This document shows, in pieces, positions 1-64,000 of a DNA stretch of 64,000 nucleotides. The stretch comes from Verrucomicrobiota bacterium (GTDB lineage Bacteria; Verrucomicrobiota; Verrucomicrobiia; Limisphaerales; Palsa-1400). The DNA is taken from the NCBI GenBank assembly GCA_049510745.1, contig JBEKYR010000001.1:124392-188391 (forward strand), written 5' to 3'. The notes under the pieces were generated by a model that saw nothing but the letters and a program-made list of their open reading frames with translations, ran no database searches and was not told the origin of the DNA. Made by a program: the position numbers and the translations under genes. Positions within the stretch are counted from its first letter, which is position 1, and every line of letters starts with the position of its first letter.

Positions 1-90
1 ACGACCAGGACAAGGTCGTGGGAGGCGTTGTGACCGTGCGCGTCCCAAACGGCGCCCCGCCGCCGGGGCCGACCTAAACCGCTCATTCCC

Positions 91-501
91 ATGAAAAAAC
101 ATATTCTTTCCATCGACGACGAAGCGGACATCCGCGAACTGCTGCAGGAGGTATTGACCATCAAGGGCTACCGCGTCTCCACCGCCGCCGAGCCCGAGAA
201 GGCCAAGAAAATCGTCAAAGACGACCCGCCCAACTTGATCATCATGGATTTCAACATCGAGGAGGGAGACGGCTTCGTGCTGATCGACGAGATCAAGAAG
301 ATCGGGCCGGCCATACCGATTCTATTATTGACTGGCGCGGTTTTCGACCGGACCGTCGTGCGGGACACGATCGAGAAGAAAGTTTCCCGCTACCTGGACA
401 AGACGGCCTCGCTCAACACCATCGTGACCGAAATTGAAAAACTGCTGGGCGATCCGGTCAGCGGTCCCGGCAACACCATTACCATGCGGCGGGCGCCCTG
501 A
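91..501 (+). CDS. Stand-alone response-regulator receiver (CheY-like REC) protein
   Basis: 136-aa ORF. It has the acidic N-terminus SIDDEADIRELL, a phospho-acceptor context LIIMDFNI, and LLLTG and YLDKT motifs typical of REC domains. No output domain. Confidence 0.85.
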   Translation: MKKHILSIDDEADIRELLQEVLTIKGYRVSTAAEPEKAKKIVKDDPPNLIIMDFNIEEGDGFVLIDEIKKIGPAIPILLLTGAVFDRTVVRDTIEKKVSRYLDKTASLNTIVTEIEKLLGDPVSGPGNTITMRRAP

Positions 502-533
502 AGGCCGCCCGGCGGGCGCGGGGCCGCGCCGCC

Positions 534-1496
534 ATGTCCCCACGCAAGACCCTGGTCATTCGCGGCGGCGCGCTGGGGGATTTCATATTGACCCTGCCCG
601 CGCTGGCCGCGTTGCGCCGCCATTTTCCGGGCCGCGCCCTGGAAATCTTGGGCTATCCGTCCATTGCCTCCCTGGCCGTCGCCGGCGGCCTGGCGGAAGG
701 GGTTTCCGCCATCGAGTCCCCTGCCCTGTCCGGATTTTTTGCGCGGGGCGGCTCCTGGCCCGCATCGGCCGCGGAATACTTTGCCCAATTCGACCTGATC
801 GTGTCCTACCTTTACGACCCGGAAGGAATTTTCCAGTCCAACGCCACCCGTTGCGGCCCGGCGCGATTTATTGCCGGTCCGCATCGTCCAGACGAAGCCT
901 CCGGCGCGCACGCCGCCGTTGTTTTGCTGCGTCCGCTGGAATCCCTTGGCATTCACAACGCCGACCCGCGTCCGCGTCTTGTGTTGCCCGAAGCGGACGA
1001 TTGCCCCGAGGGCGCCTGGCTCGCCTTGCACCCCGGCAGCGGAAGCGAACGGAAGAACTGGCCGGAGGCGAAATGGGCGGAACTTCTCAAAACCCTCGCT
1101 GAGCGGGCACATTGGAGTTTTCTGGTGATTGGCGGTGAAGCCGAAGGCGAGCGCAGCCGGCGTCTGTCCGCCCTCCTGCCGCCCCGGCGGGCGCGCCTGG
1201 CTCAGAACCTGCCGCTGGTGGAACTGGCCCAAAAAATGAGAACTTGCGCCGGCTTCATCGGGCATGATTCCGGCATCACGCATCTGGCGGCCGCGCTGGA
1301 TTTGCCTGGATTGGTGCTCTGGGGGCCGGCATCAGCGGTCGTCTGGCGGCCCATGAGCGATAAAATGCGCCTCCTGCGGGACGATCGCGGACTGGGTGGA
1401 TTGGCGGTTGAAACTGTATTGCGGGAAGTGACGGCGGCGTTCCCCCTTTGCGTTTCGACTGGTCCGGTCCGGTGCCGGGGAATCGGGGGAGGTTAA
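534..1496 (+). CDS. Glycosyltransferase family 9 (heptosyltransferase-like)
   Basis: 320-aa ORF with N-terminal LVIRGGALGDFILTLPALAALRR and C-terminal IGHDSGITHLAAAL, both typical of GT9. The last ~18 codons and the stop lie inside repeat R1, so the 3' end is uncertain. Confidence 0.8.
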   Translation: MSPRKTLVIRGGALGDFILTLPALAALRRHFPGRALEILGYPSIASLAVAGGLAEGVSAIESPALSGFFARGGSWPASAAEYFAQFDLIVSYLYDPEGIFQSNATRCGPARFIAGPHRPDEASGAHAAVVLLRPLESLGIHNADPRPRLVLPEADDCPEGAWLALHPGSGSERKNWPEAKWAELLKTLAERAHWSFLVIGGEAEGERSRRLSALLPPRRARLAQNLPLVELAQKMRTCAGFIGHDSGITHLAAALDLPGLVLWGPASAVVWRPMSDKMRLLRDDRGLGGLAVETVLREVTAAFPLCVSTGPVRCRGIGGG

Positions 1497-1593
1497 GGAA
1501 ACAGGGACAAGGCGGCGCGGCGCGCCGATGCGGGCAACCCACCCGGCAATACCAACTTTCTAGTCCTGACCCTTTCACTTTCCTGACCCTTTC
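1442..1593 (+). repeat. Repeat R1, copy a (~150 bp intergenic element)
   Basis: ccctttgcgtttcgactggtccgg...gggggaggttaaggaaac...ctgaccctttcactttc aligns by eye with 4755-4897. Its tail aligns in reverse complement with 6199-6252. Confidence 0.8.
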
Positions 1594-1746
1594 TCAACGC
1601 CATTCAACCGCTGGTCAAAAAATGGCTCCTGGCAAAACCGCGTTTCGGGAAATTGTCCCAAAGGGCGTTCGACCGGAACCTATCCGACCTGGAACGGAAT
1701 CACTCGTTGGACCCCAATAACCAAGCGCCATTCCGAACGAACCGCT

Positions 1747-3636
1747 CTACGGTGTGAGCAGTCGATAGAACTTGCTGCCCGTCTGCACCAGGTCCGTGAC
1801 CACGTATTGCGTCGCGTTGGTCGGATACGGCGGCGCAATTACGGTCCAGCCGTTGGAGCCGGTTGTCAGGTCGGCCGTCGCTTCGAGCTGCCAATCGGGC
1901 GCGGGCTGCGGCCAGGAGATCACCACCGCGTTGGTCGGCGTGCTTGCGATTGACAACAGCGGCGCGACTGCAATTTGTGAAATGCTCACATCATCCACAT
2001 ACCACGCATACGCCGCGGTATAGACGCTCGAGTAGGCCGAGAAGCGCACCGCAAAATAAGGGCCAGCGGCACTGGCCGGAACCGTGTCTGTATAGGATTG
2101 GTATTGAGTCGAGCCATCGCCAATGATGGTCCGCAGATTCTGCCAGGTAAAGGAACTGGAGTCGAAATACTCGATTATGAACGATTGGCTGGACGGGATT
2201 TCGTCGGGGTTCACCTTGTATTGCACCAGTGCCGCCCCGCTCAACTGCATTGGCAGGGTGCGCACCGTTCCGAGCTTCTGGTTGTAGTTGAAACCCCGGC
2301 CAATGTTGATCTCCAGATGCTGATACTGGCAGTCAACCTGATCCGCCGCGGTCCATTTGGCCGGGTCCGGCATGGAGCTGTTATTGTTGAAATTATCCGC
2401 GAAGGGCAGTGAGGTCGTCGGTGTCGTCACCGTCCCCGCCGTCAAACAAGCCGCACTCGCCGCGGTGGCGCGAATTCGGGCGATGTTCAAGTCTTCAAAC
2501 GAGTAATAGCCGACACTACAGCCGCCCAAGCTGGAGCACATAATGCGACAGCGGGGGTCGCTGTCGTAATCGCAGTGATAGGCGTTAAAACTGTGGCCGA
2601 TCTCATGGGCGGAAAGGGCGATGCGCTTGCCCAGATCGGTTTGCGAGCGCGAACAGGCAAAGCTGTAATGATCGAAACCGGGGCATACCTGGTCCTCAAT
2701 GCTATCGCCGATGATACTGCCGAAGTTCTTCCCCGTGAACAGATGAGCGATGTCGCGGGGTATGTCCTGATGGTTGTTTATCCAGTCGAGGCGAAACTGA
2801 GCCAGCAGCCCATCCGCTGTCGTTGCGTCGTAGGGGTCGGGCTCAGCCGATCGCACAAGGATCTGTGTGAGTTGAAACGACACCCCGGTATCACGTTCAA
2901 AGATCGCCGAAACGCCGTTGATGATGGTCTCGATGTCCGCGACGGTGTTGCTCACCGAACTCCCGTTCAAAGTGTAATACTCATAGTCGGCGTCGCAGGC
3001 GATTTGGCATACCAGCACATCCAGGTTCGTCGATTGACCGTTCCTGGGGGTCGCACCGGAATCCTTGGCCATGGGAACATCGTGGTTTCCACAAACTCCG
3101 GATTCCCCGCCCGAATCCTCGGTGTTGTAAACCACATGCTGCCCGGCCGCCGCGTCCGCCAGAACAGTCTGCAGCGGCTCAATCACCCAGGTCGAGTCGT
3201 TGGCATCGCCCAGGCGAACAAACGCGCGTATCCTGCCTTTCGTGAACGAGGCCAGGACGCTGCTCCCCCCACAACCGGCTACATAGCCTCGATAGGTCTG
3301 GAAGTCGGGAGCCGGCACGTCGTGAAATCCCCCGTTACCGTCCTGCACCACCACCCGAAATCCGGGCGCCCGCAGCGAATGTTTCTGCAAGACGATTTGG
3401 TGCGGCTGCCCCGCCAGTTGGAGGCTGAACTTAAGCTCCCCTGACATTTCCACCGACTCCAGATCCTGCAGTGTGAACTTGCCAACATGCAACTGGTCAA
3501 CCACCCGCTGCTGCACGACCGAGTCGGCGGGCGCCCTCGTGGAATTGGTTTGGCCGTGACAAGGAAAGAGACTGGCTAATGCAATTAGAGAAGCCCAAAA
3601 CCCTGGAGACGGCAGATAGACTCTTCGGTTTGACAT
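1747..3636 (-). CDS. Secreted zinc metalloprotease, metzincin/reprolysin-like
   Basis: ORF 1747-3759. The likely start is MSNRRVYLPSPGFWASLIALASLFPCHG (signal peptide). Zinc site HEIGHSFNAYH (HExxHxxxxxH), a Cys-rich catalytic region and a beta-rich C-terminal domain. Confidence 0.75.
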   Translation of the reverse strand: MSNRRVYLPSPGFWASLIALASLFPCHGQTNSTRAPADSVVQQRVVDQLHVGKFTLQDLESVEMSGELKFSLQLAGQPHQIVLQKHSLRAPGFRVVVQDGNGGFHDVPAPDFQTYRGYVAGCGGSSVLASFTKGRIRAFVRLGDANDSTWVIEPLQTVLADAAAGQHVVYNTEDSGGESGVCGNHDVPMAKDSGATPRNGQSTNLDVLVCQIACDADYEYYTLNGSSVSNTVADIETIINGVSAIFERDTGVSFQLTQILVRSAEPDPYDATTADGLLAQFRLDWINNHQDIPRDIAHLFTGKNFGSIIGDSIEDQVCPGFDHYSFACSRSQTDLGKRIALSAHEIGHSFNAYHCDYDSDPRCRIMCSSLGGCSVGYYSFEDLNIARIRATAASAACLTAGTVTTPTTSLPFADNFNNNSSMPDPAKWTAADQVDCQYQHLEINIGRGFNYNQKLGTVRTLPMQLSGAALVQYKVNPDEIPSSQSFIIEYFDSSSFTWQNLRTIIGDGSTQYQSYTDTVPASAAGPYFAVRFSAYSSVYTAAYAWYVDDVSISQIAVAPLLSIASTPTNAVVISWPQPAPDWQLEATADLTTGSNGWTVIAPPYPTNATQYVVTDLVQTGSKFYRLLTP

Positions 3637-3789
3637 AAATCTGGTGGGAATTTGCTTTTCGATTCTCCGCCCTTTCACTGAGGCTGCGCGGGCGGGGGAG
3701 GGTTGGTTCTGGATCGCGCTCATCTTGAAAATTCTCTTTCCAATCATAATGGTCATCACGATGCAGAAAAGAAGTCAAGAGAAATCTTT

Positions 3790-4700
3790 TCACAGCCATC
3801 CCACAGAAAATCAAGAAAAGTGCCGGCTTGACCGTTTAAACCTGCCACACGGCAGGTATGAAAAAAAAAGTACTCCGTTTCGCTCCGTTTTACTCCGTTT
3901 TAGTCCATCTTGCTCCGTTTTGGCCTCAAGCGAAACCAAAGAGGAGATTGCCGCAAAAGATCACAGAGATCACAAAGAAAAGAATATAAGTTACTGACTA
4001 TGTGCGCTTTACCTGTTCATTTGTGGCAAAAATCCTCTCAACGCGGCAAACCTTTTCGGGAGAGCCTCGCAAAGCGGCGTCCGCCTGCGCGTGAGGCAGG
4101 TTCCTTCCGGCCTGGGGTGCCTGCGCCCGTGGTGAGGCGGCATGGGGCGTGGCCCTGCGGCGAGGGAAAGGACCAAGCCCCGGCAACTCCAGCCTTCGCT
4201 CAAGGCGAGCTACGGCTGGCAGGCCAGTTTATGTCAAACAGCGAGTCCTCGCCTTGGTTCATAGTCCCATGTTTTCCCATGATTGCAAGCATTTTTTACT
4301 GGATAACAGGCGTGAGGTAACGAGGGGGACGTCGCTGCGGCCCATGCAGAGGTCTCGTCGTCGTTTGTCGCCGCAGTCACAAGGATCATAAGCAATTGTA
4401 GCGCAATCGCTTGCACTTAAAGTTGGAGAAAACTACGGTTTGAGCCTGGTGACGACCTGTGAGATAAACGCAAAGGGCAAAAGACGCCAAGACTTAGCGC
4501 GGCAAGCCGCAACCAAAGGAAGGCGACCACGGATCGCACGGATCGCAGAGATGAACAAATTATCGGGAAGACAAGTGAACAAATTGTCGGGCTGACGCTG
4601 GCGCGTGGGCTGGCGCGTGGGGATAAGAAGCGACGGGTTTTCCATCCGTGAAAATCCGCGGAATCCGTGGTAAGAAACTTTCCCGAAAATGAATGATTCT
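3790..4700. repeat. Mosaic intergenic repeat region A (short tandem and dispersed modules)
   Basis: Contains a tandem ctccgttt array (3871-3922), gatcacagagatcacaaag, the module 4408-4458 (shared with 63699-63748) and the module 4525-4684 (ggatcgcacggatcgc...gaacaaatt...ccatccgtgaaaatccgcggaatccgtggtaag), which recurs inverted at 19254-19360. Confidence 0.75.
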
Positions 4701-4754
4701 GAGGCATGGCACTACCGCAAAAAAGCCAGCTTTGCTTTGCGACTTCGCGTCCTA

Positions 4755-4897
4755 CGCCCCTTGCGTTTCGTCTGGTCCGTTCCGGGTGCCGCGGGATCGG
4801 GGGAGGTTAAGGAAACCGGGACAGACCGGCCCAACGCACCGATGCCGCAAACCACCCAGAAAATACAAATTTCCTAGGCCTGACCCTTTTCACTTTC
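4755..4897 (+). repeat. Repeat R1, copy b
   Basis: ccccttgcgtttcgtctggtccg...gggggaggttaaggaaacc...cctaggcctgacccttttcactttc. Same orientation and length as copy a. Confidence 0.8.
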
Positions 4898-5001
4898 AAG
4901 AAACCTGATACGAATAAAGCACCTCAGAGTGGCTGGTTTTGATTCGACCCCAACTGGCTCGTTTTGAAGTGACCGGTGACAGGATTATTATGCAGGTTCG
5001 T

Positions 5002-6027
5002 TTATGCGCGAATCGCATACACAATAATGGAGATGATGAGGATGGCCACCACCGAAAACAACAAAATGGTGGCGACAACGTTGTCAGGGTTATTTTTTGA
5101 TTTTTTCGCCAAACTTGGCTGCATCGGCCCGCTGGACGATTTGTCGGTTATAACTGCGCGACGTGTTGTCATATCTACAACAATATGCCCTTCAAGCTGC
5201 CATTGCAATTTCCCATCTTTATCTTTTGTCATCTGCGGAAACGCGGTGAACGGTTCCGCTTGGTATCCAAATTGGACGGGCTGCAAACGCAAATCCCAAA
5301 GTTGCGCATTTACCTCCTTTGGCGTCACACCGATAGCAGTACGCTGCCCCGTCATCCAATTCTCATCTACCACAAGATTAGGCACCGTTGCAAAATTACC
5401 GGGCAGCATATCTGGGATCGGGCAATCGCACGTTATCCAATCAGGAGAATCACTAAGCCTGTCCTCGAACCAAGGCGGGTTGAATTTGAGCTTGAGACTT
5501 TTTAAGACAGTTACCTTTATAGTCCCTTGTTTAATTTCGTTGGATGAGATGTTTTTTAATACAAATTCTGCTTTGATATTTGTGGTGCCTGGAACTACCG
5601 GCACTATCACAAATCCCTTTACTTCCTCATCCTCAATCGCCACCCTGTTGAGCCTAGACGAAAAATCAAACCGTGGATCGGTGAGCATAAGCGGAAAGCC
5701 TTTGGATTCGGAGAGAGCAAAGCCTAGTTCTAAACTTGGACGGCTGGGTGAAGGCAGCGCGGATTTGCCCCACTCCAACCAACAAAGAAGCGAGCAGAAA
5801 AGTAATGCAAAGGCAATTATCGAGTCTCCCCACCTTTTTGCTGGTTTAGGCTCAGTGCCGGTGTTAATAAGCTCTGCCTCCAGTGCTTTTCCGCAGCAAA
5901 ATAGTGCTCCAAACGCGAAGCATATCGCCAAAGGAATTGCTCTATGAAGATCATACAAAATACCACCGGCAAATCCGAAAGCAGCAAAAACCGAACCACA
6001 CACAATAATATTTCTTGGATACTTCAT
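5002..6027 (-). CDS. Hypothetical membrane protein (orphan, AT-richer cassette)
   Basis: 341-aa ORF in a stretch clearly lower in GC than its flanks. Three N-terminal and one C-terminal hydrophobic helices. No family recognised. Confidence 0.6.
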   Translation of the reverse strand: MKYPRNIIVCGSVFAAFGFAGGILYDLHRAIPLAICFAFGALFCCGKALEAELINTGTEPKPAKRWGDSIIAFALLFCSLLCWLEWGKSALPSPSRPSLELGFALSESKGFPLMLTDPRFDFSSRLNRVAIEDEEVKGFVIVPVVPGTTNIKAEFVLKNISSNEIKQGTIKVTVLKSLKLKFNPPWFEDRLSDSPDWITCDCPIPDMLPGNFATVPNLVVDENWMTGQRTAIGVTPKEVNAQLWDLRLQPVQFGYQAEPFTAFPQMTKDKDGKLQWQLEGHIVVDMTTRRAVITDKSSSGPMQPSLAKKSKNNPDNVVATILLFSVVAILIISIIVYAIRA

Positions 6028-6198
6028 ATCGGGCCTTTTGGTTTCGGCATATTATTTTTCGCTGGGTTCCTGTGTGGATTTATTATTGGGTGCGCCGTTT
6101 CTCGTTAGAATTTCAACTTTTTTTATAATGGCAACACGTTTTACAGGAAGTAAATTGCACGAGTTAAGGGTGCGTCAGTTAAGTGGAAAGCCCGTAGA

Positions 6199-6252
6199 AG
6201 AAAAAAGGGTCAGAGAAGAAAAAAAAGGGTCAGTCCTAGGATATTGGTATTC
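6199..6252 (-). repeat. Repeat R1, partial inverted copy c
   Basis: The reverse complement reads aataccaatatcctaggactgaccctttttttt...ctgaccc, matching the 3' tail of R1 (aataccaactttctagtcctgaccctttcactttcctgaccc). Confidence 0.7.
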
Positions 6253-6292
6253 AATCATTTTGAGAAACCAGCCAGTCCAGCATAATCGCATA

Positions 6293-6454
6293 TTATCGTT
6301 TTCTTTCCAGATCCCGCAGCGGGCCGGGGCGGCTGGCTTCCGCCGTCGCTAAAGCTATGGCGGACAGGTGGTTGCTCCTCGGTTGCAGATTTCTTTCGTG
6401 CTTTAAAAGGTCACCAACTTCAGGCCTATTGCGCTGGCTAACCAGGTAGATCAT
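6293..6454 (-). pseudogene. Truncated/decayed PIN(VapC)-like toxin remnant
   Basis: 53-codon ORF whose ATG overlaps the upstream antitoxin stop (ATGA). MIYL... and LSAIALATAE resemble the N-terminal half of a PIN domain, but the conserved Asp after MIYL is absent. The ORF ends ~40 bp from R1 copy c. Confidence 0.4.
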
Positions 6455-6750
6455 CCCTCGCCTCCGCGCGCGTCCGCCACAATCTCGCTCAGGGATTTGC
6501 CGGGGGGATTTTCGCCCCAAACAGCTTTGGCCCGGCGGACGAAGTCCGGTTGCGACGCGCCAGCGGGCACGAGTTTGGCAATCACCTTGTCGTGGTCAGT
6601 CATCTGAACTTCTTCCCCAGACGCCACCCATTTCAAGATGTCCGGCCATCGCTCCGGCACTTGCTGAACGGTTGCTGTTTTCACGAGGCCAAGATAGCTC
6701 CCCGCCGGTCGGCGGGCAAGAAAGCATTTCGGAAGCGGCGAAACCCGCAT
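6451..6750 (-). CDS. Phd/YefM-type antitoxin
   Basis: TATVQQVPERWPDILKWVASGEEVQMTDHDKVIAKLVP matches the Phd/YefM N-terminal pattern. The coordinates give the maximal ORF. A GTG at 6684 (VKTATVQQ) is a plausible true start. Confidence 0.65.
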   Translation of the reverse strand: MRVSPLPKCFLARRPAGSYLGLVKTATVQQVPERWPDILKWVASGEEVQMTDHDKVIAKLVPAGASQPDFVRRAKAVWGENPPGKSLSEIVADARGGEG

Positions 6751-6756
6751 ATCCGT

Positions 6757-6803
6757 TCCTAATCTTAACGCACCGTCTTCCTCTCAGGAAGAGGAAAAAG
6801 GCC
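6757..6803 (+). repeat. Hairpin repeat R4 (copy 1)
   Basis: cctaatcttaacgcaccgtcttcctctcaggaagaggaaaaagg contains the stem cttcctc/gaggaag-like. An inverted copy lies at 63757-63800. Confidence 0.55.
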
Positions 6804-6850
6804 AATACCAATTCTCACAGAAAACCAGCAAATTCAGGATAAAGGCCAAA

Positions 6851-6910
6851 GAAGAGCAGTCGGCGGGGCGCCGACTGCAGCGGGCGGGGCGCCCGCGCTC
6901 CCCGAAAACA
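6851..6910 (+). repeat. GC-rich double-hairpin repeat R2 (copy 1, REP-like)
   Basis: gtcggcggggcgccgac and agcgggcggggcgcccgcgct form two adjacent stem-loops. A homologous copy lies at 20958-21019. Confidence 0.65.
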
Positions 6911-6925
6911 GGGAATGGTTCAAGA

Positions 6926-7696
6926 TTAGCCGCCGTTGATGGGCGCGATCACTACTTCGCGTCCGCGCTCGCGCAGTTGGCGCACCAATTCCTCCGGCGC
7001 GCCCGGATCGGTCACGATGACGTGGAGGCTCTCAAGCGGACAGAGCATGGAAAGGGAGCGGCGCCCGAACTTGGTGCTGTCAAGACAAAATATCACCCGC
7101 TGCGCCGCCCGGATCATCGCCCGCTGGATTTCGATGAGCAGGCCGTGCGAATTGCTCACGCCTTCCAGCGTGATCCCGCCCGCGCTCATCACCGCCACGT
7201 CGGCGTGGATTTTGGAGAAGGCTTCCACCGCCAGCGGCCCGACCAGCACCCCCAGCCGCGGATAGATCACGCCGCCGGAAACGATCAGTTCGACCCGGCT
7301 GGCCGCCGCGAAAAAATTCGCCACCGGCAGCGAATTGGTGATGATCTGCGGCATCTTCGGCTCAAGGTATTTTGCCGCGTGATAGGCGGTGGTGCCGGCG
7401 TCGATGATGACCGTCTGGTTGGGACCAATCAATTCCGCGCAGGCGCGTCCAATGGCTTCTTTCTCGGGCAACTGATGGGTGTCGCGCGCGCTGAAGGCAA
7501 ATTCATCCGACGGCGGGTTGACCAGGCGCGCCCCGCCATGAGTGCGGCGCAAACTGCCGGTCGCCTCCAGCGCCGCAACGTCGCGGCGCACGGTCGAGAC
7601 CGAGACTCCAACCTCCGCCGCAAGTTCCTCTAAAGAGGCAAATTCAACCTTGTTAAGGTAATCTTGAATCCGCTTTTGGCGCGCTTCTGGCTGCAT
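6926..7696 (-). CDS. DeoR-family transcriptional regulator (divergent from the BMC operon)
   Basis: MQPEARQKRIQDYLNKVEFASLEELAAEVGVSVSTVRRDVAALE is a DeoR HTH, followed by a DeoR C-terminal sugar-phosphate sensor domain. I chose the start at the internal ATG at 7696 of ORF 6926-7768. Confidence 0.9.
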   Translation of the reverse strand: MQPEARQKRIQDYLNKVEFASLEELAAEVGVSVSTVRRDVAALEATGSLRRTHGGARLVNPPSDEFAFSARDTHQLPEKEAIGRACAELIGPNQTVIIDAGTTAYHAAKYLEPKMPQIITNSLPVANFFAAASRVELIVSGGVIYPRLGVLVGPLAVEAFSKIHADVAVMSAGGITLEGVSNSHGLLIEIQRAMIRAAQRVIFCLDSTKFGRRSLSMLCPLESLHVIVTDPGAPEELVRQLRERGREVVIAPINGG

Positions 7697-7780
7697 TTGA
7701 AGGATTTTGGAACATTTTGGAAGTTTTTGCAAGAAATATATTGACGAATTCCATGTTTTTTGCCACATTTACCCAGAAAC

Positions 7781-8476
<696 letters not shown>

Positions 8477-8499
8477 TAACTTAACCACAGGAGAACCTA

Positions 8500-8793
8500 A
8501 TGAGTCAAGAAGCACTGGGCATGGTCGAAACCAAGGGGTACGTGGGCAGCGTCGAAGCCAGCGACGCCATGGTCAAGGCGGCCAATGTCACCCTGGTCAA
8601 AACAATACCCATCGGCGGCGGATTGATCACCGTCTTTGCCACCGGCGACGTCGGCAGCGTCAAAGCGGCCGTCGATGCCGGGGCCAAGGCGGCCGGCAAG
8701 GTGGGCGAACTGGTCAGTTCCCACGTCCTGGCCCGCCCGCATGAAGACCTGATGAAGGTGTTCATCGGCGAACCGGCCAAAAAGCAATCCTGA
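8500..8793 (+). CDS. BMC-H shell protein (Pfam00936-type hexamer)
   Basis: [27 protein letters not shown]...[13 protein letters not shown]...HVLARPH is a canonical BMC domain. Confidence 0.93.
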
Positions 8794-8813
8794 ACCTTTA
8801 ACCCACATTTGAT

Positions 8814-9092
8814 ATGGCACAACAAGCAATCGGCATGATCGAAACAAAGGGCCTCTGCGCGCTGATGGAAGCGACGGACGCCGCGCTCAAGGCGGCCAAC
8901 GTCCAGTTTGTCGGCTGGGAAAAAATCGGCAGCGGCTATGTCACCGTCTTTTTCCGCGGGGACGTGGCCGCCGTCAAGGCCGCGACCGACGTGGGAGTGG
9001 CGGCGGCGGCGCAAGTCGGCAGCGTGGTCAGCGTGCAGGTCATTCCCCGTCCGCACGAGGGCCTGGCCGGCCTGGGCAAGTGGCTGCAATAG
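8814..9092 (+). CDS. BMC-H shell protein
   Basis: [27 protein letters not shown]...[13 protein letters not shown]...QVIPRPH. Confidence 0.93.
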
Positions 9093-9097
9093 GGTGA

Positions 9098-10282
9098 ATG
9101 AAGATACTCGTCGCCAACCTTGGCTCGACGTCGCTGAAATTTCGCCTGTTCGATTTTTCCGGCGGCCAGGAGCGTCTGCTCACGCGTGGCGGCATCGAGC
9201 GCGTGACGGATTATGCCGGGGCCATCGATTCGTGTCTGGACCAACTGCGGCAGGGGGCGTGGATCGAGCGGGAAAGCGATTTGGCGGCAGTGGGCTTCAA
9301 AACGATTATGGCGCGCGGGATCAACGGCTGTGTCCGCCTGGAGGATGGCGTGGTGCGGGCCATGGAGGAGTACAACACAGTCGCGCCCGCGCACAATCCG
9401 CCCTATATCACAGGCATTCGTCTGTTTGCCAAACGCATGCCCGGCGTGCCTTTGGTCGGCCTCTTTGAAACGGCGTTTTACCAGCGGGCGCCGGAGGCGG
9501 CGATGCGCTATGCTGTGCCCGAAGCCTGGCATCAGGCCGGGGTGCGCCGGTGGGGTTTTCACGGCGCCAGCCATAAATTCATCGCCGAACGCTCGGCGGA
9601 ATTGCTCGGGCGCGAAGACGTGGCCCAACGGGCGCGCCTGCTTTACGTGAAGGGCGGCGAAACCCCGGTGCGCTCCCCTGCCCTGCGCGTCATCTCCTGT
9701 CATCTGGGCGGCAGTTCGTCGGTCACCGGCATCCGCAACGGCGTGGCCATCGGCAACAGTATGGGATTCAGCCCGCAATCGGGATTGCCGCAGAACAATC
9801 GCGTGGGCGACCTGGACGCTTTTGCACTGCCGTATGTGATGCGGGCGACCGACGTGACGCTGGCGGAGGCCGGGCGCCAACTGTGCGAGGAATCGGGCCT
9901 CAAGGCCCTTTCGGGCGGATACAACGACATTCGCGACATCGCGGCGCAGGCCGCCCAAGGCAACGCCCGCGCGCAATTGGCGCTGGATGTTTTTGTGGAC
10001 AGCGCGCGCCATTGGATCGGCGCGTATTATCTGCAACTCAACGGCATCGACGCGCTGGTTTTCACCGCCGGCATCGGCGAAAACCGCGCCGAGTTGCGGG
10101 CGGCCATCTGCCGCGATCTGGACCAACTGGGCATCGTCTTGGACGCCGGCCTGAACGAGGGCGCGCGCGCCCAGGAGGCGGTGATCAGCGGGCCGGAATC
10201 GCGCGTCAAAGTCATGATCATTCCCGCCAACGAAGAATTGGTCGTCGCCCGCGAGGTGCGCCGCTTTCTTCAATCTAATTAA
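9098..10282 (+). CDS. ackA: Acetate (acyl) kinase
   Basis: MKILVANLGSTSLKF, SCHLGGSSSVTGI and FTAGIGEN motifs. 394 aa, embedded between shell genes. Confidence 0.92.
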   Translation: MKILVANLGSTSLKFRLFDFSGGQERLLTRGGIERVTDYAGAIDSCLDQLRQGAWIERESDLAAVGFKTIMARGINGCVRLEDGVVRAMEEYNTVAPAHNPPYITGIRLFAKRMPGVPLVGLFETAFYQRAPEAAMRYAVPEAWHQAGVRRWGFHGASHKFIAERSAELLGREDVAQRARLLYVKGGETPVRSPALRVISCHLGGSSSVTGIRNGVAIGNSMGFSPQSGLPQNNRVGDLDAFALPYVMRATDVTLAEAGRQLCEESGLKALSGGYNDIRDIAAQAAQGNARAQLALDVFVDSARHWIGAYYLQLNGIDALVFTAGIGENRAELRAAICRDLDQLGIVLDAGLNEGARAQEAVISGPESRVKVMIIPANEELVVAREVRRFLQSN

Positions 10283-10324
10283 ACCCATCACCCCATTACC
10301 GAACCTGAAAGGAAAGAAAACATT

Positions 10325-10618
10325 ATGGCACATCAAGCAATCGGACTCATTGAAACGCGCGGATTGATCGCCCTGGTCGAGGGCACCGACGCCATGCTCA
10401 AGGCGGCCAACGTCGAACTGGCCGGCCCGATGCAGCAAGTCGGCAACGCCCTGGTCACGGCCGTGGTCGTGGGCGACGTGGCGGCCGTCAAGGCCGCGAC
10501 CGACGCCGGCGCGCAGGCGATCAAGGCGAACAAGGGCGAACTGGTCAGCGTCCATGTCATCGCCCGGCCGCACTCGGAGGTGGAAGCCGTGCTGCCGCAC
10601 AAACCGCAAGGGAAATAG
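10325..10618 (+). CDS. BMC-H shell protein
   Basis: QAIGLIETRGLIALVEGTDAMLKAANV...[13 protein letters not shown]...HVIARPH. Confidence 0.93.
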   Translation: MAHQAIGLIETRGLIALVEGTDAMLKAANVELAGPMQQVGNALVTAVVVGDVAAVKAATDAGAQAIKANKGELVSVHVIARPHSEVEAVLPHKPQGK

Positions 10619-10620
10619 TT

Positions 10621-10932
10621 ATGTTCCTGGCGCGAGTCGAAGGCGCGGTCGTGGCGACGAAGAAAGACCCGTCGATGAACGGGCGCACCCTGCTGTTGTT
10701 GCGGCCGCAACTGGTGGATGAGAAGGACCCGACGCGGTTCCGGGCGGGGGTCAACACGATTGTTGCCGTGGACAGCATCGGGGCGGGCGTGGGCGAGATG
10801 GTGCTCTTTTGCCAGGGCAGCTCGGCGCGGCTGGCCCCCACCCTGAAGGACGCCCCCGTCGATGCAGTCATCATCGGCATCGTCGATGTGGTCGATGTCT
10901 TGGGGAAACAAGTCTATAGCGCAAAGGCGTAA
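10621..10932 (+). CDS. BMC-P vertex protein (EutN/CcmL family)
   Basis: MFLARVEGAVVATKKDPSMNGRTLLLLRP is a typical EutN/CcmL N-terminus. 103 aa. Confidence 0.9.
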   Translation: MFLARVEGAVVATKKDPSMNGRTLLLLRPQLVDEKDPTRFRAGVNTIVAVDSIGAGVGEMVLFCQGSSARLAPTLKDAPVDAVIIGIVDVVDVLGKQVYSAKA

Positions 10933-10939
10933 TTTCATT

Positions 10940-12427
10940 ATGTCCGCCGCACTCAACGAACAACTCATCCGCGAGGTGGTCGAGGAAGTCCTGGGCGGCA
11001 TCGGTTTGCCCGGCGCCAGCGCGCCAACGCCGCCCGCTCCCGCGCCCCAACCCGCCTGCAATTGCGACCAGCCGCCCGCCGGCTCCGGCTCCGGCCCGTG
11101 CGGGGTTTTCCAGGAGGCCGGCCAGGCGTGCGAGGCGGCCGCCGCGGCCTTTGAAAAACTGCGGCAAGGCGGCATCGCCGCGCGGCAGAAGGTCGTCAGC
11201 ATTGTCAAGACGTTGGCTGAGGCCCACGCGACCGAATGGGGCCGGCTGGAGTTGGAAGAAACCAAAATCGGCCGGCTCGACCATAAAATCGAAAAGCTGC
11301 AAATCCTCAAAAATGTTCCGGGCGTGGAGTGGCTGCGGCCCTTCGGGTTCAGCGGCGATCACGGCATCACGCTGGAGGAATACACGCCCTTCGGAGTCAT
11401 CGGCGCGATCACTCCCTCGACGCATTCGATCCCCACGATCAGCGGCAACATTATCAGCATGGTGGCGGCGGGCAATGCCGTGGTATTCAACGCGCATCCT
11501 TCCGGCGCGCGCTGCGCCGCGGTAGCCATTCGCGCTTACAACCAGGCCATTCAACGCGAGACCGGGATCGAAAACCTTTGCTGCATCATCGAACAGCCGA
11601 CGTTGGAATCGTTCAAGGCGCTGTGCGCCAACGAACAGGTGCGCTTGCTCTGCGTCACCGGCGGCCCCGGCCTGGTGGAAGCGGCCATGAAGGCCGGCAA
11701 ACGCGCCATTTGCGCCGGCCCCGGCAATCCCCCGGTGCTGGTCGATGACACCGCCTGCATGAAACGGGCCGCCCGCGCCATCGTCCAGGGCGCCGCCTAC
11801 GACAACAACCTGCTCTGCATCGGCGAAAAGGAAGTGTTTGCGCTGGACGGCATCGCCGGCGAACTCATGTCGGAAATGGAGAAACACGGGGCCGTCAGCC
11901 TCAATGCCGCCCAATTGGAGCGGCTGACCACGGCGGCCTTTGTTTTCAAAGAAGGGCGCGGCGGGGGCTGCGCGGAGCCGGTTGTCAATAGAGATTTCAT
12001 CGGCAAAGACCCGTCCGTCCTGGCGCAGGCCGCCGGCGTGAGTCTGCCGGACAAGACGCAACTGCTTTTCGCCGAAACCGACGCCCATCATCCCTTTGTG
12101 GTGGAGGAACAGATGATGCCGTTCCTTCCCATCGTGCGCGTCAGGAGCGTGGAGGAGGGCATCGCGGCGGCCAAGGCGGCCGAGCACAATTACAAACACA
12201 CCTCGATCATTCATTCCCACGACGTCGAGCACATGACCGCCATGGCGCGCGCCCTGGACACGACCTTGTTCATCAAGAACGGGCCGTGCCTGGCCGGATT
12301 GGGGGCGGGCGGGGAAGGATACCTGAGCTTTTCCATTGCCACGCCGACGGGCGAAGGAGTGACCAACCCGAGGACCTTCACGCGCGTGCGCCGCTGCGTG
12401 ATGGTCGATAACCTGAGGATTTACTGA
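10940..12427 (+). CDS. CoA-acylating aldehyde dehydrogenase (PduP/EutE-like) with N-terminal encapsulation peptide
   Basis: Start chosen at MSAALNEQLIREVVEEVL, an amphipathic helix followed by a Pro/Ala-rich linker. Aldehyde dehydrogenase core with catalytic Cys context DNNLLCIGEKE. Confidence 0.9.
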   Translation: MSAALNEQLIREVVEEVLGGIGLPGASAPTPPAPAPQPACNCDQPPAGSGSGPCGVFQEAGQACEAAAAAFEKLRQGGIAARQKVVSIVKTLAEAHATEWGRLELEETKIGRLDHKIEKLQILKNVPGVEWLRPFGFSGDHGITLEEYTPFGVIGAITPSTHSIPTISGNIISMVAAGNAVVFNAHPSGARCAAVAIRAYNQAIQRETGIENLCCIIEQPTLESFKALCANEQVRLLCVTGGPGLVEAAMKAGKRAICAGPGNPPVLVDDTACMKRAARAIVQGAAYDNNLLCIGEKEVFALDGIAGELMSEMEKHGAVSLNAAQLERLTTAAFVFKEGRGGGCAEPVVNRDFIGKDPSVLAQAAGVSLPDKTQLLFAETDAHHPFVVEEQMMPFLPIVRVRSVEEGIAAAKAAEHNYKHTSIIHSHDVEHMTAMARALDTTLFIKNGPCLAGLGAGGEGYLSFSIATPTGEGVTNPRTFTRVRRCVMVDNLRIY

Positions 12428-12429
12428 CC

Positions 12430-12708
12430 ATGCTACTCGCGCGCGTTGAAGGCAATGTGGTGGCGACCCGGAAACATCCGAGTTTGGAGGGCTGGCGCCT
12501 GGTACTCTGCCAGCCGGTCAACTCCGCCGGCCAACCGGAAGGTTCGCCCCAAGTGGCCATCGACGCCCACGGGGCCGGCCTGCACCAACAGGTGATCATC
12601 TCCTCCGACGGCGCCGCCGCCCGCGCCGCCGTCGGCGACCCGAAAAGCCCGGCCCGCTGGATGGTCATCGGCATCGTGGATGAAAAGGAAGGCGGGGCGC
12701 CGCCATGA
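12430..12708 (+). CDS. BMC-P vertex protein (EutN/CcmL family)
   Basis: MLLARVEGNVVATRKHPSLEGWRLVLCQP. 92 aa. Confidence 0.9.
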   Translation: MLLARVEGNVVATRKHPSLEGWRLVLCQPVNSAGQPEGSPQVAIDAHGAGLHQQVIISSDGAAARAAVGDPKSPARWMVIGIVDEKEGGAPP

Positions 12709-13004
12709 GAATTGGAACCGTCATCGGCAGAGTCACTCTGAGCAAAACGGTGGAGCCGTTGCGCGGCGCCCGCTGGCTGATCGTCAGCCCGTTTACGCGC
12801 GAACAATTTCAACACGCGGCCCACCGGCCGGCCGTGAGCCAGGAACCGAGCCTGGTGGTGTACGATGATTTGGGCGGCGGCGTGGGTCAAACCATCGGAT
12901 TCATCGAAGGCCGCGAAGCCGCCATGCCGTTCTGTCAACCCACGCCCATCGACGCCATCGACGCGGCGCTGGTGGACGAGATATTTTACTCGCCATTTAA
13001 ATGA
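12705..13004 (+). CDS. BMC-P vertex protein (EutN/CcmL family)
   Basis: MRIGTVIGRVTLSKTVEPLRGARWLIVSP. 99 aa, with 4-bp overlaps to both neighbours. Confidence 0.85.
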   Translation: MRIGTVIGRVTLSKTVEPLRGARWLIVSPFTREQFQHAAHRPAVSQEPSLVVYDDLGGGVGQTIGFIEGREAAMPFCQPTPIDAIDAALVDEIFYSPFK

Positions 13005-14050
13005 GAGCCATCATCAGCGCCAGGGAAGTCGAAGAGTTGCTGCGCAAGGGCGGCGACATCAAATCCATTCCGTCCGACGCGATCGTGACGCCGGCGGCGC
13101 GCGATTTGTTGCGCGAATTTGAGAACAGCGGTGCGCGCCCCTGGTCGTCCGGGTTGGAGAAGACCTCCGCCAAAGCGGCCCAGCCCGTCACCCCGGCCAG
13201 TTCGCCCGCCGAGTTGGAAGCTTTCTTCAATTCGCCGGAAATTCACGCCCTGAAACTCCAAATCTGCGAGGTGGGCCGCCGCCTCTGGACGCGCGCCTAC
13301 GTCGATGGCAACGGCGGCAACATCGCCATTCGCGTGGGCCAGGGGCTGGCGCTCTGCACGCCGACGCTGGTATCCAAGGGTTTCATGAAGCCGGAAGATT
13401 TATGCCTGGTGGATTTGGATGGGAACCAGTTGGCCGGCGGGAAAAAGCGCACGAGCGAAATCCTGATGCACCTGCAAATCATGAAACGCCAGACGCGCGC
13501 TGTGGCGACCGTCCACTGCCATCCGCCCCATGCGACCGCCTTTGCCGTGGCCGGGGTCGAGCCGCCGACATGCATGATACCGGAAATCGAGGTCTTCATT
13601 GGCAAGGTGCCCATCGCCCCCTACCGCACGCCGGGCACGATGGAAATGGGCAAGCTGGTGTCCGACCTGGCGGACCAGCACAACACCATTCTGATGGCCA
13701 ATCATGGGGTGGTTTCCTGGAGCCACATCAACGTCGAGGACGCCTATTTCAAGATGGAGATCATCGAAGCCTATTGCCGCACGGTGGTGGTGGCCGCGCA
13801 ATTGGGCACGCCGCTCAAGACCTTTTCGCAGACGCATTTGCAGGACCTGCTCAAGATCAAGCAAACCCTCGGCATCCCCGATCCGCGCATCGGGCTGAAG
13901 GAATGCGAACTTTGCAACAACGACGAATGGCGCCCGGGAGTGGCCTGCGCCGTTCCGCCCCAACCGTCCGGCGCGCCCGGACCGGATGAGCAGGCCGAGG
14001 CCCTGGTCCGGGCCATCACCGATCAAATCATGTCAAGACTCAAAACCTGA
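13001..14050 (+). CDS. Class II aldolase (fuculose/rhamnulose-1-phosphate aldolase-like) with ~95-aa N-terminal extension
   Basis: GNGGNIAIR, VHCHPPHATAF and ANHGVVSWS motifs of class II aldolase/adducin. The N-terminal helices ISAREVEELLRKGG...TPAARDLLREF plus a linker are consistent with BMC targeting. Confidence 0.88.
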   Translation: MRAIISAREVEELLRKGGDIKSIPSDAIVTPAARDLLREFENSGARPWSSGLEKTSAKAAQPVTPASSPAELEAFFNSPEIHALKLQICEVGRRLWTRAYVDGNGGNIAIRVGQGLALCTPTLVSKGFMKPEDLCLVDLDGNQLAGGKKRTSEILMHLQIMKRQTRAVATVHCHPPHATAFAVAGVEPPTCMIPEIEVFIGKVPIAPYRTPGTMEMGKLVSDLADQHNTILMANHGVVSWSHINVEDAYFKMEIIEAYCRTVVVAAQLGTPLKTFSQTHLQDLLKIKQTLGIPDPRIGLKECELCNNDEWRPGVACAVPPQPSGAPGPDEQAEALVRAITDQIMSRLKT

Positions 14051-14979
14051 TGAAAGTGACCATTATCGGCGGCGGCGGACGGGTCGGCTCCTGCGCGGCG
14101 TATGCGTTGCAATGCGGCGGGCTGGTTTCCGAGATTCAAATCCTCGACGCCAATCGCGACCTGGCCGAGGGGGAGGCGCTGGACCTGATGCACGGCAGCG
14201 CGCTGGCCGGCGATCAGCGGATTTACGCCGGCGATTACGCCCGCGCCGCCGACAGCGAGATGTTCCTCATCACCGCCGGCCTGCGGCGCAAGCCCGACGA
14301 ATCGCGCCTGGATTTGATCGGGCGCAACGTGGCCTTGTTCGTCTCGATCATCGACGCGATCAAAACCGCCGGCCCGCGCAAAGACGCCCACATTTTCGTC
14401 GTCTCCAATCCGGTCGATATTCTGACGCAACTGGCCTTGCGCCGCAGCGGAATGCCGTGGCGCCAGGTCTATGGCCTGGGCACCATGCTGGACACGGCGC
14501 GCTTCAGCTCGCTCATCGCGGCGGAACTCAACCTGGCGCCGACGCAGGTGAAGGCGCTGATCCTGGGCGAGCACGGGGATTCGATGGCGCCGATCTGGTC
14601 CGGCGCGGTCGTCAACGGCCTGCCGCTGGCCGGGTTGCCCGAATGCGGGCCGGCCTTCCAAAACGCGGTGTTCGAACGCACCAAAGGCAGCGGCGCCGAG
14701 GTCATCAAACGCAAAGGCGGCGCGGGCTGGGCCGTCGGCCTCGCCATCCGGGAGGTGGTCCACGCGGTGCTGTTGAACAAAAAAACAATTTTGCCGGTTT
14801 CCTCCCTCATTCAAGGCGCCTACGACATCCGGGATGTTTGCCTGAGCGTGCCTTCGGTCGTCGGACGCCAGGGGATCGAAGCGCACGTCAACATCAAATT
14901 GTGGCCGAAGGAATTGATGGCCCTGCAAGCGTCGGCCAAGGCGCTCAAAGACACGCTGGCAAAAGTCCGCCTGGAGTGA
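14050..14979 (+). CDS. Lactate/malate dehydrogenase family oxidoreductase
   Basis: MKVTIIGGGGRVG Rossmann motif and GEHGDSMAP active-site loop. 309 aa, and its start overlaps the aldolase stop. Confidence 0.88.
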   Translation: MKVTIIGGGGRVGSCAAYALQCGGLVSEIQILDANRDLAEGEALDLMHGSALAGDQRIYAGDYARAADSEMFLITAGLRRKPDESRLDLIGRNVALFVSIIDAIKTAGPRKDAHIFVVSNPVDILTQLALRRSGMPWRQVYGLGTMLDTARFSSLIAAELNLAPTQVKALILGEHGDSMAPIWSGAVVNGLPLAGLPECGPAFQNAVFERTKGSGAEVIKRKGGAGWAVGLAIREVVHAVLLNKKTILPVSSLIQGAYDIRDVCLSVPSVVGRQGIEAHVNIKLWPKELMALQASAKALKDTLAKVRLE

Positions 14980-15019
14980 CGGCCATGAAATCGCCGGACG
15001 CGATTAAATTCTGGCGCCG

Positions 15020-15733
15020 TTACTCCAAAGGCTTGCGGCCATAGACTTCGATCTCGGTGTATTCGTTGAGGCGGCTCTCGGTGCTGCCTTTGGAGTAAGA
15101 GCGCACGTAGCGGGCCACGGCGCCCCTGGCCTCGATCAGTTTGCCCTCGTGGGATTCAAAGTATTCCCGGTTGGTCCCGGCTCCCAGGCCATCGAGATTC
15201 GCCTGGTCGTTGTTGAAGAGCGTGCGCACGTCCGTGGTGAACGCCGCGTCGTTGGCCACCTGCACCACCACGCCGTGATAGACCTTGGGCTTGTCATGCG
15301 CGTGCCAGAGGACGATGGCGTAAATCTCGCAGGGCGCGCCCAGATCGACCTGCACCCATTGCACGCCTTTGTGCAGGAGCACCACGCTTTGTTCGCTGGC
15401 TTCCTTGTCACCATCGGTGATTTTGGCCAGGTTGACGGCCAATTGGTTGGTGTCGCTGGCCGTGACGGTCCTGCCCAGGGCGACGTTGCTGAGGCCGGGG
15501 GGCACCATCAACGGCGGGCGCGGTTTGCCGGTGGGTTTCTCCACCGTGGTGCCGACGGGCGTATCGGACGGAGTGCCGATGAAAGCCGCGGCCGGGAGCT
15601 TGATTTGGAGGGGGACGAGGTCTCCGAGCGCATGGCAGTTGAGCGCCAGCGCAAAACAAGGCGCGCCCAGCGCCAGCCAGCGCCACAACCGGCGTCGCGG
15701 CCCATCCTTTTTCAAAATCGTCATTCGAGACAT
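15020..15733 (-). CDS. Secreted discoidin (F5/8 type C, galactose-binding-like) domain protein
   Basis: Start chosen at MSRMTILKK...LALGAPCFALALNCHA (signal peptide). The C-terminal part VQWVQVDLGAPCEIYAIVLWHAHD...YTEIEVYG is typical of a discoidin domain. Confidence 0.7.
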   Translation of the reverse strand: MSRMTILKKDGPRRRLWRWLALGAPCFALALNCHALGDLVPLQIKLPAAAFIGTPSDTPVGTTVEKPTGKPRPPLMVPPGLSNVALGRTVTASDTNQLAVNLAKITDGDKEASEQSVVLLHKGVQWVQVDLGAPCEIYAIVLWHAHDKPKVYHGVVVQVANDAAFTTDVRTLFNNDQANLDGLGAGTNREYFESHEGKLIEARGAVARYVRSYSKGSTESRLNEYTEIEVYGRKPLE

Positions 15734-15810
15734 GGTTCCATCATAAGAACGGCCCTGGCCGTCTGCCAAGAAGATAGAGGCGGGCGTTCCCCGGCGAAAA
15801 TCACGAAGAG

Positions 15811-17346
15811 TCAACTTGGCGCCGCCACCTTTCCCAAGTGCCGGGTCTGGCGCTTTGGGCCGGGGTTGGCGCGGCGGGCCGTTCTGTCTTCCGCGTCCGC
15901 GATATAAGCGGCCAAGAACTCCGGTTTCTCCCGCCGCCCGCCCCGCCGCCAGTCGCGCCACAAACATTGCGCCACCTCCGCCGGCGGCCGGCCCGCTTCC
16001 ACTGTCAAGTATTCAAAAAGCAGTTCCGCCAGCCGCGTCAGGGCGATGCCGTGCTGCCGCCCCACCCGCGCGTGAAGCCAGTCGCTCCACCGCATGAACG
16101 CCGCGAAGGGCGATGTCCGGCCGGCCCAGAGCAGAGGGGTCGTTTCCACAAAATTGCCGCTGTTGCCCGCCAGTTCCCAGTAACGCGAGAAGCGCCGCAA
16201 GCGTTGCATGGCCGGAAAATCCAGCAGTTTGTTGCGCAACATCTCGTAGGGCGGATGCGCGCTGTAAACCATCTCCCAGGCCTGGTCGTGCCGCACGATG
16301 GGCGTGCCGCGCAGGCGCTTCAAGATCCCCACCTGAATCTCCTGCGGCCCCAAGGCCAGCAACCGGTCAAAGCCCGCCGCGAAACTCTCCAGCGTCTCCC
16401 CCGGCAGCCCCGCGATCAAATCGGCGTGGAGATGGACGCCGGTCTGGCGGCGCAGGAAACGGAAATTCTCCTCCAGGCGGGCGTCGTCCTGACGGCGGCT
16501 GATGTTGTTCAAGACGGATTGGTTGAAGGATTGCACGCCCACCTCGAATTGCAGCGTGCCCGGCGGGAATTTCGCGATCACCTCGCGCAACGCCTCCGGC
16601 AGGCGGTCCGGGATCATTTCAAAATGGAGGAACAGCCCGGGGCGGCATCGTTCGAGAAAGAACTCCAGGATCGCCCGGCTGGCCGCGAGGTTGAGATTGA
16701 ACGTCCTGTCAACAAACTTGAATTGATTCACGCCCCGGTCCAGCAGCCGGCGCAATTCCCCCAGCAGGGCCGGCAGCGGAAACGGCCGCACCGGCACGTC
16801 CAGCGACGAGAGGCAAAACTCACAGGTGAACGGGCAGCCGCGCGACGCTTCCACGTAAATGATGCGGTGGGCCACGTCTTCGGCGGTATAAAACTCGTAG
16901 GGCAGCGCCAGTTTCGCCAAATCCGGCAAGTCCGCCGCGATGATTTTCTGGGCCGGCGGCGTCCCGGCCAGAATCAGCCGGCAGACTTCGGCGAATTTCA
17001 GGTCCGCCTCGCCCGTCACGACGTAATCGGCCAGGCGGACGATTTCCTGCCGCTCGACCTCGAAGCTGACCTCCGGCCCGCCGAGAATGACGGTCAGATC
17101 GGGCCGCACCCGTTTGAGCGCCGCCACCACTTCGGTGGTTTGCGCGACATTCCATATATAGACGCCCAAGCCGACAATCCCGGGCGCCTGGGCCAGGATC
17201 GACTCCGCGACATCGAGCGGGCGCTGTTGCAGATCGAATTCGAGAAGACAGGCCTGCGCCCGCAACGGGCCGAGGTTGGCCAGCAAATAGCGCAAACCAA
17301 AAGCGGCATGAATATATTTGGCGTTTAATGTGGCAAGAACGATCAT
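15811..17346 (-). CDS. B12-binding radical SAM protein (DUF4080-type C-terminus)
   Basis: N-terminal cobalamin-binding-like region [21 protein letters not shown], a radical SAM cluster [11 protein letters not shown] (CxxxCxxC) and a long C-terminal extension. Confidence 0.85.
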
Positions 17347-17392
17347 GCGAAGTATAAGTTTAACGTTTAACGTTTAAAGATGAAAGTCCAAT

Positions 17393-18733
17393 ATGATGCG
17401 TAACATTATCTTGACAGCAATGGCGCTGGGCTGCGCGGCCGGCTTGCGGGCCGACGATTGGCCGCAGTGGCTTGGGCCGGAGCGGGACAGCATTTGGCGC
17501 GAGACCGGAATAGTCAGCTCGTTTCCCGCCGGCGGACCGCCGGTGGTGTGGCGGGCGGAAATCGGCTCCGGTTATTCCGGCCCCGCCGTGGCCCAAGGGC
17601 GGGTATATGTCTTCGATCACCAGTTTGCCAAGCCGTCGGACAAACCGGCGGACCCGATGTCCCACGCGACCATCCCCGGCGCCGAGCGGATTCTTTGCCT
17701 GAACGCGGCCGACGGGAAAATCCTGTGGCGGCACGAATACGATTGCCCCTACACCACCAGCTTCCCGGCCGGCCCGCGCACCACGCCCCTGGTCAGCGGG
17801 GACAAAGTCTTCTCGCTCGGAGCCGAAGGCAATTTGTGCTGCCTGGAAGCGGCGACGGGAAACGTCGTGTGGTCGCGGGATTTCAAGGCGGACTATAAAA
17901 TCAAGACGCCGCTGTGGGGCTTTGCAGGAAACCCGCTCCTGGACGGGAACAAGCTGATTTGCCTGGCCGGCGGCTCCAACTCGACGGTGGTCGCGTTGGA
18001 TAAGAACACCGGCAAGGAAATCTGGCGGGCGTTGAGCGCCAAGGAGCCGGGGTATTGTTCCCCCGTGATTTTTCAGGCGGGCGGCGTCCGGCAACTGATT
18101 GTCTGGCATCCGGAATCGCTCAACTCGCTGGACCCGGAGACGGGCCGGGTTTATTGGACCTTGAAATCGTCGCAGCCCATTCGCGCCGGCATGACGATCC
18201 CGACGCCGCGCAAGATGGACGATTTGCTGTTTGTGACTTGCTTCTACAACGGCTCGTGGATGCTGCGGCTGGACGCCGCCAAGCCGGCGGCCGCCACGGT
18301 TTGGCAAAGCCAGCGCGTGAGCGAGCAGAACACCGACGCGCTGCATTCGACCTTGAGCACGCCGTTCCTCCAGGACGGATATATTTACGGTGTTTGCAGC
18401 TACGGACAATTGCGCTGTCTCAACGCCGCCACCGGCGAGCGGGTTTGGGAGACGCTCAGCGCGACCACGGCCGACGGCAAGGAAACGCGCTGGGCCAACG
18501 CCTTCATTGTCAAGAATCAGGACCGTTTCTTCCTGTTCAATGAAAAGGGCGATTTGATCATCGCCAGGCTGACTCCGAAAGGCTGCGAGGAGATCAGCCG
18601 GGCGCACGTCATTGAGCCGGTCAACCGCGATGCGGGCCGTCTGGTGGTGTGGTCTCATCCCGCCTTTGCCAACCGCCGGATGTACGCGAGAAACGACAAC
18701 GAGATCGTCTGCGTGGATTTGGCCCAAAAATGA
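17393..18733 (+). CDS. Secreted PQQ-like beta-propeller repeat protein (BamB-like fold)
   Basis: Signal peptide MMRNIILTAMALGCAAGLRA, then DDWPQWLGPERDS and a repeated G..Y(V/I)...G.L.CL....G..W pattern. Confidence 0.8.
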   Translation: MMRNIILTAMALGCAAGLRADDWPQWLGPERDSIWRETGIVSSFPAGGPPVVWRAEIGSGYSGPAVAQGRVYVFDHQFAKPSDKPADPMSHATIPGAERILCLNAADGKILWRHEYDCPYTTSFPAGPRTTPLVSGDKVFSLGAEGNLCCLEAATGNVVWSRDFKADYKIKTPLWGFAGNPLLDGNKLICLAGGSNSTVVALDKNTGKEIWRALSAKEPGYCSPVIFQAGGVRQLIVWHPESLNSLDPETGRVYWTLKSSQPIRAGMTIPTPRKMDDLLFVTCFYNGSWMLRLDAAKPAAATVWQSQRVSEQNTDALHSTLSTPFLQDGYIYGVCSYGQLRCLNAATGERVWETLSATTADGKETRWANAFIVKNQDRFFLFNEKGDLIIARLTPKGCEEISRAHVIEPVNRDAGRLVVWSHPAFANRRMYARNDNEIVCVDLAQK

Positions 18734-18849
18734 GCGGCCGGCCTTGGGCAAGCCTGCTGATTTGGCGCCAAATGATTGCGCAACACGTTCAGAATCAGAC
18801 CAAAGATGGGTTCGCCGTCGGGATCGGTTGCTGACGCCCGCACCTTCAG

Positions 18850-19620
18850 ACACCCCCCTCCCCCCCCTGTTGTGGGGTTTGATTTAGTCTGATTTAGTCT
18901 GATTTGGTTTGATTTTCCTTGACGGAAACCTGCTGGAGGGGGCCGGACCGGCAAAATCTGCCGGTTAAGGCCGCCTGGAGTCTGGTCCCGCGGCGGACGG
19001 GCAGGAGAACTCCCCGGCGACGCCGCGTTATGTCAAACAGCGCGTGTCCGCACGGCTGGAAAAATGACACAGTTTTGTGAAGTTTCAAGTATTTTGTTGC
19101 TTTTTTGGATTTTTTTGCAGAGTGCGGAACAACGCAAAGAGCAAAAGACGCGAAGGCGCCAAGAGAAGCTGAGAACTTCTTGCGGTGCAATATCCCAAAA
19201 TCGCTCATTTCTGAGAAAACCTTCTCACCACGAAGCACGCGAAGAGAAACCTAAAAGTTTCTTACCACGGATTTCGCGGATTTTCACGGATGGAAAACCC
19301 GTCGCTTCTTATCCCCACGCGCCAGCGTCTTCCCGATAATTTGTTCATCTCTGCAATCCGAAAAACGCCTTGTCATCAAGCCCGGAACGCGCGCGCGTGA
19401 GCGAATCCCGAATCATTAGCGATGTGGTTGCGGACTCACCCAATAGGTGGGCCAGTTTCGGACGAAAGATTCCGTCGGCGGGACAGCAGAACAAATCGTC
19501 GGGCTGACAAGTGAACAAATTGTTGGGCTGACGCTTGCGCGTGGGCTGGCGCGTGGGCCGACGGATGCGGTCGGGACGACCGCGCTCCCGGAAAAGTCGC
19601 TAATGATCGGGGTGTCCTAG
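18850..19620. repeat. Mosaic intergenic repeat region B
   Basis: Tandem gatttagtct units (18878-18918). Module 19254-19360 is the reverse complement of 4525-4684. Module 19485-19565 (gaacaaatcgtcgggctgacaagtgaacaaattgttgggctgacgcttgcgcgtgggctggcgcgtggg) is the direct-orientation copy. Confidence 0.75.
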
Positions 19621-19668
19621 GGAATGGGGGGCTTGTCGTTTTCACGCGGTGCGGTTATGGTTGAAGAG

Positions 19669-19902
19669 ATGAACGAACTATTGTCCCGCATCACGATTGA
19701 TCCGGAGATTTGCCACGGCAAACCGGCCATCCGCCACTTGCGGTATCCGGTGGAGTCCATGTTGGAATATCTGGCGGCAGGCGACACGTTTGAGGATTTG
19801 CTGGGCGAATTCCCTGATCTGGAACGCGACGATTTGCGAGCGTGTCTGGAATTCGCCGCGCAATCGCTCAAGCTTAAAAGCCAGCATCTGGCGCTGACAT
19901 GA
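19669..19902 (+). CDS. DUF433-family antitoxin-like protein
   Basis: ITIDPEICHGKPAIRHLRYPVESMLEYLAAGDTFEDLLGEFPDLERDDLRACLEFA is a typical DUF433 sequence. Start chosen at MNELL within ORF 19624-19902. Confidence 0.8.
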   Translation: MNELLSRITIDPEICHGKPAIRHLRYPVESMLEYLAAGDTFEDLLGEFPDLERDDLRACLEFAAQSLKLKSQHLALT

Positions 19903-20252
19903 GATTCGTGGTGGACGCGCACTTGCCGCCCGGTTTGTGTGCCCTGCTCAAGGCGGCGGGGCACGATGCGATTCACACCAGCCGGTTGCCTGCGCAAAAC
20001 CGGACGCCGGACGAAGTTCTCAATGAACTTTCGCTCCAGGAACAGCGCGTGGTCGTCACGAAAGATTTGGATTTTTATCATTCGCATTTGCTGCATGGCA
20101 GGCCTTGGAAACTGCTGCTCGTGCGCACGGGGAACATTCGCAGCCGCGATCTCAAAGCGCTGTTTCAAACCCATTTGTCCGCCATCCTCACCGCGCTGGA
20201 ACAAAACTCGCTTGTCGAACTCGACCGCCAAAAGGTGCAGGTCATTGTGTGA
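19899..20252 (+). CDS. DUF5615-family PIN-like toxin
   Basis: MRFVVDAHLPPGLCALLKAAGHDAIH...VVVTKDLDF. 4-bp overlap with the upstream DUF433 gene, the usual pair arrangement. Confidence 0.8.
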   Translation: MRFVVDAHLPPGLCALLKAAGHDAIHTSRLPAQNRTPDEVLNELSLQEQRVVVTKDLDFYHSHLLHGRPWKLLLVRTGNIRSRDLKALFQTHLSAILTALEQNSLVELDRQKVQVIV

Positions 20253-20356
20253 CGCCGAGCAAAGCTGCAAACGAGTCCCACATATCCTCGCATGAAGGGT
20301 CAAGCCCGGAATGCGGAATTATAATTCCGGAAGTGCGGTGGTCTCACAAGGAGCGA

Positions 20357-20554
20357 TCAATTTCGACAGAGGTTCAACCCAAAAATCGGCATGGCAATAC
20401 GGTTTGGCGGAGGAGGACGAATGGGACCAATGGGACGGATATGGACAGGCAAGACGGGGATTACGATTACGATTACGATTGAGAAAAGGACGAACGGGAC
20501 AGACGGGAAGGCGAGCCAGCCGTTGGTGTCCAGGAAAACGACGTTATCCGGCAT
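20357..20554 (-). pseudogene. PIN-domain toxin remnant, disrupted after ~15 codons by a repeat element
   Basis: Starts MPDNVVFLDTNGWLA, a PIN N-terminal strand with its Asp, and overlaps the upstream antitoxin end. The rest of the ORF is translated repeat DNA, including (gattac)n at ~20457-20480. Confidence 0.55.
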
Positions 20555-20780
20555 GGTTTACTTTCGGATGTCCGTAGAGGTAATGATCCGCATTGGTGGC
20601 CAGATCGGGAATGCCGGTCTCGACTGCTTGCTCGCCCATCCGAAAAGGACCGCATTCACCCGCCACTATGCCGTGGCCGCCAGGCTCCTCGGTTTGGACG
20701 TGAACGGGGGCGCCGTCCGGGAGGGTCGCTCCTGGTTCCAGCATCACCACATTGCCTTTGACTGTTCCGCGGTAAATCAT
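20544..20780 (-). CDS. Putative antitoxin, paralog of 54425-54646
   Basis: MIYRGTVKGNVVMLEPGATLPDGAPVHVQTEEP...DLATNADHYLYGHPK aligns by eye with MSVTGKVKNGVVVLPPGTKFPEGAEVRIETGEP...DYALNHGHYISGEPK. Start chosen at the internal ATG at 20780. Confidence 0.6.
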   Translation of the reverse strand: MIYRGTVKGNVVMLEPGATLPDGAPVHVQTEEPGGHGIVAGECGPFRMGEQAVETGIPDLATNADHYLYGHPKVNHAG

Positions 20781-20957
20781 GATGTCAGTATCCGCACCTT
20801 CATCTAATTTCGCTCCGAGGCATTCGGCGCAAACTGTCAATGCTCATGTTCGTAAAGCTGCCGTACTGCGTGGAAACAAGCAAGCTCGGAGCGGAATCCC
20901 AAATCCTAACGCGGCCTTACCGCCGAGCGATGACCTGTACAATTTGGATGGGAGAGC

Positions 20958-21019
20958 GAAGAAGCGGTCGGCGAGGGCGCCGACCGCAGCACGCGGGGCG
21001 CGTGCGCTCCCGAAAGTCA
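20958..21019 (+). repeat. GC-rich double-hairpin repeat R2 (copy 2)
   Basis: gtcggcgagggcgccgac and acgcggggcgcgtgcgct stems. Homologous to 6851-6910. Confidence 0.65.
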
Positions 21020-21237
21020 GCGTTCAACGCGGAAGCGTAAAATGATCGCCCGCCTTGGACCCTGTGCCTCCAAACGCACAGGGGCAAGGGACCGCGAAGC
21101 GGGACAAAAGTTGAGTCTTTTGCCGCCTCCCCCTGTCTCAAAACCTGTCCAGCACTGTCGTAATAAGCCATTGCAAATGAGAAAAATCATCGTAACCTGT
21201 GCGTCGCTTCCGGCAGCCCAGTCTGCCTGAGAGCACC

Positions 21238-22200
21238 ATGCGACAATTTATTACAATCGCCGGAAATGCCTTTATGGAGCTGATCCGGCAGCCGGTTTTC
21301 CTGCTGCTGATGACGGTTTCGTCGTTGTTTGAGGTGTTCCTGGCTTGCGTCAATTATTTCGGATTCGGGGACGAACCGAAGCTGGTCAAGAACAGCGCCC
21401 TAGCGGTGATGCTCCTGGCCGGGCTGTTTGGGGCGGTGTTGAGCGCGTCGGCCTCGGTCGCGCGCGAAATCCGCAGCGGGACCGCCCTGGCCGTGCTGGC
21501 CAAACCGGTCAGCCGCGCCCAATTCCTGCTGGCCAAATACGCCGGTCTCGCTTTGGCGCTGGCTGTTCTGACTTTCGTCAACACCATCGCCGCCCTGCTG
21601 GCCACGCGCATGGCTTTTGACGCATATGGCGACATCGATTATCCGGGGTTGAGTGTTTTTTGCGGCGCGCTGGTTTTGGGCTATGTCATCGCCGGGTTCA
21701 GCAATTTCTTCCTGCGGCGGCCGTTTGTTTCGGACGCGGTTTTCGCCGTGGTGGTGATGGCGGTGGTAGCCTTTGCGGTGTTGCAGTATATTCCGCGGGA
21801 AGCCGGGCGAATGGGGATGGATTACAAGGGAATCGATTGGCGGGTGATTCCCGCCTCGGCCTTGATCTGGATGGCGCTGCTGATCCTGGCGGCGCTGGCC
21901 CTGGCGTGCTCGACGCGGGTGGAAATGGTGCCGACGCTGGCGATATGTTCAGCCTTGTTTTTGATGGGGTTGGTGTCCGATTATTTCTGGGGGACGCGCG
22001 CCAAGGCCGGCACGTGGTGGGCTTCGGTGCTTTACGCCGTGACGCCGAATTGGCAATTGTTCTGGCTGGCGGACGCGCTGGAGGGGACCAACAAGATACC
22101 GTTGGGCTATCTGGGCCGGGCGTTTGGCTATGCGTGCGCGTATATCGGGGCGATCCTGGCGCTGGCGCTGGCCTTGTTTGAGGATCGCGAACTGAGTTGA
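21238..22200 (+). CDS. ABC-2-type transporter permease
   Basis: Polytopic membrane protein with EIRSGTALAVLAKPVSRAQFLLAKY, the E..GT...L...P.sR....gK signature of ABC-2/NosY/GldF-like permeases. Start chosen at MRQFITIAG. Confidence 0.75.
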   Translation: MRQFITIAGNAFMELIRQPVFLLLMTVSSLFEVFLACVNYFGFGDEPKLVKNSALAVMLLAGLFGAVLSASASVAREIRSGTALAVLAKPVSRAQFLLAKYAGLALALAVLTFVNTIAALLATRMAFDAYGDIDYPGLSVFCGALVLGYVIAGFSNFFLRRPFVSDAVFAVVVMAVVAFAVLQYIPREAGRMGMDYKGIDWRVIPASALIWMALLILAALALACSTRVEMVPTLAICSALFLMGLVSDYFWGTRAKAGTWWASVLYAVTPNWQLFWLADALEGTNKIPLGYLGRAFGYACAYIGAILALALALFEDRELS

Positions 22201-24080
22201 TGATAAGAATGGAATCCAACGCCAAAAGAATTGGTTTGATGAACTGGATCGTCCTGCTGGGGGCGACGATCGGGATGCTGCTGGTGGCGCGCTTCGTCAG
22301 TTCGAGCGCGGCAGTGATGGCCACGGTGCTGACGGGATTCGGGCTGCTGGTGGGATTGTTGAGCTATTTCCACATGGGGTTGGTGGAGCGGGAACAGTTC
22401 GAGCGGATGGAAGTGGAGGAATTGAGCAAGGCACGCGGGAGCCAATCGCTCTTTGCGACCGCGGCGGCAGACACGTTTCCGGCCAAGCGCTCGCGGGAAC
22501 AGTTCGAGCGGTTTATCGTCCCGGGTTTCACCGGGCTGCTGTTCCTGGCGCAAGGATGGGCCGCCTATTGGCCTTGGGAAAAGCTCCCGGCCATGCCCGC
22601 CCTGGCGGCTGATCGGGCGACGCTGGCCATGGCGTTGTTGGGGTTGTTCGGTCTGATCCTTTTTCTGCTGGGCAAATACTCCAGCGGGCTGGCCCGTCTG
22701 CAAAACCAGAAGTTGTTGCGTCCGGGCGCGGCCTATTTGCTGCTCAGCGCCTACGCCTGCTTTACCGCGACCTGCGCCATTGCCGCCGTCCTGGCGGGTT
22801 TTCCCAGGGCCGACCTTTTCGTCGGACGCGCCTTGTGCGTCATATCGGGATTGGCGGCGGTGGAAACGCTGCTGGCGTTGATCCTGGAGGTCTATCGCGT
22901 GCGGGTGCAGGGGCGGGACGCGCGATTGCTCTATGAAAGCCGGCTGGTGGGATTGCTGGGCCAGCCGGAAGCGATCATCACGACCGCCGCGCACGCGCTG
23001 GATTACCAATTTGGCTTCAAGGTGTCCGAGACGTGGTTTTATCGTTTTCTGGAAAAGGCGCTGGGCTGGCTGGTGCTGGCGCAATTGGGCGCATTGGTGG
23101 CATCGACCTGCTTTGTCATCATCCAGCCGGGCGACCAGGCGTTGCTGGAGCGTTTTGGCCGGCCATTGGGCAACCAGGGCGTGATCGGACCCGGCTTGCA
23201 TCTCAAACTGCCCTGGCCGATCGACCGCACCATCGTTTATCACACCGAGCAAATCCAAACTTTCATCGTCGGCGCCGAACCGGAAAGGAGCGAGACGATT
23301 GCCTGGGCTGTGAGCCACGCCAAAGAGGAGAATTTCCTGGTGGCGAGCAAGGAATTGAATCCGGAGATTCAATCCAACCAAATGACGGAGGCGAAAAGCC
23401 CGCCGGTCAACCTGCTTTCGGTCAGCATCCCGGTGCAATATCAGATCACCAATCTGGCCACCTGGGCCTACACCAACGAAGACCCGCAAACGCTCCTCAA
23501 AGGCATCTCCGAGCGCGAGGTGGCCCGCTATCTGGCCAGCGCCGACCTGGATGATTTGATGTCGCGCGGACGGGCCGCCGCCGCCGAGAGCCTGCGCCGA
23601 AACATCCAGGGGCAGGTGGACACCCTGCAATTGGGGGCGCGCGTGACTTTTGTCGGCTTGGAAGACATCCATCCGCCGGTCAAGGTGGCGAAGATTTTTG
23701 AACAGGTGGTGGGGGCGGCGCAGACCCGGGATTCGAAGATATTGCAGGCGCAGGCCTATGCGGTCTCGACCAACGCTTTCGCCAGCGGAGAAAGTTTCAA
23801 GAGGGTGGCCACAGCCAACGCCGACGAGCACAGCGCGGTGACCAATTCCGCCGCCCGGGCCGTGCTCTTTGCCAGCCAGCAAATGGCTTACAGCGCCGCG
23901 CCAGGCCGCAACGGCGTCTATGAGCAGCGCGCCTACCTGGAAACCCTCGTCGAGGGCGGCAGCCAGTCGCGCAAGTACATCATTGCCACCACCAACACGC
24001 CGGACATCCTCATTTTCAATCTGGAGGACAAAATACGGACAGATTTGATCGACAAGCTCCCGTCGCCGACTCAAAAGTGA
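22200..24080 (+). CDS. Polytopic membrane protein with C-terminal SPFH/Band-7 domain
   Basis: About 300 aa with multiple hydrophobic helices, then an SPFH core (IIQPGDQALLERFGRPLG...GLHLKLPWPIDR). The start overlaps the upstream stop. Confidence 0.8.
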   Translation: MIRMESNAKRIGLMNWIVLLGATIGMLLVARFVSSSAAVMATVLTGFGLLVGLLSYFHMGLVEREQFERMEVEELSKARGSQSLFATAAADTFPAKRSREQFERFIVPGFTGLLFLAQGWAAYWPWEKLPAMPALAADRATLAMALLGLFGLILFLLGKYSSGLARLQNQKLLRPGAAYLLLSAYACFTATCAIAAVLAGFPRADLFVGRALCVISGLAAVETLLALILEVYRVRVQGRDARLLYESRLVGLLGQPEAIITTAAHALDYQFGFKVSETWFYRFLEKALGWLVLAQLGALVASTCFVIIQPGDQALLERFGRPLGNQGVIGPGLHLKLPWPIDRTIVYHTEQIQTFIVGAEPERSETIAWAVSHAKEENFLVASKELNPEIQSNQMTEAKSPPVNLLSVSIPVQYQITNLATWAYTNEDPQTLLKGISEREVARYLASADLDDLMSRGRAAAAESLRRNIQGQVDTLQLGARVTFVGLEDIHPPVKVAKIFEQVVGAAQTRDSKILQAQAYAVSTNAFASGESFKRVATANADEHSAVTNSAARAVLFASQQMAYSAAPGRNGVYEQRAYLETLVEGGSQSRKYIIATTNTPDILIFNLEDKIRTDLIDKLPSPTQK

Positions 24081-24081
24081 T

Positions 24082-25041
24082 ATGAAACGAAATCCCCTTA
24101 CCCTGTTAGTGGCCTTCATCTTGATCGTCATCTTCGGCTTGCTCCTGTTTATTTACCAGGTGCGCAAATCCGAGGCGGCGGTGGTGACACGATTCGGCAA
24201 GATCGACCGCGTCAAGACCGAGCCTGGCCCCGGCCTGCGCTGGCCCTGGCCGATCGAAGACGTCTATAAGCTGGACCAGCGCATCCAGAACTTCGAGGGC
24301 AAGTACGAGCAATTCAAGCTGCCCGACCAGAACATCATCCTCTTGTCGGTCTATGTCGGCTACCGCATCGAGGACCCGAAGGCGTTCTTCCCCAAGTTCG
24401 CCAAAGGGTCGATTCCCGAGGCGGAAAAGGTGCTGGAAGACTTGGTGCGCAGCGCCAAGAATGAAGTGGCCGGACAGCATCCCTTCTCGGATTTCGTGGC
24501 GACCGATGAACGGCAGATGAAATTCACCCAGATCGAAAACGAAATCCTGCAAAAAGTGCGCAAACAAGTGACCGAGCTGAACTACGGGCTGGACATGAAG
24601 TTCATCCAGATCAGGAAAATCGGGCTGCCCGACAGCGTGACGCAAAACGTCTTCGACCGCATGACATCCGAGCGGCAGTACTACATCTCCAAGGTCCAGT
24701 CGCAGGGCGAGGAGGCGGCGAAAAAGATCAAATCCGAAGCCGACAGCAAGGCCGCCATCCTGCTGGCCGACGCCGACGCCCAGGCCTTCAAAATCCGGGG
24801 CGAAGGCGAGGCGCAGATGATGAAATCGCTGGCGGTGTTGCAGGAGAATCCGGCGCTGGCCACGTTCAACATGCAGATTTCCGCGTTGCAGCAATTGCTC
24901 AGGGAAAAATCGACCCTCGTGCTCGATGCCAGCAGTTCCCCGTTGCAGTGGCTCCAGATGCAGCAAGCGGGCAAATCCGCCCCGACCAATGCCGCTTCCC
25001 CGGCTGAGGCCGGCTCGCTGACGAATAAAGACCCGAAATGA
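24082..25041 (+). CDS. SPFH-domain protein, HflC-like
   Basis: One N-terminal TM helix, then VRKSEAAVVTRFGKIDRVKTEPGPGLRWPWPIEDV and a coiled-coil tail. 319 aa. Confidence 0.85.
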   Translation: MKRNPLTLLVAFILIVIFGLLLFIYQVRKSEAAVVTRFGKIDRVKTEPGPGLRWPWPIEDVYKLDQRIQNFEGKYEQFKLPDQNIILLSVYVGYRIEDPKAFFPKFAKGSIPEAEKVLEDLVRSAKNEVAGQHPFSDFVATDERQMKFTQIENEILQKVRKQVTELNYGLDMKFIQIRKIGLPDSVTQNVFDRMTSERQYYISKVQSQGEEAAKKIKSEADSKAAILLADADAQAFKIRGEGEAQMMKSLAVLQENPALATFNMQISALQQLLREKSTLVLDASSSPLQWLQMQQAGKSAPTNAASPAEAGSLTNKDPK

Positions 25042-26147
25042 ACCCCCAGGACCCCATTCTGCCCTCGCCGCCGCCGAGCGCGCCGCCCCCGCCCCCGCCG
25101 GGTCCGCCGCCGGCTGTGGAAGACGCCGGAACGCAGGCGCTGGCCGAAGCCCTGCGCAGCAGCTTTTTCATTGTCAAGATCATTATGGTGGGGCTGGCGC
25201 TGGTCTTCCTTGGCTCGGGCTTTTTCACCGTCGGTCCGCAAGAGAAAGCGGTCATCCTGCGCCTGGGCAAGCCGATCGGGGAAGGCGAGGGCGCGCTGCT
25301 CAGTCCGGGTTTGCACTGGGCCTTTCCCCGGGGCATTTATGAAGTCGAACACATTCCGTTCACCTCCCTGCAAATGGCCGAGTCGTCCGTCGGCTGGTAC
25401 CTGACGCCCGAAGAGCGCGCCAAAGGAGCCGCCCCGCCGCCCGGCTCGTCCTCGCTCAATCCGGCCACCACCACCTACGCATTGACGGCCGACACCAACA
25501 TCATTCACGTCGTGGCGACCCTGAAATACCGGATCACCGACCCGATTACCTTCCATTTTGATTTTGCCAACGCGCCGTCTTTCATCACCAACGCCCTGAA
25601 CAACGCCTTGCTGTTTGCCACCAGCCAGTTTCCAGTCGATGACATCCTGACGCGAAACCGGGCCGCCTTCCGGGAACGGGTCACGGAACGGGCCCGTCAA
25701 TTGATTGACTCGCAAAAAATCGGAGTGACGGTGGATCAATTGGATGTCGATGCCTCGCCCCCGCTCTATCTCAAGCCCAAGTTTGACGAAGTCGATACGG
25801 CCATGCTCAAACGCGACAAAGCCCGCAACGACGCGCAGAGCTACGCGACCACCACCGAGGCGGAAGCCCGCGGCGAGTCCGCCACGCGCGTCTTTGTCGC
25901 GGATGCCCAGCGCAAACGGCTGGTGGAAATGGTGACCGCGCAAGCCGACACCTTCCAGAAACTGCGGGGCCAATACGAGCATGACCCGGCGTTTTTCGAG
26001 CGCGTCCGCCAGATGACGGTGCTGGAGGAGGTTTATACCAATGCCCAGCAAAAGATCATCATGGCGCCGAACACGCATGAGTTGCGCCTGGAATTGAGCC
26101 GCGAGCCGGAGGCGCCTTCCACGAATAACATCATCATGTCGCAATAA
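25038..26147 (+). CDS. SPFH-domain protein, HflK-like, with Pro-rich N-terminus
   Basis: PPPSAPPPPPPGPPP N-terminus, a TM helix, then VGPQEKAVILRLGKPIG...GLHWAFPRGI. ATGA overlap with the upstream gene. Confidence 0.8.
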   Translation: MNPQDPILPSPPPSAPPPPPPGPPPAVEDAGTQALAEALRSSFFIVKIIMVGLALVFLGSGFFTVGPQEKAVILRLGKPIGEGEGALLSPGLHWAFPRGIYEVEHIPFTSLQMAESSVGWYLTPEERAKGAAPPPGSSSLNPATTTYALTADTNIIHVVATLKYRITDPITFHFDFANAPSFITNALNNALLFATSQFPVDDILTRNRAAFRERVTERARQLIDSQKIGVTVDQLDVDASPPLYLKPKFDEVDTAMLKRDKARNDAQSYATTTEAEARGESATRVFVADAQRKRLVEMVTAQADTFQKLRGQYEHDPAFFERVRQMTVLEEVYTNAQQKIIMAPNTHELRLELSREPEAPSTNNIIMSQ

Positions 26148-26151
26148 TTTT

Positions 26152-28218
26152 ATGCAAGTGACCTCTCTCCTGAGCCGCCGCGAAGACGAGCATGACCACG
26201 CGCACGGGGAATCGTGCGCCAATGGCGGCCACGACCACGACCACGCCGTGCTGCCGCTGGCGCAAACGTTGATTGGCCTGGTCTTTGTCCTCAATTCGTT
26301 TGTCGTCAACTGGTTCTTTTCCGACAACGCCAACCCGATCGCGGACGGCAGCGCGATGATCGGGGCGATCATCCTCGGCTACCCGATTGTCTGGACGGCC
26401 ATCAATGATTTGCGCCGGGGTCTGCTCACGACCAACGAACTGGTGGCCCTGGCCGTGGTGGCTTCCTTTGGCTCGGCGAATCTCCTGGTGGTTTCCTTTG
26501 GCTCGGCGAATGTCCAAGTGGGCGGCTACCAGCAGGCGGGCGTCATCGCCTTCTTCATGTTGATGGGCCAAATCATTGAAACGCGCACGGCCGAAGGCGC
26601 CCGCGCTTCCATCGAATCCCTCATCAAGCTCACTCCGCCCAAAGCCCGCCGCGTCACCAAAGACGGCGAAGAGGAGATCGAAACGAAGCTCCTCGCCGTG
26701 GGCGACGTTATTCGAGTTCGTCCCGGAGACAATGTCGCGGCCGACGGGGTGATTGTGACCGGCCAGGGTTCCTTCAATCAGGCCACCATCACCGGCGAGT
26801 CCTTGCCGGTCGATAAAAAGCCCGGGGACGAAGTCTTTGCCGGGACGCAAAACCTGACGGGAGCGCTGGAAATCCGGGTGACGCGGGCGGGGCAGGACAC
26901 GACGTTGGGCAAGGTGCGGGAACTGATCCTGGCGGCGGAGAAAACCAAGCTGCCGCTGATGCGGATCATCGACCAGTACATGGGCTATTATACGCCGCTG
27001 GTGCTGCTGATCGGCGCATTGGTGTGGGCGTTCACCTCCGATATGAGCCGCGTGATCACGGTCCTTATTGTCTCGTGTCCGTGCGCTTTCATTCTCGCCA
27101 CACCCAGCGCGATGGTCGCGGCCCTGTCGGCCGCCGCGCGGCTGGGCATCCTAATCAAAAACGTCGGCGACATCGAGTTGGCGGCGCGCATCAACGCATT
27201 TGTATTTGACAAAACGGGCACTCTCACCACGGGACGGCTGGCCGTCAGCCGCCTTCAGCCCATGAACGGCGCGACGGCGGCGGAACTGCTCCGCGTGGCG
27301 GGTTCGGCCGAGAAATACAGCAACCATCCCACGGCCAAGGCGCTGGCCCAGTTGGCGGGCGAAGCCGGCGTGCCCCTTTGCGAGCCGAAGGATTTCGCCG
27401 AAGCCGCCGGCCGGGGCGTCAGCGCGCAGGTCGAAGGGGCCAGGGTGCTGGTGGGCCGCGCCCAGTGGCTCAAGGAACAAGGCATCGCGGAGGATTTTCT
27501 CAAATCCGTCGATCTCAATGAAACGGAGGGTTTCAGCCTGATCTTCGTGGCCCGCGACGGCAAATGCCTCGGGTGGGTCGGCCTGCAAGACCAAACCCGC
27601 TCCGAAGCCCGCGAGGCGCTGGCCGATCTGAAATCCACCGGCGTGCGCCGCATCGCCATGATTTCCGGCGACCGCCAGCCGGTGGCCACCCGCGTCGCGC
27701 GCGAAATCGGCTGCGAAGAAGTCATGGGCGAATGCCTCCCGCAGAACAAAGTGGATTTTGTCCGCCAAATAAAAGCCAAAGGCTACCGCGTGGCTGTCGT
27801 CGGCGACGGCGTCAACGACGCGCCCGCGCTGGCGGCCGGCGACCTGGGCATCGCCATGGGCGCGGCGGGCAGCGAAGTGGCCATCCACAGCGCCACCATC
27901 GCGCTGATGAACAACGATCTGCGCCGCCTGCCGTTCCTGGTCCGGCTCTCGCGCCAGACGCGGTCGGTCATCAACCAGAATTTCCTTGTCGGCATTGTGT
28001 TTGTCATCGGCGGCCTGGTTTTGGCCTCGCTCAAGTACATCAATCCGATCACCGCCGCCGTCCTCCACGTCATCGGTTCGCTCATTGTTGTCTTCAACAG
28101 CGCCCGGCTCGTGCGGCAGGGCGAGGAGTTGGAACCGCACCTGGCCGCCGCGCCGGAAGCGCCCGGCCCATCGGCGCCAACCCCGCCGTCTCTGACGCCC
28201 AAAGCTGTGCCTGCATGA
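26152..28218 (+). CDS. Heavy-metal-translocating P1B-type ATPase
   Basis: His-rich N-terminus HDHAHGESCANGGHDHDH, TGES (ITGESLPV), CPC (SCPCAFILATPSA), DKTGTLT and GDGVNDAPAL. Metal specificity cannot be called by eye. Confidence 0.92.
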   Translation: MQVTSLLSRREDEHDHAHGESCANGGHDHDHAVLPLAQTLIGLVFVLNSFVVNWFFSDNANPIADGSAMIGAIILGYPIVWTAINDLRRGLLTTNELVALAVVASFGSANLLVVSFGSANVQVGGYQQAGVIAFFMLMGQIIETRTAEGARASIESLIKLTPPKARRVTKDGEEEIETKLLAVGDVIRVRPGDNVAADGVIVTGQGSFNQATITGESLPVDKKPGDEVFAGTQNLTGALEIRVTRAGQDTTLGKVRELILAAEKTKLPLMRIIDQYMGYYTPLVLLIGALVWAFTSDMSRVITVLIVSCPCAFILATPSAMVAALSAAARLGILIKNVGDIELAARINAFVFDKTGTLTTGRLAVSRLQPMNGATAAELLRVAGSAEKYSNHPTAKALAQLAGEAGVPLCEPKDFAEAAGRGVSAQVEGARVLVGRAQWLKEQGIAEDFLKSVDLNETEGFSLIFVARDGKCLGWVGLQDQTRSEAREALADLKSTGVRRIAMISGDRQPVATRVAREIGCEEVMGECLPQNKVDFVRQIKAKGYRVAVVGDGVNDAPALAAGDLGIAMGAAGSEVAIHSATIALMNNDLRRLPFLVRLSRQTRSVINQNFLVGIVFVIGGLVLASLKYINPITAAVLHVIGSLIVVFNSARLVRQGEELEPHLAAAPEAPGPSAPTPPSLTPKAVPA

Positions 28219-29432
28219 GTGCTGTCGCTCAAATCCCCGCGACCGCCGCGCCCGCGCCCGAAATGCCCCGTTCCGGCGAGCCGGTGGTCGCCGTGCGCGG
28301 ATTGACCAAAATTTTCAAGGACTTCTGGGGCCGCCCCAAGGCCAAAGCCGTCGATAACGTCGATTTTGAAGTGCGGCGCGGCGAGGTCTTCGGCCTGCTG
28401 GGCCCCAACGGTTCCGGCAAATCGACCACGGTCAAGCTGCTGCTCGGATTGCTCTATCCGACCCGCGGCCACATCGAAGTCTTCGGCCATTCCCCGCGCC
28501 ACGTGGCGAGCAAGGCGCACATCGGCTACTTGCCAGAGGAATCCTACCTTTATCGCTTTTTGGATTCGCGCGAAACGCTCGACTTTTTCGGCAACCTTTT
28601 TGATTTGCCCGCCGGGCAGCGCCGCCAGCGCAACGAACAGCTTTTGGAAATGGTCGGCTTGAGCCAGGTGCGCACGCGGGTGGTCGGCGAGTTTTCCAAG
28701 GGGATGCAGCGGCGCATCGGACTGGCCCAGGCGCTGATCAACGATCCCGACCTGGTCCTGCTGGACGAGCCGACCGCCGGCATGGACCCCATTGGCTGCC
28801 GCGAAGTCAAGGACCTGATCCTCGCCCTGGCGCGCCGGGGCAAAACGGTCATTCTCAGCAGCCATTTGCTCTCCGAAGTCGAGGATGTCTGCGACCGTGT
28901 CGTCATCTATTATGGCGGACGCATTCACGCCATGGGCACCTTGAAGGAATTGCTCACCAAGCCGGACTCCGTGCGCATTACCACGCCGCTGCTGCCGCGC
29001 GAGAGCATGGAACAGGTCCTGAACATCATTCGCAAGGACGTGGGGGAGGAGAAAATTCAGATCGACAACCCGACGCAAAACCTGGAGAGCTATTTCCTGG
29101 ATGTCGTGCGCCAGGCAAAGGAGCGTCTGGAGGAAACTTCCGGCGCCACTTCCGGCAGCCACGTCGCCGCCTACCTGCGCGGCGACGCGGAATCCGAGCC
29201 GACGACGGACAAGGTCCTGGAACGGCTGACCCATGCGGCCGCGGCCAAGCCGGCGGAACCCGCGCCCGCACCCGAACCCCAGCAGAAGATCGACCAGGCC
29301 AAACTGGAATCGTTGGCCAAGCCCGCCGAGCCTGCGGCCCCGCCGCCGCCGCCGCCGCCGGCGCCCCCGGTCGATTTGGACAAAGCCAACCAGAAGCTCT
29401 CCTCGCTGCTGGGCCATCCGGGCGAGAAATGA
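28215..29432 (+). CDS. ABC transporter ATP-binding protein with Pro/Ala-rich C-terminal tail
   Basis: Start at MSAVAQIP (ATGA overlap with the ATPase stop). Walker A GPNGSGKST, signature SKGMQRR, Walker B LVLLDEPTAGMD, and a C-terminal tail ...AEPAPAPEPQQ...PPPPPPPAPP. Confidence 0.9.
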   Translation: MSAVAQIPATAAPAPEMPRSGEPVVAVRGLTKIFKDFWGRPKAKAVDNVDFEVRRGEVFGLLGPNGSGKSTTVKLLLGLLYPTRGHIEVFGHSPRHVASKAHIGYLPEESYLYRFLDSRETLDFFGNLFDLPAGQRRQRNEQLLEMVGLSQVRTRVVGEFSKGMQRRIGLAQALINDPDLVLLDEPTAGMDPIGCREVKDLILALARRGKTVILSSHLLSEVEDVCDRVVIYYGGRIHAMGTLKELLTKPDSVRITTPLLPRESMEQVLNIIRKDVGEEKIQIDNPTQNLESYFLDVVRQAKERLEETSGATSGSHVAAYLRGDAESEPTTDKVLERLTHAAAAKPAEPAPAPEPQQKIDQAKLESLAKPAEPAAPPPPPPPAPPVDLDKANQKLSSLLGHPGEK

Positions 29433-30808
29433 AGAAAGTCCTGGCCATCGCGGGATTGACTTGGAAATCCGCCTTCCGCTACCGCCTCTTCTGGATCCTG
29501 GCCGCGCTGCTGCTCGGAGCGGTCGTGGGCCTGCCGCTGCTGCTCAGAGACGACGGCACAGCCAAGGGGCTGACCCAAATACTATTGACTTACACCTTGA
29601 GCGCGGTGGCAACGCTCCTGGGCATTGCCACCCTCTGGCTCTCCTGCGGCACCCTGGCCAAGGACGTCGAGGAATGCCAGATGCAGGTCGTCGCGGTCAA
29701 GCCCATCGCCCGCTGGCAAATCTGGCTCGGCAAGTGGCTCGGCCTGCTTTCCCTCAACGCCGTCCTGCTGGCCCTGGCCGGCGCCGCCATTTTTGCCCTG
29801 CTCAATTGGCGGGCCGGCCGCCTTCCCGCCGCCGAGCAAAAAATCCTCCGCGACGAGGTTTTTGTGGCGCGCGCCTCGGTGCGGGACCGTCCGCCGGACT
29901 TTTCCGCCGAAGTTGAAAAACTCATGCGAGAACGGGTCAAAGACCCCGCGGCGTTAAGCGCGTCCGACCTGGCGGAAATCCGCAAGCAAGTCAGCGAGGA
30001 ACTCAAGTCCGCCTTGACGGAAGTGCCGCCGGGTTTCCGGCGGCGCTGGGGCGTCAACTTGCGGAGCGTGCGCGACCGCTTGCGGGATCAACCGCTGGAG
30101 TTGCGGGTCAAATTCCACACCGCCAACCCCAACGAGGACGCCCGCTACCTGACCGGCTGGATCGTCGGCCCGGCCAACTCTCCCCGGCAGGTGGCCATTG
30201 AGCAGACGTTGCCGCCGGATTCCTTCCAGGAATTCCAAGTGCCCGCCAATCTGCTGGACGACAAGGGCATCCTGTGGGTCGATGTGGTGAACCCCAATGA
30301 AACGTCCCTGACGTTTCCGTTGGAGGATGGATTCGAGCTGCTCTATCCGGAGAGCACATTCGAGATCAATTTTGTGCGCGGGATCGCGGTCATTTTCTGC
30401 TGGCTGGCCCTGCTGGCCTCGATTGGCCTGGCCATGGCCAGTTTCCTTTCCTTCCCCGTGGCGGCGTTTGCCTCGCTGGCGCTGCTGCTCATGGGCTTCT
30501 CCAGCGGCACTATCGGCTCGGTGGTCGAGCAAGGCACGATCATGAGCTACGACTCGGCCAAGTCGGCTTACGGCCATTCGCCGATCGATGTGGTCATTGT
30601 GCCGGTGTTCCAGGGGGCGCTGAAAATCATCAAGCTGGTCGAGAGTTTTTCGCCGGTCGATTTTCTCAGCACGGGCCGGAGCATCACGTGGGGCCAATTG
30701 GGATTGGCGGTGGCGCAAATCATCCTGTTGCTGGGCGGGTTTTTCTGCGTCGTGGGCATTATCCTATTCACCCGGAGAGAATTGGCCACCGCGCAGGGCA
30801 ATAGTTGA
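29429..30808 (+). CDS. ABC-2-like permease with large extracytoplasmic loop
   Basis: Multi-TM protein. VEECQMQVVAVKPIARWQIWLGKW resembles the ABC-2 signature. ~200-aa soluble loop. ATGA overlap with the ATPase gene. Confidence 0.7.
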   Translation: MKKVLAIAGLTWKSAFRYRLFWILAALLLGAVVGLPLLLRDDGTAKGLTQILLTYTLSAVATLLGIATLWLSCGTLAKDVEECQMQVVAVKPIARWQIWLGKWLGLLSLNAVLLALAGAAIFALLNWRAGRLPAAEQKILRDEVFVARASVRDRPPDFSAEVEKLMRERVKDPAALSASDLAEIRKQVSEELKSALTEVPPGFRRRWGVNLRSVRDRLRDQPLELRVKFHTANPNEDARYLTGWIVGPANSPRQVAIEQTLPPDSFQEFQVPANLLDDKGILWVDVVNPNETSLTFPLEDGFELLYPESTFEINFVRGIAVIFCWLALLASIGLAMASFLSFPVAAFASLALLLMGFSSGTIGSVVEQGTIMSYDSAKSAYGHSPIDVVIVPVFQGALKIIKLVESFSPVDFLSTGRSITWGQLGLAVAQIILLLGGFFCVVGIILFTRRELATAQGNS

Positions 30809-30810
30809 GG

Positions 30811-31239
30811 TCATTCGGCGAACCGGGCCAGTTCGCGCCAGTTCCCGCGCAATCGATCCAGCAAGCGCGCGTCGGCGGCGGGGAATTCGTAGTTGAAAAG
30901 GTCCGCCGCGGTGACCCATGCCAGGTCCTGGCCCGCGGGCGTTTGTGGCTCGTGCCGCAGCCAGCGGCAACGGAAGAAGCGCAGATGCACCGAGCGGTCG
31001 GGATACTCATGGGTGAGCGCTTCCACCAGATCGTGGACTTGCACCTCGATGCCCAATTCCTCGGCCAGTTCGCGCCGCAAACATTGCTCGTAGGATTCGC
31101 CGGGTTCGCGCTTGCCGCCGGGGAATTCCCACAAACCGCCCAGGTGCGCCCGGGGCGGACGGCGGGCAATGAGCAATTTTCCATCGCGGAAGACCAGAGC
31201 CGCCGCCACTTCGATCGTGCTCCCGCCCGCGCCGGTCAC
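30811..31239 (-). CDS. NUDIX hydrolase (MutT-like)
   Basis: Nudix box GGLWEFPGGKREPGESYEQCLRRELAEELG. 142 aa. Confidence 0.88.
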   Translation of the reverse strand: MTGAGGSTIEVAAALVFRDGKLLIARRPPRAHLGGLWEFPGGKREPGESYEQCLRRELAEELGIEVQVHDLVEALTHEYPDRSVHLRFFRCRWLRHEPQTPAGQDLAWVTAADLFNYEFPAADARLLDRLRGNWRELARFAE

Positions 31240-32534
31240 GCCTTCCCCCGACCGATGCTCTTGTAGAGGAAGCCCAGACGCTCCATTTCCTCGAAGTCAA
31301 ATAGATTTCGGCCGTCGAAGATAATGGGGTGGGTCAGGCCCTTTCTGGCCCGCTCCAGGTCCAGGCGCTTGAACTGGGGCCACTCGGTGGCGATGACCAG
31401 GGCGTCGCAGCCTTCCGCCACATCATCCATGTCCGCCACGTACTGCGCGTCCGGGAGCACGGGTTTGGCCTTTTCCATGGCCTGGGGATCATGGACGCGC
31501 AGGCGCGCCCCCTCTTTGAGCAGGCGCTGGCACAGTTCGATGGCGGGGGACATCCGCACGTCGTCCGTGTTCTGCTTGAAGGCCAGACCGAGGACGCCGA
31601 TGGTCTTGCCCTTGAGGACCCAGAGGGTGTCGGAAATTTTCTTGACAAAGCGGTTCATCTGCTCGGCGTTGATGCGCTGCACCTCCTCCAGCAGGCCGAA
31701 GCGGCAGCCCAGCGCCTCGGAAATGCGGATGAAGGCGCTCAAGTCCTTGGGGAAGCAACTCCCGCCAAAGCCGAGCGAGGCGTCCAAAAACTTGCGGCCG
31801 ATGCGGGCGTCCATCCCCATGCCGTTGGCCACCTCTTGGACGTTGGCGCCCGATTTTTCGCACAGGACGGAAATGGCGTTGATGTAGGAGATTTTCAGGG
31901 CCAGGAACGAGTTGGCGGCGTGCTTGATCAGCTCCGCCGAATTGATGTCGGTGACGATGACGGGGGCCTGGTAGGGGGCGTAAACCTCCTTCATCGCCGC
32001 CACCGGACGCGGCGACAAGACCCCGATGACGACGCGGTCCGGCTTCATGAAATCCTCGACGGCAAAGCCCTCGCGCAAGAACTCCGGGTTGCTCACGACG
32101 TCAAACTCCACCTGGGCCTTGCGATAGCGTTTGATGGTCTCGGCCACCTTTTCCCCCGTCTTGACCGGGACGGTGCTTTTGTCAACTATAATCTTGTAGG
32201 CCGTCATGGCGCCGGCAATCTCGCGCGAGACGCCTTCGATGAAACTCAAATCCACCGAGCCGTCCGGCTGCGGGGGCGTGGGCACGGCGATGAAGACCAC
32301 GTCGGACTGATCGACCCCTTCCCGGGTGCTGGCGGTAAAACGCAAGCGGCCGGCGGCGGTGTTCTTTTTCACCAATTCGGGCAGGCCCGGTTCGTAAATG
32401 GGCATGCCGCCCGCCTGGAGGAGCTTGACCTTTTCGACGTCCTTGTCCACGCAGATGACATGATGGCCGGCCTCGGCGAAACAAGTGCCTGTGACCAGCC
32501 CCACATAGCCGGTTCCAATAATGGTCAGGTTCAT
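31236..32534 (-). CDS. ugd: UDP-glucose 6-dehydrogenase
   Basis: Start chosen at MNLTIIGTGYVGLVTG (Rossmann motif). Catalytic GFGGSCFPKD. ATGA overlap with the upstream TPR gene stop. Confidence 0.92.
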   Translation of the reverse strand: MNLTIIGTGYVGLVTGTCFAEAGHHVICVDKDVEKVKLLQAGGMPIYEPGLPELVKKNTAAGRLRFTASTREGVDQSDVVFIAVPTPPQPDGSVDLSFIEGVSREIAGAMTAYKIIVDKSTVPVKTGEKVAETIKRYRKAQVEFDVVSNPEFLREGFAVEDFMKPDRVVIGVLSPRPVAAMKEVYAPYQAPVIVTDINSAELIKHAANSFLALKISYINAISVLCEKSGANVQEVANGMGMDARIGRKFLDASLGFGGSCFPKDLSAFIRISEALGCRFGLLEEVQRINAEQMNRFVKKISDTLWVLKGKTIGVLGLAFKQNTDDVRMSPAIELCQRLLKEGARLRVHDPQAMEKAKPVLPDAQYVADMDDVAEGCDALVIATEWPQFKRLDLERARKGLTHPIIFDGRNLFDFEEMERLGFLYKSIGRGKA

Positions 32535-33409
32535 CGAGGCGCGGAATTGGACGAGACAGGCGGAATGGTCAGGAGATTGATGCCGGAATTGGGGGTGGCC
32601 GGGTTTGGCTTGGGCTGGGCAGGGGCAGGCCCCTTGGAAGCGGAGGCGGCGGGCGGCAAGGGCACCTTGACGGTGGGCTGGGAGAGGGAGAAAGGGGCCG
32701 GAGCGGGAGCGGCCTCCGCCTTGCGCAATTCGGGATGTTTGGCGACCAGAAGCTGGCCGCGCTCGCGGGCTTCGGCGGCCCAAGGGTCGTAGGGGTTTTG
32801 AATGCGGGCCAGCTCGGAGTAGAAGGTCAGGGCCTGCTGCGGTTTGTTTTCCTCCTCAAAAAGGCGGGCGAGAGTCAATTTGGCCGGGGTCACGATGTTC
32901 AGATCGGAAGGAAAAGCCGAAATGAGTTCCTGGTATTTTTGAATGGCCTCGGAATTCCTGCCCTGCGCCTCGACGGAGGCCGCCACGCCCATTCTGGCTT
33001 GGGCAATCAGGGCGCTGTCGGGATGGTCGCTGAGGAACTTGGAGAACTGCTCCTGAGCCTCCGGGTATCTGCCCTCCGTGAACAAGGTTTCGGCCCCGAA
33101 CAATTCGGCGTATTCGCCGGCGGGGGTATTGGGATACTGGCGGGCCAGATCGAGCAAAGGCCCCGGGGAAACCGGCGCGGAGCGCGCGGCCATCCCGACC
33201 GGGGTCGGGACGGCAAAAAGCTGGGCATTGGCGCTGGCCTCATCGGCGGCCTTTTTCCAGGAAACCAGGCCCCACGCCAGGGCGATGACGGCGACAACGA
33301 TGGCCCCGATGATAACTCGCTTGCGGTTGGCGTGGACCCAGGCCACCAGTCTGAAAAACACATCCGCCGACTGCGCCGACGGCGTTGACTGCGTTGTTTG
33401 AACATCCAT
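32531..33409 (-). CDS. Membrane-anchored tetratricopeptide-repeat protein
   Basis: N-terminal TM helix VIIGAIVVAVIALAWGLV, TPR-like helices (GRYPEAQEQFSKFLSDHPDS..., NSEAIQKYQELISAFP...) and a Pro/Ala-rich tail. The start is ambiguous among three nearby Met codons. Confidence 0.7.
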   Translation of the reverse strand: MDVQTTQSTPSAQSADVFFRLVAWVHANRKRVIIGAIVVAVIALAWGLVSWKKAADEASANAQLFAVPTPVGMAARSAPVSPGPLLDLARQYPNTPAGEYAELFGAETLFTEGRYPEAQEQFSKFLSDHPDSALIAQARMGVAASVEAQGRNSEAIQKYQELISAFPSDLNIVTPAKLTLARLFEEENKPQQALTFYSELARIQNPYDPWAAEARERGQLLVAKHPELRKAEAAPAPAPFSLSQPTVKVPLPPAASASKGPAPAQPKPNPATPNSGINLLTIPPVSSNSAPR

Positions 33410-33532
33410 ATAAAGGGCGGGCATTGTCATCGGAACCCCGGAAAACGCAAGCTTAAATCGCATGCAATTCAAAGCGGCATCCAAAGATTCGAGGGCTTCT
33501 GGTTTCGCGCAAAATCCGGAATATGTTTCAGA

Positions 33533-34786
33533 TTACGCGCGCGGATCGGCCAGGCGACCCACGAAAAGCAGGCTGCCGGAGCGGGTGTCGCGGATCAGGA
33601 AGAGAAAGGGATGGTCGGCGCGAAAAACCGGCGGTGGCGGAGGAGGGGGTGGCTTCGCAACAGACTCCGTGCTTCTTGTCATAACAACGGCGGTGGCGGC
33701 GGCGGATTCCGTGCCTCCTTCGGTGACCTCGACCCAAGCTTTGTGAAACACGCCGGAAATGAAGAGGTCATTGGCCCCATTGAGGCCGGAAAAATCGGCT
33801 TTCCGCCAGATGAAGGCATCGGGCATGCCCATTTTTGCCAGGGTGTCGTTTAGCTTAAAGTCGGATTCCAGTTTGAACTTGGGCAGGAAGATTTCGACTT
33901 CCTGGATTGGCATTTGTGCGTCCAAGCGGGCAAGGAACGTGGGACTGAGTTGCTTTTCCAGTTGGCCAAGAGCATCAATCTGGCGCGGCAGCAAAATCAT
34001 CATGGACAGTTCATAGCCATCGTAGGGCAATTCCACGGCTTGGAAGTCGTCGTTCCCGGTGTAACTGACGTCACCGACACGGTGCATGAGGAGCGCATCG
34101 GCATGGCTGCTCGCGGAAAGGTGGAATGGCTGGATGGAGGTGGCGGCCTTCTCAAAGGGGCTACCCCATAGGCCCTTGAAATAGATGGCGTTCGCCAGAA
34201 CAAGAGCGGTTGCGCTGTCCACGCTGCCGGGCGGAAGGATGTCCTGGATTTTGTCCCTGGTCTTCTGCGCGACCCAACGGTTGATTTCGCGGCGGACGGC
34301 ATCGGCGTCCGTCTGGAAGTCCGCTTGCTTGACGCTGGCCTGATAATCGTCTTTGGCGATTTTCAGGAAGGCCGGAAGGAAGGGTTCTCCTTGTTGGGCC
34401 CACAACGCGTTGGCGATGTCCAGTTGGATGCCCTTCTGTTTTTGCGCGTCGTTCAATTGGCGTTGCAGTTCGCCAAAAGAGGAATGAAGCCGCGCCTCGC
34501 CTTTGCTGAAGTGTAAAACCCGGCTCATTTGCGTTTCCGTCTCGCCGCGCGCTCCGGCATAAGTCATGGCCAGGGCGGTGGAAATGCTGTACGGGGAGAA
34601 AAAGAGGTTGCCCGGCGCGCCGCTGAGACGGGCGTAGAGATCGAGGGCAAAGGCGGTGTTGCCCTCGACCAGCGATTTGGTCTGGGCCGTTTGGGCACCG
34701 GCCGCCAGTCCGATGCCGAATGAAATCAAGAGACTGGTGAGAAAGCGCGGGCGGCGGTTCGTGTGCAGCGAATTGTTAGCCTTCAT
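33533..34786 (-). CDS. Secreted serpin (serine protease inhibitor)
   Basis: FALDLYARLSGAPGNLFFSPYSISTALAMTYAGARGET, hinge EGGTESAAATAVV and FRADHPFLFLIRD. Start at MKANNSL (signal peptide), with ATGA overlap to the upstream gene. Confidence 0.9.
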   Translation of the reverse strand: MKANNSLHTNRRPRFLTSLLISFGIGLAAGAQTAQTKSLVEGNTAFALDLYARLSGAPGNLFFSPYSISTALAMTYAGARGETETQMSRVLHFSKGEARLHSSFGELQRQLNDAQKQKGIQLDIANALWAQQGEPFLPAFLKIAKDDYQASVKQADFQTDADAVRREINRWVAQKTRDKIQDILPPGSVDSATALVLANAIYFKGLWGSPFEKAATSIQPFHLSASSHADALLMHRVGDVSYTGNDDFQAVELPYDGYELSMMILLPRQIDALGQLEKQLSPTFLARLDAQMPIQEVEIFLPKFKLESDFKLNDTLAKMGMPDAFIWRKADFSGLNGANDLFISGVFHKAWVEVTEGGTESAAATAVVMTRSTESVAKPPPPPPPPVFRADHPFLFLIRDTRSGSLLFVGRLADPRA

Positions 34787-35271
34787 GTCAGGTTCTTTGT
34801 TTTTCTCGCCTTCCAGTCCTCCAAGACTATGAATCCCGAAATCGAACCGCGAACCGGACCACCAGTCAACGCCACCTGAGACTCGAATCGAATTGGAAAG
34901 ACGCGGCTGGCATCTCGACCAAGTGATCGATAGTGCTGAGCCAATTGCTCGACTGACGGAGAAATGACACCGCACCAAAAACCAACCTGCCTGTCTGCGG
35001 TGATGATGACGGGTTGTATTGTGCCGAGACTGTCATCGCCCTTGGCGGGTGGAGCAAGATAACCATGCATCTTCGAGCCATCAGCCAGTGTGAATGAGGC
35101 GCACACGATAAACATGCCTTCCGAAGGGTCGAGTGAGCCGGATACCTTATACGGGCGGACGGTCGTCTCGTCCTGCCCGACCTCGCCCTCCTCATCCAAT
35201 GCGAACTCCCACACCGGAAACCTGCTTAGGTCCTCTACCGTCAACTCATTCACTTGCTTTCGGATTTTCAT
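34783..35271 (-). CDS. Hypothetical cytoplasmic protein (162 aa)
   Basis: Clean ORF, translationally coupled to the serpin gene, with somewhat lower GC. No family recognised. Confidence 0.55.
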   Translation of the reverse strand: MKIRKQVNELTVEDLSRFPVWEFALDEEGEVGQDETTVRPYKVSGSLDPSEGMFIVCASFTLADGSKMHGYLAPPAKGDDSLGTIQPVIITADRQVGFWCGVISPSVEQLAQHYRSLGRDASRVFPIRFESQVALTGGPVRGSISGFIVLEDWKARKTKNLT

Positions 35272-35323
35272 GGCGGCGTAAATCTATCACCGCCAGTTCG
35301 TTCATTAAACAAAATCAATGGTT

Positions 35324-38300
35324 TTATGCGTGTTCCGTCCGTGCTGCGCGCAGGCCGGGGCCGAAAATCCCGAAGACGGCCAATGCTCCCGCCAGTATCA
35401 GCAGGCGCAGCGTCAGCGATGCCGTCCGCGCCACGGTCGCCTGCAAATTGACTTTCAAATCGGCCCACGGCTCGACGGCCACGGCGCGTTTGAAGGTCAG
35501 CACCCGGCCTTGTTCGGGGATGCTGGCGCGGATGCCCGCCGGGTTGCTCACGGCCGCGTCCTGCTGCTGGATGAGCTTCTCCGCCAGGCGCATGAAGGCG
35601 GCGTTTTCCTCGGCGGTGTTGATGTCAATTATATCCTTGGCGTCCTGCTGGGTGTAGTTCATCTCTTTGCGGCTGCGCAGGTCGCGCAGTTTGCCGCCCA
35701 GCGCGCCGGGGTCCCCGGCCGCCGCCGATTGGCGCGCGTTCAACCCGATGAGCGCCTGCTGCAGCTTGATGTTGTGCAGTTGCACGCGGGCGTCCTCGTT
35801 GAAGGCGGGGTCGTGCGTCGAAAGGTCAAAGGCGTTTTCGAAGGCGCGCCGGGCCTGCTGCGGGTCGCCGTTCGCCAGGGAATTGTTGCCGATGGCCAAA
35901 AATTGCTGGGCTTCCGCGATCCGCGCCTGTTGCAGGTTGTTTTCGTTTAGCAGGTAGGATTGCGCGTCCACCGCGACGGCGGGCGGAGTAACCTGCTGTT
36001 CCTGCAGTTGGAGCGAGCCGGTCCAATGCTTGACTCGCCACTTGTCGCTCAGGGAAAGTTTCCAGGTGATGTCTTCCAGGGGCAGATCGAATTTCGGCGC
36101 GAGCAAGGCCAGATCGAGCGAGCGCGCGTCCGCCTGGCCGGTGCGGCAACTGTGGAAAATTTCCACCGCCACCGGCTTGTCCCCGGCCGACTGCCGCTCC
36201 AGCGGGATGAGGATTTTGTCGCCGTCGCGCCAGGGCCAGACGCCGCTGTCGTTGACAAACGCAAACCAGAACCGGGCCTCCGGCGGGAGCGTCACGCCGA
36301 GCAGGCGCTTGTCGCCGGGGAGAATTTCCAGGCGCGTGCGCGTGAGCATGATGCCGTCGTCGGAGATGACGGATTGGAAAGTGATATTATTGACACGGGC
36401 GGGAAGCAGTTTGGCGGCCTCGTGGCGTTCGAGTTTGAGCGGGAGTTGGAACGACGGCTCGACCAGGCGGTAGGTGAAATTGGCGGCGACGGCTTGCAAG
36501 TCCTTTTGCAGGGCGCGCGGGATGCTCTGCCATTCGGTGGGCTGGAGGGCTGCCGGCGGGTGGTCCACGGCCACCTGGAGGCGCGGGTCGGATTGGACGG
36601 TGACAAAGCCCCGTTGCAGGTTGACATCGGCCGCTTCCACGCCGCGCAAAACGGTCTCCGTGGCCTGGCCGGGCAGGAGAATTTGATAAGCGGCCTGAAG
36701 CAAGTATGGGCCGATGAAGCGCCGGCGCAGTTTCACTTCCCATGCCCGCAACCCATTGGTGACAGCGCCCGGCGTTTGGAGAAAATCCGCCACCTGGTCG
36801 CCCTGGAAGCGCACGCCCTCGGCGTTGGTGGGGATGAGAACGCGAAAGGCTTTCAGCCCGGTGTTCTCGATCTGATACTGCAAATTGGCCGTGACCTTGA
36901 TTTGCGCTTCGCTGATGACCGCATGTTGCAGGCTCGTCACCTGAATCCACGGGTCCACCTGCTCGATGTCCAGCGCGAGCGTGGCGGGAACCTGCAAGGC
37001 GCGAAAACCGAGCACTCCTTTCTGACGGACGCCCGATTTCTGCGGGTCCAACTGCGTGTAACCTTCGCGCGCCGCCACCTGCAAGCGCATGCCCTGCTCC
37101 GGCACAATGAGCAGGGCGCCCCGCTGTTTGCCCGCTTCGCGCAGCACGACTTGCGGCACCTTCCAGTCCCGCGCCGTTTTCACGCCGGGACCGGCGAGGG
37201 TCAGGGCGAAGGCGTGCGGCCCCAGCGTCTTGCCGGTCAGATGCAACGTGATGACGCGCCCCGCTTCCGTCTTCAAGTCCGTCCACTGGCTCAAGACGGG
37301 GCTGCTGATGGATTCGACGTCGAACCCCGCCGGCATGAGAAAGCTCAACTCGAAGATGCCCGCGCGGGTGATGTCCACCGTGAAATTGTCCGCCAGCACG
37401 GTGCGGTCTTCACCGAGCGACAACGTATCGTCGGTTTCCACGCGCACATCCGGCTCGACCGCCGCGGCCCGCAAGGCCACGCTGGCGTTGGTGTCCGAAT
37501 AACGGAAGGCGCGGCGCAGGGCCAGGTCCGGGATTTGCCCTTGCAGCGCCGCCACGGCGTCGCCGGGAAAATCCTCCAGGTTGATGGGCGAGAGCGCATG
37601 AGGGGTGACAGTGTCGAGTTGCACTTCGCTGCCGGTGGCGATGCCCGTCAAACCGATCTGCCCCGCCGCGTTTTCCACCGTGACCAACCCGGCGGATTGT
37701 TCGAAGGGCAGCGGCCCGGCGGCGATTTGCGACCGGACGAGAACCACAAAGGGCCGCGACTGGGCGGGATTCAAGGTCACGCGCAATTTGCCGGTGTCCG
37801 GGTCGAAGCGCCAGAGGGAGACCAGTGAACCGGCGGAGTTTCCTTGTTTGGCCGGATCGATCACATCGGTGACCGTCGCGCCCGGCGGCACGTTGAGGAT
37901 CAATTCGCCCAACTCGCCTTGGGCGGGGCGAATGGAAACGTAATGGGCTCCTTCGATGACGCCGGCCAGCGGCACATAAAGCTGCGCCACCTCGGCGTAA
38001 AAGACCGGCTTCTCGTGCGTGACATCGCGCCGGCGCGGACGCCAGGTGATCGAGGCCTCCGCCGGCGAGAGCACCAGCGCCGCCACCGTGTTGGAGCCGG
38101 GGTGGTCGCAGTGAATCGAGACGGCCTGCGCCGACAAGACATCGACATCGAGATCGACGACCGTGAGATGGAGTTGATTGATCAAGCCGTAGGGCACGGG
38201 CAGCGTGAAGCCGCTTTCGGTTTTGTCGTTCGCCACCGGCGCCTGGTATTGGACTTCGATGTCGAACACGCCGCCCGCCAGCGCGACCAATTGTTGCGAG

Positions 38301-41300
38301 TATCTTGAGCCGGCCGGCCCCGCCACGAGCTGGAGCGAGCGCGGCGGAAACGAGACCCGCGTCAACACCGCCGGCTCGGACAGAAGCGGAAGGGTCTGCC
38401 CTTTGACGGCCTGCCAGCGGATTTTGGCGGTGGCCAGCGCGAATTTGTCTTCGACGCGAATGGTCTGCGTCACGGAATCGGGCAGCGCCGCCGGTTCCGC
38501 CGCCCGCGTGATCGCCGCGCCGCAACCGAGCCACAAGAGACCGCCGACAATCAGGGCCGTCGCGGCGGGCGCGGCGCCAGTCGAACCGGGCGCGGGCACC
38601 GATTCCGTGCTGTGAGCCAGGCGCCAGAGTTGCGCCAACGCGGGCACGAGGACGTGCCACGCCAAAAACGCAAACAGAACCCAGAAAAACAGGGAAGCGC
38701 CGTTGGGGAATCTCAGCGCCGCCCAGGCCAGCAGCGTCCAGCCGCCAAGCCAGCCGGCAACTCCCAGCCGCGGACGGTCCGCCAGCCATTCCGCCAGCCA
38801 GAGCGCCAGCGCGGCCAGCGCGGGCCAACCGCAACCAAGGAGCGTCCAGAAGGATGTTTTGTCCGCGACGTTCGAGACCGCCACGCTCAACGCCGTGCCC
38901 GCCTGTTGCACTGGCGCCAGAAACGTCAAGCCTGCGGGCACAGTCGCGGTCACGGCTCCCGCCAGTTCTCCCAGTTGCACAACGCACACGACGATCAACG
39001 CGAACGCGATGAGGACCGCTGCCGGGCCGCCCCGGTAAAAGCCGGCGCGCGCCGCCCAGCGCCACCCCGCCGCCGCTCCCGCCGCCAAACCCAACACCCC
39101 AAAAAGCCACGCCAACGCGCGTTCCAATTCTTCCCCCGCGAAGAGGCGCGCCAATTGCGCAAAGCCGGAAACATCCGGCGCGCCGCCGACCGGCATGACT
39201 GAGCCGGCCTCATAAACCAGGCGCCGGCCGGTGTCCGGTTCAAGTTTCCATTCCGCCAGCATCACCGGGGCGTCGGCGGTGGGCGCGGCGATGCGGACCC
39301 GTTTTGGATCGGGGGATTGGGAGGCCAGTTTCAAATCCAGCTCCAGCACGGCGTTTGGATCGCTGCTTTGCGGCAGGGGAATCAGGCTGGCGTTGCCGTC
39401 CTGGACGGGGACGGTGGCGGCGCCGTTAATGGAAGCGGACCACAATTGCGCGCCGTCGGGAATCGTCAGCCGGAAGTGAGGGTTGCCGCGGCTCTTGATG
39501 AAGTAGCGGATGTCGGTGAGCACCTGTCCTTCCTTGGAAATGCGGGTGTCCAGCGAAGCGCGGTCCACGATCTGGTTGAGCGAATCCCCCTGGGCCAGCG
39601 GGCTGAGCGAGAGTTTCAAATTGAAGGGGCGCGAGGCGTAGCGATAGGCGGCCAGGACGGGAGCATCAAAGAAAAGCCGGTATTCCGGCGGCACTTCACC
39701 CGTTTCCAGCGGAAGCAGGCCGGGCGAAACGTCCGCGCGCTTTACCTCAAACTGATAGGCGCTGGTGACCAGCGTGTAGCCTTCCTCCGACTGGGCGTCC
39801 AGCGGACGGGCGCCGGTGAAGGCCAGCGTCTCGCCCTGCGGCTTGAAGGGCCGCTCGTAGGTCGCCAGCAGCGTGTAAGCGCCCGCCACCGGCGTGTGCA
39901 ATTGCACCAGGTAACCGCCCTCGATCTTTTGCCAGTTGCGGAGGTCCTTGCCGGTGAACTCGACGTTGTAGTACTCGTCGGACAATTCGATCTTGAACGC
40001 CGCCACCGGCGCGCCCGACACCACGTAGTTGAGGACGCTGCTCCCGTAGGCGATGCCTTCGCCAATGGAGAACAGGTGCAGCGCGGAGGCCTGGACGGTT
40101 TGCGGCAACCGTTCCACGCGCAAGGCGGCTTCCCACGCCGGTTCGCTCAGCCGGAACGCGGCCTGGATGCCTTCCAACTTTCCGGGGTAAAACGCCGTCG
40201 CCATTTCCGTCAGCGCCTTGGTCCGTTCCGGTGTCAAGCGAAAACCGGCATCCGCCGACACGCCGACAAACCCCCGCACGGACTTGGCCTGGGCGACCTC
40301 CAGCCGGGGCAGCGCCCAATTGGTGCCGCCGAGGCCCTGGTTGTGCTCGAGGCGAAGCTGGACCAATTGCCGCCCGGAGACCGGCTGGCCATAGACCAGG
40401 CGCAACTCCGCGCCTGGCGCTCCCGCCGGTTCGCTCAGGAAATAGTCGCTCAATCCCGCCGCATTGAGGCGGGCGACGGCGAATCCTTTGGGCACGTCAA
40501 TCAACAATTCGCGCAGCGGCGCCTCGCGGATGTCCAGTTCGAGTTCCGCGTCCAGCGTCAATTCGTTTTCGCCCACGCGATACGCCAGCAATTCCGAGAC
40601 GGCCAATTCGGGCAGGATTTGGTCGGCCTGGATGCGCAACGCGAAATCAGCGCCCGCAAACCGGTAGGCGAAGCGCTGGTTGCCCTCGACGCGAAACGCC
40701 GCCCGCGTCACGTCGGATTCGGGAAATTGTTCGGGCGAGATTTGGGAGGTGCCGCCGGCCTGCACGACCTCCAGCCGCACCGCCCCTTCATTGACCAGGC
40801 GAAGGTAGCCGGCAAAGCGCGTGGCGTTCTCCGGGCGCAACTGCAAAATATCGGCCGTCTGGGGAAACGCCCCGAGCGGCGTTTGCGCCTGCACCTGGAA
40901 GGCGAATTGGTCCTTCTGCGGCTGGTTCAATTGAATGACCAGGCGGCGCTCGGAGGAATTGGACGCCGGCTCGACGCTCCAGGCCAGCACCTGGTCGCCT
41001 TGCACGCGCGTCACTTCGCCCGCCCCGCGCAGCCGCAGCGTAACCCGGTTCAACTCGCCTTGCATGACTTTGAAATTGAGCAGCGCCACCTGCCGCATCA
41101 GGCCCGGACTGACGCTGATTTGCGAGAGCATCCCGGCTGAAAAGAATAATTTCCCTTCCGTTTCAGGCCGGACTTCCTTCCACGAGAACTTCACCGCGCC
41201 GTCCGCCGGCAGGTAGCTCAGGAAGTCGCCGCCCTGGCGATCGGGCCGCGCCGCGCCCGCGAACTGGAACTGCGTGTCGGCCGCCAGCCCGCGCAAAACG

Positions 41301-41677
41301 ATGGGTTGCAGGACGCTCGGGGCGACGCGGAACTCGACGCTGTTCCAACCCTCGGTCTGGCGCACGGTGGCGCTGAATTTGACCTGGATGGGGAAGTCGC
41401 CGCCGTGATCGAATGTCAGGAAGAATTTGTTCTGGCCGGCGCGGATATGTTCCCTGGGATGCGGCTCGAACGCGGTGAGCGCCACCGGGCCGGAAAGCAA
41501 GTCGAGCGAGCCGCCGCGCGGATTCCCGACGCGCGCCGTGGCGGAAAGAACAAACGCCGCGCCATCGCCGCTCAGATCGCCGGTGAGTTTAAAGTCTGTC
41601 AAAGTAACGGTGCTTTCCGCAGCCTGGACGGCGGCGGCCAGGAGCGAAACCCCGAGGAGAACGAGGGAACTTTTCAT
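35324..41677 (-). CDS. Giant (2117-aa) membrane protein: signal peptide, two large beta-rich ectodomains split by a 6-helix TM cluster, C-terminal TM anchor
   Basis: Start chosen at MKSSLVLLGVSLLAAAVQA (ATG 41677), 14 nt after the upstream stop. The tool ORF extends to 42331 only through overlap with the neighbouring gene. Hydrophobic cluster at ~38500-39115. C-terminal LRLLILAGALAVFGIFG. Confidence 0.8.
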   Translation of the reverse strand: MKSSLVLLGVSLLAAAVQAAESTVTLTDFKLTGDLSGDGAAFVLSATARVGNPRGGSLDLLSGPVALTAFEPHPREHIRAGQNKFFLTFDHGGDFPIQVKFSATVRQTEGWNSVEFRVAPSVLQPIVLRGLAADTQFQFAGAARPDRQGGDFLSYLPADGAVKFSWKEVRPETEGKLFFSAGMLSQISVSPGLMRQVALLNFKVMQGELNRVTLRLRGAGEVTRVQGDQVLAWSVEPASNSSERRLVIQLNQPQKDQFAFQVQAQTPLGAFPQTADILQLRPENATRFAGYLRLVNEGAVRLEVVQAGGTSQISPEQFPESDVTRAAFRVEGNQRFAYRFAGADFALRIQADQILPELAVSELLAYRVGENELTLDAELELDIREAPLRELLIDVPKGFAVARLNAAGLSDYFLSEPAGAPGAELRLVYGQPVSGRQLVQLRLEHNQGLGGTNWALPRLEVAQAKSVRGFVGVSADAGFRLTPERTKALTEMATAFYPGKLEGIQAAFRLSEPAWEAALRVERLPQTVQASALHLFSIGEGIAYGSSVLNYVVSGAPVAAFKIELSDEYYNVEFTGKDLRNWQKIEGGYLVQLHTPVAGAYTLLATYERPFKPQGETLAFTGARPLDAQSEEGYTLVTSAYQFEVKRADVSPGLLPLETGEVPPEYRLFFDAPVLAAYRYASRPFNLKLSLSPLAQGDSLNQIVDRASLDTRISKEGQVLTDIRYFIKSRGNPHFRLTIPDGAQLWSASINGAATVPVQDGNASLIPLPQSSDPNAVLELDLKLASQSPDPKRVRIAAPTADAPVMLAEWKLEPDTGRRLVYEAGSVMPVGGAPDVSGFAQLARLFAGEELERALAWLFGVLGLAAGAAAGWRWAARAGFYRGGPAAVLIAFALIVVCVVQLGELAGAVTATVPAGLTFLAPVQQAGTALSVAVSNVADKTSFWTLLGCGWPALAALALWLAEWLADRPRLGVAGWLGGWTLLAWAALRFPNGASLFFWVLFAFLAWHVLVPALAQLWRLAHSTESVPAPGSTGAAPAATALIVGGLLWLGCGAAITRAAEPAALPDSVTQTIRVEDKFALATAKIRWQAVKGQTLPLLSEPAVLTRVSFPPRSLQLVAGPAGSRYSQQLVALAGGVFDIEVQYQAPVANDKTESGFTLPVPYGLINQLHLTVVDLDVDVLSAQAVSIHCDHPGSNTVAALVLSPAEASITWRPRRRDVTHEKPVFYAEVAQLYVPLAGVIEGAHYVSIRPAQGELGELILNVPPGATVTDVIDPAKQGNSAGSLVSLWRFDPDTGKLRVTLNPAQSRPFVVLVRSQIAAGPLPFEQSAGLVTVENAAGQIGLTGIATGSEVQLDTVTPHALSPINLEDFPGDAVAALQGQIPDLALRRAFRYSDTNASVALRAAAVEPDVRVETDDTLSLGEDRTVLADNFTVDITRAGIFELSFLMPAGFDVESISSPVLSQWTDLKTEAGRVITLHLTGKTLGPHAFALTLAGPGVKTARDWKVPQVVLREAGKQRGALLIVPEQGMRLQVAAREGYTQLDPQKSGVRQKGVLGFRALQVPATLALDIEQVDPWIQVTSLQHAVISEAQIKVTANLQYQIENTGLKAFRVLIPTNAEGVRFQGDQVADFLQTPGAVTNGLRAWEVKLRRRFIGPYLLQAAYQILLPGQATETVLRGVEAADVNLQRGFVTVQSDPRLQVAVDHPPAALQPTEWQSIPRALQKDLQAVAANFTYRLVEPSFQLPLKLERHEAAKLLPARVNNITFQSVISDDGIMLTRTRLEILPGDKRLLGVTLPPEARFWFAFVNDSGVWPWRDGDKILIPLERQSAGDKPVAVEIFHSCRTGQADARSLDLALLAPKFDLPLEDITWKLSLSDKWRVKHWTGSLQLQEQQVTPPAVAVDAQSYLLNENNLQQARIAEAQQFLAIGNNSLANGDPQQARRAFENAFDLSTHDPAFNEDARVQLHNIKLQQALIGLNARQSAAAGDPGALGGKLRDLRSRKEMNYTQQDAKDIIDINTAEENAAFMRLAEKLIQQQDAAVSNPAGIRASIPEQGRVLTFKRAVAVEPWADLKVNLQATVARTASLTLRLLILAGALAVFGIFGPGLRAARTEHA

Positions 41678-41691
41678 AAATGGTTCGTGAT

Positions 41692-44520
41692 TTACTTGCC
41701 CGAAATGCTCTTGGCCTGGCGGATCATCCATTCCAGCTTCGCCGGGCGGGCGTCGGCGCCGGAGACCTGCGGCACGCCGCTCAAATAAACCAGCAACCGG
41801 TCGGGCGTGACCTCGCCGGCGTAGGGACTGGCCGCCAGCCATTCGGAAAACGCGGCGGCGGTGGCCGCCAGCCGCATGGCGGGACTGGCTTTTTCGAGCG
41901 AAACGGCGCTGCCGGTGTAGGGCACGGTCCACTCGTGCTCCTGGTAATCGGACGTGCCGGGAACGCGGAAGCGCACATGCACCGTGCAAAGCGGGCCGTC
42001 GCCCGACGGATTGATTTCCACCGTGTAAAGCGCGTTGCCGGATTCCGCCGCGCCGATCTGCGCCGCGCTGACGCTGTTGTCGCGGAATTGTTCCTTGGTC
42101 AGTTGATCCTTGGCGTAGCCGATCTGCCGATACGAAGTGACGCGATTGGAGTTGAACTCGACCTGCACCTTCACGTCGGCGGCCGCGACGCGGAGCGCGC
42201 CGGCCAGATTTCCGGCGAACTCCGTGGCGGCCTCCTCCGGCGTGTTGATGAATCCATAGCGGCCATTGCCGGCCCGCGAGAGCGTTTCGAGCAAAGTATC
42301 GTTGTAACCGTCCCAACCGACGCCAAAGCAATCGAAGGCGATGCCTTGTTTGTGGTTGGTTTCAACCCTCTGCTTGAGCGCGTCCGGCTCGACGTTGCCG
42401 AGATTGGCCGCGCCGTCGGTCAGGAGCACGACGCGGTTTTCGCCATTGGCCAGGTAATGGCGCAAGGCGGTGGCGTAAGCGAGCTTCATCGCCTCTTCGA
42501 GATTGGTGCCGCCTTCGGGCGTGAGACCGCGCAAATCCCGGGCCACCGCGCCCGCCTGGCTGCCGGGCACGCCGTCCACCCACAAACGGGCGGTGCGCGC
42601 AAACACCACCACACTGATCGTGTCCTGCGGCTGCAATTGCGAAGCGAGCACGCCCAAGGCCTGGGCGATGATTTCGACGCGGTCGGCGCGTTCCATCGAG
42701 CCGGACTTGTCAAGAAGCAGAACCAGGTTGAGCGGGCGGCCGGCCTGGCGGCCTTGGGCGGCGGTCTTGATCGAGAACCGGAGCAGGTCGCGGTTGTGGG
42801 CGAACGGGTAGCCGGCGCGTTCCCAGGCAAAACCGATGGGCGCGCCGGGGGCCGGCTCCGGATCGCGATAATCGAATGCGTTGATGAATTCTTCGCTTCT
42901 CATGCTGGCGGCTTCCGGCATCGCGCCGTTTTGCAGGCTGGCCGCCGCCAGCTTGAAGGCGACATCGCTGACGTTGAGCGAGAAGGTGGTGAAAGCGTCG
43001 TCGCGCGTCTGGACTTCGGCTTGCGGAACCGGAGCGGGACGAGCGGGATGGGGCAGGGCCGCGTCGCTCTGATCGAGTTGTTTTCCGGCGGAAGGAATCG
43101 GCTGCAATGATTCCCGGGCGGCTTCGATGCGGGCCATGTCGGCCTTAAAACTTTTGGGCGCCTCGGCAGGCGGAGAAGCCGGGGCCGTTAGATCGCCACT
43201 CACGACGGACAACTGGCGGGAATCTTTATCGAAATACATTCCCGAAGTATCCGCCTTCGCGCGCTTATCTTTCTCCGCGCTGCCGAACTTCAGCGAATCA
43301 ACTGTGGGAGCCGCCTCCTTGGCCAACAAACGGGAAAGTGTGACCATGTTTGACGCGGGGATAGGACTGATGGCAGCGGTGATTTCGCTCCCTCCAGTTC
43401 CAGTTTGCACGCCGAACCCCCTCGTCTCCGTTGGTGGCCTGTAACGGAAAGCTGGAGCCGCGCCCATGGTGGGAGCCACGCCCATTCTGCCTTGGGCCAT
43501 GGGCTGCGCGCTCTTTTCCTCCTCCGCCATCCGGCGTTGGATGAAATCCGTGGCGCGGGCGCGGGCGCCGCCAGCCTCCATCGTGGAGGCAACGGTCCCG
43601 GCGATTCCGCCCGGAGCGGGTGCTGCAACCGGAGCGGGCGTTACGGATGGCGGCGCTGGTTCGTTCCTGTTTACGTTCTGAATAGATTGAAAGGCGAAAC
43701 GGCCACCGCCACCGCCACCGCCAACAGGGTTGTCGCCTAACTGGACGGAGCCGTTATTGACAAAACTGTTCGCTTGCGCGAACTGCTGGCCGTTGTTCTG
43801 AAGAACAGAATTCTGTGCTGAATTCTGGTTTTGCAGAGCCTCCGTCTGCGCGGGGGCGATAAACTGACCGTTCGCATCCGCAAGCTGCTGTTCACCAGTC
43901 TGAGGAAGAAAAATCTGATTTGCCGAAGGGGCGGAAGCCGGCGGCGGTGGCGCTATGTTCACAGCGTAGGCGCCCGATGGTTGTGGTGGCGCGACCGATG
44001 CCGGGGCGGGCTGGTTCAGCCCAGCGTGGTCGTTGCCCACGGTTTCCATCAGGTGGAGCGACTTCGTTTTTGCCCTGGCGAGACTTTGGTGGAGGCTCAA
44101 ATGCGAGCCCCACGTCGGCTCATGTACGCCTGCCAGTTCGGGCGTCAAGAGGGAATAAAGCATCAACGCCACGGCCGCAGCGGCGCCCAGCAGAACCACC
44201 CATGACGTCTTGCGGCGCGGCGGCGGGGCAAACTCTTTCGGCCTGATCGTCTTGAAATAGGCCAGCAACTTTTCGCGCCGCGCCGGGCTGAGCTTGAGGG
44301 GCGCGGGCTGGGCGGGCGTCTCGCCGACGGGCGTGGCGGCCGTTTCGCGCAGCAGGTCCAGGGTCAGGCTGAGCCGGTCCCGCAACCGGGCCAGTTCGGC
44401 GTCCTTTGCGATGATTTCCCGCACGCTGGCGGCTTCCTCGGCGGACAATTCGCCCAGCAACAGGGCCGTCACCTTGGCTTCGAGTTCTTCCCGGGGATTG
44501 GGCGGTAAATCGGGGTTCAT
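41692..44520 (-). CDS. Anti-sigma factor fused to a periplasmic YfbK-type von Willebrand A module
   Basis: N-terminus LLGELSAEEAASVREIIAKDAELARL is anti-sigma-like. One TM helix WVVLLGAAAAVALMLYSLL and a Q/N/G/P low-complexity spacer. vWA with MIDAS LLLDKSGSM...LLTDGAAN and a C-terminal YfbK-like region. The start overlaps the sigma gene stop. Confidence 0.85.
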   Translation of the reverse strand: MNPDLPPNPREELEAKVTALLLGELSAEEAASVREIIAKDAELARLRDRLSLTLDLLRETAATPVGETPAQPAPLKLSPARREKLLAYFKTIRPKEFAPPPRRKTSWVVLLGAAAAVALMLYSLLTPELAGVHEPTWGSHLSLHQSLARAKTKSLHLMETVGNDHAGLNQPAPASVAPPQPSGAYAVNIAPPPPASAPSANQIFLPQTGEQQLADANGQFIAPAQTEALQNQNSAQNSVLQNNGQQFAQANSFVNNGSVQLGDNPVGGGGGGGRFAFQSIQNVNRNEPAPPSVTPAPVAAPAPGGIAGTVASTMEAGGARARATDFIQRRMAEEEKSAQPMAQGRMGVAPTMGAAPAFRYRPPTETRGFGVQTGTGGSEITAAISPIPASNMVTLSRLLAKEAAPTVDSLKFGSAEKDKRAKADTSGMYFDKDSRQLSVVSGDLTAPASPPAEAPKSFKADMARIEAARESLQPIPSAGKQLDQSDAALPHPARPAPVPQAEVQTRDDAFTTFSLNVSDVAFKLAAASLQNGAMPEAASMRSEEFINAFDYRDPEPAPGAPIGFAWERAGYPFAHNRDLLRFSIKTAAQGRQAGRPLNLVLLLDKSGSMERADRVEIIAQALGVLASQLQPQDTISVVVFARTARLWVDGVPGSQAGAVARDLRGLTPEGGTNLEEAMKLAYATALRHYLANGENRVVLLTDGAANLGNVEPDALKQRVETNHKQGIAFDCFGVGWDGYNDTLLETLSRAGNGRYGFINTPEEAATEFAGNLAGALRVAAADVKVQVEFNSNRVTSYRQIGYAKDQLTKEQFRDNSVSAAQIGAAESGNALYTVEINPSGDGPLCTVHVRFRVPGTSDYQEHEWTVPYTGSAVSLEKASPAMRLAATAAAFSEWLAASPYAGEVTPDRLLVYLSGVPQVSGADARPAKLEWMIRQAKSISGK

Positions 44521-45104
44521 GGGACAACTCCGTTTCTGGCCAGTTCCTCGGCCATGGTTTTGAGCGCGTGATGCAGCAGATAGCCGACGTGGCCGGTCTT
44601 CAGGCCGGTGCGCTCGCCGATTTGCTTGTAGGAAAGGTTCTCGTTGAACTTGAGGCGGATCAGTTCGCGGCTGCGCGCGTCCAGCGTTTCCAGGCTCAAC
44701 CGCACCAGGCCGATGCCCTCGGAGCGGACAATTTGCTCATCGGGCAAGGGCTGGGGATCGGGGGGATCGCCGGCCGGCAGCGAGGTGTCGCGGGCGTTGA
44801 CTTCGAGCGCGACAATTTTTCCGGCCTGACGCCGGTGGTTCAAGGCGAGGTTATGCACGGTTCGGTAGAGCCAGCGCCTGGGTTCGCGCACCTCTTTGAA
44901 CTGGGCCTGCAATTTCATAAACGCTTCCTGAACCGAGTCCTCCGCCGCGCCCAATTCGCCGGCCAGGCGCAAGGCGTAATTCAAAAGGGGCGACTCCAGA
45001 GCCGCGAACAGCTCTTCCATCGTTTCGCCTCCGGGCACTGCTCTGGCCTGGTCTGGTTGCATTGCAGCCGCGCTGGGCGGAATCCGCTGATCCGGCGGGA
45101 TCAT
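44517..45104 (-). CDS. ECF-type RNA polymerase sigma factor (sigma-70 family)
   Basis: Region 2 (AEDSVQEAFMKLQ...RWLYRTVHNLALNHRR) and region 4 HTH (LSYKQIGERTGLKTGHVGYLLHHALKTM). The true start may be an internal Met (MEELFAAL, 45020). Confidence 0.88.
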   Translation of the reverse strand: MIPPDQRIPPSAAAMQPDQARAVPGGETMEELFAALESPLLNYALRLAGELGAAEDSVQEAFMKLQAQFKEVREPRRWLYRTVHNLALNHRRQAGKIVALEVNARDTSLPAGDPPDPQPLPDEQIVRSEGIGLVRLSLETLDARSRELIRLKFNENLSYKQIGERTGLKTGHVGYLLHHALKTMAEELARNGVVP

Positions 45105-45355
45105 GCGGCAAGCCCGGCGTCCTTTTGGTCGTGAGCGGACACCATGTTCACCCTGTTTGACACCGGAGGGCGGACTTTCTTAGAGAAAAAAATGGGAATT
45201 CCTGCTCCGCGTCTTCCGCCCTCCCCATCCGCCGACTTGTCCGGGATGGTTTTAACGAAGGCGGATGCTTTATTTTTCTCCCGCTCCCCCGTTCAGCCCG
45301 CGGTTGCAGCCGGGAGCCGGGCCGTCGCGGAATCTGTCCGGCCGGGAAATCCGCC

Positions 45356-45850
45356 TCAGGGCGCGCGCCGCCGGATTTTGTCTTCGAGGAATAGGCGGTC
45401 TTCCGCGTCCCTTGGCCGAACGGTGCGTTTGGTGCGCAACAAGAGCTCGGGAGAAGCGAAGGGAATGGAGACTCCGTCAATTATAAATGTCTGAATGTCA
45501 GGGGCCGCCTCGGCATAGGTGATTCCGCAGGCGGACAGCATCAAATCCACCACGACTTCGTCACAAACGCGGACGACAAGATAATTGCGGAGGTCGTCCT
45601 CTCCCAATTCGCGCACGGCTTTGTCGGGCAGAACCTCCAACGCTTTCTTGACTCTGGCCTGGTTTTCCGGGGAGCCGTCCACGAGGAGGTCGATGTCCAT
45701 TGTGGCGCGGCCCATGCCGTGCTGGTTGACGGCGAAGCCGCCCACGACAAGATAACGGGCGTCCGCCTGGTTCAAACTCCGGCACAGCAGCAGCAAATCC
45801 GTCAGAGTGGGCGGCCGGCTTTCGGCCGGTTGAGCATTTTCAGGGTCCAT
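45356..45850 (-). CDS. Minimal nucleotidyltransferase-fold protein
   Basis: GGFAVNQHGMGRATMDIDLLV fits the NTase G[GS]-x(9-13)-DxD motif. 164 aa. Confidence 0.6.
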   Translation of the reverse strand: MDPENAQPAESRPPTLTDLLLLCRSLNQADARYLVVGGFAVNQHGMGRATMDIDLLVDGSPENQARVKKALEVLPDKAVRELGEDDLRNYLVVRVCDEVVVDLMLSACGITYAEAAPDIQTFIIDGVSIPFASPELLLRTKRTVRPRDAEDRLFLEDKIRRRAP

Positions 45851-46014
45851 TTGGCTGCCTCTTCGTGAGACTTGAAGCGATAAACACCGCGCGGCATAAA
45901 CGGTTGGTTTCCCCGCAAACGGATCATCATTTCAAAAAAACCTTGCATCGCCTCCAAACCACCGGAATAAGGCTTTCGCTTTCCCAAAATCTTCATGCGC
46001 GGCTTCTCTTCCAT
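45802..46014 (-). CDS. Small hypothetical protein upstream of the NTase (possible cognate partner)
   Basis: ~70-aa ORF ending ...PRGVYRFKSHEEAAKWTLKML. It overlaps the NTase ORF start by 49 bp. Start uncertain. Confidence 0.4.
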   Translation of the reverse strand: MEEKPRMKILGKRKPYSGGLEAMQGFFEMMIRLRGNQPFMPRGVYRFKSHEEAAKWTLKMLNRPKAGRPL

Positions 46015-46074
46015 GAACACACCATAACAGCACGGCCCGGTTTCCGCGAGTCCAATTCCGCCCGGTCGCAATGG

Positions 46075-48081
46075 TCAGAATTGCTCCGACACTTCCATCC
46101 CGACCAGGCAGACATCGTCGGAAAACTCGTGGCTGGCGGAGAAGAGCTGGATTTCTCCCAGCATGGCGGCGAACATTTCCGCGCCGTGCAGCGCGGCGTG
46201 CTTGCGCACCGCTTCCAACAAAAGGTCCTGGCTGAATTGCGCCCCGTCCTTCCCCTCCACCTCGTAAAGGCCGTCGGTGAACAACATCACCAGGTCGCCC
46301 GCCGCCAATTCGCAGGAGGCCGTCGGATAGATCGATTCGGCGAACAATCCCAGGGCGGGGCGGGCCTTGCCGTCGGCGTTTCTGAGCACTTCCACCGTGC
46401 CCTTGAGCCGATGGATCAAAAAAGGCTTGGGATGCCCGGCGTTGGAAAAGAGAATCTGCCGCCGCTCCAGGTCTGCCACCAGGTAAAGGGCGGTGGTGAA
46501 CAACGGGGTGCCGGTCTGCTGCAGGATGGCGCGCAGATCGGAATTGATGCGTGTCAATAATTGCCCCGGGTCCAGGGCGATGGGGCGCAACTCCTCCACC
46601 AGGCCCCGCACCATGGCCGTGACCAGCGCCGAGCGCACCCCGTGCCCCATGACGTCGCAGATAAAGAGGCCGGCCTTGGTGTCGGACAAGGCCAGCACAT
46701 TGAAGAAATCGCCCCCCACCTGGCCGGTGGGATGATAGCGGTGCGAGAAGCGCAGCAGGCTCGACTCCTCGGCCACCCCCGGGGGGAAGGTGGGATATTG
46801 CTGCGGCAGGATGGCTTGCTGGATGTCGCGCGCCATTTTGAGATCGTCCTCGAGAATCTCGTTTTTCTTGCGCAACTCGGCCTGGCTGCGGGCCAGTTCG
46901 GCGTTGACCTTGCGCTCGCGCTCCTCCGCCTGTCGGCGCACGGTGATGTCCCGCACCACGCTGAGGAGCAACGTGCGCCCCTCCTCCGCCTCGATAAACG
47001 AATTGGACAGCTCGACATCGACCGTCTTGCCGGAGCGGAAAGAGAGGTGGCGCTCAAGCTGGCTGTCAATTTTCCTTTCCGCAAACCGCTGCTGGTACTT
47101 CTGCATCATTTCGGCCAAATCCTCCCTCTCGGAATAGATGGCGGTGTAGGGGCGTCCCACCAACTCCTCCGCCGGCAGGCCCACGATCTGGCAGAAGGCC
47201 GGGTTGACGGCGATCATGGTCCCCTGTTCGTCGGTCAGGCGCATGCCGTCGAAGGACTTTTGCCAGATCGAACGGAAGCGCACTTCCGAGAAGCGCAGTT
47301 TCTCCTCCGCCTCCTTGCGGGCGGTGATGTCCTCGACCATGCCCTCGAAGTACTGGATGCGCCCCTGGCTGTCGCGCACCGCGCGGGCATTTTCCGAAAT
47401 CCAGATGATGGACCCGTCCTTGCGGAAGACTTGCGACTCAAAATCCTGCACCACCCCGCGCTCCTGCATCAATTTGACGAATTCCCCCCGGCGGTTCGGG
47501 TCCACGTAGATCAATTTGGCAATGTCGCTGATCCTGGACATCATCTCCTCCGGGCTGCTGTAGCCGTAAATCCGGCTCAGGGCCGGATTGACATCCAGGT
47601 AGGTCCCCGCCGGCGAGGTCTGGAAGATGCCGGAGACGGAATTCTCAAAAATGCTCCGGTACTTCTCCTGCGCCGTCACCACCTCGCCCTTGAATTCCGT
47701 CCGCTCCAGCGCGTAAATGATTGCGCGCGTGATCAGTTGGCTGTCCACCCGGCCCTTGACCAGGTAATCCTCGGCCCCGGCGTGAACGGCACTGACGGCG
47801 ACGGTTTCGTCGTCCACGCCGCTGAGCACAATGATCGGGCGGCCGTTGGCGCGCGCTTTGACGGCGTGAAACGTGTCCAACCCCGTGCTGTCCGGCAGGG
47901 TCAAGTCGAGCAAGATCACGTCGATGTTTCCCGCCTCCAGTCGGGTCAGGCCGGCCGCCAGGCTGTCAGCCGACTCGAGTTGGAAATGCGTGCTCGTGAC
48001 CTTCTGCAGCGCCATCCGCAAAAACAGCACGTCGTCGGGGTTGTCCTCGATGAGCAGAATTTTAATGGTCTTGATTTCCAT
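46075..48081 (-). CDS. Response regulator (REC)-PAS-PAS-PP2C/SpoIIE phosphatase
   Basis: MEIKTIKILLIEDNPDDVLFL...DVILLDLTLPD is a REC domain. It is followed by two PAS-like segments and a SpoIIE/RsbU-type domain (ARDIQQAILPQ...GGDFFNV...CDVMGHGVRSAL). Confidence 0.88.
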   Translation of the reverse strand: MEIKTIKILLIEDNPDDVLFLRMALQKVTSTHFQLESADSLAAGLTRLEAGNIDVILLDLTLPDSTGLDTFHAVKARANGRPIIVLSGVDDETVAVSAVHAGAEDYLVKGRVDSQLITRAIIYALERTEFKGEVVTAQEKYRSIFENSVSGIFQTSPAGTYLDVNPALSRIYGYSSPEEMMSRISDIAKLIYVDPNRRGEFVKLMQERGVVQDFESQVFRKDGSIIWISENARAVRDSQGRIQYFEGMVEDITARKEAEEKLRFSEVRFRSIWQKSFDGMRLTDEQGTMIAVNPAFCQIVGLPAEELVGRPYTAIYSEREDLAEMMQKYQQRFAERKIDSQLERHLSFRSGKTVDVELSNSFIEAEEGRTLLLSVVRDITVRRQAEERERKVNAELARSQAELRKKNEILEDDLKMARDIQQAILPQQYPTFPPGVAEESSLLRFSHRYHPTGQVGGDFFNVLALSDTKAGLFICDVMGHGVRSALVTAMVRGLVEELRPIALDPGQLLTRINSDLRAILQQTGTPLFTTALYLVADLERRQILFSNAGHPKPFLIHRLKGTVEVLRNADGKARPALGLFAESIYPTASCELAAGDLVMLFTDGLYEVEGKDGAQFSQDLLLEAVRKHAALHGAEMFAAMLGEIQLFSASHEFSDDVCLVGMEVSEQF

Positions 48082-48129
48082 GTGGTCGCAGTGCCCAGGC
48101 ACTTGGCGCGGCGGCCTGGCAGGGCAAAG

Positions 48130-48480
48130 CTACCGCCACCCGCCCTGCACGAAGACATGGCGCCCGTTGCGATAGACGTACTGGTGGGCCACCCAACGCG
48201 CTCCCGGATGCGGCGGCCGCGCCCAGCGTCCCGTTTCCCATCGCCAATGGCTTCCGCCCCAGACCCAACACCCGTTAATCCAAACAAAGGCCGGCCCGGG
48301 CATCGCGGGGACCACCTCGACAATCGGCGCCGGCGGCGGACCGCCGACGTACACCTCGCTCGGCGCCGCCGCCACGACAGTTGCCGTGGGCGGCCCGGCC
48401 ACCTCCACCGTGCATCCGGCCCCCAAGAGCGCGCCCGTGGAAAGCAGCAAACCCAATTTTATCATCCTGGATTTCATCAT
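48130..48480 (-). CDS. Lipoprotein with YXWGXW-type repeats
   Basis: Lipobox LLGAGC. The C-terminus WINGCWVWGGSHWRWETGRWARPP...WVAHQY is typical of YXWGXW repeat proteins. Confidence 0.7.
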   Translation of the reverse strand: MMKSRMIKLGLLLSTGALLGAGCTVEVAGPPTATVVAAAPSEVYVGGPPPAPIVEVVPAMPGPAFVWINGCWVWGGSHWRWETGRWARPPHPGARWVAHQYVYRNGRHVFVQGGWR

Positions 48481-48591
48481 AATTAAGTTTGTTCCGAAAA
48501 AGCATCCGTCCCCCGCCGGCAATTGTCAAGGAATCGGACTGGCTGAGGCGCTTTGCTGCTGACGAAACGGGCCGATGGTCTTAGCATCCAG

Positions 48592-49722
48592 ATGGAACCT
48601 TTGAACGCAGCACAGTCATCTATCCCGAATTTGAAAAAATTCGCTCTCGATCTTCGGGCGCTCCTGCGCCAAAGCATCGGGGCGAACCTCCTGGCCGACG
48701 ACGGGCAATTCAATCGGCTGGCGCTGGCGCTTTTCGCCTGGCAACGCGAGGCGGTGCCCATTTACGGACAATTCTGCGAGCAGCGAAAGGTGCGCCCGGA
48801 TGCGATCGGTCATTGGAGCCAGATTCCCGCGTTGCCCACCGGCGCGTTCAGGGAATTCGAGGTTTCGAGCCTCCCGCCGGGCGAACGCACGCGCGTGTTT
48901 GAATCCAGCGGCACGACCAGCCAGGCGCCGAGCCGCCATTTTCACCACGCCCAATCGCTGGCGGTTTATGAGGCGTCTCTCCTGCCGTGGTTTGAACGCC
49001 ATTTTTTTGGCGCCCAATCCCCACCCATGAAACTGGTCTTCCTGACGCCGGAAGAGGCGCCGCATTCTTCATTGGTTCACATGTTCAAAACGGTGCGGCG
49101 CCATTGCGGCACGCCGGATTCAGTGTTTACAGGCTGGCTCCAGCCTGACGGCTCGTGGGGTCTCAACATCGAACAAACCCTGGCGATCGTGCGCGAAGCC
49201 ATTGGGGCAAATCAACCCATCGGCCTGCTGGGAACGGCCTTTTCGTTCGTCCATTTGCTGGATGCTTTGCAGGCGGGGGAGAAAAGCTTCGCGCTGCCAA
49301 AAGGGTCGCGTGTCATGGAAACGGGCGGTTACAAAGGACGCTCGCGCGAGGTGCCCAAAGCCCGGTTGCGCGCCATGATCACACGCCTGTTGGGCGTCCC
49401 CGACCCGAACATCGTCGCCGAATACGGCATGAGCGAGTTGAGTTCGCAGGCCTACGACCGGGTGGCGGCGGACGAGTTGCAGCCGTCGGGCTTTTTTGCG
49501 TTTCCGCCCTGGGCTCGCGCGCGGATCATATCCGTGGAGACGGGCGCGGAAGTCGAGAGCGGCAGAAGAGGATTGCTTCGCGTTTTCGATCTGGCGAATA
49601 TCTGGTCCGTCATGGCTGTGCAAACGGAAGATTTGGCCGTGGGTTATCCTCACGGATTCGACCTGCTCGGCCGGGCCGAGCGCGCCGCGCCGCGCGGTTG
49701 CTCGCTCCTGCCCGGCCCCTAG
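48592..49722 (+). CDS. LuxE-like acyl-protein synthetase / adenylate-forming enzyme
   Basis: FNRLALALFAWQREAVPIYGQFC...IPALPTGAFREF...FESSGTTS...ETGGYKGRSREV...EYGMSELSSQ pattern of the LuxE family. ATG at 48592 chosen over the upstream TTG. Confidence 0.75.
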   Translation: MEPLNAAQSSIPNLKKFALDLRALLRQSIGANLLADDGQFNRLALALFAWQREAVPIYGQFCEQRKVRPDAIGHWSQIPALPTGAFREFEVSSLPPGERTRVFESSGTTSQAPSRHFHHAQSLAVYEASLLPWFERHFFGAQSPPMKLVFLTPEEAPHSSLVHMFKTVRRHCGTPDSVFTGWLQPDGSWGLNIEQTLAIVREAIGANQPIGLLGTAFSFVHLLDALQAGEKSFALPKGSRVMETGGYKGRSREVPKARLRAMITRLLGVPDPNIVAEYGMSELSSQAYDRVAADELQPSGFFAFPPWARARIISVETGAEVESGRRGLLRVFDLANIWSVMAVQTEDLAVGYPHGFDLLGRAERAAPRGCSLLPGP

Positions 49723-49725
49723 CTC

Positions 49726-51123
49726 ATGAGCGATGCCACACCCATCACGGAGGCCGCCGCCCTTTCGCCTCTGCCCAACTACTTCCTGGCGGATTTGCCG
49801 CCCGAAGCCGAGTTGACCGGCGGGCTGATCACCGAGGCCTGCCAGACCCTCAAACGCAATCGCCGGCGTTTCCTGGAAGGACGTTCCACCGACAGCCTCG
49901 TCCGCCTCCTGGACGGCTTGGCGCGCGGCTGGCTGTCGGAAGATTCCTGCTTCCGCAGAATGGCTCTGGCAGCCGGCCCGGCGGCGACCGGCTTTTCCGC
50001 GCCGGTGCTCGCCAGCGGTCTGGATGCGTTTTTCAAAGAGTTGACAGCGGCGAACCTCGAATCCCTGCTCCGCCAGGAATTGGGGCACCCGCGGCGCCTG
50101 GACAATTTTTACTCCGGCGAAGACGAGCACGCCCCCCGGCGGGCGGCGCTGGCGCGGGGGCCGGAGCTGCTGGCGCAGGTTGCCCCGGGCAACGTGCCCA
50201 ATCCGGTGTGGATGGAAATGATTCTGGGCCTGCTCACCCGCTCGGCGCAATTCGTCAAATGCGCCTCCGGCGCCGCCTTCCTGCCGCGTCTGTTCGCCCA
50301 TTCCCTTTATGACGCCGACCCGAAGTTGGGGGCCTGCCTGGAAATCGTCCAATGGAAAGGCGGCGACGACGCGCTTGAATCCGCCCTGTTCGCCGAAGCC
50401 GACTGTGTGGTCGCGACCGGCAGCGACGAAATGCTGGCGGCGCTGCGCCAAAAGATACCCGCCGGGGCGCGTTTTCTCTGCTACGGCACGCGGGTGAGTT
50501 TCGGCTATGTCACGCGGGAAGCGCTGGAGCGGCAGTCGCGGAACGTGGCGCAAGAGGCCGCCGCCGACGTGACCGCGTGGAACCAACTGGGCTGCCTTTC
50601 GCCGCATGTCATCTATGTTGAAGACGACGGCGGCGCGCAGGGGGAATGGTTCGCCACGCTGCTGGCGGAGGCATTGGAGGCGCGGGAAAAGACGCATCCG
50701 CGCGGAGTCGTGGGGGTGGAGGAAGCGGCCGGCATCGCCCGGCGGCGCTCCTTTTACGAAGTGCGGGCGGCCCACTCGCCGGAGACCAAGATGTGGGCCA
50801 GCCCCGCCTCGACGGCCTGGACGGTCGTTTTGGAGAACGACCCGCGTTTCCAGGCCTCGTGCCTGAATCGGTTCATTTACGTGAAACCCGTGGCGAATGT
50901 CACCGAGGCGCTGCAAGGCGCCGAGATGGCGCGCGAGAAAATTTCCACCGTGGGCCTGGCCTGCGAGGAGGCGCAAGCGCCCGATCTGGCCCGGCAGTTC
51001 GCACGCTGGGGCGCAAAAAGAGTCTGCCCGCTGGGCCGGATGCAGAACCCGCCCCTGGGCTGGCGCCACGACGGACGCCCGCCGCTGGGCGATTTAGTGA
51101 CCTGGTGCGATTGGGAAAAATAG
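49726..51123 (+). CDS. LuxC-like acyl-CoA/acyl-protein reductase
   Basis: 465 aa. [28 protein letters not shown]...[15 protein letters not shown] resembles LuxC-family aldehyde-forming reductases. Starts 4 nt after the LuxE-like stop. Confidence 0.7.
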
Positions 51124-51134
51124 ACGGCCGCAAC

Positions 51135-51509
51135 ATGGAACTGCGAAAGACATTTCAATTTGAAGCCGCCCACCTGCTGCCGCACCTGCCCAAGTCGCAC
51201 AAGTGCCGCCGCCTGCACGGCCACAGTTTCAAGGTCGAGATCGCCGTCCAGGGCGAGTGCGACCCCAGGCTGGGCTGGGTCATGGATTACGCCGACATGG
51301 CCGAAGCCTTCAAACCGATCTGGGCCAAGCTCGATCATTTTTATCTGAACGAAATTCCCGGCCTGGAAAATCCGACGAGCGAGAACATCGCCGTCTGGAT
51401 TTGGGAGCGGCTGAAACCCAGGCTGCCGCTGTTGACGGAAGTCATCGTGGCGGAAACCTGCACAGCGCGTTGCCTCTACCGGGGGCCGTCCGGCCGCGGG
51501 AAATCATAG
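51135..51509 (+). CDS. queD: 6-carboxy-5,6,7,8-tetrahydropterin synthase / PTPS-family protein
   Basis: [32 protein letters not shown] (Cys-x3-His-Gly-His) and DHFYLNE motifs. 124 aa, 11 nt after the luxC-like stop. Confidence 0.85.
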
Positions 51510-51511
51510 TT

Positions 51512-54373
51512 ATGCGCCGCCGCCTCGCCTTCGCTTTCCTGGCCGTCATGGCGGCCCTGGTCCTTGAAACCTCCGCGCGGGGCGCGGCCTCCCCGGCGCC
51601 TGCTGTCAAAATCATTTACTCCCTGCCCGCCGGGGACAGTCCCGCCGGCGCGCTGCTCCAGGGGCTCAACGGCAGTTTCTACGGCGCCACCGCCACGGGC
51701 GGCGCGGGCAATTTCGGAGCGATCTTCGAGGTCACGCCCGGCGGCATCCTGACCAATCTGTACTCGTTCAACGGCGCCAACGGGGCGGCGCCGCTGGCGG
51801 GGGTGATCCAGGACGGCGCCGGCAATCTCTACGGCACGGCTTCGGGGGGCGGTCCGACGAACAAAGGAACGGTTTTTAAAATCTCGCCCGGCGGCGGAAT
51901 TTCCGTGCTGGCGGCGTTCTACGGGACCAACGGGGCCAATCCGCAGGCGCCGCTGGCGCGGGGCACCAACGGGTGGTTCTACGGCGCCACCTTCAATGGC
52001 GGGGCCAATGGAAAGGGCTGCATTTTCCAGGTGAACGCTGCCGGAGTGTTGAGCAATGTCTATTCGTTCAGCGGCAGCGATGGCGCCAATCCCGGCGCGG
52101 GATTGATGGCCGGGACGGATGGCTATCTTTATGGCACGACTGTTTACGGCGGCGCCAATGGGCTGGGCACGGTTTTCCGCCTCACCTATGCCGGCGCGCT
52201 GACCAATCTGGCTTCTTTTTCCAGCAGCAGCGGCTTTTTTCCCGGCGGCTTGGCCGAAGACGCGGGCGGAAATCTTTATGGCGCGACCGTGGACGGCGGC
52301 GCGAATTCTGCCGGAACGATCTTCAAACTCACCCCGCGAAACACCATCCAGACGCTGCTGTCGTTCAACCTTGCCAACGGTTCCAATCCCAACTCCCCCC
52401 TCGTCCTGGGCAGCGACGGCAATTTGTATGGCACAGCCCTGCAAGGCGGCACGAAAGGTTTCGGAACCATTTTCACCGTCAGTCCGTCCGGCCTGTTGAG
52501 CGATCTGGTTTCATTTGCCGTCACCAACGGCGCCTATCCGCATTCACCCCTGATTTTGGGAACGGACGGAAACTTTTACGGAACAACGGCCAGCAGCGCC
52601 AACAACTCGGGAGAGATTTTCCAACTCACCGGCTTCGGCCCCCACATCATCAAGCAACCCGCCAATCAGAAATGGGTCACAAACGGGAGCGCGAGTTTCT
52701 CGGTCAAGGCGGGCGGTTCGGCGCCCTTGGCTTATCAATGGCTCTTTGACGGTTCCGCCATCGCGGGTGCGACCAACTCCAGCTATGGCATCAAGCCCGA
52801 ACAACTGACCAACGCCGGCACCTACGCGGTGATCGTCAGCAATGCCAATGGCTTCGTCACCAGTTCCGACGCAGTGCTGGCCCTTTCCGCGCCGACCATC
52901 ACCATTAAAGCGCCGCCCGCCGTCGTCACCAGCAATTCGCTGACCCTCTCCGGCACGGCCGCGGACCGGTTTGGGCTGCAAATGGTCCAATGGCAGACCT
53001 ACCAAACCAACCTCGGCGGCACTTGGCTCACGGCGTCCAACAGCAATCCATGGTCCGCCCTTGTCACCTTGCAACCCGGAACCAATTTCTTTGCGGCCCG
53101 GAGCGTCGATCTTTTCAACAACTACTCCGTCATCAAGAAGGCGACCGTGTTTTATTCCACGCTGAGTTGGCTGACGCTGCAAACCAACGGCGCCGGTTCG
53201 ATCATTCCCGGTTTCAAAGGCTCCAATTTGGTCGTCGGCCGCGGCTATACAGTCCGGGCGGTTCCGGGCGCCGGCCAGTTATTTTCGAATTGGTCGGGCG
53301 CCATCTCAAGAACCAACAATCCGCTGGCTTTCACGATGCAATCCAACATGGTTTTGGCGGCCAACTTTGTGCCGAATCCGTTTCCCCCTGTCACCGGAAT
53401 CTACAACGGCTTGTTCTATGACACCAACAACGGCGTGGCGGCGGAAAGCGCGGGGCTGCTGGCCGGCTTGGTCGTGGGCAAACTGGGCGGTTACAGCGGC
53501 ACGCTCGTTCTGGCGGGCGTGCGCCACGGTTTGAGCGGCGGCTTTGGCGTGTCGGGCAACGCCAGCCACACCATCAATCGCTCCCGGACCCAGGGCGGAC
53601 CGCTGGTGGTGGACCTGACGCTGAATTGGAGCGTCACGCCGCCCCAACTCACCGGCTCGGTTTCTCCGTCCAGCGGCGCGTGGACCGCCGCCCTGTTCGC
53701 CGAGCGCGCGAGCAACACTCTCAATTCGGCGGAATACACGATGCTCCTCCCGCCCGCCACAAACGCGCCGTCCAACTCGCCCCCCGGCTACGGTTACGCC
53801 CTCCTGACCAACCACGCCGGAACCGTCACTCTCAGCGGCAGCGTCGCCGACGGCGCCGCCTTCAGCCAGACCGTCGCCGTGGCGCCATCGGGCGACATTC
53901 CGCTCTACGCCAGTCTCTACGGCAACACCGGTCTGTTGTTTGGCTGGCTTAATCTCAGCAACGGCTTGAGCGGAACCAATCTCTGGTGGGTCCGGCCCGC
54001 CTCCTTTTTCAATTTACTTTACAGCGACGGCTTTACCAACGCGGTCTCGATCTATGGCTCGCCCTGGACCAATCCGCCCATTGCATCGACCAACGGCCAA
54101 TTGACCATTGCCGGCGGGAACTTGCCGCAGACGTTGCCGTTCACCGTCGAAATCCTCAATGATCTCCTCCTGCCGCTCTCCGCCACCAACGCGCCGACCA
54201 ACTCGTTGACCGGCTCGATCAATACGAAAACCGGGTACTTGAAAGTGACCTTCGGCGACGGCAACGGCCGGGCCACGCTGGCGGGCAGAGGCGCCTTCCT
54301 GCAAAACTCCAATTTCGGCGGTGGATACTTCACCAACAAAACCAGCGCCGGAACAATCACCTTGCAGCCGTAG
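51512..54373 (+). CDS. Secreted Gloeo_Verruco (GloVer) repeat protein with Ig-like and InlB B-repeat-like domains
   Basis: Start at MRRRLAFAFLAVMAALVLETSARG. At least 8 repeats of the ...NLYGTxxxGGxxxxGTVFK(L/I)xPxGxxxxLxSFxxxNGxxPxxxL type, an Ig-like QPANQKWVTNGSASFSV...AGTYAVIVSN, and GYTVRAVPGAGQLFSNWSG. Confidence 0.85.
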   Translation: MRRRLAFAFLAVMAALVLETSARGAASPAPAVKIIYSLPAGDSPAGALLQGLNGSFYGATATGGAGNFGAIFEVTPGGILTNLYSFNGANGAAPLAGVIQDGAGNLYGTASGGGPTNKGTVFKISPGGGISVLAAFYGTNGANPQAPLARGTNGWFYGATFNGGANGKGCIFQVNAAGVLSNVYSFSGSDGANPGAGLMAGTDGYLYGTTVYGGANGLGTVFRLTYAGALTNLASFSSSSGFFPGGLAEDAGGNLYGATVDGGANSAGTIFKLTPRNTIQTLLSFNLANGSNPNSPLVLGSDGNLYGTALQGGTKGFGTIFTVSPSGLLSDLVSFAVTNGAYPHSPLILGTDGNFYGTTASSANNSGEIFQLTGFGPHIIKQPANQKWVTNGSASFSVKAGGSAPLAYQWLFDGSAIAGATNSSYGIKPEQLTNAGTYAVIVSNANGFVTSSDAVLALSAPTITIKAPPAVVTSNSLTLSGTAADRFGLQMVQWQTYQTNLGGTWLTASNSNPWSALVTLQPGTNFFAARSVDLFNNYSVIKKATVFYSTLSWLTLQTNGAGSIIPGFKGSNLVVGRGYTVRAVPGAGQLFSNWSGAISRTNNPLAFTMQSNMVLAANFVPNPFPPVTGIYNGLFYDTNNGVAAESAGLLAGLVVGKLGGYSGTLVLAGVRHGLSGGFGVSGNASHTINRSRTQGGPLVVDLTLNWSVTPPQLTGSVSPSSGAWTAALFAERASNTLNSAEYTMLLPPATNAPSNSPPGYGYALLTNHAGTVTLSGSVADGAAFSQTVAVAPSGDIPLYASLYGNTGLLFGWLNLSNGLSGTNLWWVRPASFFNLLYSDGFTNAVSIYGSPWTNPPIASTNGQLTIAGGNLPQTLPFTVEILNDLLLPLSATNAPTNSLTGSINTKTGYLKVTFGDGNGRATLAGRGAFLQNSNFGGGYFTNKTSAGTITLQP

Positions 54374-54424
54374 CGGCGGCGGCGGCGCCTTGCTTTTGCG
54401 GCGGGTTCGGGGTAAGGGTTAACC

Positions 54425-54646
54425 ATGAGCGTAACCGGAAAAGTCAAGAATGGCGTGGTTGTTCTGCCGCCGGGAACAAAGTTTCCGGAAGGCGCTGAGG
54501 TGAGAATAGAAACCGGTGAACCTGCGCCGCAAGACGATCCGTTCCTCGCCGCCGCGCTCAAAGCGGCCAAACCGCGCCCGCACTGGCCCAAAGACTACGC
54601 CCTCAACCACGGCCACTACATCAGCGGAGAACCGAAGAAATCGTGA
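54425..54646 (+). CDS. Putative antitoxin (VapB-like partner of the PIN toxin)
   Basis: 73 aa, MSVTGKVKNGVVVLPPGTKFPEGAEVRIE. Its stop overlaps the start of the PIN gene. Confidence 0.65.
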   Translation: MSVTGKVKNGVVVLPPGTKFPEGAEVRIETGEPAPQDDPFLAAALKAAKPRPHWPKDYALNHGHYISGEPKKS

Positions 54647-55041
54647 GCGTCGCCTTCGCCGACACATTTTTCCACCTGGCCTTGCTGCGGGAAGATGACC
54701 CGGCTCACGCGCGCGCAATGGCCAATGTGATGCTCAACCAGCCCATCGTTACCACCGAGTTTGTTCTGTTGGAGTTGGGCAACGCCTGCGCCCGCGCCGC
54801 GGACCACGCGGACTTTCTGGCGCTTGTCGCGGGAATGCGCGCCAGCCCGCGCGTCCGCATCATCCCGCTTGACTCGCGCTTGTTGAACCGTGGGCTTGAG
54901 CGCATGGCCACCCGTCCGGACAAGGATTGGTCGCTGACCGACTGCATTTCCTTTCTGGTCATGGAAGACGAGGACATCAAGGAAGCGCTAACGGCTGACC
55001 GGCATTTCGAGCAGGCGGGCTTCACTGCTCTGCTGAAATAG
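54643..55041 (+). CDS. PIN-domain toxin (VapC-like)
   Basis: 132 aa. FADTFFHLALL (first acidic residue), TTEFVLLELGN, SLTDCISFLVM and TADRHFEQAGF match the four PIN acidic and conserved positions. Confidence 0.8.
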   Translation: MSVAFADTFFHLALLREDDPAHARAMANVMLNQPIVTTEFVLLELGNACARAADHADFLALVAGMRASPRVRIIPLDSRLLNRGLERMATRPDKDWSLTDCISFLVMEDEDIKEALTADRHFEQAGFTALLK

Positions 55042-55123
55042 AGCGGCCCAGGGGCATTTATTCAGCGTCCATATCAAGTCAAACTATCCAAGTCTTTGGA
55101 GGCGATACGCCGCTCGGGCCTGC

Positions 55124-56119
55124 TTACGCCGCCGCGCTTCCCAAAATCTTCCGCGCGGCCTGCGCGACGCTCTCGGCCAGTTCGGGCGGCTGCACAACAC
55201 TCGCGTTGCCCGCCCACCCCAAGACCCACCGTTCCACTTCGGCCAGGCTGGAAAGTTTCAGGCGCAATTCCACGCCGCCCTCCGGCAACTCGCGCAATTG
55301 CTGGGACTCGTGCCAGCGCTTTTCCCGGATGTAGTCGGCGGCCAGTTCGTTGAAGCGCAACACCACCTCGAAATTTCCCTGGCCTGACTGCACGCCAAAA
55401 CTGTCGCGCAACCGCTTCTCGAGCGAAAATTTTTGCGGACGGGCAAAGGTCCTGCCCGTCGGCTCCACTGCCAGAATGCGCGCCGGGACAAAGGTGCGGA
55501 TGTCCCGCCGCAAATGGCACCAGGCGAAAAGGAACCATTCGCCGTTGATGTTGGCCAGGTGGTAGGGATCGACCACGCGCAATTCCGTGGCCCGCTGGCC
55601 GGGTTTGCGATATGTCAACTGCAATTGCGTGCGCTGTGCCACCGCCTTGGCCAGCGCGTCAAAGGTCTCCAGCTTCACTATCGGCTCCGCCCGCATCCGA
55701 AACGAAATGGTCTGTTCCCAGTCGGCGATGTTCAAGGAAACGGTGTCGGGCAGCGAGGCGGCCATTTTTTTGAAGGCGCTGATCAGCGGCCGCTCGAAGG
55801 CCGTGCCGCGATATTGCTGCAGGGCCTTTTCCGCCACCAGCAGCGCGAACAATTCGCCCTCGGTGATTTGCAGGGTGGGAAAAGCGCCGACCTCCTGGGT
55901 GTAATGGTAGCCCTTGTGCGCCGCCTCGTAGGCCAGCGGCAGCTCCAGACGGTCGCGCATGAACTCCAGGTCGCGGTGAATGGATTTGGTGCTCACCTCC
56001 AGGCTGGCGGCCAGGGTGACGGCGTTGGGATGACGGCCCGATTGCAGGGCCTGATGAATCCGCAGCATCCGCTCCAGCGGCGGACGGGAGTGGAGCGTCT
56101 TTTCAGGTTTCGCTTTCAC
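55124..56119 (-). CDS. HTH-WYL domain transcriptional regulator (YafY-like)
   Basis: N-terminal HTH RMLRIHQALQSGRHPNAVTLAASLEVSTKSIHRDLEFM and a WYL region VVDPYHLANINGEWFLFAWCHLRRDIRTFVPARI. Confidence 0.85.
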   Translation of the reverse strand: MKAKPEKTLHSRPPLERMLRIHQALQSGRHPNAVTLAASLEVSTKSIHRDLEFMRDRLELPLAYEAAHKGYHYTQEVGAFPTLQITEGELFALLVAEKALQQYRGTAFERPLISAFKKMAASLPDTVSLNIADWEQTISFRMRAEPIVKLETFDALAKAVAQRTQLQLTYRKPGQRATELRVVDPYHLANINGEWFLFAWCHLRRDIRTFVPARILAVEPTGRTFARPQKFSLEKRLRDSFGVQSGQGNFEVVLRFNELAADYIREKRWHESQQLRELPEGGVELRLKLSSLAEVERWVLGWAGNASVVQPPELAESVAQAARKILGSAAA

Positions 56120-56150
56120 ACCCGGTGAACGCTCGGAACGAAATCCGGGC

Positions 56151-57278
56151 TTAGACGATCTTGGAGAGCAACTCCTCGTTGGTCTTGTATTTCTTCAACG
56201 CCGTCAGCAACGTCTCCATCGCCTCGATCGGGTTGAGATCGACCATCATGCGGCGCAGCTTGCGGATCGCCTCCATGTTCTTGGGCGGAAAGAGCTTCTC
56301 TTCCTTGCGCGTGCCGCTCTTGGGGATGTCCAGCGCGGGGAAGAGCCGGCGGTCGGAGAGCTTGCGCTCCAAAATCAACTCCATGTTCCCGGTGCCTTTG
56401 AATTCCTGAAAAATCAATTCGTCCATGCGCGATCCCGTATCGACCAGCGCGGTGGCAATGATGGTCAGCGAGCCGCCTTCCTCGATCTTGCGCGCCGAGG
56501 CGAACATCTTCCGCGGAATTTCCAGCGCGCGGGCATCGACGCCGCCCGTCATGGTGCGTCCGCTGCCCCCATGCACGCTGTTGTAGGCGCGCGCCACGCG
56601 GGTGATCGAATCGAGCAGCACGAAAACGTCCCGCCCGCTCTCCACCATGCGGCGGCAGCGTTCGATCATGAACCGGGAGAGGCGGACGTGGGTTTCAAGG
56701 TCCTGATCGTTGGACGACGCCACCACCTCGGCTTTGACCGACCGCTGGAAGTCGGTGACTTCCTCCGGCCGCTCGTCGATCAACAGCACCATGGCGTAAA
56801 TATCCGGGTGATTGGCGGAGACGGCGTTGGCGATCTGCTTGAGAATGGTGGTCTTGCCCGTGCGCGGGGGGGCGACGATCAACCCGCGGGTGCCCTTGCC
56901 GATGGGCGTGACCAGGTCGATAATGCGGGTTTCCAGCAAATCGGGCGCGGTTTCGAGGTTGATTTTCTCGATGGGATCGATGGTCGTCAGGTTCTCGAAA
57001 CGGACGTTCTTGGTGTAGGCGTCGAAAGGCTGTTCGTTGACCTTGTCCACGGATTTGAGCTGGGGGCTGTTGCCGCGGTGGGGCGGCTGGGTTTCCCCGG
57101 CCACCAGGCAGCCCTCGCGCAGGAAGTTGCGCTTGATCGTATCGGGCGTGACAAAGATGTCGCTCGGCTTGGGATGGTAATTGTTTTCCTTGGTGCGAAG
57201 GAAGCCGAAGCCTTTTTCTGAAATTTCAAGGAAACCTGCTCCGTAGTCGGTTGCCGTGGCGCTGGGCGCTGTAGTCAT
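56151..57278 (-). CDS. rho: Transcription termination factor Rho (short N-terminus)
   Basis: OB/CSD motif GFGFLR, Walker A APPRTGKTT, DERPEEV and TALVDTGSRMDE. 375 aa. Confidence 0.93.
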   Translation of the reverse strand: MTTAPSATATDYGAGFLEISEKGFGFLRTKENNYHPKPSDIFVTPDTIKRNFLREGCLVAGETQPPHRGNSPQLKSVDKVNEQPFDAYTKNVRFENLTTIDPIEKINLETAPDLLETRIIDLVTPIGKGTRGLIVAPPRTGKTTILKQIANAVSANHPDIYAMVLLIDERPEEVTDFQRSVKAEVVASSNDQDLETHVRLSRFMIERCRRMVESGRDVFVLLDSITRVARAYNSVHGGSGRTMTGGVDARALEIPRKMFASARKIEEGGSLTIIATALVDTGSRMDELIFQEFKGTGNMELILERKLSDRRLFPALDIPKSGTRKEEKLFPPKNMEAIRKLRRMMVDLNPIEAMETLLTALKKYKTNEELLSKIV

Positions 57279-57469
57279 AGATTTTAAATGTAAATATGCC
57301 GAGGCCTTGCCTGAATCTGCCCCGAAAAATCACCTATCTTTGAACTTGGAATTTTTGGAGGACCATGGCGCCGCGCTCTCGGATTCTTCCGGCGCGCGCC
57401 CGGTCAGACCTTCAACATCCCGATCATCGGCCCAAAAGCCGATTTATGCAACTATTTTTTTAACCCTGT

Positions 57470-58453
57470 TTACCCCCCCACTTCCGCCTTGGCTTCGGCG
57501 GCCAGCGGCGTGCTCAGGTAACGTTCCCCGGTCGAGCAGGCCAGCGTCACGATCATTTTCCCCTTGTTCTCGGGCCGTCTGGCCACCTGCAATGCCGCCG
57601 TCACGTTGGCCCCCGTCGAAATGCCCACCAGCAACCCCTCCTCCTTCGCCAGCCGCCGCGCCATGGCAAACGACTCGTCGTTGCTGACCTGCACGCACTC
57701 GACGATCTGCGGATTCCCCTTGCTGTCCTTCAAATGCAAGTTCTTGGGTATGAACCCCGCGCCCGTCCCTTGGATCTTGTGCGGCCCCGGCTTGAGCGGC
57801 TGTCCGGCCAGGCATTGCGAGATCACCGGCGAATCCTTCGGTTCCACTGCAATGGCCTGAAACGACGGTTTCCGCGCCTTGATGACCTCCACGCATCCGG
57901 TAATCGTCCCCCCGGTCCCGACCGCCGACACCAAAATATCGACTTTGCCGTCCGTATCGCTCCAAATCTCTTCCGCTGTCGTTTTGCGATGGATTTCCGG
58001 GTTGGCCGGATTCTCGAATTGCTGTGGAATCCAGGAATTGGGCGTTTCGCGGGCCACTTGTTCGGCGCGGGCGATGGCCCCTTTCATCCCTTCGCTGCCC
58101 GGCGTCAGCACCAGTTTGGCGCCCAACAGCGCCAGCAACGTCCGCCGCTCCAGCGACATCGTGTCGGGCATGGTCAAAATCAGTTTGTACCCCTTGGCGG
58201 CGGCGACAAAGGCCAGGGCGATGCCGGTATTGCCGCTGGTCGGCTCAATGATGACCGTGTCCTTCTTGACGATGCCGCGCCGTTCGGCGTCCTCGATCAT
58301 CGCCATGCCGATGCGGTCCTTGACGCTGCCGAGCGGATTGAAAAACTCGCATTTGAGCAGGACGGTGGCATCAACCCCCTCGGTGACCCGGTTAAGGCGA
58401 ACCAGGGGGGTGCGTCCGACCGTTTCGACGATATTCTTATAGATGTGTGCCAT
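57470..58453 (-). CDS. cysK: Cysteine synthase A (O-acetylserine sulfhydrylase)
   Basis: VGRTPLVRL, the PLP lysine context NPLGSVKDR, and [11 protein letters not shown]. 327 aa. Confidence 0.92.
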
Positions 58454-58553
58454 GAGAAAATGAACAGTTCGTGTTTTGTCACTTTACGCGGGGATATTGT
58501 CCGATTGGCCGCCAAGGGCAAGAACTTTTTACAATCGTAATCATATTATCATT

Positions 58554-60956
58554 TTAGGGGTCCGACGCATTTGCCCCCGGAATTGTCCCCCCGAATCCCC
58601 CTCTCCCTGCCAGAAACCAGCCGGCGGCCAGGACCAGCATTCCCCCCGCGCTCAGCATCACGCCAATCCGCAGACTCTCCGGACGATAGGAAAAGCCTAT
58701 CGTGGATTTTCCCGCGGGAAGCGCGACCGCGCGGAAGTTGTAATCCGCCCGGAAGATCGGCGCCGGCTCGCCGTTCACGGTGGCGGACCAGCCGGGGAAG
58801 CAGGTGTCCAGCAACAGGAGATAACCGGGACGCGGGAGGGACGCGTCAATGCTGATGTCATCCGGCTCATAGGAGACGATGCGCACGGAGCCGGCGGCAT
58901 TTGTCCCGGCGTAGTTGTCGGCGACCGGGTGCTTCGGCGGCGCCGGCTGATCTTCGAGGAGCAAAACCTGGCGCGGGTCAAATCCGGGCGCGGAGACGCG
59001 GGCAAGCACGTCGGCGCGATCCGGCAACACTTGATAATCGTACACCAGCAGGGCGCGGTCGTGGCGCCGTTTGTAGCGGTAGATTGCAATCTCCTTTGAA
59101 TAGACCAACTCAAACATGTCCGGGTTGACGGTTTGGGCCGTGGGTGACAGCACGTATTTTACAGCCAGGAGCGGGAACGTCTTTGGCCAGTCCTTCACGT
59201 CCGCGTAGAAATAGTACTCGCCCGCCCGTCCGGTGATCAACTCCTCATAGCGTCGCACCGCCATGTAATCGCATCCTCGCGCGTCACTGAGGCCGAAAAC
59301 TTCCGCGCAGTCCGGCTCCAACATCGTCCCGCCCCCGAAAATTCTAAAAAGCGAGTCGTCCTTTTGCAGCCATTCTATCGCCGGGGTCCGCGGATAGTAG
59401 CGGTCGCGGGTGATCGCCGGGTTGAAGCCAGTTCCGAACCAGAGCAGATCCGCCGCGGTCCAACTCAAACATACCAGCGTCGGCGCCCAGCCATTTCGAG
59501 GCGCGGACCATAAGCCCAAAAGGACCGCGACCATCATTCCACCGGCCAGAATAAGAAACTGCCGGCGGAGAAAGGCCCAGTGGGAGGTATCCAACGTCGG
59601 AAGTTTCGCGCCCGTGGCCAGCCAAAGCCAAATCATCGCCGCTCCCACCACCGCGCAAAAACCAACCGTCACCATCAGCGTGCCTCGATCAGTCCTCCTT
59701 CGGCTCAATTCATCCCAGCCCAACCCGGCCAGAACCGCCACGCTGAAGCCCACCATGAGAAGCAGGCGCATCTCGTCCACGTCGCGCAGAATGGGCAACT
59801 CCCTGACCAGGGCCGGAAAGGGCGGCGCGCCGCACATCACCAGGACGCAGCCCAGGGCGAGAAACGCATAGAATTTGGTCAATGCGCATCGCCGGAGCGC
59901 GATGCCGCAGGCCGCCAGAAACAGCGGCAGGATTCCCACGTATCCCGTTCTCTCATTGAAATTGCCCGGCTGTCTCCAGCCCAGCAGTTGGGGCAGGTCC
60001 TCAAATCCTTTGACCGGATTGCCCAACGCATTGGGCAGCAGAAAATGAATCAGCGACTTTGGGTTGAGGTGAAATGCCCATCGTTGCGCCAAGGCCGAGG
60101 CCTGAGCGGCCGAGCTTTCGCGGTAATACTCCAGAAAAGGCAGTATCTGGGGCGCTGCCAGGAGCAATCCAACCGCCACCGAACCGGCCAGCAATCCTGC
60201 CCGGAGAAACCCCTGCTCGCGGCGATGCTCAATGAGCCGGAAAAGGAAATAGAGCACCACGACCATCGTGACATGGATGGCGGTCGACGGGTGGCCTCCC
60301 AGGATCATGCAGGCAAAGGCGAACGCAAAACCGCCCCAGGCGCGAAGAGCGGGCGCCGCCATCGCATTCGCCCGCCCGTCCCTGAATGATTTCTCCACGA
60401 AGTAGAGCAACAGCGGCAGCCACATCGCCGCGTTGACGTGCGGATGCCCCAGCCAGACAATCATAAAACCCGACAGGCAAAAGACCAGCCCTGCCAGAAA
60501 GGCCGCCGCGTGCGACACCCCCAGCAGCCGGACGTAAAGCAGCGTGAACCATCCGGCCAGGCAAAGTTTTAGAAATGCGCCCGGTCCACTCGCCGAAAAT
60601 GGGTCCAGCGGCGACAACAGCAGGCGAATCGGAAAGAGCAGCGCCCCTTGAATGGCGCCGAGATTGGGCGCGCCACAGCACAGGCTCGGGTTCCACAGGG
60701 GAAATCTCTTTTGCTGGTGAACGAACTCCTGGGTCGGAAGGAAAACCGAGTATTGATCGACCAGCAGAGGGTTCGACGGACGGATGCCCTCATGCCACGG
60801 CGGCCAGTTCAGGATTCCATCCGCCGGAACCAATCCTTTGCCGGAAAACAATGACTCGTGCAACAGGATGAGCACCACGCCCGCCAGCGCCGCAAACCAG
60901 CAAAGCTCGCGGGTTCTCGCGGACGCCAAAGCCTTTCGGGATAGTTCTGCAATCAT
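58554..60956 (-). CDS. YfhO-family polytopic membrane protein (putative glycosyl-transfer/envelope biogenesis)
   Basis: 800 aa. Many TM helices, a periplasmic C-terminal domain and a final TM helix. The overall pattern resembles YfhO-family proteins. Confidence 0.65.
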   Translation of the reverse strand: MIAELSRKALASARTRELCWFAALAGVVLILLHESLFSGKGLVPADGILNWPPWHEGIRPSNPLLVDQYSVFLPTQEFVHQQKRFPLWNPSLCCGAPNLGAIQGALLFPIRLLLSPLDPFSASGPGAFLKLCLAGWFTLLYVRLLGVSHAAAFLAGLVFCLSGFMIVWLGHPHVNAAMWLPLLLYFVEKSFRDGRANAMAAPALRAWGGFAFAFACMILGGHPSTAIHVTMVVVLYFLFRLIEHRREQGFLRAGLLAGSVAVGLLLAAPQILPFLEYYRESSAAQASALAQRWAFHLNPKSLIHFLLPNALGNPVKGFEDLPQLLGWRQPGNFNERTGYVGILPLFLAACGIALRRCALTKFYAFLALGCVLVMCGAPPFPALVRELPILRDVDEMRLLLMVGFSVAVLAGLGWDELSRRRTDRGTLMVTVGFCAVVGAAMIWLWLATGAKLPTLDTSHWAFLRRQFLILAGGMMVAVLLGLWSAPRNGWAPTLVCLSWTAADLLWFGTGFNPAITRDRYYPRTPAIEWLQKDDSLFRIFGGGTMLEPDCAEVFGLSDARGCDYMAVRRYEELITGRAGEYYFYADVKDWPKTFPLLAVKYVLSPTAQTVNPDMFELVYSKEIAIYRYKRRHDRALLVYDYQVLPDRADVLARVSAPGFDPRQVLLLEDQPAPPKHPVADNYAGTNAAGSVRIVSYEPDDISIDASLPRPGYLLLLDTCFPGWSATVNGEPAPIFRADYNFRAVALPAGKSTIGFSYRPESLRIGVMLSAGGMLVLAAGWFLAGRGGFGGTIPGANASDP

Positions 60957-61039
60957 TCTGCAATCATGGTTGCCCGGCGTATTCGGCGGTCACCGCCCTG
61001 AATTTGATTCGCCCGCCTCCCCCGCCATGCCAATCGCCT
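60954..61039. repeat. Direct repeat DR-A flanking the ParE TA cassette
   Basis: cattctgcaatcatggttgcccggcgtattcggcggtcaccgccctgaatttgattcgcccgcctcccccgccatgccaatcgcct. About 92% identical by eye to 61599-61686. It is preceded by a tandem 11-nt tctgcaatcat duplication (60946-60967). Confidence 0.85.
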
Positions 61040-61056
61040 TCCGCTTGTTCACAAAC

Positions 61057-61353
61057 TTAAAATAGTCTCCGGCGAATCGCCTTTGGATCCTGCCGCAGAT
61101 CCAAGACCGCCGCGATGATGATTCGCGACGCTTGCACCTGGTAGAAAATACCGTACGGAAAGTCCCGGATCAGCATACGGCGATACGGACCACCATAAAC
61201 TGGCGCAATTTCAGGGTGCCGCCGCAGAAGACTCAACGCAGCATCCAATTGACCCATAAACAGTTCACCCCGGCCGGCCTGATAATCTTCGTAACGATTA
61301 AATGCCGCCTGAATGTCAAGATCGGCCTGCAGCAGCAGGAGAAGATCGATCAT
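61057..61353 (-). CDS. RelE/ParE-family toxin
   Basis: MIDLLLLLQADLDIQAAF...YRRMLIRDFPYGIFYQVQASRIIIAAVLDLRQDP is a typical ParE-like sequence. Start chosen at the internal ATG at 61353, which overlaps the antitoxin stop. Confidence 0.8.
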   Translation of the reverse strand: MIDLLLLLQADLDIQAAFNRYEDYQAGRGELFMGQLDAALSLLRRHPEIAPVYGGPYRRMLIRDFPYGIFYQVQASRIIIAAVLDLRQDPKAIRRRLF

Positions 61354-61574
61354 GACCGTGGGCCGAGGATTCGCTCCTTGACCGCTTCCCAAGTGGTGAA
61401 TTGATCTGGATGCTGGCGAAAGTGCTCCATCCGACGGTCCAATCCCTCGATGATCTCGCGCGCGACGGGCACTTGCGAGGGATTGGCCTCGAGATCGTTC
61501 CACAGTTCCGACACAAACATCAGCTTTTCTGAAGCGGAAAGCCGCTGCACCTCCGGAAACTTCTCAAGAATCAT
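61350..61574 (-). CDS. Addiction-module antitoxin component
   Basis: MILEKFPEVQRLSASEKLMFVSELWNDLEA matches the putative addiction module component pattern (Ls..eRl.l...Lw.sL). 74 aa. Confidence 0.75.
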   Translation of the reverse strand: MILEKFPEVQRLSASEKLMFVSELWNDLEANPSQVPVAREIIEGLDRRMEHFRQHPDQFTTWEAVKERILGPRS

Positions 61575-61598
61575 GGGCCTAATATAGCGGTTCGCGAC

Positions 61599-61686
61599 CA
61601 TTCTGCAATCATGGATTGCCCGGCGTAATTGGCGGTCACCGCCCTGAATTTGGTTCGCCCGCCTCCCCCGCCACCCCAATCGCCTC
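61599..61686. repeat. Direct repeat DR-B (includes the 3' end of the dehydrogenase gene)
   Basis: cattctgcaatcatggattgcccggcgtaattggcggtcaccgccctgaatttggttcgcccgcctcccccgccaccccaatcgcct. Confidence 0.85.
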
Positions 61687-62901
61687 AATATGCCCGTCGC
61701 TGGTCAGCACGTAAAGTTCCCCGTCCAGGTCTTGCGCGAAACTGGTGATGTTTTTCGGCTGGTCCAGCAGCGTGCCGTATTGGGTCACTTTGCCGTGCTT
61801 CCACCGAAATCCCCAAATGGTGCCCAGGGCGTAGTCGCCATAAACATAAATCCCGCGCAAGGCCGGATGCTTTGCCCCCCGATAAACATACCCGCCTATC
61901 ACGCAGGCCCCGATGCTGTGATGACGAAACTTCGTCTCCGCCAGAAGATTCGTCTTGTGCGGATACTCGATCACCGGCTCAACGTAGCGCGCCCCTTCGG
62001 GACCGGGTTTGAAATGGTGCGCCCCTTCCCGCACGCTCCAGCCGTAGTTGCCCCCTTTGACAATCAAGTCTATCTCCTCCCATTTGTCCTGGCCCACGTC
62101 CCCCGCCCACATCTCCCCCGTCGCCCGGTCCCAACTGTAACGCCACGGATTGCGCAGCCCATAAGCCCAGATTTCCTTCCGCGCGCTGTTCTCCCAAAAA
62201 TCCGGCTCGCGCATGAAGGGATTGTCCGCCGGCAGACCGTAAGGCAGCGTCTCCCGCGCCCCGCGCAGGCCGATGACCGACCGGCTGTCAACGTCGATGC
62301 GCAGGATTTTGCCCTGCAACGCCGAAGTGTTTTGGCCAGTCCCGAATTCATCATTCTGCCCCCCGCCGTCGCCCACGCCGAGGTAGAGAAAACCATCGGG
62401 GCCAAAACTCGCCAGGCCCCCCTTATGCACCTCGGACGGCTGCGGAATCTCCAGCAAAATGTGCTCCGAATTGGTGTCCGCGCGGTCGGGATTGCCGGCG
62501 GAAACTTTCATTTCACTGACCACCGTGCGCCGCGGATTTTGCTGGCAGTAGAAAATGTAAAACAGCCCGTTGCTGCTGAAACGCGGATGAAACGCCAGGC
62601 TCAACAACCCCTGTTCCAGCGAAGCGTGCGGTTTGCGGTCCTCCAAGTTGAGAAACTCCCGCGCCTCCGCCCCATCGGTCCCCTTGCGCGCCAGCATCAC
62701 GCGCCCGCCCTGCTCCACGATGGCGCAGCGCCCGGAGCCATCCGGCGCCTCCTCCATCCAAACCAGGTCACTGCATTGCAACCTGGGAAAAACCGGGCGC
62801 AGCGTAATTTTGGGAAGCGGCTGGGCCACGGCGGCAATGGCTGCCAGCAGCGCGAACAGCGCCTGGCCAAAGATGATTAACCGCCGGTTCACCGCGCCCA
62901 A
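61636..62901 (-). CDS. PQQ-dependent sugar dehydrogenase (soluble glucose/sorbosone dehydrogenase family)
   Basis: Signal peptide. GLLSLAFHPRFSSNGLFYIFY, HKGGLASFGPDGFLYLGVGDGG, GKILRIDVD, YGLRNPWRYSWD and GGNYGWSVREG. Confidence 0.88.
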   Translation of the reverse strand: MGAVNRRLIIFGQALFALLAAIAAVAQPLPKITLRPVFPRLQCSDLVWMEEAPDGSGRCAIVEQGGRVMLARKGTDGAEAREFLNLEDRKPHASLEQGLLSLAFHPRFSSNGLFYIFYCQQNPRRTVVSEMKVSAGNPDRADTNSEHILLEIPQPSEVHKGGLASFGPDGFLYLGVGDGGGQNDEFGTGQNTSALQGKILRIDVDSRSVIGLRGARETLPYGLPADNPFMREPDFWENSARKEIWAYGLRNPWRYSWDRATGEMWAGDVGQDKWEEIDLIVKGGNYGWSVREGAHHFKPGPEGARYVEPVIEYPHKTNLLAETKFRHHSIGACVIGGYVYRGAKHPALRGIYVYGDYALGTIWGFRWKHGKVTQYGTLLDQPKNITSFAQDLDGELYVLTSDGHIEAIGVAGEAGEPNSGR

Positions 62902-62959
62902 GGTGGACTATTCCACCCCAAAGTTCAACCCGTCTTCGGCGCAGAGTTTCCGACTCCCA

Positions 62960-63220
62960 TTACGCGGCGACAACTTGCACGCGGGGGGCAAAACCAAGCC
63001 TGCCGAGAAGCTCCTCACAATCTTCCCAGGCGAGCCCAAACGCGCGAACATCCGCAACTCCAAGCCGGGCAATCACGTGGGAAAGCGTCTCGGCGTCGCG
63101 CTCGGCCAACTCGCCGTCCATTAAGGCGCGCTCCGCCCAATCCACCAACTGATCCAGCGTGATCTCGTGATGAAGGTACGCGGCAATCTGTTCGGCAACG
63201 ATTTGTTTCGTGATCGTCAC
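62960..63220 (-). CDS. Small hypothetical helical protein (GTG start)
   Basis: 86-aa ORF MTITKQIVAEQIAAYLHHEITLDQLVDWAERALMDGEL... with an AGGA-like sequence ~8 nt upstream. Family not recognised. Confidence 0.45.
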   Translation of the reverse strand: MTITKQIVAEQIAAYLHHEITLDQLVDWAERALMDGELAERDAETLSHVIARLGVADVRAFGLAWEDCEELLGRLGFAPRVQVVAA

Positions 63221-63241
63221 GGCATCATCCTACACTTTCTG

Positions 63242-63439
63242 GTGGCCTTTATCCACCGGGAATTTTTCGTGCGTCTCGACCAACCGCCCCGCGTCATCAT
63301 AAATCTCCTGCCAGAAGCGCAGCGTGGTTTCCTTCCGGAGTTTGGCGGCCGGGTGTTGCGTGTGGTGGTAAACAAGACGGTTGTTCCCGAACGGGTCGTG
63401 ACTGTATATTTCGACCGCACAATGAAAGGCAAACTATGA
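63242..63439 (+). CDS. Possible DUF4258-like toxin partner of the DUF2283 gene
   Basis: C-terminus GGRVLRVVVNKTVVPERVVTVYFDR resembles DUF4258 endings. Its stop overlaps the DUF2283 start (ATGA). The start (GTG 63242) is a guess, and an in-register antisense ORF is also open. Confidence 0.4.
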   Translation: MAFIHREFFVRLDQPPRVIINLLPEAQRGFLPEFGGRVLRVVVNKTVVPERVVTVYFDRTMKGKL

Positions 63440-63636
63440 GATTGAAAGTTGACCGTGAAGCCGACGCGCTTTATCTCCGCTTGGACGACTCGCCAATCAT
63501 CGAGTCCGAAGAGGTGTCGCCGGGCGTGGTGTTGGACTTCAACGGGCAAAATCAGGTGGTCGGCGTCGAGATGCTCAACCTCTCCAAACGCGCGCCGGGG
63601 CTTAATCTCAAGGAATTCCAGTTCCAAACGGCGTGA
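63436..63636 (+). CDS. DUF2283-family small protein (antitoxin-like)
   Basis: MRLKVDREADALYLRLDDSPIIESEEVSPGVVLDFNGQNQVVGVEMLNLSKR is a typical DUF2283 sequence. Confidence 0.8.
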   Translation: MRLKVDREADALYLRLDDSPIIESEEVSPGVVLDFNGQNQVVGVEMLNLSKRAPGLNLKEFQFQTA

Positions 63637-63698
63637 CACGTTCAGCTTCGGCGGCGGAAACCGTCCGGCCAGCTTCAAAGGGTTTTGTGCCGTAAAAT

Positions 63699-63800
63699 CA
63701 CTTGCACTTAGAGCCGGACAATACTACGGTTTGACCCGGACGACGCCCGCATAATTTTAGTCTTTATCCTCTTCCTGAGAGAAAGACGGGGATTAAGGGC
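63699..63800. repeat. Repeat modules R3 (63699-63748) and inverted R4 (63757-63800)
   Basis: cacttgcacttagagccggacaatactacggtttgacccggacgacgc matches 4408-4458. The reverse complement of 63757-63800 matches 6757-6803 (tctcaggaagagga core). Confidence 0.65.
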
Positions 63801-63821
63801 AAAACTGTACCGTCAGCTACC

Positions 63822-64000
63822 TCAATAGACCAGCACCAGGGCCACGGCGCTTTCCGCCTCTCGCTCCACGTCCTCGAATTTCCGGTCTTTGATCGGATTC
63901 GGCTCCGGGAGTTTCGCCGATATTTCCGGCAGGCTTTCCAACAAAACGTTCAACACAGAGCTTTTCACGGCGTAATTGACGCTTTGCGGCAAAGAGCCGG
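63822..64000 (-). CDS. 3' end of an unidentified gene running off the window
   Basis: The open frame on the minus strand to the window edge ends ...DRKFEDVEREAESAVALVLVY followed by a stop at 63822-63824. No family recognised. Confidence 0.3.
   Translation of the reverse strand, partial: GSLPQSVNYAVKSSVLNVLLESLPEISAKLPEPNPIKDRKFEDVEREAESAVALVLVY

Follow-up and report, generated by a model that had tools for sequence, protein, structure and literature searches.

In a Campbell-type single crossover, as in homology-facilitated illegitimate recombination, the homology carried by the incoming DNA is duplicated on both sides of the insert; a short microhomology marks the other joint, and no element-encoded enzyme is needed. 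Transposons and IS elements also leave direct copies of their target on both sides of the insert, while integrons and superintegrons house compact stand-alone toxin–antitoxin (TA) pairs in cassettes bounded by attC repeats. Horizontally acquired chromosomal type II TA modules are small and settle in intergenic regions or gene ends, beside or inside resident genes, the ends of which they reshape, without bringing a mobility gene: according to Ramisetty and Santhosh 2016, as cited in PMC6379469, relBE truncates hokD in prophage Qin. Finally, the integration of e14 or phage 21 into the icd gene of E. coli leaves a 163-bp pseudo-icd′ (PMC6379469).

At the locus described here, a TA pair stands at the junction between the genes of a PQQ-dependent dehydrogenase (DH) and of a YfhO-family membrane protein. 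As in the e14/phage 21–icd system, the insert lies between slightly diverged direct copies of a gene 3′ end, one completing the gene and the other being a dead ghost (PMC6379469); at a second locus with a related cassette (L051, see below), the copies differ by synonymous changes only, as expected of two functional alleles. In contrast to that system, the insert is 559 bp long and encodes no integrase, the duplicated stretch comprises a gene end, a spacer and the start of the next gene, and no att site recurs, the other cassettes of the family being found in unrelated sites. The duplicated homology on both sides recalls Campbell-type or homology-facilitated integration, which is the route proposed here. 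The pair is as compact and repeat-flanked as an integron cassette, but what is repeated here is coding and intergenic sequence of the site itself, with neither imperfect palindrome nor special fold (z = −0.1 to −0.8), no integron integrase is present and the cassette bears its own promoter. It shares with acquired chromosomal modules the small size, the position and the lack of mobility genes, but, unlike in cases of the relBE/hokD type, an 87-nt duplication has left both neighbours whole, and the joints are still readable. With transposons and IS elements, it shares the direct target copies, but these measure 87 nt instead of a fixed 2–14 bp, without terminal inverted repeats or transposase. 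A literature search, limited in reach, returned no direct precedent for a TA cassette lying between long copies of its target.

Results and Discussion

Two Copies of a Gene Junction around a TA Pair

The window, i.e., the whole 64 kb stretch analysed, with positions counted from its first letter, carries the following features in the region of interest:

58554–60956, minus strand: YfhO-family membrane protein (800 aa; PF09586)
60946–60967, minus strand: the 11-mer ATGATTGCAGA twice in tandem; a mini-ORF (MIAE and a stop) starts with the upstream copy, and its TGA overlaps the yfhO ATG
60954–61039, minus strand: repeat DR-A (86 nt), i.e., a ghost of the DH tail (KAIGMAGEAGESNSGR and a stop at 60990–60992), a 22-nt spacer and ATGATTGCAGAATG, the last ATG being the yfhO start codon
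61040–61598, minus strand: unique insert (559 bp), i.e., 24 nt, antitoxin, toxin and 17 nt
61057–61353, minus strand: ParE/RelE-family toxin (98 aa; PF05016, E = 7e-7, 30.1 bits for a cut-off of 23)
61350–61574, minus strand: antitoxin (74 aa; PF09720, Unstab_antitox, E = 5e-9, 36.5 bits for a cut-off of 23.3)
61571–61612, minus strand: mini-ORF MIAEWSRTAILGP (13 codons and a stop), from the 11-mer of DR-B to an ATGA overlap with the antitoxin start
61599–61685, minus strand: repeat DR-B (87 nt), i.e., the native last 16 DH codons and stop (EAIGVAGEAGEPNSGR), a 23-nt spacer and ATGATTGCAGAATG
61636–62901, minus strand: DH, a PQQ-dependent glucose/sorbosone dehydrogenase (GSDH; 421 aa; PF07995, E = 2e-40)

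A sequence-only reading of this DNA had proposed that direct repeats flank the TA pair, and alignment bears this out: 81 of 87 aligned positions are identical in DR-A and DR-B (93.1%; five mismatches and one single-base indel), with 22 nt as the longest exact block common to both. Cores of 22 and 20 nt taken from the repeat each occur exactly twice in the 64 kb (0.00–0.02 expected), and no third copy of the DR-A/DR-B sequence was found within the window. The two flanks yield a Smith–Waterman score of 145, against a maximum of 26 among 120 mismatched flank pairs, and only one of 184 same-genome pseudo-cassette controls scored as high as 60. Both boundaries of the repeat are sharp, the similarity beyond its 3′ end not being significant (P about 0.11); a continuation into the cassette promoter or into the yfhO codons was rejected on that ground. 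Similarly, a structured RNA or a known RNA family was rejected as the nature of the repeat (no Rfam match; fold z-scores of 0 to −0.8).

The same reading had seen in DR-B the end of the DH gene, a spacer and the 11-mer of the yfhO start, which holds, except that the coding part measures 16 codons and a stop instead of 17 codons. This DH tail is native, since DH homologues end in ...DGHI(F/Y)AI(A/G)(A/V)AGE..., and the DNA of a relative (L015) aligns across the DR-B boundary. DR-A is therefore the ghost copy, again as had been proposed: the 3′ end of the gene is duplicated, with the ghost (KAIGMAGEAGESNSGR and its stop) on the far side of the insert from the functional EAIGVAGEAGEPNSGR. The Pfam domain of DH ends at residue 403 and the repeat begins at residue 406. 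The one synonymous and two non-synonymous differences between the coding parts of DR-A and DR-B fall in a weakly conserved tail, and they do not distinguish an allelic origin of the copies from decay in situ. The sequence shows DR-A as a dead copy of the DH tail, through which yfhO retains its original spacer and the context of its start; yfhO itself is probably read through from upstream. As for the 11-mer ATGATTGCAGA, it occurs three times on the minus strand (60946–60956, at the yfhO start; 60957–60967; 61602–61612), the first two in the tandem that the earlier reading had spotted.

Between the repeats, the unique 559 bp hold the antitoxin, the toxin and nothing else, which also agrees with that reading. 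From the profile match of a ParE/RelE toxin and the coupled upstream PF09720 antitoxin, the pair is a predicted type II module, the antitoxin stop and the toxin start overlapping in ATGA (61350–61353). The toxin has 34 invariant columns in common with 23 homologues; a total of 317 homologues were found, and the 120 listed are 70–84% identical to it, bar one 99% variant. The pairing of antitoxin and toxin is the same in nearly all of 94 related loci. The 13-codon mini-ORF MIAEWSRTAILGP may be a chance product. That the whole arrangement arose by misassembly or by chance similarity has practically no probability: 11 independently assembled contigs from different samples and pipelines carry the same structure at 99.9–100% identity and are identical through the region, which rules out an assembly artefact, and the two copies differ at 6 positions, for a chance expectation of about zero.

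A Predicted Family Promoter across the Repeat Boundary

For comparison, we used 46 distinct (i.e., non-identical) related cassettes, all from Verrucomicrobiota. In this family, conserved sequence spans only the interval from about −37 to the toxin stop; the position of the antitoxin start codon is conserved, and it is preceded by a conserved predicted promoter, TTGCCAAA–16 nt–TATAnT–6 nt–ATG, which is a new finding of this analysis. A scan for consensus sigma-70 promoters and terminators was empty for the relevant strand; its stringency is too high to pick up the promoter derived from the family. In the window, the corresponding elements are:

61581–61586, minus strand: predicted −10 box TATATT, separated by 6 nt from the antitoxin ATG downstream, in a leaderless-type geometry (function suggested by conservation in the family)
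61603–61608, minus strand: predicted −35 box TTGCAG, inside DR-B and within the 11-mer of the yfhO start

The cassette promoter thus straddles the boundary of the repeat, with the −35 box in DR-B and the −10 box in the unique part. The motif TTGC at −34 from the antitoxin ATG is found in 37 of the 46 family members as well as in the window, which places the joint in the −35 box; moreover, since this box lies inside the 11-mer of the repeat, the left joint passes through 8 nt common to the cassette promoter and to yfhO codons 2–4. The 11-mer, earlier taken for a piece of the yfhO start, is indeed present there, but it also coincides with the −35 box of the cassette itself. DR-B is shown by this comparison to supply the predicted −35 box of the TA promoter while keeping the DH C-terminus intact.

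The Cassette Family and a Parallel at der

The flanks of the 46 related cassettes are unrelated to one another, without any flanking sequence in common, and none of the cassettes compared adjoins a GSDH or YfhO gene. Flanking duplications were found in only two of the 46 loci and are therefore not a regular signature of the family. In L051, which is one independent parallel to the duplication in the window, a related cassette abuts der/engA on one side, and beyond its other end there is a 45-nt ghost of 3′ coding sequence from der. The two der copies differ at four positions, each time by a synonymous change (P = 0.007 if decay were purely neutral; P about 0.04 on a rougher estimate in which the functional copy also evolves), which points to two functional alleles having been brought together. 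Other candidate duplications were rejected: the scores of L040/42, L024, L044 and L093 (28–33) fall within the same-genome background, the repeat of L073 is a motif of a generic kind that its locus contains a third time, and that of L069 is a REP-like palindromic element.

Att Sites and Mobile Elements

The insert is bounded by direct repeats, one of 86 nt and one of 87 nt, with 93% identity, as an element between attL and attR would be, and the sequence-only reading had called the duplication att-like, with the TA pair as sole surviving or sole original cargo. In such a scheme, an integrase would have inserted a larger element with an attP mimicking the DH/yfhO junction, and the TA pair would be what an internal deletion left between attL and attR. 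Direct repeats of a gene 3′ end are indeed the hallmark of e14/phage 21 integration into icd, and relatives have an integration hot-spot upstream of yfhO, with integrases in L011, L012 and L114 beside a tRNA-Thr or a tRNA fragment. Yet, that hot-spot consists of a tRNA gene, of which the window is devoid. Among the genes up to 6 kb away on each side, none has a recombinase domain in the Pfam tables, and a tblastn search of the 64 kb with the integrases of two relatives, which is a weak test, gave nothing better than E = 0.57. The att label finds no support in these comparisons, given that no recombinase lies near, that the repeat core was found nowhere else and that the 46 related cassettes, with their unrelated flanks, have no recurring att core. 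A dedicated attP is also implausible for a DH–yfhO junction that exists only in this lineage. As for a surviving cargo, with a promoter that lies across the repeat boundary and a non-coding remainder of just 24 and 17 nt, the internal deletion would have to be exact on both sides; these short spacers fit a minimal cassette that arrived as such, and not the stump of a larger element. Altogether, we regard insertion at an att site as very unlikely.

Other mobile elements fare no better. The repeat folds no better than its shuffled versions and consists of local gene sequence, and no integrase was found, which does not correspond to an integron cassette. With respect to an IS, a transposon or a MITE, there are no inverted repeats at either end of the insert, and the duplication measures 87 nt here and 45 nt in L051.

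Neighbouring Genes and Related Genomes

When the exact proteins (DH, toxin, YfhO and the 99% variant of the toxin) were looked up, every match led to this one filled locus, at 99.9–100% identity, and all contigs of the same species carry the filled site. The 22-nt core of the repeat had no match in a metagenome scan and is absent from all the other loci fetched, while no DH–yfhO adjacency was found in eight contexts of the closest relatives of YfhO (70–77% identical) and DH (77–79% identical). The population being clonal and the relatives being devoid of the junction, no uninterrupted site was found for comparison, and the order of events below is consequently a matter of inference. In L001/L002, what looked like a structural variant downstream of yfhO was only a difference in gene calling at a contig end.

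The relative L015 has DH followed by PALP-Rho, with no yfhO between them, so that yfhO would have moved here in the lineage of the window. Furthermore, the first five or so residues of the window YfhO (MIAEL) have no counterpart in an N-terminal alignment with relatives; the protein lacks the N-terminal extension of 10–15 residues seen in the closest of them, and homology starts only at codons 6–8, just past the repeat end. Because this divergence begins exactly where the repeat ends, ATGATTGCAGAA may not be ancestral yfhO sequence. In a two-step history in situ, the cassette would first have stood directly downstream of DH: a tandem duplication of the block made of DH tail, spacer, ATGA and cassette would have been followed by the deletion of the second cassette, bar its first 8–10 nt, and of the original yfhO 5′ end, the start codon and codons 2–4 of yfhO being rebuilt from the DH spacer and the −35 box. 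The truncated YfhO N-terminus, the arrival of yfhO and the exact match between the last 10 nt of the repeat and the promoter position of the cassette are all consistent with this scenario. At the same time, it requires two or three separate rearrangements, YfhO N-termini are in general so variable that a lineage-specific MIAEL start is not unusual, and no trace of a second cassette is visible, the similarity past the repeat end not being significant. We consider it unlikely.

A Proposed Order of Events

The evidence supports reading this structure as an insertion scar at the DH/yfhO junction, in line with the insertion first proposed for it: the two segments are homologous, one native and the other a ghost. 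We give an even chance to the following explanation: a minimal type II TA cassette, as the sole cargo, would have been inserted at the junction of the DH 3′ end and yfhO by host recombination or repair, without a dedicated integrase or transposase. The cassette would run from its own −35 box through the toxin stop, as a member of a family scattered across Verrucomicrobiota genomes. Its left joint would fall within the 8 nt TTGCAGAA common to the −35 box and yfhO codons 2–4. At the right joint, the 17 nt that follow the toxin stop would meet junction sequence present for the second time, namely the 16 final codons of DH, the spacer and 12–14 nt from the start of yfhO. Most likely, the incoming DNA already bore the junction of about 85 nt beside the cassette, the donor being either a small circle or a ‘filled’ allele of a related strain. 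Recombination through that homology, whether Campbell-type or homology-facilitated, would duplicate the homologous stretch and leave both neighbouring genes intact, and the TA pair, through its addiction property, would counteract a subsequent loss of the cassette by recombination between the repeats. Several observations sit less well with this insertion by host recombination: the extra tandem 11-mer by DR-A has to be explained by a slippage step of its own or by additional template switches; the repeats of the window differ by 7%, with coding changes that are uninformative on allelic origin versus decay in situ; the YfhO N-terminus diverges from relatives just at the repeat end; and flanking duplications are seldom seen in the family.

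The same product could result from a replicative template switch in situ. In that case, a single microhomology-mediated event would have copied from DH to yfhO up to TTGCAGAA, switched to a cassette elsewhere at its −35 box, copied that cassette, and re-primed about 85 nt upstream in the DH tail (on a 2-nt microhomology, AG), thereby copying the junction again. Identities of 8 nt at the left joint and of 2 nt at the right, both with sharp boundaries, are what such a switch would leave; it requires no recombinase, and the extra 11-mer becomes one further abortive switch. Nevertheless, copies made in this way are identical at birth, and their 7% divergence demands an old event that escaped both gene conversion and deletion. 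The L051 parallel rather favours two alleles over copying in situ, and the 64 kb show only the one copy of the cassette. We consider the template switch unlikely.

Implications for TA Module Movement

Little is understood of how chromosomal TA modules move, since they lack mobility genes of their own. Most TA insertions are too old to show their joints, while here both are legible, one in the −35 box and the other in the duplicated gene end. The locus is a rare trace of the insertion of a recombinase-less cassette, with its order of events inferred; its practical value is modest, i.e., a testable model with concrete sequences and not a new system. Together, the window and L051 suggest that host recombination on short homologies can install such cassettes while leaving the neighbouring genes intact. 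A broader proposal, which we hold to be quite unlikely at this stage, is that the minimal TA cassettes of this Verrucomicrobiota family, which run from promoter to stop, move from one chromosomal site to another with no recombinase of their own, by homology- or microhomology-guided copy-in or recombination able to use their own −35 box as a joint, and leave gene-end duplications of variable length (87 nt here; 45 nt at der in L051). If this were true, such scars would be readable records of TA module movement.

Structure of the cassette and its repeats

A minimal toxin-antitoxin (TA) cassette is inserted between the 3' end of a PQQ-dependent glucose/sorbosone dehydrogenase gene (GSDH, hereafter DH) and yfhO, where it is bracketed by a duplicated gene-end/spacer/gene-start segment, the two copies being DR-A and DR-B.

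Features of the cassette locus (window coordinates)
58554-60956, minus: YfhO-family membrane protein (PF09586)
60954-61039, minus: DR-A, 86 nt (pairwise alignment)
61057-61353, minus: ParE/RelE-family toxin (PF05016)
61350-61574, minus: antitoxin (PF09720)
61599-61685, minus: DR-B, 87 nt (pairwise alignment)
61636-62901, minus: GSDH-type PQQ dehydrogenase, DH (PF07995)

Aligned on the minus strand, where all four genes are encoded, DR-A and DR-B are 93.1% identical (81 identities, 5 mismatches and one single-base indel), with boundaries sharp at both ends and no significant similarity extending beyond the repeat 3' end (P about 0.11). The flank-vs-flank local alignment score of the cassette is 145, while the highest score among 120 mismatched flank pairs is 26 and only 1 of 184 same-genome pseudo-cassettes reaches at least 60. 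The homology of the ~86-bp direct repeats proposed in the sequence-only reading is thus borne out, as is the claim that they enclose nothing but the TA pair: the 559 bp of unique DNA consist of 24 nt, the antitoxin, the toxin (the two genes overlapping by 4 nt) and 17 nt. The 64-kb window contains exactly two copies of each conserved repeat core (0.00–0.02 expected), and DR-A/DR-B is the sole repeat pair of its kind there. An assembly artefact is ruled out by eleven contigs that stem from various samples and pipelines and have the same structure (99.9–100% identity). Elsewhere, the window holds diverged coding-type direct repeats in three copies (8499-10572, 64–73% identical), probably paralogous genes, and a tandem duplication of 30 nt (26456-26515).

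The closest DH homologues have C-termini of the form ...DGHI(F/Y)AI(A/G)(A/V)AGE... (e.g., AIGVAGENP, AIGLAGEPGNR), and in one relative (L015) the DNA alignment continues across the DR-B boundary. Judged from these homologues, the DH tail within DR-B is the native one; hence, as already proposed, DR-A carries its ghost, a dead duplicate of the 3' coding end, across the cassette from DH. This ghost (KAIGMAGEAGESNSGR*) shows one synonymous and two non-synonymous differences from the functional tail. The insertion has left DH with its C-terminus and yfhO with its start context.

Of the 11-mer ATGATTGCAGA, there are three copies, a tandem pair where DR-A meets yfhO and one in DR-B, as the sequence-only reading correctly saw. 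The extra tandem copy, which would most simply result from a separate slippage event, leaves the YfhO protein unchanged and gives rise to a mini-ORF of four codons, with a stop that overlaps the start of yfhO. On the minus strand, the repeated ATG opens two mini-ORFs, this one (MIAE*, 60953-60967) and MIAEWSRTAILGP* (61571-61612), each ending in an ATGA overlap with the next start codon (yfhO and antitoxin, respectively); these overlaps may couple translation on read-through transcripts or may be coincidental. A terminator scan detected no terminator-like site between toxin and yfhO, and the locus yielded no Rfam match and nothing unusual in RNA folding. Directly upstream of DH lies an orphan gene of 86 aa without Pfam match (62960-63220, minus) and, 1.5 kb from the cassette, a second small TA-like pair (63167-63636, plus), in which an unannotated ORF (65–90 aa) overlaps a DUF2283 gene (63436-63636) by 4 nt.

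Related cassettes and the predicted promoter

The toxin family is large (317 clusters); among the 120 matches listed, identity is 70–84% apart from one 99% variant, and all genome matches (14/14) are Verrucomicrobiota. We retrieved 94 loci with related cassettes (L017-L110) and positioned antitoxin and toxin in each. Flanks differ everywhere, conservation being confined to the stretch from about -37 (relative to the antitoxin ATG) through the toxin stop and abrupt at both limits. In six loci (L095, L096, L099, L102-L104), an intact antitoxin stands beside a toxin match that is interrupted or has a length not divisible by three, which suggests decaying toxin genes.

Upstream of the antitoxin, the family shares a promoter-like motif, TTGCCAAA-16 nt-TATAnT-6 nt-ATG; of 46 non-identical loci, 37 have TTGC precisely at -34. 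Such spacing is what leaderless transcripts typically show and, if the motif functions as the promoter we infer, implies leaderless antitoxin mRNAs. In the window, TATATT (-12 to -7) lies within unique DNA and TTGCAG (-34 to -29) inside DR-B, as part of the 11-mer, so that the predicted promoter straddles the repeat boundary. The DR-B 11-mer, previously read as a copy of the yfhO start, does match it in sequence, but it also holds the predicted cassette -35 box. The left joint is therefore placed in an 8-nt stretch (TTGCAGAA) belonging at once to this predicted -35 box and to yfhO codons 2-4. At the right joint, AG alone is in common.

Genomic context in relatives

All contigs encoding exactly the DH, toxin or YfhO of the window, or the 99% toxin variant, represent the same filled locus, without an empty site, and the 22-nt repeat core had zero matches in the metagenome collection searched. 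Contigs from many different peat and soil metagenomes (L001-L010, L111-L113) match window 58296-64000 at 99.9–100% identity over up to 5.7 kb, which indicates a widespread, nearly clonal population.

In the closest relatives (YfhO 70–77%, DH 77–79% identical), DH is next to yfhO in none of the 8 contexts examined. In L015, DH is followed by two unrelated genes and PALP-Rho, whereas in the window PALP-Rho comes after yfhO, which suggests that yfhO entered its present position within the lineage of the window. Moreover, an N-terminal extension of 10–15 residues that its closest relatives possess is missing from the window YfhO, and homology sets in at codons 6-8, just past the repeat end; YfhO N-termini are, however, variable in general. 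A serious rival, if an unlikely one, is a tandem duplication of the DH tail-cassette unit, after which a deletion would have fused the duplicated left joint with a shortened yfhO; it would account for the novel MIAEL start.

Directly upstream of yfhO, 3 of 6 close relatives examined carry a tyrosine integrase and mobile-element genes, and a tRNA-Thr(TGT) lies upstream in L012 and L013, L011 having only a tRNA 3' fragment (5905-5935); the upstream features are at L011:4644-6001, L012:4566-6001, L114:3822-5001 and L013:5846-5920. The integrases and tRNAs mark the region upstream of yfhO as an integration hot-spot of this clade. No tRNA gene was found in the 64-kb window.

Mechanism of insertion

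The att-like scar of the sequence-only reading stands as an insertion with duplication, but not as an att site: integrase-mediated integration is very improbable, since no recombinase domain occurs within 6 kb either side of the cassette, no att sequence recurs, the target is lineage-specific and the predicted promoter crosses the boundary. Homologues of the relatives' integrases are absent from the 64 kb (a weak test), and no inverted repeats were found at the insert ends. On defining tests, the cassette qualifies neither as an integrase-borne element nor as an integron cassette or a transposon.

Both flanks were available for 46 non-redundant loci, and convincing flanking duplications are limited to the window and L051. 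Weaker scores in other loci fall within the same-genome background, and the flank repeats of L073 and L069 were rejected as generic genomic motifs. In L051, the cassette directly adjoins the stop codon of a gene identified by Pfam as der/engA; on its other side lies a second copy of the 45 nt that code for RRAFGYEGCPLVLVP, where the KH-like domain ends (251-295, 950-994). All four nucleotide differences between the copies are synonymous (P = 0.007 under neutral decay of one copy; ~0.04, by our own rougher estimate, if the functional copy also changes), which makes it probable that each copy diverged within a functioning gene. Resident and incoming der ends were probably brought together, as are resident and incoming gene ends in the integration of e14 into icd (PMC6379469), except that in L051, again, no integrase is in view.

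The window structure is likewise similar to the icd/e14 gene-end duplication and to what a Campbell-type single crossover produces. We give an about even chance to the cassette having been the sole cargo, installed by host recombination on homology or microhomology. In one version, the ~85-nt junction would have arrived on the incoming DNA, itself a small circle or else the filled allele of a related strain; in the other, the event would have been replicative template switching. The window's own data cannot separate these versions, while the L051 evidence favours the allelic one. The structure is of a known kind; what is new is that the TA cassette, 0.56 kb in length, lacks a recombinase, that its target duplication is long and that one joint falls within the predicted promoter of the cassette itself. 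Within the limit set by the negative search for an empty site, the locus is a legible record of the insertion of a TA module.
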